Assembly: GCA_030149205.1 (NCBI GenBank)
Contig: JASBSB010000007.1
Location: 150,001-182,000, forward strand
DNA length: 32,000 bases
From: Candidatus Heimdallarchaeota archaeon
GTDB lineage: Archaea; Asgardarchaeota; Heimdallarchaeia; Heimdallarchaeales; Kariarchaeaceae
Direction: 5' to 3'
The notes under the pieces: model-generated
What the model was told of the DNA's origin: nothing
Database searches by the model: none
The model's input: the letters and a program-made list of their open reading frames with translations, nothing else
Shown here: one piece after another, positions 1 to 32,000 of the stretch
How positions within the stretch are numbered: position 1 is the first letter of the stretch
Layout: every line of letters starts with the position of its first letter
Position numbers and translations under genes: made by a program

Positions 1-117
1 CATGGTTCTGGGTTTGGTGTTCCAGATCATTTCAGAATGGTTTTCCTGTCTCCCGAGAATATTCTAGAAGAGGGATTGAATCGTTTCGAGAGATTTTTGG
101 AAAGACACAGCTCTTAA
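1..117 (+). CDS. 3' end of a class I/II PLP-dependent aminotransferase (alanine aminotransferase-like), truncated by the window edge
   Basis: Frame +1 from base 1 reads HGSGFGVPDHFRMVFLSPENILEEGLNRFERFLERHSS*, the typical (V)HGSGFG...HFRxVFL C-terminus. Stop TAA at 115-117 directly abuts the polB stop at 118-120. Not in the ORF track. Confidence 0.75.
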   Translation, partial: HGSGFGVPDHFRMVFLSPENILEEGLNRFERFLERHSS

Positions 118-2799
118 TTATCCAAAAAAGTCATCTATAGATTGTTGTCCCATGATATCTTTTTCCCAAGAGATTCCCATAGGATTCAGAATTTGTTCAA
201 AGGCAGATTGAGCAAGCTTTAGAAGATTTCTACCCAGTCTATCAGTTTTTAAATCGACCAACTGCACAGGTTTAACATTTGCCGTCTTAATGCTTTCTTT
301 GTCTGTGGGAAATGAGAGTCTTGATGACGTTATTCTCACCTTAACTGGATCTCTGACAGGTACATACTCTATGCTATCTCCGATATCAATACTTTCAGCT
401 CCTGGATAGTTGTTTTCTAATAATTGAGCAAGTGCCTGTATAGGTTGTGTCCAAGTCTGATAATCTTTTACACGGTTTGTAAATGTAGTTCTAATTACCA
501 CATCAGGAATTTTAAGGTCATTATCTTCGACTTTTTTGATCAACTCACGAATTGTGTTTTTAATTTTGGATTTAGCTTCATTTAGTTCTGCAATGTTATG
601 AACCTTGGAAAGGATTTCAAGAGTTTCATCAAAATAATCTCGAATAATATTAGGGGTGTTTCTTTTCTTTCCAACTAATCCTTTTACGACAACTTGTCCA
701 GATTTTGTGACCCCGAGATAATTCTTTTTACGTTCTGAGAAAATAGCGTAGCGAAAATCATAATCTAATCCAAGTTCCACTCCTAAATTATCTATGCTCC
801 ATTTTTTGAGTTTCTTTACATCATTATCACTTGGTTCATGTATAAATACAGAATCTGTATCTCCATATAGAACCCTTAGTTTTAGGTGAGTTGTGACAAA
901 ATTTTGAGTTCTTGTAATTGCATCTCTGGCATAAGCTGTTGTTGATTCTGCAACTGGTAAACAATAAAAATCAAATGCTGGGGAGCCGATAACTCCATAC
1001 CCTGCATTTATTAGAACTTTAAGGGCCTGTTCTGTAACTCGGAACAGATTTCTCTCCTTTTTCCTCGGTTTAAAGTATTTCACTCTAATATCTCTTACAA
1101 ACCCAATCATTAGCGACATGATTCCAATTCGCTTAGTACAAACCCAATGATTCACGTCAGGAACACGGTTGGATTTACATTCTTCATGAATACAATTTAT
1201 GGTTTCATATGAAAGGTTTCGAGTCTTTATTAAAGATGGATATAGTGAGGCAAAGTCAAAGACTTGCACGTTCCACCATACGCCAGGTTGTGGATCAATA
1301 ACTATTGCACCTTGATATCTTTTTCCTTCTATTATGGATTGTGAGTGACCTTCACCTGCTTTTGCTGCGATTTCTTCCTTAAGCGGGACTAGATATTGCC
1401 GTTTTCTGTGTTCCCAAATCAGCCAAAATTTAATCCAAGTTGAAACTGTTAACCGAGTAAAGTCTGAAAAAGGTGATTTGGTAATTCTCATAAGTGTAAA
1501 TATCAGATTTAAAACTAGGTTGTTGTTATATGTTGTAAGCCGTAGGGTTAAGTCAACATCCTTTAGGTTATATTTCATTAGAGTTTGACCATTCATCTCA
1601 TTAATCCATACTTCCTCATGCTCAACTTTGTGTTCATTTAGAAGACCTCTTGAAACTTCATCAAGGGAGGCGGATTCATAGGCCCCACTAAATGCATAAA
1701 TCCTTATTGCTGCCTGTCTAAAGAAGATATGTAAATCCAAATGTAGGCTCGATTTAAACCCAGTTTCATTTCTTCTAATATTGATTGGGATCTCCTTGTT
1801 TGTCATCTCAAGTGCTAGGGCTCTATTATACAAATATGGATTATCAAAATTATCCCCGTTAAATGATATTAAAAGTGGATAAAGCTCTATAATTTCGAAA
1901 AAGCTTTCCAATAAGGCCCTTTCAGAGTCAAATCTATAAATTTCTACTGTTTTTGAGTTTATGTTATCCTTTGTCTCATCCCTATTTAATATCCAGAACA
2001 CCTGTCTTCCTTTGTTATCAGCCAATGCTATTGATATTATTGGATAAGTTGGATTTTTAGGGTTGGGCAGCCTCCCAAATTCAGAACCCACTTCGATGTC
2101 ATAAGCTGCTCTAAATATGTCTGGAATCTCTTGGAACAGATTAGGCATATAATCATTTAACATTTCTATTTCTTGATCAGATTCACCTTCAAATGAGTGA
2201 TTTAGCTGGTTAACAATATCTTCAGGGAGTACCTTTTCGGAATGAAGCAATTTAGAATCTTTAACATCATAAAATGTACCCGGCGTTATCAGAAAATCGG
2301 CAATATAGTTAAAATGGTAGCGTATATCTGCCTCATAAGATGGTTTTATGAAGTTTCTGAATGATTTCTCTGCATCACCCCCTATATCGAGGGGAGTTGA
2401 ACCTAAGACTTTAGAGAATGTTGATTTTCCCCATTCTAACAATACTTCTTTTTCAACTGGTTCAGTTCCCAAATAGTTTTGTGATTGTGCTACTCCTGGA
2501 ATCTCTTCTATTCCTTCTTTGGTTATGGGTGTTATGAGATATGGGTGGTGATTTGTATTATCAACCCAATAATACAAACTTTCTGTTTTCAAATCGTAAA
2601 ACACTAAAATTGCTTTGTTTAACTTGCCGTCATATTTTGCATCAATTAAAAATACGTTGTTAATGTCCTCACTGAGTTTATGTGAAAATTGTTTTGTCTC
2701 TGCAACAGAAATCTCAAGTTCTTCTTCAGAAATCAATTCTTCCTTATCTTCCAATTCCAAATCAGGGTCTTCTTCATCAAAAAATTCATCCAAACTCAA
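118..2799 (-). CDS. polB1: Family B DNA polymerase, archaeal PolB1 type
   Basis: Exonuclease motifs YDIEV, FNGDNFD and YNLKD; polymerase motifs FDFASLYPS, KVLINAGYG and YGDTDS. The B1-like N-terminus FLIDAKYDGK..KAILVFYD and the CxHEEC...HWVC insert support B1. C-terminal PIP box QQSIDDFF. TTG start. Confidence 0.93.
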   Translation of the reverse strand: MSLDEFFDEEDPDLELEDKEELISEEELEISVAETKQFSHKLSEDINNVFLIDAKYDGKLNKAILVFYDLKTESLYYWVDNTNHHPYLITPITKEGIEEIPGVAQSQNYLGTEPVEKEVLLEWGKSTFSKVLGSTPLDIGGDAEKSFRNFIKPSYEADIRYHFNYIADFLITPGTFYDVKDSKLLHSEKVLPEDIVNQLNHSFEGESDQEIEMLNDYMPNLFQEIPDIFRAAYDIEVGSEFGRLPNPKNPTYPIISIALADNKGRQVFWILNRDETKDNINSKTVEIYRFDSERALLESFFEIIELYPLLISFNGDNFDNPYLYNRALALEMTNKEIPINIRRNETGFKSSLHLDLHIFFRQAAIRIYAFSGAYESASLDEVSRGLLNEHKVEHEEVWINEMNGQTLMKYNLKDVDLTLRLTTYNNNLVLNLIFTLMRITKSPFSDFTRLTVSTWIKFWLIWEHRKRQYLVPLKEEIAAKAGEGHSQSIIEGKRYQGAIVIDPQPGVWWNVQVFDFASLYPSLIKTRNLSYETINCIHEECKSNRVPDVNHWVCTKRIGIMSLMIGFVRDIRVKYFKPRKKERNLFRVTEQALKVLINAGYGVIGSPAFDFYCLPVAESTTAYARDAITRTQNFVTTHLKLRVLYGDTDSVFIHEPSDNDVKKLKKWSIDNLGVELGLDYDFRYAIFSERKKNYLGVTKSGQVVVKGLVGKKRNTPNIIRDYFDETLEILSKVHNIAELNEAKSKIKNTIRELIKKVEDNDLKIPDVVIRTTFTNRVKDYQTWTQPIQALAQLLENNYPGAESIDIGDSIEYVPVRDPVKVRITSSRLSFPTDKESIKTANVKPVQLVDLKTDRLGRNLLKLAQSAFEQILNPMGISWEKDIMGQQSIDDFFG

Positions 2800-3545
2800 T
2801 TTAATCGTGCTCCTGTGAGTTTAATTGCTTTGTGAAAAATTAATTCATAATCATTCAATACATTGAGCTTCGCAAGGCTCAGCCAGCTTTCGAGACTTTC
2901 TACTATGCTTGAAGGGATACCTTCAGATTGTTGTAGTTCAGGGGGTAATTCCCCAGATGATCCAGATATCCAATTAAGGTCACAGGTTTGACCCTGTTCT
3001 ACCTTTTTCATCCAATGAAACAGAAAATCAATTGTTTGATTTGGTAAAAAGAAAGTAATTATATCATCCTTAATAGAAAGAACACCTTTTGGCTTAGTCA
3101 ACAGTAAATGTTTAAGCTCAGATACTGCTGGAGTACTTAAAAGAAGTTTTAGGAAAAGCAAATTATCATTTTTAATACCTAAGATTTGGTTTAAGAAATC
3201 AAATGTTAAGACTGTATTTCCCAAATATAGATTTTTTTCAAGTTCCCATGTGAAGCAACTATATCTTAGGAGTTCATTTTTGAAGTAATCACTATTGTCA
3301 ATTCGAAAAGTTATTGAAGAAATTTCAGGCTTCAATTTCGAAAAGGACTGAATAAATCTATAATCAAAAGTTCCAGCCAGAGTTATCTCATCCCCAAAAA
3401 AGGTATTTGTTGAACCAGATTTTCTAAAATAATGGAGTATGTTCTCATATTTACTCAGTAAATTAAAAAAAGAGGATATGAATTCTGAGGAAACCCCATA
3501 TGCAGAAAAGGTCAACTTTATGATTTCCACATTCAAGCTAATCAA
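2796..3545 (-). CDS. Hypothetical protein, translationally coupled to polB1
   Basis: 249-aa ORF; its TGA stop overlaps the polB1 TTG start by 4 bp; no recognisable motif. Confidence 0.7.
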   Translation of the reverse strand: MISLNVEIIKLTFSAYGVSSEFISSFFNLLSKYENILHYFRKSGSTNTFFGDEITLAGTFDYRFIQSFSKLKPEISSITFRIDNSDYFKNELLRYSCFTWELEKNLYLGNTVLTFDFLNQILGIKNDNLLFLKLLLSTPAVSELKHLLLTKPKGVLSIKDDIITFFLPNQTIDFLFHWMKKVEQGQTCDLNWISGSSGELPPELQQSEGIPSSIVESLESWLSLAKLNVLNDYELIFHKAIKLTGARLN

Positions 3546-3606
3546 GATAACAAAAAAAGATTTTCTCTATGAATTAGAAATAGTACCGGTCTTTAAGACA
3601 CAAATA

Positions 3607-4008
3607 TTAAATGAAATTCGGGAGTGATTTTAATTTGACTACTGGGATATAGGCAGATTGGCTATTTTGTCCTACTATCGTAACAAATTCCCAAGATTCT
3701 TTCGAATTATCACCGGAGTAGAGGTAGTTTATGAAGGAACCCGTGGGTTCAATTTCTGTTTCAACATAAACTGTAATTGGTAATCCTTCCAGGTCATACC
3801 AACTAGGAACAATGTGAGTTAGAAAATACATCCACTTTCCATTTTCTAATTTGGTTGTATAAATGTGACCACCTCGATTCTGTGAGTTTGCGGTTACTAG
3901 TCTTACAAGTTCTGTCAAATCCGCTAGTTCCATTCTTTGTGACTGGCTTATCTTATCCATAAACATTCTATAAATTTTAAAAAATTTAAAGACTACATTA
4001 CGAACCAT
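3607..4008 (-). CDS. Conserved archaeal hypothetical protein (TACK/Asgard-type); true start possibly the ATG at about 3960-3966
   Basis: Pattern DLxELVRL...HIY...YF...YxLxGLPIxxYVE...FIxY...YIPVVKLK resembles a small uncharacterised family I recall from crenarchaea. It lies within a same-strand gene run. Confidence 0.65.
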   Translation of the reverse strand: MVRNVVFKFFKIYRMFMDKISQSQRMELADLTELVRLVTANSQNRGGHIYTTKLENGKWMYFLTHIVPSWYDLEGLPITVYVETEIEPTGSFINYLYSGDNSKESWEFVTIVGQNSQSAYIPVVKLKSLPNFI

Positions 4009-4471
4009 TTAGATCTTCAAAATATGAAATTTCTTTAAATCGTCTTAGAATTGCATGGATTAACTGTTCCATTGCACTTGCACAGGCTAACTTTTCGATT
4101 TTAGTTGAAATAAAATCATCACCTGAAACCCAGAGGGCCAATAGATCTATCATTTCAGATAAGGACATTACTTCTTTGAAATATGCAAAAGCAACTAGTG
4201 CTTCCACACCATTTGCAACATCCCCAGTTTTAGACCTATTGGGATAATAAGAGAGTATCCCCGCTGATTCAGCCGCTGCTCTTAATGACTTATCCCATAC
4301 ATGAATCGATCCTTTTTTGGATTTATAACCAATCCTCATTGAAGTATAAATGAAGTTAACCAAAAAATCACCTAAATGGGCTAAATTATCTGAGGTTAGA
4401 ACCTTTCGTATTTTTTTGGTTTTTAAAATTCCAATTAATTCAGGTAATTCATTCTGGGTATGCTTCATCAA
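3998..4471 (-). CDS. Archaeal ribonuclease III-family (mini-III-like) protein
   Basis: LAHLGDFLVNFIY and GDVANGVEALVAFAY match the RNase III signature helices; no dsRBD; next to rpoL. Confidence 0.8.
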   Translation of the reverse strand: MMKHTQNELPELIGILKTKKIRKVLTSDNLAHLGDFLVNFIYTSMRIGYKSKKGSIHVWDKSLRAAAESAGILSYYPNRSKTGDVANGVEALVAFAYFKEVMSLSEMIDLLALWVSGDDFISTKIEKLACASAMEQLIHAILRRFKEISYFEDLNGS

Positions 4472-4730
4472 ATGCCCTTCTGAACTCTTGGGTAGTTTTT
4501 ATCAGCTCACGTGAACTATCAATTAACACATCCACAGGGTTGGTACCTTTCTCAGTTTTAATTTGAAAAATCAATGAATTTTCGAAGGTTTGATCCCTGG
4601 CATAACCACAGAGTAACACATCATCTCTCTCGAGACACTTCTCTTTTAACATGTTGTATAATGTATGGGGATCATCAAGTATTTGCAACCTAAGATAGTC
4701 ATCACCTTGTTGTTGGATGTTAATTTTCAT
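4449..4730 (-). CDS. rpoL: DNA-directed RNA polymerase subunit L (Rpo11)
   Basis: 93 aa with DDPHTLYNML, V..CGY and IKT..G..PVDVL. SD-like AGGTGA at 4734-4739 on the minus strand, 3 nt before the ATG. Confidence 0.85.
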   Translation of the reverse strand: MKINIQQQGDDYLRLQILDDPHTLYNMLKEKCLERDDVLLCGYARDQTFENSLIFQIKTEKGTNPVDVLIDSSRELIKTTQEFRRAFDEAYPE

Positions 4731-4909
4731 AAATCACCTAATAATTTATTAAAAAAAAAGGATTCGTTTAGGTATCTTTACTTAAAGCAGTATTTGGAAA
4801 AGTGAGTTAAACATCTCAGCATCATGTAGCGAAAAAACACCCGTTGTTCCTTGTGAAATTTTATTGGTATAGAGGATAAGGTACAAAAATACCTACTAAA
4901 CTTAACTGT

Positions 4910-5236
4910 ATGGATAATAAATCTAACGAATCCTCTGTTCCACCCTATATTAAAGATGTTCAAGTCCCCTCAGATTTAAAGGTTGGTGAGGAATTCATTG
5001 TTCAGGTTGTTGGAGATTGGCCTAACCCATCATGGAAACATATAAAGACAGATATTTCTTATCTTGAGAACAGAGTAGAAATAAATTATCGTGGTGTAAG
5101 AGGTGCAGGGTTCGCATTGATGGTACTACAACCTGTAAGCTTTGAGGTACCATTAACACTGAACAAAGAGGGAAAGTGGAAAATAATTGTTTTAGGGAGA
5201 AGTGGTAATTTTGAAGTCGAGGTAAATGTAAAATAA
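4910..5236 (+). CDS. Hypothetical small all-beta (Ig-like) protein
   Basis: 108-aa ATG ORF with alternating hydrophobic beta pattern; fills the gap between rpoL and degT; no signal peptide. Confidence 0.65.
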   Translation: MDNKSNESSVPPYIKDVQVPSDLKVGEEFIVQVVGDWPNPSWKHIKTDISYLENRVEINYRGVRGAGFALMVLQPVSFEVPLTLNKEGKWKIIVLGRSGNFEVEVNVK

Positions 5237-5295
5237 TTACGGAAGACATTTGATTATTTCCTTAGAATTATATATCCTGAAAAAATCTAATTATT

Positions 5296-6447
5296 GTGAT
5301 TAATAGAGATATTCCCTTTGTTGATTTACCCTTAACAGAGAGAGATGTAGAAGCTGTTGCAGAGGTCATTAGATCAAAAAAATTGCTTGAGAGTGACCAA
5401 GCAAGACGGTTTGAGAAAGATTTTAGTAGGTTCACTGGTGCGAAATACAGTTTAACCTGCGCAAATGGGACAGCCGCATTACATCTGGCACTGGAAGCGA
5501 TAGGGATCAACCCCGGAGATGAGGTATTAACTCCGGCATTCACTTTTATTGCAACTTCGAATTCTATATTATTTGTCGGTGGTATCCCAAAATTTGTGGA
5601 TATCAACCCAAAAACTTGGAACATGGATCCAGAGATGGCAGAAAAAGCAATCACAGAAAAAACTAAAGCACTCATGCCAGTCCATATATTTGGTCTAGGA
5701 GCAGATATGAAAGCTTTTCGAGATTTAGCTGAGGATAAAGACCTCTTGTTAATAGAAGATGCAGCGCAGGCCCATGGCACCAAAATTGATGGGCATCATG
5801 CTGGAACATGGGGGGATATCGCAACATTTTCGTTATATGCAACAAAAAACTTGATATCTGGTGAAGGAGGTGTTGTAACTACAAATAACGAGGAACTGGC
5901 AGAAAAGGTTGAATCGTTAAAGAATCATGGTCGGACTAAACAAGGTGGGTACAAGCATGTTAGAGTAGGTTTTAATTACAGAATGACTGATATGCAAGCT
6001 GCGATTGCAAATGTTCAGCTTGAAAAATTACCAAAGATGTTAGAACAGAGGAAAACTAATGCAGAACATTACAGGAGAGTAATTGATGAGTTACCCAACT
6101 TAGATTATCAAAGGGTTCCAAAGGGGTTTACCCATGGAAATTATATTTTTGGACTTGATACCAGAAATTCGATGTTAAAGCCCTCAGAGTTTGTTACAGA
6201 ATTAAAGAAACAAAGGGTTTTATCAAGGCCTATCTATAGTACATTAAGTTATGAACAAGAAAATTTCAAGCATATTAATAATTGGAGATGGGCTAAGTTT
6301 GTTAAATACCCAGATTATTCAAACCTCTATCTGGACTATTCAGAAAAAATATCTAAAAACCATTTAGAAATTCCTGTGGTTCCAAGTCTAACTGAGGAAG
6401 AACGCACACACGTGGGAAATGTGTTAAAAGAGATCCTTGATTCATAA
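5296..6447 (+). CDS. DegT/DnrJ/EryC1/StrS family sugar aminotransferase
   Basis: ANGTAALHLAL, IEDAAQAHG, FSLYATKNL (PLP lysine) and GFNYRMTD. GTG start. Confidence 0.93.
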   Translation: MINRDIPFVDLPLTERDVEAVAEVIRSKKLLESDQARRFEKDFSRFTGAKYSLTCANGTAALHLALEAIGINPGDEVLTPAFTFIATSNSILFVGGIPKFVDINPKTWNMDPEMAEKAITEKTKALMPVHIFGLGADMKAFRDLAEDKDLLLIEDAAQAHGTKIDGHHAGTWGDIATFSLYATKNLISGEGGVVTTNNEELAEKVESLKNHGRTKQGGYKHVRVGFNYRMTDMQAAIANVQLEKLPKMLEQRKTNAEHYRRVIDELPNLDYQRVPKGFTHGNYIFGLDTRNSMLKPSEFVTELKKQRVLSRPIYSTLSYEQENFKHINNWRWAKFVKYPDYSNLYLDYSEKISKNHLEIPVVPSLTEEERTHVGNVLKEILDS

Positions 6448-6486
6448 AACAATGAAAATATTAATTAGCTTGAATCTGTACATTAT

Positions 6487-7023
6487 TTGATGGAAATTCC
6501 AATTTATCCTCTCAGAAACTCAACCTTGTACAAACTAATGGATGAAGAAAAAAAACATGAGGATAGGACAACAAGAAAATTCAACTTTGCCAACAAATTC
6601 GTGGTTCCACTTTATCGACTGAATATTTTGCCTCTATTCCTTCTTGGAAAAATTTTCATTCTTGTAAAAACAAAGGGGAGAAAAACGGGTAAAATTAGGT
6701 ATGTTCCTCTCGAATACAGAAAGAGAGGTGATAAGTTCCTCATATTTGCTTCTCGTGGTGAGAGGAGTAATTGGTACAGAAATATAATTGCTTATACAGA
6801 TCAGCCTTTACTTGGAAAAATTGGATTTAAATGGCATCAATTTATAGTTAATGAAATTCAAGATGTTGAAGATCGGGTTGAAATAATGAAATGGTATGCC
6901 CAATCTTTTCAAAGTTCTGCAAAAGCATTATTTGGATATGATAAGACTGTTCAGATAGAGGATAGAAGTTTTATCAATATTTGTCAGTTCATAAGAATAC
7001 TAGAATTAGAGAAAATAGATTAA
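6487..7023 (+). CDS. Deazaflavin (F420H2)-dependent nitroreductase/quinone reductase family (Ddn-like)
   Basis: LVKTKGRKTGKIRYVPL...FAS.G..SNWYRNI is the split beta-barrel Ddn family signature. Confidence 0.8.
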   Translation: MMEIPIYPLRNSTLYKLMDEEKKHEDRTTRKFNFANKFVVPLYRLNILPLFLLGKIFILVKTKGRKTGKIRYVPLEYRKRGDKFLIFASRGERSNWYRNIIAYTDQPLLGKIGFKWHQFIVNEIQDVEDRVEIMKWYAQSFQSSAKALFGYDKTVQIEDRSFINICQFIRILELEKID

Positions 7024-7745
7024 GATTCGATCAATGCTGTCCTCAAAAATGAGATGAGAGGATAACCTATTTTATAATATGAAACAATTATATGAGAAAG
7101 GTCTTCATTAAATAGTTCAGAGGTGGGAAAATTATGTTCAAAATAAAATTTTTTGTTCATAATTTCAGGAATCTTTGAGGAGAGAGAGGTGTATATCTCA
7201 GGAAGGCGTTTATTTTTGTCTCCTCTGATCTCTCCAAAATGTGATTGGAATTCATTGGAGGATTGTAGTTTTAAAAATTCTTCTTGGTTATTCAGAATAT
7301 GATTTCTAATCTTAGAAATTCCAGAAGGAGAGACAAAGTAACAGCCACCACCGATTTGAATTGATTTATTGGAAATATTGATGAAATAGCCCGGATCATC
7401 CTTTGCACTTCTTTTAGTTGTGTTTATGGAAGCTCCAACATTTAATTTATATGGAGACTTATCTTTGCTAAATCTAACATCCCTATTTATTCTAAACATT
7501 ACATTCTTTGGACTGGTATTAATTAGTGGGTCAAATTCTTGTATCTGAGAGATCAAATCTGCTAAGAGGTTCAAAAATGGAGATTTAACATTCTTTTCAT
7601 ATTTTGTTTTGTTCTGGTCAAACCAGGATTTTGTGTTGCTTTCTTCTAACTCCAAAAAAAATTCATAAAATTTCTGCGTAAACATTTGGTTAAAAATAAA
7701 TAGTATATTAAGTATTAATAGTTTGTCACCCTCTCTATATAACAT
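7020..7745 (-). CDS. DUF2461 family protein
   Basis: FFLEL..SNTKSWFDQNK..YE, FRINRDVRFSKDKSPYK and GGG.Y motifs. The true start may be the downstream Met (MFTQKF). Confidence 0.85.
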   Translation of the reverse strand: MLYREGDKLLILNILFIFNQMFTQKFYEFFLELEESNTKSWFDQNKTKYEKNVKSPFLNLLADLISQIQEFDPLINTSPKNVMFRINRDVRFSKDKSPYKLNVGASINTTKRSAKDDPGYFINISNKSIQIGGGCYFVSPSGISKIRNHILNNQEEFLKLQSSNEFQSHFGEIRGDKNKRLPEIYTSLSSKIPEIMNKKFYFEHNFPTSELFNEDLSHIIVSYYKIGYPLISFLRTALIES

Positions 7746-7747
7746 TA

Positions 7748-8824
7748 TTATTCAACCTTTTTCAAAACTGATTCATAGTACCCAATGATTACCTGTACAA
7801 AACCCTTAAAGAGGAGGTCTACTTCAGAATCTTGAGTATCAATATATAATTTTTCAAGATCTTTTGATTTCTCTGGTGTAGAAAAAACCTTTAAATTTTT
7901 TAACCCAATTTTTTTGAGAATCTCTGGTGAAATCTGACGGTTCCCCCTCCCTATCAAATGACCTTGTCTACCTATGGGGGTGACCCATAGCTCATCGATT
8001 TCTAAGTTATCGAATTTTGAAGGATCAAGGTCTTTGATTCTTAACTCACCGTTGACGTAATAGTCAATACCTAACAAGGTCTTTTCGAGGTTTAAAAACT
8101 CAAATATTTTATAAAATGTAGAGCCTGCACCAACCAAGATTGATTTGTTAGAAAGCATCTTATCCTCGTTAATCCTTTCTGCAATCCTCTCATATACAAG
8201 TTCATCAGATTCTCCATAACTAATTTTTCCAAGTTGGATTCTGGGGTTTACAGGTAGAGTTGCTTCAACGGTGTATTTAGGGACAATTTTACCTTTTTCA
8301 TATAATTTTTCATCTAAATCGACAAGAAGTTCTTTTTTTACTGGAAGGGGCCAATTCTGTAAAATTTGTAAAAGATCATCAGGAGTGTGGAGAAAGCCAG
8401 CTGAAAAAATTTTCACACCTGATGGTATCCCAATGATTGGGATGTAAGGAGCCGTTTTTGCAACATCAGAGGCAGTTCCATCACCACCGAAAAATATTAT
8501 CAGGTCAACTTTCTTCTCAACAAAAATTTGTACTGCTTCTATGGTATTCTGAGATGTACTATGGTTAGGCATAGAATAACAAACCTCAAAAGGCAAACTA
8601 AAATTGCAGCTCTGAAGCACCTTGTTTATGTTGAATGTCGTAAAGAATTGAATAGGCCTTTTTAATGATTTCAATTGACATAAAGTTCGGTTAATAATTT
8701 TATAAACCGGTGGATCTAAGCCTTCTGAAATTTTTTCCCAAGCAAGCTGAACATTATCAGTACCCTTGGTACCTAGAAATATTCCAACTCCTGCTATTGG
8801 ATTGCAAATCAAACCAACCTTCAC
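7748..8824 (-). CDS. ATP-NAD/AcoX kinase family protein
   Basis: CNPIAG, GGDGT, GIPSGVKIFS and QGHLIGRGNRQIS motifs. GTG start. Confidence 0.85.
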   Translation of the reverse strand: MKVGLICNPIAGVGIFLGTKGTDNVQLAWEKISEGLDPPVYKIINRTLCQLKSLKRPIQFFTTFNINKVLQSCNFSLPFEVCYSMPNHSTSQNTIEAVQIFVEKKVDLIIFFGGDGTASDVAKTAPYIPIIGIPSGVKIFSAGFLHTPDDLLQILQNWPLPVKKELLVDLDEKLYEKGKIVPKYTVEATLPVNPRIQLGKISYGESDELVYERIAERINEDKMLSNKSILVGAGSTFYKIFEFLNLEKTLLGIDYYVNGELRIKDLDPSKFDNLEIDELWVTPIGRQGHLIGRGNRQISPEILKKIGLKNLKVFSTPEKSKDLEKLYIDTQDSEVDLLFKGFVQVIIGYYESVLKKVE

Positions 8825-8869
8825 AAAACTGTTAATTTCAAATGTTTTGATTTAATTTTAGGTTTAGCT

Positions 8870-10372
8870 CTAAGAAAATATATCTTTCTTTTCAATTAGT
8901 TGACTTAATACTGGTTTTTTGGCCAATGTAACTTCATCAAGCCTACCTGTTGATGTAAGGTGAGGAGAATTTTTAACCGAATCTGGATCAGAATATGCCA
9001 ATTTTGTGATTTCTTTAAAAACATCTGCAATCAAGTCGAGTGATTGCTTTGACTCTGACTCTGTGGGTTCAATCATTAAAGCCTCTTTAATAATCAGTGG
9101 AAAATAAACTGTTGGAGAATGTACACCGTAATCAAGCATTGCCTTTGCGATATCATTTGTACTGACTCCCGTTTCCTTTAACAATTTTGACGCTGATGCG
9201 ACAAATTCGTGTTTACATGGAACATTCTTGCCTTTAGGAATTGTTAACCCATTAATTTGTCTGACATGGTGCAATAAATAATTCGCATTTAAAACAGCTG
9301 TTTCACAGGTCTTTCGCAACCCAGGCCCACCATTTCTTAAAATATATAATAAAGCACGTAAAGCAATTCCAAAATTACCGTTGTAACCATGAACTTTTCC
9401 AATAGAAGTCTTTTTGTTTGAGAAGTCCCAGTAAAATGTTTGATCCTTTTTAGCTGCAATTGGTACCGGTAAATATTTGCGTAGTTTTTCAGAAACTGCA
9501 ACTGGTCCCGATCCAGGTCCACCACCACCGTGTGGTCCAGTGAAAGTTTTATGAAGATTCATGTGCATCACATCAAATCCCATTTTTGCGGGTTTAATGA
9601 CGCCAACAATTCCATTAAAATTAGCTCCATCAAGGTAATTCAATCCCCCTACATCATGAACCATTTTGCAGATCTCTTGAATGTTGGGCTCGAAAAGACC
9701 AAGTGTGTTTGGGTTAGTAATCATGAATCCTGCGATATTTTCTGTTAAAACTGATTTTAATGCTTCTAAATCAACATATCCATCTTCTGTTGAAGGAATC
9801 TCGATTACCTTGAATCCAGCCATAGCAGCACTGGCTGGATTAGTCCCATGTGCTGAATCTGGGATAATGATGGTATCTCTTTTAGTATCATTTCTTGCTT
9901 CATGATATGCTTTTATCACTAATACACCAGTAAATTCTCCAGATGCACCACCTGGAGGTTGAATTGTTACTGCATCAAATCCGGTCAATTTTTTTAATGT
10001 TTCCTGTAACCAGAAGAACACCTCTAGAGTTCCCTGAATGGATTGTTCTGGAGCTTGAGGATGCATATCTGCAAATCCAGGGAATCTGGCGATTCTCTCA
10101 TTTATTTTAGGATTGTATTTCATTGTGCAAGAGCCCAACGGATAGGGTCCAACATCTACCCCATGAATCATCTGTGATAACCTGACCACATGTCTTACTA
10201 ATTCAAGTTCTGACACTTGCGGCAATTCCAGGGGTGATTTTCGAATCCATTCATCTGGTATTGTTTCCTTTGGCAAATTAACTGATTCAGGAATATACGC
10301 CCTTCTTCCAGCTCCACCTTTGTTTAGAATTAAAGGTTCCTCCCATTTTGCCTGTGTACGCTTATGGATCAT
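8870..10372 (-). CDS. gcvPB: Glycine dehydrogenase (decarboxylating) subunit 2
   Basis: YPLGSCTMKYNP, SAHGTNPASA and HMNLHKTFTGPHGGGGPGSGP (PLP lysine). Confidence 0.96.
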   Translation of the reverse strand: MIHKRTQAKWEEPLILNKGGAGRRAYIPESVNLPKETIPDEWIRKSPLELPQVSELELVRHVVRLSQMIHGVDVGPYPLGSCTMKYNPKINERIARFPGFADMHPQAPEQSIQGTLEVFFWLQETLKKLTGFDAVTIQPPGGASGEFTGVLVIKAYHEARNDTKRDTIIIPDSAHGTNPASAAMAGFKVIEIPSTEDGYVDLEALKSVLTENIAGFMITNPNTLGLFEPNIQEICKMVHDVGGLNYLDGANFNGIVGVIKPAKMGFDVMHMNLHKTFTGPHGGGGPGSGPVAVSEKLRKYLPVPIAAKKDQTFYWDFSNKKTSIGKVHGYNGNFGIALRALLYILRNGGPGLRKTCETAVLNANYLLHHVRQINGLTIPKGKNVPCKHEFVASASKLLKETGVSTNDIAKAMLDYGVHSPTVYFPLIIKEALMIEPTESESKQSLDLIADVFKEITKLAYSDPDSVKNSPHLTSTGRLDEVTLAKKPVLSQLIEKKDIFS

Positions 10373-11763
10373 AATTTTGATACCTCACTTATCACATTAA
10401 CAAAATAATCAAGCTCTTCCTTTCTATGTTTGTCTGACACGGAAATCAACCTCAGACAACTCGTCCCCTCGATTTTTAAACCAGGTAGTATTCCTTGAGA
10501 TATACACTGTTCTTCAAGTTTCTCATGAGAGATTGAACCGAAATCCACAACAAAATCAAACAGAAAGGGTTCAAACACAGGAGAGCGGATCCCCTCTAAT
10601 TTGTTTAATTCCTTAGCTAAGTAATGTGCCCTATCAACTAGTCCACTTGCAAGATCACGGATTCCCTTTGGCCCAAGTCCTGCAAGAAATATCCCCGCAT
10701 TTACAGCCATTAGAGTTTGATTGGAGCAAATATTGCTTGTAGCTTTTTCTCTCCTAATATGTTGTTCTCTCGTTGAAAGTGTAATACAGTATCCCGGTAG
10801 GTCTGAACCAAGCTCAGTAGTCTTACCAACCAATCGACCAGGGAAGTTTTGTATCCATTTTCTGTTATATTTTGTTCCCAATATCCCTAACAGTGGACCA
10901 CCATTACTTACCCCAGAGCCCAATATTTGCCCCTCCCCTATCATAAAATCTGCATTGTATTCAGCCGGTGTTCTTAAGATTCCGAGAGATATTAGATCAA
11001 TGCCCACGGTAACCAATACATCATACTTATGTATTTCATCAATAAATTCGTCAACCTGTGATGGCAACACTCCATGAAAGGTTGGGATTTCAAAATAAAC
11101 TCCTGCTATTTCTCGTTCTTTTTTATCTTTCCTCGAGTCTTCTTCTATTATTATTAGAATATCATTTTGATTTATTGTTCCCTCTCCATCAACAAGAACA
11201 ATATTAAAACCAGAATGTTCAGTATAAGTTCGTAATACCTCTAATCTCTCGGGACTGATTGGATTGGCAACAAGAATTGATCTTCTTTTCATAATTCTCA
11301 TCATCATTCTAGCAGATTCTCCTAATGCTGTTGCCCAATCATAAAGCGAGGCACTTATCACATCCATTCCAGTTAATTCTGCAACCTGACTTTCATATTC
11401 ATAAATTAGTTGAAGCATTCCTTGAGCAATTTCTGGTTGGTATGATGTGTATGCAGTGTATATTTCACCTCTTCTCATCAATTCTTCAAGAAAGGCAGGG
11501 ATATACAGATCACGAACACCTCCACCTAAGAATGAAAGATGATCATTAAAATTTTTTTGAGATATTTTTTTGAAAATCGAATTTAGCTCAAATTCACTGT
11601 ATGGTCCATCAATATTGATAGGCGTGCGTTCAATCAGATTTTGGGGGACATCCGAAAATAGGTCAATTGTACTGTTGTATCCAATAGAATTCAACATTTC
11701 TGCTTCCTCTTCGGGCCCGATCCCCAAATAAGACTGGAAATAATTTTTTGAATTAGGTGACAC
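10369..11763 (-). CDS. gcvPA: Glycine dehydrogenase (decarboxylating) subunit 1
   Basis: YTSYQPEIAQGMLQ and REQHIRREKATSNICSNQ; 4-bp overlap with gcvPB. Confidence 0.96.
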   Translation of the reverse strand: MSPNSKNYFQSYLGIGPEEEAEMLNSIGYNSTIDLFSDVPQNLIERTPINIDGPYSEFELNSIFKKISQKNFNDHLSFLGGGVRDLYIPAFLEELMRRGEIYTAYTSYQPEIAQGMLQLIYEYESQVAELTGMDVISASLYDWATALGESARMMMRIMKRRSILVANPISPERLEVLRTYTEHSGFNIVLVDGEGTINQNDILIIIEEDSRKDKKEREIAGVYFEIPTFHGVLPSQVDEFIDEIHKYDVLVTVGIDLISLGILRTPAEYNADFMIGEGQILGSGVSNGGPLLGILGTKYNRKWIQNFPGRLVGKTTELGSDLPGYCITLSTREQHIRREKATSNICSNQTLMAVNAGIFLAGLGPKGIRDLASGLVDRAHYLAKELNKLEGIRSPVFEPFLFDFVVDFGSISHEKLEEQCISQGILPGLKIEGTSCLRLISVSDKHRKEELDYFVNVISEVSKL

Positions 11764-11822
11764 AAGATAACATCTATCATTGTTTTATGAAAATATCTTT
11801 TCCTTTTGTGCTAAATTACAAA

Positions 11823-12242
11823 TTATTCTTCAGATTCCGCTTTAATAATTTCTAAATACTGTTGAGGAGAAATTAAATTTGTTCTAGAGTCACTGAGAGC
11901 TTTAATTTTACATAGCCATCCCTTTTCAAATGGACTCTCGTTAATAAGCTCAGGCGAATCTTCAAGATTTTCGTTATTTTCAAGAAGTTTTGCTTTGAAT
12001 GGTGAATAAATATCTCCAGATGCTTTTATTGCTTCCACGACCACGATTGTATCTTTTTCTTCAAATTCTTCATCAGGGTCTTCAAACTGAACATAGCTAA
12101 TCTCATGTAGCATCTTTTGGGCATAATCTGAAATTCCCATCAGAAATATACCTGGCTCTATTTCTTTGACCCATTCGTGTGTTTCCATATAAGATCTATC
12201 TGTCTTGATGAGATAGTTATCAAATCTGAGGTCTTCACTCAT
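11823..12242 (-). CDS. gcvH: Glycine cleavage system H protein
   Basis: THEWV, GISDYAQ, VEAIKASGDIYSP (lipoyl lysine) and INESPFEKGWL. Confidence 0.94.
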   Translation of the reverse strand: MSEDLRFDNYLIKTDRSYMETHEWVKEIEPGIFLMGISDYAQKMLHEISYVQFEDPDEEFEEKDTIVVVEAIKASGDIYSPFKAKLLENNENLEDSPELINESPFEKGWLCKIKALSDSRTNLISPQQYLEIIKAESEE

Positions 12243-12298
12243 ACACTATAGTTAAATTTCTTCTAAATAAATAATGATTTTATATCATGAAATATCTG

Positions 12299-13327
12299 TC
12301 AATTTTCTATTTTTAACTCAAACTTAAGCAAAAAGGTAGCAATAACTGACGCAATTGCAAGATAAAATACTACCAATATATGAGTGATGGTTGGTATGTT
12401 TAAAGCAAGCGAATCGGTGATTGGAAGGAAAAGCAACAAAATTTGAGCAACAAAAAATTCAAATGGTCCAAACGATCCCGGAGTAAAAGGTAAGATATAC
12501 GTAGAATAGCCTATGATTGCTGCAAAGGTAATTACTGTAAAATTAGATGGTGCACCTAATGTGATCGCAATAATTACAATTGTAGTAGATTCAATAAACC
12601 ATTGCAATGCTGAAAGAAGAAATATAAAAGAAAATAACTTTTTATCTCGAATTATTACAGAGACAGAGTGAACTACACCTCTTAACAAAGGAACTCCTTT
12701 GTTTAATATTGGTAGTTTACTTAATAAATTTTCAAAGAATATGGGAAATTTAAAAAGCAGACCGATCATCACAAAGCCGACTAACACCAAAACCATGAAT
12801 ATTATAATACTGAATCTGTATTTTTCAATCCCCAAAAATTGTGTCGCAGTCAGTATAAAGACCAACGCGGTGATGGCCAAGACAGTCATCAAACCGAGTA
12901 AATCAAAAAATTTCTCCATAATTATAGATGAGGTTGAATGTGAATATGCTGTCCCGTGTTCTTTAAGAATAATCAAACGTGAAAGTTCACCTAGCCTTGC
13001 AGGGAGTATCCCATTTTGTGCCCAGGCAATTAACGAAACTTTTGTTAGTAATGAATACTTATGATTGACATCAAGTGTTTGCAACAGTAATTTCCAGCGA
13101 ACCACTCTAATTAGCATGACAATTGAATAAATGAAAAAAACTGCAAGAAGTCCAAAAGGCCAAGATTTTTCAAGTCCGTTGACCAATTTATTAAAGCCTA
13201 TACTAACAATCAACCAATAGGCAATTAGTATCATGATGAGAAATGTTAGCCAAAATTTTACTGAATTATATTTTTTTGTTGTATCAATATCAGCAGATTG
13301 AATTGGACTCACAGAAGTTGACTCCAT
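12299..13327 (-). CDS. UPF0104 / lysylphosphatidylglycerol synthase transmembrane-domain (flippase-like) membrane protein
   Basis: About 8 TM helices; RVVRWKLLL, NGILPARLGELSR, EKFFDL and PFTPGSFGPFE. Confidence 0.85.
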   Translation of the reverse strand: MESTSVSPIQSADIDTTKKYNSVKFWLTFLIMILIAYWLIVSIGFNKLVNGLEKSWPFGLLAVFFIYSIVMLIRVVRWKLLLQTLDVNHKYSLLTKVSLIAWAQNGILPARLGELSRLIILKEHGTAYSHSTSSIIMEKFFDLLGLMTVLAITALVFILTATQFLGIEKYRFSIIIFMVLVLVGFVMIGLLFKFPIFFENLLSKLPILNKGVPLLRGVVHSVSVIIRDKKLFSFIFLLSALQWFIESTTIVIIAITLGAPSNFTVITFAAIIGYSTYILPFTPGSFGPFEFFVAQILLLFLPITDSLALNIPTITHILVVFYLAIASVIATFLLKFELKIEN

Positions 13328-13399
13328 CTAATTCAAATATAGAAAATAACCTTAAGAATATTTAGCAATTTAACACATTTTTCTAATCAAGCAATGAAT

Positions 13400-14509
13400 T
13401 TATTCACTCTTGGCAAATTTGAATTTTCTAACTCTTGCTTCAAGTATAGAAGCTAAATTTGATAGCTCTGAAGTTGAAGCCACAAGTTCTTCCATCGTAG
13501 CGGTTTGTTCTTCTGCAGAGGCTGCAACCTCTTCTGATGCAGATGCTACATCTTGACTCACGTCCGATATTGAAGCAATTGCATTAGAAATATCTTCTTG
13601 CCCCATAACAATTTGATCTTGTATCTCTTGGATTACCTTTTCAATTTCTTCTGTATAGTTCCTTGAATCATCTGCTAGCCTTCTTACATTTTTCGCAACT
13701 ATCCCAAAACCTCTACCAGCATCTCCTGCCCTTTGGGCTTCTATTGCTGCATTTAGTGCTAGAAGGTTGGTTTCTTCTGAGATTCCTTGTGTCAATCCCA
13801 AAACCTCTTGAATTCTTTCAAATGATGATTTAATTATATTTCCAAGGTTTTCATTGGAAGACTTCGCATCGCTTGCTCGTTGTACTTGTGCCTGTGTTCC
13901 TTGAGAAATGTTTTCCATAATTGATGAGATTGTCTCACTGCTTGAACTCACTTCAGAACTAGAGGAAGCTATCTCTTCTGCTGTTGAAGCTACCCTGATA
14001 GCTGCTGATTGAATTTCTTCAATCAAACTTTTAATTTCTTGAACCATCAGTTTAAAACCTGCATAGAATTGATTTAATACATCTTCGTTGCTTAAATTTA
14101 TTATATTATCAGGCAAGTTTAAATTTCCTTGGGCAACCTCTTTTGAAACTTGATTTAATTGCAGGAAATAGAGGACTAAAACCTCTTTTATCCTTACAAA
14201 TATCCAATAGACTAGAATTCCATTTAAGAGCAATCCTATAATGATGTTAATCATTTCCTCAGTCAAACTACCAGTAGTAGATTGAATCTGAAAGTTTGAC
14301 CCTAGGTTTGCCTCTAATATTAATCCTAAGAAGATTAAAGGAAAGATCGAAACTGCGATCCTTGAGATAAGACTGTAGCCAAGAGAGTTTCTTCCATGTG
14401 TTCTCATTGAAACAACGAGAACCACAATATACAGGAGAATTGCAACTGCTGTTGCGTACCCCAATACAGTCCAGCTAACTTTGAAAAGACCGTAATTATC
14501 AATGATCAT
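13400..14509 (-). CDS. Methyl-accepting chemotaxis-like transducer (3 TM, HAMP, short signalling domain)
   Basis: [26 protein letters not shown] hairpin tip; EE-containing methylation helices; HAMP-like VAQGNL...EDVL segment. Confidence 0.9.
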
Positions 14510-14650
14510 AATTTGTTAATAAAATTGTTCTTAATCAATTTTTGCCATAAAAAAGAAAATAATTACAGTTGTTCATAAAAAAATATCGAATTAAACTACC
14601 CTAGTTAAATAGAGATTTTAATAAACTCTAAATCATCAGTTGGTTTATTT

Positions 14651-15796
14651 ATGAAGATTTCAAATAATTTGAGCAACGTGTCTGGGTCTGTTACTGCTCA
14701 GATTTTTGCAGAAACAAAGAGACTTCAACGTCTTGGTCAGAAGATTCTAAACTTATCAATCGGACAACCAAAATACCCTCCAATTAATCCAGTCTTAGAG
14801 AGTATTAGTTCAGCTGTGTTAGAAGGTAAAGTACAATATTCAGAAAGTAAGGGAATAATTGAACTAAGAGAGGCAATCAATAATTACTATGGACGAAATA
14901 ATGATCCAGAGAAAGAAATTATTGTTACTGCTGGTGGAAAAATTGGTATTTTTGCTTCCTTGTGGGCAGTTTGTAACCCAGGTGACAATGTCGTAATTTT
15001 AAATCCTTCATGGGTCAGTTACAAAGATATAGTAGGTAGTTTAGGATGCGAACCTAGGTTTATCCAAGTTGATGATGATTTTAGGTTTGATGAGGAAAGA
15101 TTAAGAAAGGTAATTGATGGTAAAACCAAGGCGATTGTTGTAAATTCCCCCTGTAACCCAACAGGTGCAATTATAAGTGAAAAAAATCTTTCAGATTTAT
15201 ACAGAATTTGTTTGGAATTTGATCTATTATTAATCAGTGATGAAATTTATAACGAGTATACCTACGATAGCAATAAATTCACATCGTTGACTTCAATTAA
15301 AAATTGGAAAGAAAATGGAGTTATAATTAATGGGTTTTCAAAGACCTTTTCAATGACAGGGCTTCGATTGGGCTATACTTTGACAAATGAAAAGATTTCT
15401 AAAGAAATCAATAAAGTTATGCAACTAACCGCAAGTTGTGCCCCACTACCTTCTCAAATTGGAGGGGTTAAGGCATTAGAAACAATAGATGAAACAAGAG
15501 CATACTTTAAACCAATAGTTAAGAAAAATCGAGAACTAATGATAAAATTAAGTAAAGAGATTGATGGATTAGTACTGTTCCCACCTCATGGTGCGATCTA
15601 TGGATGGTATAGAATTGAAGGAGAATCAGATTCTGCTGCTTGGGCTTCAAATCTGTTATCAAATGAAAGGGTTGCAGTAACGCCTGGCATTGGATTTGGT
15701 CCTGCAGGAGAAGGGTTCTTTAGAATTTGTTTTGCTGTAGATCAAGAAACTTTAGAAGATGGAATCACACAAATTGGAAAATTTGTCATGAGATAA
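14651..15796 (+). CDS. Class I/II PLP-dependent aminotransferase (aspartate aminotransferase-like)
   Basis: VNSPCNPTG, SDEIY and NGFSKTFSMTGLRLGY (PLP lysine). Confidence 0.93.
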   Translation: MKISNNLSNVSGSVTAQIFAETKRLQRLGQKILNLSIGQPKYPPINPVLESISSAVLEGKVQYSESKGIIELREAINNYYGRNNDPEKEIIVTAGGKIGIFASLWAVCNPGDNVVILNPSWVSYKDIVGSLGCEPRFIQVDDDFRFDEERLRKVIDGKTKAIVVNSPCNPTGAIISEKNLSDLYRICLEFDLLLISDEIYNEYTYDSNKFTSLTSIKNWKENGVIINGFSKTFSMTGLRLGYTLTNEKISKEINKVMQLTASCAPLPSQIGGVKALETIDETRAYFKPIVKKNRELMIKLSKEIDGLVLFPPHGAIYGWYRIEGESDSAAWASNLLSNERVAVTPGIGFGPAGEGFFRICFAVDQETLEDGITQIGKFVMR

Positions 15797-15807
15797 ATTT
15801 ACTAATA

Positions 15808-15830
15808 GACGCGCGACATTGTCGCGCGTC
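15808..15830. repeat. Perfect 23-bp palindrome GACGCGCGACA-T-TGTCGCGCGTC
   Basis: 11-bp inverted arms around a single T, read directly from the sequence. It contains two CGCGCG hexamers in AT-rich surroundings. Confidence 0.95.
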
Positions 15831-16023
15831 ATATCGCGAAAATGTTTGCATACTTTCATCATTAATAAAATGACATTTTTTGTTAAATTTAAGGATTTCC
15901 TTTATTTTTTCACTATTTTTTCCTAGAATATTTCGAGCCAAACCTATAAAAAAGGCGGGTTAACACTCTAGAAAAGGAATATCAAGAATTTGTGGTTAGA
16001 GAGCAAATAGCAATATTTTGAGT

Positions 16024-16038
16024 CAAAATGTTTATAGA
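16024..16038 (+). promoter_or_regulatory. Putative archaeal BRE/TATA promoter of the E2F/DP-like gene
   Basis: CAAAATG followed by TTTATAGA about 70 nt upstream of the ATG at 16104; SD-like AGGTGG at 16094-16099. Confidence 0.45.
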
Positions 16039-16103
16039 GTAGAAAGAGAGCTGTTACTTAGTGCTTATAACGATGAATATCGATTAAGTGCATAGGTGGG
16101 ATT

Positions 16104-16469
16104 ATGAAATTAAAAGAAATAGCTGATCAGGCGATTAATGTCATCAAAACAAGAGGAACCGAAGGGATTAACAATGCAGAGCTTGCAGAAATTGTTGGAA
16201 CGCCAAAAAGAAGAGTCTACGATGTTATTGCAATCTTACGAGCTGCAAATTTAATTACAACAGAAAGAGATGGAGCTGGAACTAAAATTTTTTGGCTTGA
16301 AAAAGATGAAACTTATAAAGAAGAGGTACAACCCCAGACCTCATTCTTCACTAGCAAATTAAAGGTATCAACTGATGGTCAAATCTACAATGTTGCAAAT
16401 CGTGGTTCTGAAGTTGTGATCGAGTTAGATGATGAAGCAAAACTATCTATTGAACCAATACTTGAATAA
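16104..16469 (+). CDS. E2F/DP-family winged-helix DNA-binding protein
   Basis: ELAEIVGTPKRRVYDVIAILRAANLITTE...KIFW matches the E2F/DP recognition helix (E2F4 KRRIYDITNVLEGIGLI...IQW; DP1 RRRVYDALNVLMAMNII...IKW). RRVYD is at 16209-16223. Confidence 0.8.
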   Translation: MKLKEIADQAINVIKTRGTEGINNAELAEIVGTPKRRVYDVIAILRAANLITTERDGAGTKIFWLEKDETYKEEVQPQTSFFTSKLKVSTDGQIYNVANRGSEVVIELDDEAKLSIEPILE

Positions 16470-16486
16470 AGTGATTATTTTTCAAT

Positions 16487-17932
16487 TTAACTAGTTAATT
16501 TTTCCGAAAACGTTATCAGGGCTCGGACTGGCATTCCTACATTTCCTTTTTTAGGTTTGTAATCAACTGGATTAGATGGCCACGTTACTCCTGCGATATC
16601 AAGATGAACCCAATTTTCATTTTCTACAAATTCCGAAAGAAACATTGCTGCTGTGATAGATCCAGCGGGTCTCCCACCAGTATTCTTCAAATCAGCAACT
16701 GTTGATTCTAATTGCTTGGAATATTTTGTGTCCAGTGGCATTCTCCAAAACATTTCTCCTGAAAGTTCTCCAGCATGTTTTAACTGTTCCCAAACAGAAT
16801 CACTATTTGTGAATGCCCCCACGTAGTGTTCACCTAATGCAATCATCATTGCACCTGTTAAAGTTGCTATATCAATGACGGTGTTAGGTGCAAATTTCTG
16901 TTCTGTAAACACGAGTGCGTCAGATAAGATCATTCTGCCTTCTGCGTCAGTATTATCTACTTCAATTGATTTGCCATTTGATGCAAAGACAACATCAGAT
17001 GGTTTTGTAGCGTGTCCCCCAGGCATGTTCTCTGTCAAGGGTGTTACACTTACCACGTTAACATTCAAGCCAAGTTTAGCAATTCCATACACTGTTGAGA
17101 TGGCAACTGCGGCCCCTGTGCAATCACCTCTCATTGCACCCATTCCAGAGCTTGGTTTTATTGAGATACCACCTGTGTCAAAGGTTATACCCTTTCCTAC
17201 ATAGGCGACATCAGTATTCTGACTTGAGGGATTCCCTTTGTAATTAACAATCAAGAATTTTGCAGGTTCATCAGATCCTTTTGCTACAGAAAGAAAGGCA
17301 CCCATCTTTTGTTCTTTAGCCCAATTTTCATCATGGTCTTCAATTGTAACTTGACCTATTCCTTCAAAAAGTTCCTTGGTTTTTTGAACAAAATAACTTG
17401 GTGTTGCTATATTAGAGGGCATCTCTCCTAGAAATCTTGCATTATTCTGTGCTTCAGCGAAAATTACCCCTTTGTTCCACTCTGAAAAACTAGTTTCATT
17501 TCCTGAAAGAATTATTGATTTTATATCATGTCTACTCTCTTTGTTTTGGGTCAGTAAAGTGTCAAATCTGTACAACCCTAAAAAAACACCTTCTGCAACA
17601 TTCATAGGGTATTGATTAAGGGAAATGGCAACAGAATCCAGTTTTAATGACCTCACTTTACGAATTCCTTTAGCAAACGCAACTCTAAATGCTTCATGAT
17701 TAAGCTCAGATGCTTTTCCCAAGCCAACTAAAATCGCAAAGGGGGACCTGACAGATAAAGGTGATGTTAATAATAACAACTCACCTCTTTTCCCAGTAAA
17801 GCTAGTTTTTGTTAGAAAGTCACTGGAAACTAGTGTGTTAAGAACAGTATTAGTTTCTTCCTCTGTTACAGCAAGTAAAGTTGCATCAGAAGCAATTTCA
17901 AGTAAATTATCTGATGTCAGGGTTATGTTCAT
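16487..17932 (-). CDS. pepA: Leucyl aminopeptidase, M17 family
   Basis: VGKGITFDTGGISIK, NTDAEGR, DIATLTGA and WVHLDIAG. Confidence 0.95.
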   Translation of the reverse strand: MNITLTSDNLLEIASDATLLAVTEEETNTVLNTLVSSDFLTKTSFTGKRGELLLLTSPLSVRSPFAILVGLGKASELNHEAFRVAFAKGIRKVRSLKLDSVAISLNQYPMNVAEGVFLGLYRFDTLLTQNKESRHDIKSIILSGNETSFSEWNKGVIFAEAQNNARFLGEMPSNIATPSYFVQKTKELFEGIGQVTIEDHDENWAKEQKMGAFLSVAKGSDEPAKFLIVNYKGNPSSQNTDVAYVGKGITFDTGGISIKPSSGMGAMRGDCTGAAVAISTVYGIAKLGLNVNVVSVTPLTENMPGGHATKPSDVVFASNGKSIEVDNTDAEGRMILSDALVFTEQKFAPNTVIDIATLTGAMMIALGEHYVGAFTNSDSVWEQLKHAGELSGEMFWRMPLDTKYSKQLESTVADLKNTGGRPAGSITAAMFLSEFVENENWVHLDIAGVTWPSNPVDYKPKKGNVGMPVRALITFSEKLTS

Positions 17933-17993
17933 CTAACTTGTTTCTCATTTTATGAATAAATATGTTAGTCTACTCCTAAAGTCAAATAGGAGA

Positions 17994-20900
17994 TTACAGT
18001 AATTGGATTAATTCATCAAAAGAAAAGGCAAGGGTCGTTATGTGATGAGGGTATGTACTAATTAGATCGAACATCTCGTGAATCTTTTTATGAAGTAAGG
18101 AGGATTCGTTTAAAATTGCGAGAGGGGTACTTAAAAATTCTAATAACATTGTCCTAATCTGATTTAGAAAACCCTCATCAATTCTAAAGAAATTGATTGC
18201 CTGTCCAACTAAATAAATTACTAAAAATAGCTGTGGATTAACAGATCTTGCTTTTATCATCTCTTTTTTATACTTTAAGAGCTGTTGTTCAAAATTTCGG
18301 ATAAAGGTTATTTCATCCTCTATTAAACTATAAAACCTTATTTCATCAATTGATTTTTTAAAGCTTTCATATTCAGGGGAACTCCTCAATTTTTTAATTT
18401 GAATTTCACGAAAGAATCTGTGAAAAACGGAAATATTTGAATTATACGCGTCAGGAAAGGAATGCTTACCCCTTAAAATTGTTTCAGTTAATATTAAAAA
18501 TTGTTGGCCAAACCTATCATTCTCAGATTCTAAATTTTGTAAGTTCTCAAAAAAATCTAAGGTATTTTCAAGGATCTTTTCAATGTTATCAGGTGTGTAT
18601 TTATAATTATTTCTTAGAATTATCTCAAATTTTTCATTGAATTTATTGATGGTAATTTTAGATTTAATCCTTAGATTCAAAATCTCAAAATAGATGTGAT
18701 TTTGCTCCTCTACTAATCCCCTTATCTGCCTTTTTAATTCAGAGTTAACACTAAATGATATGGATTCGGAAAGCAATTCAAATGCATTTTCTAATTGAGA
18801 ATCTTCAATTAAAGAATTAACCAGGGATCTATAATTTAATAAAACATTTTTTGGTTTTGCCACCTCTTTTGAAATCTCTAAAGCTTGTTTTTTTAGGTTC
18901 AGTATCTCTGTGTCAGGTACAATACTAGGGTCATGGGCAGATATTTTTATCATTGATGTTAACAAATCATAAGTCTGTTTAGAAGATTGGGAATGCACAA
19001 TTTGCTCTTTTAATACCTCAAATGCGATCTTATTAAATCCTGAATCGATAAGTCTCTCTATTAACCTATTAAGCTCATTCTCCCAATCGTCAAAATGATC
19101 CTTGTATAAATTTACTTTTTTTATCGTCAAATCTTTTAATAATCGTTGATCTCCTCTGTTTTGTGCAATGATTAAACCAATTTCATACAAATTGGGGTAT
19201 GTGTCAATTAAGCGTTCGTCAACTGGTATTTCGATAATGTCTGATATAATATCGGCTGTAAACTCTAATTTATGCAGTTCATTATTCTCAATTGTGATGT
19301 TAATTAACTCTAGTAAAATACTAAGAGCAATTTTGTTAACTGATTGGTTTTGCAGATTGTCAAAAATCAGGACTCTTAATATTTTTTTAAGGAAAGCTGA
19401 TTGTCGAAACTCAAAGGAGACTGTTATTAATCTCAGCACAAGGGGCTTTATTTTGTCAGGTGATTCAGTGGAGAGAAGATAATTAAGAACAGAATCTAAA
19501 AAGGTGGTTGCATCTTGGTAATTTTCCTCTTCTACTGCCAACTCATAGAGTTTACCATCTATATAAATTGTTAACTCATAAAATTCACCAAATTCAGAAA
19601 CATATTTCTGTATTAGCTTTAAGGTATCAAATTGATCTAACATTGGAGCTTTCCCAATATTCTTTGCAATGAAGGTGGAAAAGTCTAAGATAAGTAATTT
19701 TTCTTTATTTGATATAAGTACCTGATAAATCAAATTTAATTGAGAAACTAGGTGACCCCCAGCAGGAGAATTTTCAATTAATTTCAACAAATTGTTGTGA
19801 AACAACTCAATATAATCCCGTTTGTTATCCTCAATAATATTTAAAGCCCAGGTAAATGATTCAGTTATATCAATCACAGCCTCTTCATCGCTTGAAAAGT
19901 TTGATGTTAAAAATCTGGTTTCGACCGCATTTTGAATTTCTCCCAACTTCAGGTACATTTCAGTTAAAGTAAGTATTCCATCATAATCACGTAACAAATG
20001 TTTTTCAAAGCTTTCCTTTATAAAAATAAATAGCTTTAATTCTTCATCTGATTCAAATTTAAGGGCGTATAATACTGCTTGAACAAAGTTTACCTGTTGA
20101 GATATTGACCATGGTTGAATTAGTAAAACAAGATCTTTTAATAAAATAATCTTTTCTGTAAAATCATCAAGCCGTAGGGCTAAATCCAATGTTTTCCCAA
20201 ACAACGCATAGCAGTGGCTCTTATCTTCTTCGTTATATAATAAATATAGGAGATTTAATAATTCCTTCTTGTAATTAAGTATATTAATTGGCACATTAAT
20301 GGAACTCTCTATTGAATCTTTGAGTTGCAACTTAAAGTAGTTCAAATTTATTTGTTCCAATAGTTTTGAATTTTCTATATAAAAGAGTAGATTTGAGTTT
20401 TTAGCTGTTAATAATAAGGTTTGATCCATCAGAGGGAGAAGATTCTCAGAGAGTTGATCCAATTCAGATCTTGGAGTAGATAATAATTTTGAAAGAAAAT
20501 TAATAAACCATAATCTAATTATATCTTCTTCATGTGATAAACCGTCTCGAAGTGTTTTTAGAATGTTGTTTATTTCAGGTGAGTTAGAAGGAAAAATTTC
20601 AAGTAATGCGTAATCATTACTTAAAGTAAATGAGAGTCGTTTTATGAATGGTTTCAGCTGTAGATTTTTTAAAATAAGATTCCAAAAACCAGAAATGAAT
20701 AAATCTATACCATTAATTTTGATTTTAATGTTTTGTAAACTTAATATAGACTCATCTATTTCATTATATTCCCACAGGTTGTTTGGTACGTAAGAATTAT
20801 TTGCTATTTCTAGGATTGAATCAATTTGAGATATGGGGGTTGTGTAGAACAACCAATTCTTGTAAATAAAAAGCATTAGATCTTCATTTTCAGGGGGCAA

Positions 20901-21116
20901 TGCAAAAAGAGTTTGAAGAAATCCAATTTCTAATGCACTCTCCCAAAATATACTGATGTAGTAATTACCAGAAGAAAAAAAAGTTATCCCAGTCTGAGAT
21001 TTATCAATATTATTCGTTAAATTATTACAAACATTAACAAGATTATCAGAGGGTGAAGCTAACCAATTTATTGTTATTTGACTATCAACTTTAGTTAATG
21101 TTCCATAAAAACTCAA
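17994..21116 (-). CDS. Large hypothetical protein: putative longin-like N-terminal domain plus long alpha-helical solenoid
   Basis: 1040-aa ORF rich in L/I/E/K amphipathic helices with no TM segments; start overlaps the upstream stop by 4 bp. The domain calls are inference only. Confidence 0.7.
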   Translation of the reverse strand: MSFYGTLTKVDSQITINWLASPSDNLVNVCNNLTNNIDKSQTGITFFSSGNYYISIFWESALEIGFLQTLFALPPENEDLMLFIYKNWLFYTTPISQIDSILEIANNSYVPNNLWEYNEIDESILSLQNIKIKINGIDLFISGFWNLILKNLQLKPFIKRLSFTLSNDYALLEIFPSNSPEINNILKTLRDGLSHEEDIIRLWFINFLSKLLSTPRSELDQLSENLLPLMDQTLLLTAKNSNLLFYIENSKLLEQINLNYFKLQLKDSIESSINVPINILNYKKELLNLLYLLYNEEDKSHCYALFGKTLDLALRLDDFTEKIILLKDLVLLIQPWSISQQVNFVQAVLYALKFESDEELKLFIFIKESFEKHLLRDYDGILTLTEMYLKLGEIQNAVETRFLTSNFSSDEEAVIDITESFTWALNIIEDNKRDYIELFHNNLLKLIENSPAGGHLVSQLNLIYQVLISNKEKLLILDFSTFIAKNIGKAPMLDQFDTLKLIQKYVSEFGEFYELTIYIDGKLYELAVEEENYQDATTFLDSVLNYLLSTESPDKIKPLVLRLITVSFEFRQSAFLKKILRVLIFDNLQNQSVNKIALSILLELINITIENNELHKLEFTADIISDIIEIPVDERLIDTYPNLYEIGLIIAQNRGDQRLLKDLTIKKVNLYKDHFDDWENELNRLIERLIDSGFNKIAFEVLKEQIVHSQSSKQTYDLLTSMIKISAHDPSIVPDTEILNLKKQALEISKEVAKPKNVLLNYRSLVNSLIEDSQLENAFELLSESISFSVNSELKRQIRGLVEEQNHIYFEILNLRIKSKITINKFNEKFEIILRNNYKYTPDNIEKILENTLDFFENLQNLESENDRFGQQFLILTETILRGKHSFPDAYNSNISVFHRFFREIQIKKLRSSPEYESFKKSIDEIRFYSLIEDEITFIRNFEQQLLKYKKEMIKARSVNPQLFLVIYLVGQAINFFRIDEGFLNQIRTMLLEFLSTPLAILNESSLLHKKIHEMFDLISTYPHHITTLAFSFDELIQLL

Positions 21117-21490
21117 ATATTCATCCCCCCATTTGAAAAGAATGTTAAGAGCTGTGAAATCTCCTGACTCAAATCATTAACATATCTTAAAGTAATGACC
21201 CTTATATCATTATGATCAACCATTAACTCTACCTGAGAATCTATTTTTGCTTTAACAGCGTTCAAGTATTGAATTTCATCAATGAAGGCTATCTCCTGTT
21301 GGAAACGCAATACTTGAGATTCCTCTAATCCGCCTCTCTGCTCAAGATGAATAAATTCATCAATTTTAGATTGAAGCTCCACTAACTTTTCAGATTCTTT
21401 TGCTAATTCAATTTCAAGTTTTTTTCTGGGGACTTTTGGGGGTTTGTTTTTATTTAAAAAACGTGAAACTAAATTTTGGAATCTTGCCAT
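21113..21490 (-). CDS. Hypothetical helical/coiled-coil protein with basic N-terminus
   Basis: 125-aa ATG ORF coupled (ATGA overlap) to the 1040-aa gene. Confidence 0.65.
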   Translation of the reverse strand: MARFQNLVSRFLNKNKPPKVPRKKLEIELAKESEKLVELQSKIDEFIHLEQRGGLEESQVLRFQQEIAFIDEIQYLNAVKAKIDSQVELMVDHNDIRVITLRYVNDLSQEISQLLTFFSNGGMNI

Positions 21491-21643
21491 CTTTCAAAAT
21501 ACTTAGGTCAAAGTGTTTTTTTAATTTTGCTTACAACTTTCAACAAAATTACCTATTTACTTTCGAATCAATTCTATAAATTTTTTTATGTTATTTTTAT
21601 TAATTAATCCCTAACAGATTGACAGACAAAGCCTACGTTCTTT

Positions 21644-21658
21644 AGAAAAGTATATTAA
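21644..21658 (+). promoter_or_regulatory. Putative BRE/TATA promoter of the E2 gene
   Basis: Purine-rich AGAAAAG followed by TATATTAA about 30 nt upstream of the proposed start region; SD-like GGTG at 21680-21683. Confidence 0.4.
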
Positions 21659-21689
21659 ATCAGAAAATAATTGAAACTTGGTGTGAAAA

Positions 21690-22148
21690 ATTCTTCCTGA
21701 AGATAATTATTGGGCTAGGTTAACAATAGAGGCAGAAGAAATGAAGCGAGAGGAACACAGCTTTGAGACCATCAATAATGATATCAGGTTCTGGAAAGGA
21801 TTCATTCTTGGAACTGGACTTTATGTTGATGGAGTCTTTGTGTTTAACATTACCATTCCAAGGGAATATCCCTTTAAACCACCAATTGTTAAAACTTTAA
21901 CCAAAATTTATCACCCAAACTTTTTCAATGAGAGAATATGTGTTGGTATTTTGGGAAAGGATTGGACACCAGCAAATAATTTGGTTGATGTGGTAGAAAG
22001 TCTCAGATTTCTGCTCTCGAATCCAAACCCTGATGACCCATTAAATTCTGGTGCTGCAAGGTTAATGAAGGAAGATATTGAAACTTTCAAAACAAGGGTG
22101 AAAGAATGGATTATTAACTATGCTGGATGGGACCAAGAACAATTATAG
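21690..22148 (+). CDS. Ubiquitin-conjugating enzyme E2 (UBC fold); ORF track starts at 21741, but the open frame extends to 21687
   Basis: GLYVDGVF, YPFKPP, YHPN, ICVGIL (catalytic Cys at 21939-21941), DWTPA and PNPDDPLN. In-frame upstream ILPEDNYWARLTIEAEEM supplies the E2 helix 1. Confidence 0.9.
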   Translation: MLPEDNYWARLTIEAEEMKREEHSFETINNDIRFWKGFILGTGLYVDGVFVFNITIPREYPFKPPIVKTLTKIYHPNFFNERICVGILGKDWTPANNLVDVVESLRFLLSNPNPDDPLNSGAARLMKEDIETFKTRVKEWIINYAGWDQEQL

Positions 22149-22841
22149 TGACAAAGGTTTTCTACCATATAGAATTACTGAAACTACGGCAACAAAGGCA
22201 GTTATAAAACTAACAAGAATATAAGTGTTCCAATCTATAACTCCTTCACTGAACTTAGGGATATAGAGATCATTTCCATTACTGGCAGGTAATTGTTTAT
22301 AGGCTACTTTTAATGTATTGCTAGTTAGTGATAATGTATCTCCCCAATGATCCAAATATTTAACCTGTACTGGAGAAATATCATAGGATTTGGGAAGGGA
22401 TGAATTTACTGCATAAGCAAAACTAAAACCTGTACCATTAAATATTGAGTTTATTGTAAAGTTGTAATATGTTGAATTTATAAATAATTTACCAAAAGTA
22501 ATTTGTGACCCAGAAAATGTTGTATAATTAAAAGGCTTAGTTGAATTTATTTCTTTTAGAGTTGTCAAGTTCCCAAAGCTGGAATCAACTATAGTTAAAT
22601 CAACAGGCATAGACTGTGATATATTTACCTGTCTCATGGTTTCATTTGAAAAATTTTTCACGATTATAGTAATGTTGGTTTGTATTCCCACATAAAGTTT
22701 TGTTCCAAGTCTGTAGCCATCTGAAACTGCAGTTACAACAACTTTTTTTTCAATTGGGGCAAACGCGATCGAGGGGGTGGACATTGAAACAATAATTACC
22801 ACGAAGATAAACATTACATAGAACCCATTTTGAGACTTCAT
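22143..22841 (-). CDS. Secreted, C-terminally membrane-anchored Ig-like glycoprotein (DUF11/TRAP-beta-like)
   Basis: N-terminal signal-like hydrophobic segment, beta-rich core with 11 N-x-S/T sequons, C-terminal TM and short tail. Its 3' end overlaps the E2 3' end by 6 bp. Confidence 0.7.
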   Translation of the reverse strand: MKSQNGFYVMFIFVVIIVSMSTPSIAFAPIEKKVVVTAVSDGYRLGTKLYVGIQTNITIIVKNFSNETMRQVNISQSMPVDLTIVDSSFGNLTTLKEINSTKPFNYTTFSGSQITFGKLFINSTYYNFTINSIFNGTGFSFAYAVNSSLPKSYDISPVQVKYLDHWGDTLSLTSNTLKVAYKQLPASNGNDLYIPKFSEGVIDWNTYILVSFITAFVAVVSVILYGRKPLSL

Positions 22842-22944
22842 TTATGATTCTCCTACTTACAATCTAAATTTTAAGCATCTTTATTTAATGCTAGCGGTTG
22901 TTAGCAAATAAAATTTGTTTTGAGAGATAATATATAGTCAATCC

Positions 22945-23877
22945 TTAAATCATAAACGGATAAGTCTCTTTAACTTGTTTGTATACAAGTTCAGGTGCAA
23001 ATATACCTTGTTCTGTGATCAATCCATCTATATAATCACGAGATACTGATTCGAATGCTGGATTCATAATTTTTAGATTCTCTGGCTTCAACTCCCAGTC
23101 TTTTGCTATTTCTATGATGTCTCTCTGTTCAATTTCAGTTCTTTTGCCAAAAAGGGTGTCACTGTCAAATTTTAACAGTGAGCCTGAGACAAAAAGAGGG
23201 ACGTCACTTTCCTTAGCTGCTAGTGCTAATAGCCTAGATCCTATTTTATTTATAACTGTCCCTAAAGAAGTAACAGCATCCATTCCAATAATAATTATAT
23301 CGACATTATAGTGTCTCATTACCCACCTCATTGCAGAATCTACGACAAGTGTAGTTGGAATACCTGCGTTTGTGAGTTCTAATGCTGTCTTTCGCCCCTG
23401 ATACCTTGGTCTAGTTTCTGTTGCTATTGCTTTTATCTCTTTCCCATCTTCAAAGGCTTTTATAATTGTTCCTGAAGATAAAGATGAATGGCAATGTGTC
23501 ATTACTGTATAACCGTCTTGTATCAAACTCGAACCAAACTCTATAATTTTCTTCTTGGTTGATTTAAGTAACCCTATATAATCATGGGCAGATATATGTA
23601 GAACTTCTTTGAGTTTTTCTGTTCCCTCTGATTTGTTAAAGCTAAGGTCGTAGTGAATTTTTTTTAACCCATTTTGAAGGGCTGGTTCAGTAGGTCTGGT
23701 GTTTCTGATTGTATTACTTGCTTCATTGATTTTAGTGATAAAATCATCTGAAGGAAGAGTAGACAATAGAGTTTCTGAATATTCTACAATCGCATTTACC
23801 CCTTCAATTGCAACGTTAGTGGCTCCTTGAATATGTAGCTTCTTTATTTCATTCGCTACCCTGATTAAATTATCCAT
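22945..23877 (-). CDS. Ribose-1,5-bisphosphate isomerase (eIF-2B alpha/beta/delta family)
   Basis: IQGAT, RPTEP, MTHCHSS (catalytic Cys), ETRPRYQG and NKIGS; adjacent to AMP phosphorylase. Confidence 0.9.
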   Translation of the reverse strand: MDNLIRVANEIKKLHIQGATNVAIEGVNAIVEYSETLLSTLPSDDFITKINEASNTIRNTRPTEPALQNGLKKIHYDLSFNKSEGTEKLKEVLHISAHDYIGLLKSTKKKIIEFGSSLIQDGYTVMTHCHSSLSSGTIIKAFEDGKEIKAIATETRPRYQGRKTALELTNAGIPTTLVVDSAMRWVMRHYNVDIIIIGMDAVTSLGTVINKIGSRLLALAAKESDVPLFVSGSLLKFDSDTLFGKRTEIEQRDIIEIAKDWELKPENLKIMNPAFESVSRDYIDGLITEQGIFAPELVYKQVKETYPFMI

Positions 23878-23947
23878 ACATTAGAAAATTAAACTCGTCA
23901 TTTAAATCTTGAGGGACGCTGACCTAGATAAATTATCAATATGTAAT

Positions 23948-25468
23948 CTAATTTTTTGAATAAGGAAAAGAACTTACTCTTTCTAATACCATTCCTTCAA
24001 GATTGATCAGTTGAGAACTTTCTGCAATATTTATTGCGTTTTCTAAATCATTTTCTTTTGTTGCATACAACTTAAGTATGGGGGTTCCTTTCTTAATGAA
24101 CTCACCTGCTTTATGGATAAGATATAGACCGGCCTTTTTATCGTTAGGACAACCTAAAGCCCTAGCAATTGACTTAATTGTAGAGTTTGATATATGTGCA
24201 ATATATCCATCTTTTTTTGACTTAACCTCGTACACATATTGACCTAATTCAATTTCTTCAGGTTTTATTGACGAGTCTCCGCCTTGTGCATCTATTATTT
24301 CTCGAAACTTTTGAAGAGCTTTACCTGACCTTAAAATTTCATCTGCATAAGCTGCACCATTTCCTTTGGGAGCTAGTTTTGCCATTTCAATTAAAATTCC
24401 TGCTAACTCTATTGACTTTTCATGGACGCTTCGTGGCCCTTTACCTGTCAAGCTTTCTAATGCTTCCTTCGCCTCAAGTGCTGGTCCAATAGCATGTCCC
24501 ACGGGTTGATCAGCGTAGGTTATTGCGCAATCAATCTCAATTCCAACCCTCCGTCCTATTTCAATGAACGAATGAGCAAAGTTCACTCCCTCTTCCTTTG
24601 ACTCTAGTTTTGTACCCGGTCCCATTGGCATATCCAACACCAAATGTTCAACTCCAGTTGAGAGTTTTTTGGATAGAATTGAAGCTATTATTACTGATTC
24701 AGGATCCAAATTTAATGGTCTCTCAACACGTTCTATAATTTTAGAATCTACCGGTGCCAAATTTAACTGACCACCCCATACTAACATTCCTCGGGTTTTC
24801 GGAGCAATTTCTTGAATTTCTTCTGCGCGAAAATCTACTTCTGCTAGTACCTCAAATGTGTCTGCTGTCCCTGAAGGTGATGTTATAGCCCTGCTGCTGG
24901 TTTTAGGTATCAATAGCCCTGCTGCTGCAACAATAGGCACAATTAACAAAGAAACCTTATTTCCTGGTATTCCACCAATTGAATGTTTGTCATACACCGG
25001 TTCATTAAATTCAATTTTTGTCCCATGATATGCAAATCCTTTGGTTAAATGTTCTGTTTCTTCCATACTTAAATTTTCATATTGCATAGACAGAGTAAAT
25101 GCAGCCATTTCAAGATCTGATAGGTTTTCGTTATAAATATCATCTAAAATAATCTGAATGTCATCTTTTGACCATTTCTGCTTTTCATATTTCTTTTTAA
25201 TGATTGGATACCCTTTAGGTTTAACCCTTGTGGAAATGCTTACTGGGGTTTTAATAGTACAGTTTAATTTCTCAAAGTATGATTTAGAAACACCAATTTC
25301 CTTCTTTGTAACTAACGATTCAGAAAATATTACTTTCACTAGATCTTGTTTTTGATTTACCGATATCTTAGCTAGATTAGAGACTGGGTCTCTTGGATCA
25401 GGATTACTAGGATGAATAATAACTAATTTTTCGTCGTAATCTAATTCTTCAATAATTTTAAATTTCAT
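23948..25468 (-). CDS. deoA: AMP phosphorylase (thymidine phosphorylase family)
   Basis: DKHSIGGIPGNK, KTSSRAITSPSGTAD, about 500 aa with the archaeal N-terminal extension. Confidence 0.94.
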   Translation of the reverse strand: MKFKIIEELDYDEKLVIIHPSNPDPRDPVSNLAKISVNQKQDLVKVIFSESLVTKKEIGVSKSYFEKLNCTIKTPVSISTRVKPKGYPIIKKKYEKQKWSKDDIQIILDDIYNENLSDLEMAAFTLSMQYENLSMEETEHLTKGFAYHGTKIEFNEPVYDKHSIGGIPGNKVSLLIVPIVAAAGLLIPKTSSRAITSPSGTADTFEVLAEVDFRAEEIQEIAPKTRGMLVWGGQLNLAPVDSKIIERVERPLNLDPESVIIASILSKKLSTGVEHLVLDMPMGPGTKLESKEEGVNFAHSFIEIGRRVGIEIDCAITYADQPVGHAIGPALEAKEALESLTGKGPRSVHEKSIELAGILIEMAKLAPKGNGAAYADEILRSGKALQKFREIIDAQGGDSSIKPEEIELGQYVYEVKSKKDGYIAHISNSTIKSIARALGCPNDKKAGLYLIHKAGEFIKKGTPILKLYATKENDLENAINIAESSQLINLEGMVLERVSSFPYSKN

Positions 25469-25553
25469 TTAATTTACACCCATCAGGAGAAATATAAGTT
25501 TACAGTAACTTAATTAATCTTACCTTGTACACAAAATTATTCTGAACGTAATT

Positions 25554-26309
25554 TCAAGAATTTTTAGTTATAATGGGAAAAAACATTGCATTTGAGTTTA
25601 TAGCATCAGTTCTAATCTTAGAAGGGGTGGTTATAACGTAATAATACCCAGCATTAAGTTTATCAAAGTAACAAAGTTCCATTACGAATCTATGTTTTAC
25701 TTGATTTTCAAAAAATAGTTTATGTGACGATAAATTTGAGTCCTCTTCACTATCAATTGAGGGTAAATCAGTAATCAAGCCTACAACCTTATTATACGTA
25801 GTAGAGAATTCATTAATTACTTCAATAAAATCTGTTGAAATAAAAGTAAATTTTTTTCCAGTAAAGTCTGTATCTTCAGAGAGAGTACTTGATTGTGTTT
25901 TAACTGCAATAAAAGAGATGGGTAAATTTATTCTGTTAAGAACTTGTCTGATATGATCTCCCGTAAGTTTTTCATAATATGAGTTTGATAGATCAATCAA
26001 GTAACAAATCCCATGTAAATTAGATGTTGGTAGATCTGAGACATCAACGGATTCTTTGTCAGCTATATGATTCTCTGTTTCTATATGTGTTATATTGTGG
26101 GGGCTAAAGGTTAACACATTAACATTGCAAGACCCTCCAAGGGAAATATCACCTGTAAATTCATCATTTGAAAAGGAGGTAGAATCAAATAATGGTAAAT
26201 TAAAGCAATTGCTTTGATTGGTTCTACTGGTTTTTCGACCAACCGTTAAAGGGTCACCTAACAAATAGGTTGTGTTATTAATTTGAAGTTGTAAAGTAAT
26301 CAGATTCAT
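25554..26309 (-). CDS. Cyclase family / kynurenine formamidase-like metallohydrolase
   Basis: GGSCNVN..FSPHNITHIETENH is a variant of HxGTHxDxPxH; also DLPSIDSEED...SHKLFF and ELCY. Confidence 0.7.
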   Translation of the reverse strand: MNLITLQLQINNTTYLLGDPLTVGRKTSRTNQSNCFNLPLFDSTSFSNDEFTGDISLGGSCNVNVLTFSPHNITHIETENHIADKESVDVSDLPTSNLHGICYLIDLSNSYYEKLTGDHIRQVLNRINLPISFIAVKTQSSTLSEDTDFTGKKFTFISTDFIEVINEFSTTYNKVVGLITDLPSIDSEEDSNLSSHKLFFENQVKHRFVMELCYFDKLNAGYYYVITTPSKIRTDAINSNAMFFPIITKNS

Positions 26310-26339
26310 TCAGGTTTTAGTTAGATTAAACATTTATAT

Positions 26340-27854
26340 CTATTGCTTCGTAACAGACTTGATAACTCGATTAAATCTTGAAAGTTTAGTCGGTAGCTTT
26401 GTAGAAATTAAATTATAGTCTTCAATGTTCAATGGTTTAAACATTATTAAAGTCAAAATAATAAGTATCGACAAAATAAAATTTGTAAGCAAGCTGTTAA
26501 CAGAAAAGAGATCCAAGATAAAGCTGGAAGAAACTACTGTCAAAATAAACAGATAATATCTCAAATTCACAAGTTTCTTCAAATACCCACCATATTCTGT
26601 TTTTAACGATATGTAAATAATGAATCCCAACTTTCCAAAAATAAATGCAATAATTATTGCAGATACACCTATAAGAGGAGTAAATGATACTGAAATTAAT
26701 ATTTCAATAAATAGTGATAGAAAAATACCAAGAATAATTTGTTTGAATTTTTCAAATGCAATCACATACATCTGTAAAATACTGTTAATTATGATAAAAA
26801 TTTGACCGATTATAATATAGGGTTGAAGATAGAGTCCTGAATCATAATTTTCACCTATCAGAATATGAGTAATCAGAACCCTATTTATAAAAAATAAGCT
26901 AAAAGCCAATATTGAAATTAGAAATACAATTTTTGAAATTGAAACAATTACAATATTAGCTCTGTCATTATCTCTGGTAGATAGCTTTGTAAAAATAGGA
27001 TACAATCCAGCAATAAATACAGTCACCGCCTCTCCCACCACTTCAATAACACGTTTAATTGCAGTATAAAGTCCTAAAGTTTCACTTGGGTAAAATAAAG
27101 ATATGACATATCGATCATAATGCAATTCAAATAATCTAAATCCAGTAATAAAGTAAATTGGAATCCCAAATATCAGCATGGATTTAATTAGAGATAATTC
27201 GAAGCTTGGCCTTTGGATTATATATTTTGGTTTCCATGTTACCAACGTAATTGTGATAGATGCAATAAACGAAACCATCCATGCCCAAAGCACACTTGTT
27301 ACAGATTGACCAAAATAATAAAACAATGGTACTGTTATTGAAGTTAATACTGAATAAGACCCGGTAAGTAAGTTAATCCGATTTACTTCAAGATACGCAA
27401 TAAACAAATTTATTAACAATGTGTATAATGAATTCAGTACCACTACTATAAGAAAAACATTAATGACATACCAATCAAAATTGGTGACCTTTAAAGCCAT
27501 CAAAAAATTGAGAATTAAGGAAACTGGGAGAATTATAACAATAGAAGTACCATAAATGTTTTTCAGAAGCTTTTTCTGTGATATTTTTTTCTTTATTGTC
27601 CATTGTGTAAATGCATAATACAATCCTAGGTCAGAAAAGTTCCCAATTAATGTTAAAAAGATTGAAAGGGTTGTTAAATATCCAAGTTCTGCTTTATTTG
27701 TGCTTATTAACCTATAAAAAATAGCAATATAAACCAAGGAGACAGATCTTACAATAAGCACTTTGATGATTGATGAGCCAACAAAAGATGCATATTTTTC
27801 ACCAAGAGAGATTTCCTCCTGAATTGTTTCATCTTCAACCTCACCATTTAACAT
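26340..27854 (-). CDS. Oligosaccharide/polysaccharide flippase (Wzx/MOP superfamily)
   Basis: About 12-14 TM helices; LGYLTT, FSDLGL, MLIFGIPIY and DRYVISLF..ETLGLYTA. Confidence 0.85.
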   Translation of the reverse strand: MLNGEVEDETIQEEISLGEKYASFVGSSIIKVLIVRSVSLVYIAIFYRLISTNKAELGYLTTLSIFLTLIGNFSDLGLYYAFTQWTIKKKISQKKLLKNIYGTSIVIILPVSLILNFLMALKVTNFDWYVINVFLIVVVLNSLYTLLINLFIAYLEVNRINLLTGSYSVLTSITVPLFYYFGQSVTSVLWAWMVSFIASITITLVTWKPKYIIQRPSFELSLIKSMLIFGIPIYFITGFRLFELHYDRYVISLFYPSETLGLYTAIKRVIEVVGEAVTVFIAGLYPIFTKLSTRDNDRANIVIVSISKIVFLISILAFSLFFINRVLITHILIGENYDSGLYLQPYIIIGQIFIIINSILQMYVIAFEKFKQIILGIFLSLFIEILISVSFTPLIGVSAIIIAFIFGKLGFIIYISLKTEYGGYLKKLVNLRYYLFILTVVSSSFILDLFSVNSLLTNFILSILIILTLIMFKPLNIEDYNLISTKLPTKLSRFNRVIKSVTKQ

Positions 27855-27951
27855 AATATCTCATTAATCTTCACTTCATAAATGCTCCTCAATAGAAAAT
27901 AGTTTTCAGATGCATTTACAGGGACTGAATGTGAATTTCATAAAGTACATT

Positions 27952-30900
27952 TCAGAAAAATTCACTCAAATCTAATTGTTTATCTTCTTCCTCAGGAAAA
28001 AGACCTTCAATACCTAACCTAATCCTATCAATCCGATCAATCATATACTGAGATAAATTGTACTTTTCTATTAACATTTGAGAAATGCTGAGATATTTTG
28101 AAACACTTGCTGCATGAATATTTAGCCTTAATTTGGTTTTATCTGTACACTTTTGATTCGTGCAAAAACCACTTAAAGGGACTCTTCTATACTTTTTCTT
28201 GCAAATTGGACAATAAACCCCCTGGCCAGCAAATGATCTAAGATTCCCCATGAGATCTGGTACAAAATGCTTTTTCAATACCTGAGATGCCACAAACCTT
28301 TCATCTACACTTGAAATTAAAGTTGCCAATTCCATCTGAGCGAGTAATTTATCTTGCATTGAAGGTATTGTCTTATATTTTGTAACAAGTGGACCAATAT
28401 CTATTTGTGAGGTAGAATGCGTGTATGGTATACTTAGAAACTGTTTGAATGTTCCAAGAAAGTTTTCCACTCTTGGAATTTTATTACTAATAGCAGTTGG
28501 AGCTCTTCCAGTTTCTGAATCAATATAGAGTTCCATTGGATATTCATATGTTGCATCTAGATTAAATGCTTCATCATCAACTTCTTGAGGATTTAATTTA
28601 GAAACTAGAACAAGAGGTGCATCCATTTTAGACCCTCGGGTGGTTGGTAAATATTGCTTTGAAAAATTGAGAAATCCATCTAAAAGCAATACAATTCCAT
28701 CTTCATCTCCATCACACTGTCCAGTAAACAATCCGTTGGATAACAATATGTTATGGTAAGGAGATTTCCCTTTGACTTCCTCCTCAACTTCAAGACAATA
28801 GCTATAATCGAGAACAGATTGAAATTCTATCTTCATTATTTTTAATTCCTCTGTTACTAGGTCCTTTAAGCTGCTTTTTGAAGAATTTAAGTTTGTTGAT
28901 AATATTTTATCCCCAACTTTAAGGTCTCTGGCTGAGACATATGATGTTTTGTTGCCAATAGAAAGTAACTGTTTGTGCCCCTGAGTCATTTTAATTACTT
29001 TCCCCCCTTGAGTTGTAACTATAACCCAATTATAATCAGACCCTTTGACCCAATGTTTTATTCTTTGGAATATTACATTCCCAGATTCTTCATCAACACT
29101 AATTACCCGGTAGTTCGTGAGAGAATTTTTAATTGTTTTAGAACCAAATTCATCTACAATTCTAGAAACATTAGTTCTTGCTTCATTATACTCTACGATT
29201 GAACCAATAGGAGTTTTTACAATCTCCCCACAGTCCATATCTACTAAAATCAGTTCTTCATTATAAGCTAAACAGTTTCTTCTCTTTGCCGAGTGCCAAT
29301 AAGGGTGGGCCCAACAGACACTTGCACGTGTAAAACCAATAATTCTCCCTATAACACCTGCACTGGTATGTGGGGCTAAACCTATAACCAAATGACCAAT
29401 GACATCTTTTCCAGTTTGAAACTTATAATAAGGAGGAAGATCATATACATTAGATAATAATTCATCTATAAAATTTGACACCTTTAAGGCATGGTCTTGA
29501 AAGCTTTTGTTAACAATTATATCTTGGGGAAATAACGCAACAATTTGGTTTTCCTTTTCTAGGAGATTACCTTCAACATCCTTGATATATCCCAGATCAT
29601 TTAACTTCTTAACACTGGTTCCAATTTCAGCAGGTGTGAAATGGGTTAAGGGAGCATCTGTTGCATCATACCTGATTGTCCCATCTCGAAAAACATGAAG
29701 ATCGTACTTTCCTCTCAAAATACCTTTTTCTAACATTTCAGGAACAAAATTAGGATTATTCAATTTATCAATTAGCTTAACTGATTTTGGGATTTCACCA
29801 ATTTTGGTTTGAATTTCCGATATTAGTTCATGAATTTTAACCTTGTAGGTTTTCCTGAAGCTTACACTGCTTCCACAATTATCACAAGGTTCTTCATCCA
29901 TTTCCATTCCACAAAGTCTGTTAGTACACCTGCCTACCAATCTTGTCTCCTCTCCACATTGAATACAAACTCTTTGATATTGATCTAACTTACATTTTTC
30001 ACATCGACGATGTGATAGTGCAATTATAACTTCATCCAATAGTTCTGCCTTTCTTAATTCATTTCTGATTCCTCTCGCTTGACTAAGAGGGAACAATCCA
30101 TGACGTGCTGGTCTAATTCTTCTACTTTTGGCCTTTTCAGGTCTTCCCATCCTTGCACCCATAGTTGTTCCCATAACATCTAAGACTATTAACTCAGAAT
30201 GCTGTTGGATAAGATCAAGCCCATCTTTAAATTCTATGTTTTGAATCTTTGTATCTGGCCTTAGTTGTGCTAAAAAGGTCAACTGATACTCAACAAAAAT
30301 TCTGTTGTTAGTAATTTTATACAAAGTTAATGATTTATCAAGAATACTTAGAATTTCATCATTTACTGGAGGGTTCTCTTCATTAAAATAATAATGCAGC
30401 TTTTGAACCTCTTCTTGTGACAAATATTTCCAAGCGACAAGATATTTAGGATGTAAAGGTATATTTAATTCATTTGAAATTTTAATTGCTTCTTCTTCAT
30501 CTGGGGAATGATCCAGCAGCTCTTTCATAAAAGTTGATTTTTTGTAATTAAGTTTAAAATAATCATTGTTTTTTGATCTTAAAATCTGATACCACCATTC
30601 TTCAGTAAATCCTGATGGAACTAATCGATAGTTATTCTGAACAAATTCTCCAAATCCAATTAATAAATCACCAACAAATAATATCTTTTCAATTTTTGGG
30701 AAAATTTGAACTGCTTTTTCATAACTTGTAACCTCAATTACATCACCTGAGGACAGTTTGACAATTGGTGGTCTAATAGTATCAACAGGTGTGACAATAG
30801 AACCTTTTCCCGGTCTTTCTGTTCTTACATGAGTTCCTGGGGCTAAAAAATCATTTAAAACTCCAAAAGTTGCTGGGTGAATTCCTATAGCTGCAATTCC

Positions 30901-31980
30901 AGTATTTCTTGAATGACCATACCTAACACGAAATCCTCCGGGTTGAGTTGCACCTGAAAAGATTGGTCTTCCCGAAATAGCATCCGATAGGAATGAAAAA
31001 TCTGGGTTAACAACATATTCTCCTTTATTGACATTTTTCTTTTTGGAATTTTTAAAAGTGCTGTATTTCCCAGCTGCGATCTCTTCTATCCACTCCCAAC
31101 CCTCTAAATTAAGCTTTCTGATTCTCTTGAGTAATTTTTTTGCCCTTCCAACAACACCATCATTTAGTACAAGGCAGGCTCCTCCCCTCAGTCTGTTTGT
31201 TTCCATTGATTCAATATTTCTATATCCACTAACTTCTTCTTTCTCAGTGGGGTCACCTGAAATCATAACTGGTAGATTTTTCCAGGTGAATAGTATTTCT
31301 TTATCACTCGTAGGTAACTGAAGATGAACTTTTGAATTATATGCTCTTACCTCTTCTAGCATTCTTTGAGCTTCTGAATCACTGGATTTATATCTCTCAA
31401 GCCCTAACGTTTTTCTCACATGATCTGCAATTAAAATTGATACACCCTGGGCAGTCCCCCCAGCGGATCTAATTGGACCAGAAAAATAAATAACAAGATA
31501 GTTTGACCCATCTGGGTTGGATTTAATACTAACTCTTGAGATCCCTTCAATGGGAGCTGCAGTTATTCCCTCAGTTTGAACTGATAAGGCTGTACGAATC
31601 GCTTGCTCAGCAAGAATCTGAGGAGAACCATTTTCAAATTTCCCCTGAGCTATCTCTTCAGCTATTTTCAAAACAATTTTGTCTTTAGGTAACCGCTCAA
31701 CAAATTCCATCTCCCGGAGTCTTTTCGCTACATTTTTAGGCCCTACTAAACCCTCTGTCCTTGAAGCAACATCTTCAGCTCTATAAATCTCTACGTCATC
31801 TGTGGGATCCAATCTCTTTGCTCTGGCTAACTCAGCCACTTTATGAGCCTCATCTACCAAGCTTTCCAATTTTTGGTGATAGGGAAATTTGTTTGAAAGA
31901 TCTTGAAAAGAATGTTTTTTCACCAATCTTTTCTCATTTGAGTTATCTTTCTCAATACTTGGTATCGACACTAAAAACAA
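27952..31980 (-). CDS. polC: DNA polymerase D large subunit DP2, intein-containing
   Basis: TEGITAAPIEGI, YFSGPIRSAGGT, GFRVRYG, GARMGRPEK, DGTIRYD, AKRRN/CDGDED catalytic region, Zn-finger Cys pairs and C-terminal PIP box QLDLSEFF. Confidence 0.97.
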   Translation of the reverse strand: MFLVSIPSIEKDNSNEKRLVKKHSFQDLSNKFPYHQKLESLVDEAHKVAELARAKRLDPTDDVEIYRAEDVASRTEGLVGPKNVAKRLREMEFVERLPKDKIVLKIAEEIAQGKFENGSPQILAEQAIRTALSVQTEGITAAPIEGISRVSIKSNPDGSNYLVIYFSGPIRSAGGTAQGVSILIADHVRKTLGLERYKSSDSEAQRMLEEVRAYNSKVHLQLPTSDKEILFTWKNLPVMISGDPTEKEEVSGYRNIESMETNRLRGGACLVLNDGVVGRAKKLLKRIRKLNLEGWEWIEEIAAGKYSTFKNSKKKNVNKGEYVVNPDFSFLSDAISGRPIFSGATQPGGFRVRYGHSRNTGIAAIGIHPATFGVLNDFLAPGTHVRTERPGKGSIVTPVDTIRPPIVKLSSGDVIEVTSYEKAVQIFPKIEKILFVGDLLIGFGEFVQNNYRLVPSGFTEEWWYQILRSKNNDYFKLNYKKSTFMKELLDHSPDEEEAIKISNELNIPLHPKYLVAWKYLSQEEVQKLHYYFNEENPPVNDEILSILDKSLTLYKITNNRIFVEYQLTFLAQLRPDTKIQNIEFKDGLDLIQQHSELIVLDVMGTTMGARMGRPEKAKSRRIRPARHGLFPLSQARGIRNELRKAELLDEVIIALSHRRCEKCKLDQYQRVCIQCGEETRLVGRCTNRLCGMEMDEEPCDNCGSSVSFRKTYKVKIHELISEIQTKIGEIPKSVKLIDKLNNPNFVPEMLEKGILRGKYDLHVFRDGTIRYDATDAPLTHFTPAEIGTSVKKLNDLGYIKDVEGNLLEKENQIVALFPQDIIVNKSFQDHALKVSNFIDELLSNVYDLPPYYKFQTGKDVIGHLVIGLAPHTSAGVIGRIIGFTRASVCWAHPYWHSAKRRNCLAYNEELILVDMDCGEIVKTPIGSIVEYNEARTNVSRIVDEFGSKTIKNSLTNYRVISVDEESGNVIFQRIKHWVKGSDYNWVIVTTQGGKVIKMTQGHKQLLSIGNKTSYVSARDLKVGDKILSTNLNSSKSSLKDLVTEELKIMKIEFQSVLDYSYCLEVEEEVKGKSPYHNILLSNGLFTGQCDGDEDGIVLLLDGFLNFSKQYLPTTRGSKMDAPLVLVSKLNPQEVDDEAFNLDATYEYPMELYIDSETGRAPTAISNKIPRVENFLGTFKQFLSIPYTHSTSQIDIGPLVTKYKTIPSMQDKLLAQMELATLISSVDERFVASQVLKKHFVPDLMGNLRSFAGQGVYCPICKKKYRRVPLSGFCTNQKCTDKTKLRLNIHAASVSKYLSISQMLIEKYNLSQYMIDRIDRIRLGIEGLFPEEEDKQLDLSEFF
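28717..29274 (-). mobile_element. Mini-intein (186 aa, no homing endonuclease) in DP2
   Basis: Begins CLAYNEE after KRRN; block B MTQGH; ends YCLEV...HN..LSNGLFTGQ followed by the extein CDGDED. Removing it restores the conserved RRNCDGDED. Confidence 0.93.
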
Positions 31981-32000
31981 CCTGTGAATAAATATTTATC

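Follow-up and report, generated by a model that had tools for sequence, protein, structure and literature searches.

An E2F/DP-Family Gene in a Heimdallarchaeaceae Genome and the Conserved E2F-Type Motifs in Its Upstream Spacer

Organization of the locus

The window (the whole stretch of DNA analyzed, 32,000 nt) contains an open reading frame at 16104–16469 on the + strand that encodes a protein of 121 aa, with the motif KRRVYD at residues 35 to 40 (nt 16206–16223). This gene is preceded by a spacer of 307 bp (15797–16103), which exceeds every other intergenic stretch of the window in length according to ORF-based gene calls, and within which GC-rich words occur at five places: CGCGCG at 15810–15815 and at 15823–15828, TCGCGAAAA at 15834–15842, TTTCGAGCCAAA at 15931–15942, and GGCGGG at 15954–15959. 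The original prediction, made from the DNA letters, had located the ORF and each of these words correctly and had recognized the exceptional length of the spacer; its description of the spacer as very AT-rich holds only in a relative sense, in that a GC content of 31.9% makes this the least AT-rich intergenic region in the window (others, 20 to 30% GC). The features of the locus are as follows, with the strand given where one applies.

14651–15796 (+): class I/II aminotransferase gene (Pfam PF00155), the conserved upstream neighbor; inverted in three same-genus genomes
15808–15830: perfect 23-bp palindrome, GACGCGCGACA-t-TGTCGCGCGTC, each arm reading TGTCGCGC(G)
15832–15842: TATCGCGAAAA, a third CGCG core, 11 bp from the right core of the palindrome; TATCGCGA is kept in 2 of 3 same-genus loci
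15854–15863: the word TTTCATCATT; TTCATC is kept in the same-genus alignment, and TTTCATCATT follows the palindrome in locus L122
15900–15913: T-rich block (T/A)ATATTTTTTCA, among the strictest four-way conserved blocks and possibly a second TATA-like element
15931–15942 (+): site B, TTTCGAGCCAAA; sister species have TTTGGAGCCAAA or TTTGGAGCCAAC
15951–15962 (+): site A, AAAGGCGGGTTA, with its GGCGGG core at 15954–15959; a degenerate copy of the sister-species TTTGGCGGGAAA
16016–16028: palindrome TTTTGAGTCAAAA, specific to the window and not conserved in sister species, directly next to the putative TATA box
16026–16039 (+): putative promoter, a strict four-way conserved block, AAATGTTTATAGAG, with a putative TATA box, TTTATAG, at 16031–16037
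16069–16085 (+): short inverted repeat in the putative 5′ leader
16094–16099 (+): Shine-Dalgarno-like AGGTGG, 4 nt ahead of the ATG, as read from the sequence
16104–16469 (+): E2F/DP-family gene (Pfam PF02319 match), the sole copy in the genome
16104–16301 (+): winged-helix DNA-binding domain, residues 1 to 66, from an AlphaFold model and from alignments with E2F8, E2F4, and DP2 over the RRxYD helix; W64 lies in the wing
16338–16466 (+): four-strand C-terminal beta domain, residues ~79 to 121, a predicted homodimerization module (conserved block, model, and homodimer prediction)

The two CGCGCG words, which the original prediction had counted separately, lie where it placed them but are the arms of a single perfect palindrome. 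Sites A and B are spaced 20 bp from start to start, and site B is repeated as AATATTTTGAGTCAAA at 16012–16027. The TATA box, and with it the promoter position, is proposed from the archaeal TATA consensus.

In eukaryotes, the canonical E2F site is TTTC[CG]CGC; a GGCGGG core is common to all E2Fs (SELEX seed, NTTTGGCGGGAAAN), E2F homodimers bind GGCGCC, and the canonical core for E2F/DP is GCGCGC. The two recognition helices share a single major groove, and the A/T flanks are contacted from the minor groove (PMC4686757). Each arm of the palindrome, TGTCGCGC(G), matches the canonical site TTTCGCGC at 7 of 8 positions, and the sister-species versions of site B, TTTGGAGCCAAA and TTTGGAGCCAAC, match the homodimer-type E2F palindrome TTTGGCGCCAAA at 11 or 10 of 12 positions. 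The proximal sites of the window itself are degenerate copies of these canonical sister-species sites: site A has lost both consensus A/T flanks, and site B has an A in place of the C of the E2F palindrome.

A minimal E2F/DP-family protein

Profile and alignment evidence identifies the gene product as a member of the E2F/DP winged-helix family in a minimal Asgard (Heimdallarchaeaceae) form. Residues 3 to 64 align with positions 5 to 63 of the 65-position Pfam profile PF02319 (E2F_TDP) at 31.9 bits, above the cut-off of 25.7, and a whole-genome profile search recovers this one match in the 3.3-Mb genome. The generic winged-helix profiles that might have claimed the protein instead fall below their cut-offs, the next-best Pfam family being TrmB (17.9 bits versus 25.6) and ArsR/SmtB scoring 17.1 bits versus 55. 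PF02319 is present in all 13 orthologs, and KRRxYD and the wing tryptophan (W64) are invariant among the 13 sequences aligned. The RRxYD helix on which the original prediction was built is confirmed, with K35-R36-R37-V38-Y39-D40 and W64 aligning with the RRIYD or RRVYD of E2F8, E2F4, and DP2. When the family profile was searched against the PDB, the E2F matches were 4yo2 (E = 9e-4), 1cf7_A, and 1cf7_B (E2F8, E2F4, and DP2); one further chain, named "H12," matched at E = 6.3, and no generic winged-helix family (TrmB, MarR, ArsR, or Lrp types) appeared at E ≤ 10. A profile search of a library of 1.84 billion proteins reached E2Fs that have two domains or bear a CC-MB module (E = 4e-7 to 5e-4). 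Fold searches cannot tell one kind of winged helix from another and were set aside as a means of assigning the family: in both Foldseek and VIA-align, the generic types (ArsR, MarR, Z-alpha) came out ahead, with Z-alpha at the top by Z and E2F chains absent among the best 50 matches listed.

As the original prediction had allowed, Asgard E2F/DP homologs are already in print (Eme et al. 2023, Nature 618:992, Supplementary 4.1.5 and ESP table; PF02319, arCOG02749), where the base-contacting residues are described as conserved and similar DNA motifs are suggested. Among the proteins listed there as E2F/DP is a 72%-identical ortholog of the present protein, from Heimdallarchaeaceae S012_26 (WAKA01000204, 36819–37181; locus L006/L022). 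Published work also describes the archaeal proteins as lacking the coiled-coil/marked-box module. What the present analysis adds to Eme et al. 2023 is a C-terminal beta domain with predicted homodimerization and the cognate-looking upstream sites; we found no paper on cognate sites or on a dimer module.

In the AlphaFold model, helices at residues 3 to 20, 24 to 31, and 35 to 47 and strands at 51 to 56 and 59 to 64 form a winged-helix fold (block pLDDT of 86 to 90 across the helices and 83 across the wing, residues 51 to 60). A short linker (residues 65 to 84, with pLDDT of <50 at 68 to 77) leads to the beta domain, whose strands (85 to 119) have a block pLDDT of 89 to 95 and whose sequence, STxGxIYNVANRGxxVVIE, is conserved among orthologs; modeled alone, the C-terminal domain is poor (pLDDT 68). 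This domain aligns with the C terminus of longer Asgard homologs, in which a helical, heptad-like insert of ~43 residues with weak coiled-coil matches separates the two domains. The 121-aa protein itself has no coiled coil and no Pfam match to PF16421 (CC-MB) or to the DP domain at E ≤ 10, and, stopping at residue 121 right after the beta domain, it has no region for pocket-protein (Rb) binding or transactivation.

The homodimer envisaged in the original prediction emerges from structure prediction, modeled without DNA, with an ipSAE of 0.43 (0.42 to 0.45 among runs), compared with 0.00 for the best control; of 30 proteins with solved structures of same-chain pairs, 20 reach a mark of 0.42, as does 1 of 23 with single-chain structures. 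Among runs, agreement in contacts is 81% or more, and the partner pLDDT is 74 to 75. The predicted interface consists mainly of residues 79 to 119, together with helix 1 (3 to 11) and the recognition helix (39 to 50), residues 39 to 50 of the two copies being in contact. The model supports pairing of the E2F-like protein but stops short of showing it.

Rarity and conservation of the upstream words

The GC words upstream of the gene go well beyond what chance would give. Of the five copies of CGCGCG in the 3.3-Mb genome, two are in the spacer; of the others, one is in a clear tRNA-like sequence, one is in a probable tRNA, and one lies beside an Lrp/AsnC gene. A 35-bp segment of the spacer holds five of the 537 CGCG tetramers in the genome, and the spacer as a whole holds 3 of the 30 intergenic matches, genome-wide, to the published E2F cores (GGCGGG, GGCGCC, GCGCGC, and CGCGCG).

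Comparison with relatives, keeping in mind that same-genus genomes are nonindependent observations, locates these words at conserved distances from the gene. Throughout a clade with 59 to 77% protein identity, a CGCG cluster is found around −270 to −300, with GC-core sites around −180 and −150. In three same-genus genomes (G001 to G003), the palindrome core GCGCGACAwTGTCGCGC is invariant; the flanks have diverged, with 17% of columns outside the conserved blocks identical in all four sequences. The same-genus genomes also carry TTTGGAGCCAAA/C and TTTGGCGG(G/T), 20 bp apart. The exact word TTTGGCGGGAAA occurs once in the 3.6 Mb of G003, 147 bp upstream of the E2F-like gene, and twice in G002, with one copy upstream of that gene. 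At the more distant loci (59 to 67% identity), CGCG clusters lie between −268 and −298, with GC cores at approximately −183 and −150: the 59%-identical ortholog L122 has CGCGACATTGTCGCGCG at the same distance as the palindrome, and L119 and L121 have TCGCGA-type words at a distance matching that of the third CGCG core. Across nine loci, CGCG is 23 times as dense in the 330 bp upstream as in the remainder.

The word TTTGGCGG(T/A) stands directly upstream of the TATA-like elements of paralogs or orthologs in other genera (L002, L017, and L018), and members of a separate family have TTGGCGCC (L077, L078, and L086) or GGCGGGTTGACA (L081) upstream. TTGGCGS is present in 5 of 26 lineage groups, compared with 0.69 expected (P of ~8e-5, for a pattern that was partly picked after looking), and the prespecified E2F cores show a modest enrichment across the phylum (4 of 26 groups versus 1.26 expected; P of ~0.03). 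Thor-type homologs, which have the same KRRxYD helix, have TTCGAAAAATCG repeats upstream instead, and phylum-wide de novo 6-mers are dominated by this Thor-type motif (CGAAAA, AAATCG, GTGTTA) and by the ribosome-binding site rather than by E2F cores. The expectation that orthologs would share upstream CGCG or GGCG motifs holds within the clade, at conserved distances, but does not extend to a universal motif. Within the clade, none of the three computational checks that accompanied the original prediction went against it.

Alternative readings of the sites

The CpG-core elements could be functional and yet be read by another factor or serve the aminotransferase, the likeness to E2F sites being coincidental; we consider this unlikely. 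The aminotransferase is a conserved neighbor in at least seven loci, sharing 56% identity with the divergent neighbor in G003 and keeping its + orientation in L119, L121, and the P0011 locus. In G001 to G003, the palindrome lies only 45 to 85 bp from the start codon of the divergent aminotransferase and so could serve that gene as an activating or operator site, and, in the arrangement of the window, it begins 12 nt past the aminotransferase stop codon and could be a 3′ hairpin, being stable as RNA (−19.3 kcal/mol; z = −3.05). Such a hairpin is, however, followed by no T-run, and the arms do not covary but stay invariant, in keeping with sequence-specific recognition by a protein. Where the aminotransferase is inverted, the palindrome remains on the side of the E2F-like gene at the same position of about −290; TTTGGCGG also occurs upstream of E2F-like paralogs with no aminotransferase nearby (none adjoins L017 or L018), and the spacer words match three independently published types of E2F core. 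In genomes that lack the E2F-like gene, the best aminotransferase matches have 31 to 37% identity and no CGCG clusters beside them; at that identity they are not clear orthologs, so the missing clusters tell little. That the site likeness reflects chance and the shared ancestry of close genomes, in a spacer with no regulatory meaning, is very improbable: several motifs were indeed chosen after looking, and the same-genus genomes are not independent, but the spacer words are extremely rare in the genome, CpG cores keep their positions at loci of 59 to 67% identity whose spacers are otherwise unalignable, and the cores recur in paralogs and in other families.

Two further readings concern what the protein does. 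The CGCGCG arms are prone to form Z-DNA, and a winged helix could bind this left-handed form in the manner of Z-alpha, a reading to which we assign hardly any weight. The structural likeness to Z-alpha is at the level of generic winged helices, and no Z-alpha Pfam family matches at E ≤ 10; the Asn-x3-Tyr pair of Z-alpha helix 3 is missing (residue 35, one turn ahead of Y39, is Lys), the wing reads TKIFW without the prolines of the Z-alpha Pro-Pro-x-Trp, and the other conserved sites (GGCGGG and GGAGCC) are nonalternating. E2F-type domains were excluded from Z-alpha on account of a misplaced Trp (PMC11293857). Homology with E2F/DP speaks, in turn, for a global, cell cycle-type regulator for which its own promoter would be a single target among many, replication and division genes being others; the genome makes this improbable. 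TTTSSCGS shows no intergenic enrichment in this genome (16 of 136 matches, against an intergenic fraction of 12%), TTT-S6-AAA occurs three times, and the candidate sites elsewhere that were tested are not conserved in relatives. The original prediction had suggested scanning the genome for the motif upstream of replication and cell division genes, and a genome scan with TTTSSCGS, TTT-S6-AAA, and the four cores showed no intergenic enrichment and found no such gene beside an intergenic match. The genes that do adjoin intergenic core matches encode a DNA methylase, a MeaB-mutase fusion, a TPR protein, a MarR regulator, a cytidylyltransferase, a P-type ATPase, a Cas protein, a GNAT, UbiA, and a DUF2201 protein.

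The two best sites elsewhere were considered as targets and rejected: TTTCGCGGGAAA at C4:423635 (flanking a DNA methylase and a MeaB-mutase fusion) and TTTGGCGCCAAA at C2:632547 (flanking a TPR gene). The first of these words also occurs in G001, but at a nonorthologous site. A GNAT gene likewise appeared to be a shared target, with TTTGGCGGG upstream in G000 and the exact TTTGGCGGGAAA upstream in G007, but the two GNATs are unrelated, and orthologs of the G000 GNAT lack the site.

A proposed self-regulatory circuit

We favor, with moderate confidence, a local self-regulator, in which a minimal Asgard E2F/DP homodimer reads a CpG-core array upstream of its own gene. Two copies would pair mainly through the C-terminal beta domain and would place both RRVYD recognition helices side by side in a single major groove, as in E2F-DP, so as to read short CpG-centered cores (CGCG, GGCGGG, and GGCGCC) flanked by A/T tracts. 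The distal array, ~270 to 300 bp upstream, would offer the palindrome of two TGTCGCGC half-sites plus TCGCGA, and the proximal array would offer two sites 20 bp apart, ~150 to 170 bp upstream of the start codon. Such a protein should prefer the 15800–15965 fragment, TTTGGCGGGAAA, and GCGCGACAATGTCGCGC to CpG-scrambled DNA. With the sites lying upstream of its own gene, the protein would feed back on its own transcription, either as a repressor or as an activator, and the extreme rarity of the words in a CpG-poor genome points to a dedicated local rather than a global regulator. Since the motifs are conserved upstream in related species, the E2F-like protein probably controls its own gene. A point against this arrangement is the position of the palindrome, the strongest of the elements, ~210 bp upstream of the proposed TATA box, a long distance for an operator in archaea. 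On the whole, the original pairing of an Asgard E2F/DP protein with cognate-looking sites is partly supported, by family membership, conservation within the clade, and the predicted dimer, and is weakened by the degeneracy of the window's proximal sites, the missing regulon, and the different motif of the Thor-type homologs.

Eukaryotic E2F genes, such as E2F1, autoregulate via tandem E2F sites in their own promoters. The locus resembles those promoters in having several E2F-type sites upstream, including inverted and closely spaced pairs, and the spacer motifs match the published GGCGGG, GGCGCC, and CGCGCG cores with A/T flanks; it differs in having a promoter of the archaeal TATA/BRE type, with the sites 75 to 210 bp upstream of the putative TATA box. 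The protein shares the RRxYD winged helix with the E2F4-DP2-DNA (1CF7) and E2F8-DNA (4YO2) complexes, and the two recognition helices touch in the predicted dimer, much as those in both crystal structures share one major groove (PMC4686757). It is one small polypeptide and a predicted homodimer, in contrast to the E2F-DP heterodimers or tandem E2F7/8 domains of eukaryotes, and none of the CC-MB or DP domain, the coiled coil, the pocket-binding or transactivation region, or a cell cycle regulon of eukaryotic E2F was found. Among archaeal regulators, it is like autoregulated TrmB, MarR, ArsR, and Lrp types in being a small winged-helix protein, predicted to dimerize, with palindromic sites near its own gene, and is unlike TrmB and ArsR/SmtB in scoring below the cut-offs of both profiles.

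E2F/DP drives the G1/S program in all eukaryotes; to our knowledge, the Asgard homologs are its only known prokaryotic relatives and have been catalog entries without a known target. The conserved E2F-type motifs bear on whether the DNA specificity of E2F predates eukaryotes, and, on present evidence, a narrow, self-contained circuit is favored over a cell cycle regulon for the ancestral factor. Similarly, a beta domain predicted to pair with itself bears on the origin of the E2F-DP heterodimer. We suggest only tentatively that both the E2F recognition code (GGCGGG, CGCG, or GGCGCC cores with A/T flanks, read by a pair of RRxYD helices in a single groove) and self-regulation were already present in a minimal Asgard homodimer, with the beta domain (plus the coiled coil of the longer forms) as the forerunner of the coiled-coil/marked-box module through which eukaryotic E2F and DP pair.

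The spacer has one chance-level match in Rfam (E = 0.55). The inverted repeat of the putative leader reads CGAT..ATCG in the window and CGATGA..TCATCG or TGATGA..TCATCA in relatives; it has six pairs, one of which is changed on both sides, and a local fold z of −2.9.

The E2F-like protein and its predicted pairing

The E2F-like gene encodes a 121-aa protein in which the E2F_TDP winged-helix domain (PF02319) scores 31.9 bits against a Pfam gathering score of 25.7, whereas the next-best families (TrmB at 17.9 bits, Rrf2, and HTH_24) stay below their own cut-offs; as the original prediction held, the protein thus resembles E2F/DP more than generic winged-helix families. The sole NCBIfam match, to ArsR, is subthreshold, and this gene carries the one E2F_TDP match in the whole source genome (3.3 Mb in 12 contigs, 93.5% complete). 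The recognition-helix motif KRRxYD and the wing Trp are invariant in 13 close homologs (42 to 100% identity), which also have a second block in common, STxGxIYNVANRGxxVVIE. Compared with the whole PDB, the family profile finds E2F8 (4yo2, E 9e-4) and E2F4 plus DP2 (1cf7), with alignments falling over the recognition helix, and otherwise only a chain "H12" (E 6.3). Against a library of 1.84 billion proteins it has 63 matches, some with strong E2F_TDP domains (82 to 190 bits); two of these also match the eukaryotic dimerization module E2F_CC-MB, one above the cut-off and one below it.

The E2F/DP family in Asgard archaea has already been published (Eme et al. 2023, Supplementary 4.1.5; review PMC7617429), with a same-genus ortholog listed under Heimdallarchaeaceae; Eme et al. 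(2023) described these proteins as having no dimerization domain and, because contact residues are conserved, inferred that the DNA motifs would be similar. In the literature, we found no report of cognate sites or of a dimerization module for Asgard E2F/DP. PF02319 occurs in 123 of the phylum's 301 genomes and is patchy by family: E2F_TDP was detected in 68 of 76, 17 of 19, and 4 of 4 genomes in certain families but in 0 of 68, 0 of 29, and 0 of 21 in others, one of them being the sister family to the window's own, which includes complete one-contig genomes.

The AlphaFold model (pLDDT 84) comprises a winged helix (residues 1 to 64), a disordered linker (68 to 77), and four strands (85 to 119). 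With hhalign, both domains of the family align to a 176-aa homolog that has a charged, heptad-like insert of ~43 residues between them, and several longer homologs give weak coiled-coil matches at the insert position. Four longer Asgard homologs (P0019, P0024, P0031, and P0039) have a charged, heptad-like helix of ~40 to 45 residues between winged helix and beta domain, with weak matches to HALZ, Taxilin, and Filament. The longer proteins run winged helix, coiled coil, beta domain, the order of eukaryotic E2F/DP. The window's protein has this layout minus the coil. Prediction of a two-copy complex returned an ipSAE of 0.43 (0.42 to 0.45 among runs; best control, 0.00), and among proteins of solved structure, 20 of 30 same-chain pairs and 1 of 23 single chains reach the mark of 0.42. 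Contacts agree by at least 81% between runs (partner pLDDT, 74 to 75), and the predicted interface combines an intermolecular sheet (79 to 119) with helix 1 (3 to 11) and the recognition helix (39 to 50), a model that supports pairing of two copies.

The upstream region

Features referred to in this section are as follows.

14651-15796, + strand: class I/II aminotransferase gene
15808-15830: perfect 23-bp palindrome
15927-15942 and 16012-16027: direct repeat, AATATTTCGAGCCAAA / AATATTTTGAGTCAAA, 85 bp apart
16069-16085: short inverted repeat in the putative 5′ leader, just ahead of the ribosome-binding site
16104-16469, + strand: E2F-like open reading frame (121 aa), AGGTGG ahead of the start

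Every GC-rich word named in the original prediction is present at its coordinates, and the spacer (15797-16103), at 307 bp, exceeds all others in the window. Rather than being very AT-rich, however, it is the window's most GC-rich intergenic region (31.9% GC), and the two CGCGCG words, taken as separate sites, are the arms of the single palindrome.

Such words are scarce. The genome is CpG-poor (14.6 CG versus 26.1 GC per kb), with 537 CGCG and 5 CGCGCG in 3.3 Mb, so a factor that reads CGCG would have a very small number of candidate sites. The palindrome arms account for two of the five CGCGCG; of the remaining three, one falls in a sequence that is clearly tRNA-like, one in a probable tRNA, and one beside an Lrp/AsnC gene. 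Outside tRNA genes, the sole other long alternating GC word is GAGCGCGCGCTTTGG (G000:C4:178880-178887, outside the window), 87 bp upstream of a 109-aa open reading frame without a Pfam family and beside an Lrp/AsnC regulator gene. The cores published for E2F comprise GGCGGG, GGCGCC, and GCGCGC, while CGCGCG is part of the canonical site crystallized in 1CF7 (PMC4686757). The four core words have 140 matches in the genome, 30 of them intergenic, and 3 of these 30 fall within the spacer; a ~4-kb stretch (G000:C8:254745-258749, outside the window) was left out of site counts by eye. That stretch, probably an rRNA operon, has no open reading frames of at least 90 aa and holds three E2F-like words.

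In three same-genus genomes (G001 to G003), upstream regions have largely diverged (17% of columns identical in all four genomes outside conserved blocks), leaving as islands the palindrome core GCGCGACAwTGTCGCGC, TATCGCGA, TTCATC, ATATTTTTTCA, a putative TATA region, and a leader element. All three relatives have TTTGGAGCCAAA/C followed 20 bp on by TTTGGCGG(G/T), and two contain the exact TTTGGCGGGAAA, the E2F8 SELEX seed (that of E2F2-DP1 is WWWTGGCGGGAAA; PMC4686757). This 12-mer is single copy in the 3.6 Mb of G003, 147 bp upstream of the E2F-like gene, and one of its two copies in G002 is likewise upstream of that gene; the window has degenerate versions of the two sites, TTTCGAGCCAAA and AAAGGCGGGTTA. 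Both arms of the leader repeat have changed among relatives (CGATGA/TCATCG versus TGATGA/TCATCA); the repeat is a candidate RNA hairpin or, alternatively, a second operator. The direct repeat is absent from the sister species; its second copy is itself palindromic (TTTTGAGTCAAAA) and abuts the putative TATA box.

A less likely reading is that the palindrome serves the aminotransferase, a conserved partner that lies on the + strand in the window, in two metagenome orthologs' loci (L119 and L121), and at the P0011 locus. The window order (aminotransferase +, E2F-like +, M17 peptidase −) is probably ancestral, since it recurs in the locus of a 67%-identical ortholog; the downstream M17 peptidase is also present at L119. 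In G001 to G003 the aminotransferase is inverted (L020, L021, and L022), placing its start 45 to 85 bp from the palindrome, so a role there is conceivable. Yet the palindrome stays at about −290 from the E2F-like gene in both arrangements, and GGCGG-type sites also occur with no aminotransferase nearby. One inversion breakpoint lies no more than 12 bp from the palindrome.

Sites in other lineages and extent of the proposed circuit

CGCG motifs, anticipated upstream of orthologs, are found in G001 to G003 and in metagenome orthologs at 59 to 67% identity. L122 has CGCGACATTGTCGCGCG at −291, then TTTCATCATT, AATTTGGCGGTATAAC at −150, and AAATGGCGGAAG at −84, with AAATGGCGGGGAAT at −414; in L121, CGCG appears four times from −298 to −268 and once more at −149, with GCGCCA at −183; and L119 has CGCGC at −278, TCGCGAAAT at −269, GCGCCG at −183, and CGCGG at −150. 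In a 52% ortholog (L123), TTTTGGCGGG lies at −40 on the opposite strand. Across nine loci taken together, CGCG is 23 times as dense within 330 bp upstream as in the flanks (33 per 2,850 bp versus 17 per 34,281 bp). Elsewhere, TTTGGCGG(T/A) directly precedes TATA-like words at L002, L017, and L018, TTGGCGCC lies upstream at L077, L078, and L086, and GGCGGGTTGACA at L081, where the window has GGCGGGTTAACA. TTGGCGS, a pattern picked partly after looking, occurs in 5 of 26 lineage groups versus 0.69 expected (P ~8e-5), and strictly prespecified E2F cores in 4 of 26 versus 1.26 (P ~0.03).

On balance, we lean toward a homodimeric E2F/DP-family factor that reads CpG-centered cores and, by way of an array of sites, acts back on the promoter of its own gene. 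This would be a local circuit, not a cell-cycle regulon: the genome-wide scan for E2F-type words revealed no regulon, genes beside the other intergenic matches are metabolic, defense, or regulatory, and none of those sites that were tested is conserved in relatives.

In the largest gene-bearing family and Thorarchaeota contigs, E2F cores are absent upstream, although KRRxYD is kept, and the conserved element is TTCGAAAAATCG followed by ATAACACAAA. Loci of this other subfamily (Thor-type; L064 to L092 and L024 to L026) have a strongly conserved, different module at about −60 to −150 relative to the start codon. It consists of TCGAAAAATCG in one to three copies, often as palindromes resembling TTTTCGAAAA, followed by ATAACACAAA, a box similar to TTAAAT, and GGGGTG as the ribosome-binding site. 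Found in 6 of 26 lineage groups versus 0 expected, TCGAAAAATCG may be the operator of the Thor-type subfamily; the word is made up of a T-tract, CG, and an A-tract, and its core is shortened.

Follow-up and report, generated by a model that had tools for sequence, protein, structure and literature searches.

In the spacer upstream of a gene for an E2F/DP-family winged-helix protein, a perfect 23-bp palindrome bearing two CGCGCG cores was found, and on balance this palindrome probably constitutes a cluster of E2F-type sites (core SGCGCS) that would be bound by homodimers of the adjacent protein and would regulate the protein's own gene. Conserved sites with CGCG/GCGC cores cluster in the upstream control region of the E2F-like gene, and the palindrome appears to be the form that this cluster takes locally. 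A double E2F/DP-type site had been the interpretation offered in the preliminary description of this DNA, and it was the best-supported one in the sequence comparisons described herein; it would amount to transcription-factor autoregulation via E2F-type sites, here in an archaeon. The comparisons covered the 32-kb window (the whole stretch of DNA analyzed) and eight lineages, namely four genomes of one genus (the source genome G000, a 3.3-Mb assembly of 12 contigs with ~35% GC, and its sister genomes G001, G002, and G003) and the lineages L226, L228, L229/L230, and L231.

Sequence and rarity of the palindrome

The palindrome, GACGCGCGACA-T-TGTCGCGCGTC, consists of two 11-nt arms that are 100% complementary around one central base, and each of its cores is flanked by TGT on the inner side and by AGA/TCA on the outer side. 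Its inner 17 bp, GCGCGACAWTGTCGCGC, is invariant across the genus. Together with the third site listed in Table 1, whose counterparts are (T)ATCGCGA in G001 and G003 and ATCGCGAAA in L226, the palindrome forms one cluster of CGCG words. In the window, CGCGCG occurs only at 15810 and 15823, with 0.05 occurrences expected from shuffled sequences. CGCG was counted nine times, of which five fall at 15810-15838 and the others at 12866, 18447, 22764, and 24826. The sequence and coordinates of the 23-bp palindrome and the 13-bp spacing of its cores, its start 11 nt past the aminotransferase stop (ORF end at 15796), the five clustered and four isolated CGCG words, and the lack of a following U-tract had all been recorded in the preliminary description; each was reproduced exactly, the full count giving identical CGCG positions and the terminator scan agreeing. 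The small ORFs in the spacer were short.

Table 1. Features of the aminotransferase/E2F-like locus (window coordinates; a dot marks features given without a strand)
Feature	Position	Strand	Remarks
Class I/II aminotransferase gene	14651..15796	+	Pfam E = 3e-57; conserved neighbor of the E2F-like gene
Palindrome	15808..15830	.	two CGCGCG cores, 15810-15815 and 15823-15828, 13 bp center to center
Third site ATCGCGAAAA	15833..15842	.	TCGCGA at 15834-15839; reverse strand TTTTCGCGA
Conserved TTCATCA block	15854..15863	.	3' of the cluster; aligns in the genus and L231
Distal TATA-like word AAATTTAAGG, then run TTTATTTTTTCAC	15885..15913	+	conserved in the genus, recognizable in L226-L231
Second GC-word group	15931..15959	.	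TTTCGAGCCAAA (15931-15942) and GGCGGG (15954-15959)
Proximal TATA-like box AATGTTTATAGAG	16027..16039	+	~70 nt before the start codon
Leader	16045..16103	+	hairpin (dyad 16071-16084); Shine-Dalgarno-like AGGTGGG (16094-16100)
E2F/DP-family winged-helix gene	16104..16469	+	121 aa; RRxYD; beta-rich C-terminal domain

On the genomic scale (3.3 Mb), CGCGCG was found 5 times and CGCG 537 times, with a CpG observed/expected ratio of 0.46; the rarity of CGCG matched this CpG depletion (Markov ratio 0.90). The palindrome holds two of the five CGCGCG hexamers, and the other three were located in a tRNA gene, in a tRNA-like stretch, and in a GC hairpin preceding a T-run. At least two CGCG words within 40 bp were found at 16 places genome-wide, and at least three at the palindrome locus only, which has five. 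When whole genomes were searched for three close CGCG words, this locus was likewise the only match in G000 and G003, and G001 gave that locus and one other. Among the approximately 30 perfect palindromes of the source genome with arms of at least 10 nt, the present one was the most GC-rich (8 of 11 positions per arm G or C; next best, 5), and the genome contained no second copy of the 23-mer at up to 3 mismatches. The palindrome is far beyond chance.

The genome-wide CGCG count and the search for other copies of the 23-mer, both proposed in the preliminary description, thus returned a single copy per genome in the genus and no sign of repeat dispersal. A dispersed repeat of the REP/MITE type was ruled out by this single copy and by its absence from 43 other genomes of the order, and a CRISPR repeat or transposon end was rejected because the palindrome is single-copy. 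In the annotated neighboring genes, none of the Orc1/Cdc6 or ParA/ParB domains that would suggest a replication origin or an AspA/ParB-type centromere was found.

Two further observations concern the composition of the source genome. GCGC and GGCC were its most avoided 4-bp palindromes, and genes for C5 and N6/N4 DNA methylases were present. On contig C4, positions 178875-178900 read AGCGCGCGCT followed by a T run; this stretch, which holds one of the three other CGCGCG hexamers mentioned above, resembles a GC hairpin with an oligo-T terminator.

Linkage to the E2F-like gene and turnover of the sites

The 17-bp core was found once in each of the four genus genomes, where it precedes the E2F-like start codon by about 285-313 bp in every case, and was absent at up to 2 mismatches from the 43 other genomes of the order. 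A metagenome scan with the 17-mer gave at least 80 chance matches, 77 of them in DNA of at least 50% GC, and no E2F-like gene lay nearby among the matches listed. When the G000 spacer was aligned pairwise with those of G001, G002, G003, and L231, the top local-alignment segment was in each case the palindrome. Such conservation within an otherwise unalignable spacer makes it very unlikely indeed that the palindrome is a chance or neutral relic without function, and its rarity, its single copy throughout the genus, its rank as the GC-richest palindrome, and the CGCG/TCGCG enrichment given below likewise argue against a relic.

The surroundings of the palindrome proved less stable than its association with the E2F-like gene. 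The aminotransferase gene is co-directional with the E2F-like gene in G000 and the four outgroup lineages and inverted in G001-G003, where it is orthologous to that of G000 (59% identity, best match in the genome). The four distant lineages, with E2F-like proteins of 59-67% identity, keep the G000 order of MCP gene, aminotransferase gene, 300-490 bp spacer, and E2F-like gene. The gene 3' of the E2F-like gene also differs, being an M17 peptidase gene in G000 and genes for ribosomal proteins L6 and S8 in G001-G003. In the aminotransferase tree, G000 branched basally in the genus clade (support 100/99), and because the inverted genomes nest within this clade, the inversion was taken to be derived. 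L231, which falls in the other clade of that tree, carries the palindrome core in a shorter palindrome.

These arrangements bear on a possible role of the palindrome as an RNA hairpin that would terminate or stabilize the aminotransferase mRNA at its 3' end. The 10-bp hairpin with a 3-nt loop envisaged in the preliminary description was borne out by folding (-19.3 kcal/mol, z = -3.05). It would form just past the aminotransferase stop, and the clusters of L228 and L229 also follow this stop closely, but a 3'-end role was disfavored. The palindrome is still conserved in G001-G003, where it precedes the aminotransferase start rather than following the stop, and in L231 it lies ~200 nt beyond the stop. 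Since the palindrome stays with the E2F-like gene despite the inversion and the altered neighbors, it would not serve the aminotransferase 3' end. In addition, neither the terminator scan nor the sequence itself revealed a terminator-like site or T-run 3' of the palindrome, and no Rfam covariance model matched it (the one match elsewhere in the stretch was at chance level, E = 0.31). The clusters of L226, L228, L229, and L231 folded no better or only marginally better than shuffled sequences (z -0.1 to -2.0), so that among the lineages compared a significantly stable hairpin was formed in this genus only. An RNA-level function is accordingly regarded as improbable.

The distant lineages were shown to carry CGCG words at a similar position in different layouts. 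L229/L230 has four tandem TTCGCGCA-type units with a 9-bp period at -320 to -292, L228 has four TCGCG words at -299 to -268, and L226 has two TCGCG words, CTCGCGCTAATCGCGAAA, at -279 to -269; in L226, L228, and L229 the ACA/TGT spacer is gone and the CGCG words are kept. In every lineage, CGCG was enriched in the -340..-250 window relative to its own flanks, with Poisson P values of 5e-3 to 1e-11 that overstate independence, as the lineages are related and four belong to one genus. Over the eight spacers, the density of TCGCG was 13.3 per kb, ~40 times the 0.31 per kb counted in flanks totaling 35 kb, and that of TSGCGC was 5.6 against 0.08 per kb. These differing layouts show the CGCG words to have been maintained, not simply inherited as one block.

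The same layouts weigh on the idea of a structural DNA element (a cruciform, short Z-DNA, or a recombination hotspot) that acts without any sequence-specific reader and might be linked to the inversion whose breakpoint adjoins the palindrome. In favor of this idea, the palindrome is a perfect dyad with alternating CG runs, the inversion by which G001-G003 differ from G000 has one breakpoint no more than 11 bp away, and the asymmetric base at the center, T in G000 and L231, is A in the inverted genomes. The 6-bp CG runs are short for Z-DNA, however, the palindrome element is conserved also where the inversion is absent, and L226, L228, and L229 drop the dyad symmetry and retain the CGCG words. 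The cruciform envisaged in the preliminary description was therefore disfavored, what is conserved being the CGCG word and its position and not the dyad. This pattern points to a sequence-specific DNA reader, and a purely structural role is considered highly improbable.

The arrangement appears to be a feature of one Heimdall subclade and not of Asgard archaea in general, since TCGCG was not enriched upstream of 69 E2F-like loci in other Asgard lineages (0.63 vs 0.5-0.85 per kb elsewhere), where the median spacer is 95 bp. A twofold CGCG excess upstream of Asgard E2F-like genes, suggested by an earlier raw count, was not upheld, as much of it lay in apparent coding sequence of neighboring genes.

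The E2F/DP-like protein as the putative reader

E2F homologues are reported in Asgard genomes, among eukaryotic signature proteins, in a passage of PMC7617429 that cites Spang 2015 and Zaremba-Niedzwiedzka 2017, and the gene at 16104-16469 belongs to that family by its sequence. In the literature searched, Asgard E2F homologues were treated in terms of gene presence only, and no DNA target, cis element, or binding test was found there. The encoded protein matched Pfam PF02319 (E2F_TDP) with 31.9 bits against a curated cut-off of 25.7; this was the only PF02319 match in the genome, and no separate DP partner was found in it. The residues R36, R37, Y39, and D40 of the RRxYD motif were invariant in 17 aligned sequences. 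A profile built from these relatives further matched the DNA-binding domains in the solved structures of E2F8 (4yo2) and E2F4 (1cf7), and the recognition helices aligned in register. The nearest public relatives were found in Heimdallarchaeota MAGs, and the wider family in Thor-, Jord-, Frey-, and Hermod-archaeota. Among the annotated neighbors (MCP, aminotransferase, and E2F-like genes), a DNA-binding domain is encoded by the E2F-like gene only. Farther along in the window, the minus strand at 17994-21116 carries a 1040-aa ORF with no Pfam match at E = 1e-3 or better.

Structural modeling supported a homodimer. The model passed the mark with a score of 0.43 (best control, 0.02); of 30 proteins solved as pairs, 20 reach this mark, and of 23 solved as single chains, 1 does. 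The runs agreed in at least 86% of contacts with a partner pLDDT of at least 75, and the modeled interface was made up of helices 1 and 3 and of residues 78-119, the C-terminal beta domain. Because E2F-DP complexes have been solved, this pass may partly reflect memory of, or likeness to, those structures.

In the E2F4-DP2-DNA structure, the RRxYD motifs of two winged helices reportedly read the symmetric core SGCGCS. By analogy, the 121-aa protein is proposed to dimerize through helices 1 and 3 together with its C-terminal beta domain, whereby the pair of RRxYD recognition helices in each dimer would read one symmetric SGCGCS core, like eukaryotic E2F-DP. Two or three dimers would then sit side by side on the pair of CGCGCG cores, spaced by 13 bp, and on the weaker TCGCGA another 11 bp along, and their occupancy would act as feedback on the protein's own gene as it is transcribed from the downstream TATA-like boxes. 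In this scheme we infer which factor binds, in what stoichiometry, whether it activates or represses, and which promoter responds.

The fit of the sites to the E2F recognition sequence was good in the core and incomplete in the flanks. CGCGCG at 15810 and 15823 conforms to SGCGCS, and GCGC is invariant at both ends of the 17-mer in the genus. A T-rich 5' flank (TTT) is absent at the palindrome and present in L229/L230 and L231; the protein is without the N-terminal arm with which E2F4 reads TTT. The relatives' words TTTCGCGC, TTTGGCGC, and TTTCCCGC fit the full consensus TTTSGCGC/TTTSSCGC. Against the E2F reading, many of the relatives' sites are TCGCGA, which has CGCG but lies out of the GCGC register of SGCGCS. 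The E2F/DP-type site proposed in the preliminary description was thus partly supported, by the SGCGCS cores, the linkage to the E2F-like gene, and the turnover of layouts, and was weakened by the missing TTT flank and the distal position.

The perfectly conserved spacer GACAWTGTC would also suit a classical dimer on two 8-bp half-sites, GCGCGACA / TGTCGCGC. The palindrome could on this basis be the operator of a different DNA-binding protein that controls the E2F-like gene, with the divergent aminotransferase gene of G001-G003 as a possible second target. This spacer is conserved as well as the cores, the half-site centers lie ~9 bp apart, as suits an ordinary helix-turn-helix dimer, the palindrome of G001-G003 sits ~55 bp upstream of the aminotransferase TATA-like word, and further CGCG clusters were found at other loci. 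On the other hand, L226, L228, and L229 lose the ACA/TGT spacer and keep the CGCG words only, a DNA-binding domain is found in the E2F-like gene only among the annotated conserved neighbors, and the E2F family is the one known for reading GCGC cores. An operator of another factor is therefore considered rather unlikely.

The autoregulatory E2F reading also has to accommodate the distance of the cluster from the promoter. The palindrome is in the control region of the presumed regulator's own gene and is conserved with it, as would be expected of an autoregulatory operator. Archaeal operators normally abut or overlap BRE/TATA; the cluster is unusually far for a simple archaeal operator, lying ~210 bp upstream of the proximal TATA-like box and ~290 bp from the start codon, and a distal promoter or looping must be assumed owing to this distance from the proximal promoter. 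The proximal box, kept as ATGTTTATAG or TTTAATA in 8/8 lineages, is likely the core promoter of the E2F-like gene. The weaker distal TATA-like word is located ~55-70 bp downstream of the cluster, and its block at 15885..15913 could be either an oligo-T terminator or a distal promoter. Weaker GC words (GAGCGCC, GACGCGG, TTTGGCGGG) form the second group, 130-200 bp before the start, which reads TTTGGAGCCAAA ... TTTGGCGGG(AAA) in the sister genomes, with TTTCCCGC on the reverse strand.

Other parts of the spacer were also found to be structured. A direct repeat, 15927-15942 (AATATTTCGAGCCAAA) and 16012-16027 (AATATTTTGAGTCAAA), has copies that are 88% identical and 85 bp apart, the second of which adjoins the proximal TATA-like box. 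The leader hairpin gave fold z-scores of -2.0 to -4.3 in the genus, where its arms vary and stay complementary (CGATGA/TCATCG, TGATGA/TCATCA); the leader hairpins of L226, L228, and L229 are of wholly different sequence.

Eukaryotic E2F/DP sites read TTTSGCGCS with the symmetric core SGCGCS, and the E2F1 promoter is autoregulated through paired E2F sites. The locus described herein resembles them in that CGCGCG fits SGCGCS, multiple sites lie upstream of the factor's own gene, and an RRxYD protein is encoded adjacently. It differs in its archaeal host, in its single 121-aa protein without a coiled coil or pocket-protein region, and in the palindrome's lack of a TTT flank and its ~210-bp distance from the TATA-like box. 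Archaeal winged-helix regulators of the Lrp/AsnC, TrmB, and MarR types use palindromic operators near BRE/TATA that are usually AT-rich. The likeness to such autoregulatory operators lies in a dyad-symmetric site upstream of the own gene of a dimeric (modeled) winged-helix protein, and the difference in the distal position of the palindrome, its CG core, and the tandem arrays that replace it in relatives. In yeast, MBF/SBF regulation involves the MCB element ACGCGT at G1/S genes, and the DNA-binding family of MBF is APSES; the clustered CGCG-core word is shared, but APSES is unrelated to E2F, and the comparison is an analogy only.

The locus offers a sharply defined candidate target, 23 bp in length with two ideal cores of a hexamer almost absent from the genome, and the tandem arrays and weaker sites of the relatives provide natural variants as built-in controls. 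If the element is bound by the adjacent protein, the E2F recognition code and E2F autoregulation would be older than eukaryotes; if it is not, the element would still be among the best-conserved non-coding sequences of the clade and would mark another regulator.

Further CGCG clusters and candidate targets

A second cluster was located on contig C4 of G000 at 423558-423725, with four CGCG words including the palindromic, E2F-like TTTCGCGGGAAA, in a spacer of 415 bp whose flanking genes encode an N6/N4 DNA methylase and a fused IcmF-like B12 mutase. The positions of the words match between G000 and G003 (-317/-306, -289/-278, -237/-226, and -150/-151); in G001 and G007 the DNA upstream of the IcmF-like gene is unrelated. 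This second positionally conserved cluster fits a sequence-specific factor that would have more than one target.

In eukaryotes, the genes for ribonucleotide reductase (RNR) are among the classic targets of E2F/MBF. In the region upstream of the class II RNR gene (contig C8:99476-99810 in G000), G000, G001, and G003 each have pairs of GCGC cores that precede the conserved MTE start by ~300-330 bp; G003 has TTGGGCGCCCCAA and the reverse complement of TTTTGGCGCG, and G000 has three further CGCG words. Having been chosen after its annotation was seen, this locus serves as a lead and not as a result. Likewise to be taken as a lead are the small counts of intergenic sites in G000, some of which may sit in intron-containing tRNA genes missed by aragorn: of 33 SGCGCS hexamers, 14 of the 29 outside RNA genes were intergenic, as were 9 of 19 TTTSGCGC words, compared with 17% intergenic DNA. 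No clear extended motif emerged around intergenic as compared with coding CGCG sites in this genome.

On these leads, a bolder proposal can be framed, in which the Asgard E2F-like protein already uses the eukaryotic code (RRxYD reading SGCGCS), autoregulates via an enhancer-like cluster subject to turnover, and controls a small regulon including the RNR and IcmF-like genes. As judged from sequence, this combined proposal is doubtful; if true, the link from E2F to nucleotide supply would predate eukaryotes.

ACGCG(T/A) words were also found at several loci. In G008, a 4.4-Mb genome of the same family, the sole three-CGCG match was located on contig C550 at 14500-14527 and consists of three ATCGCGAT words in a 465-bp AT-rich spacer, which adjoins small ORFs without a known family. 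These words are flanked by repeated TCATCAAT, like the TTCATCA block beside the palindrome.
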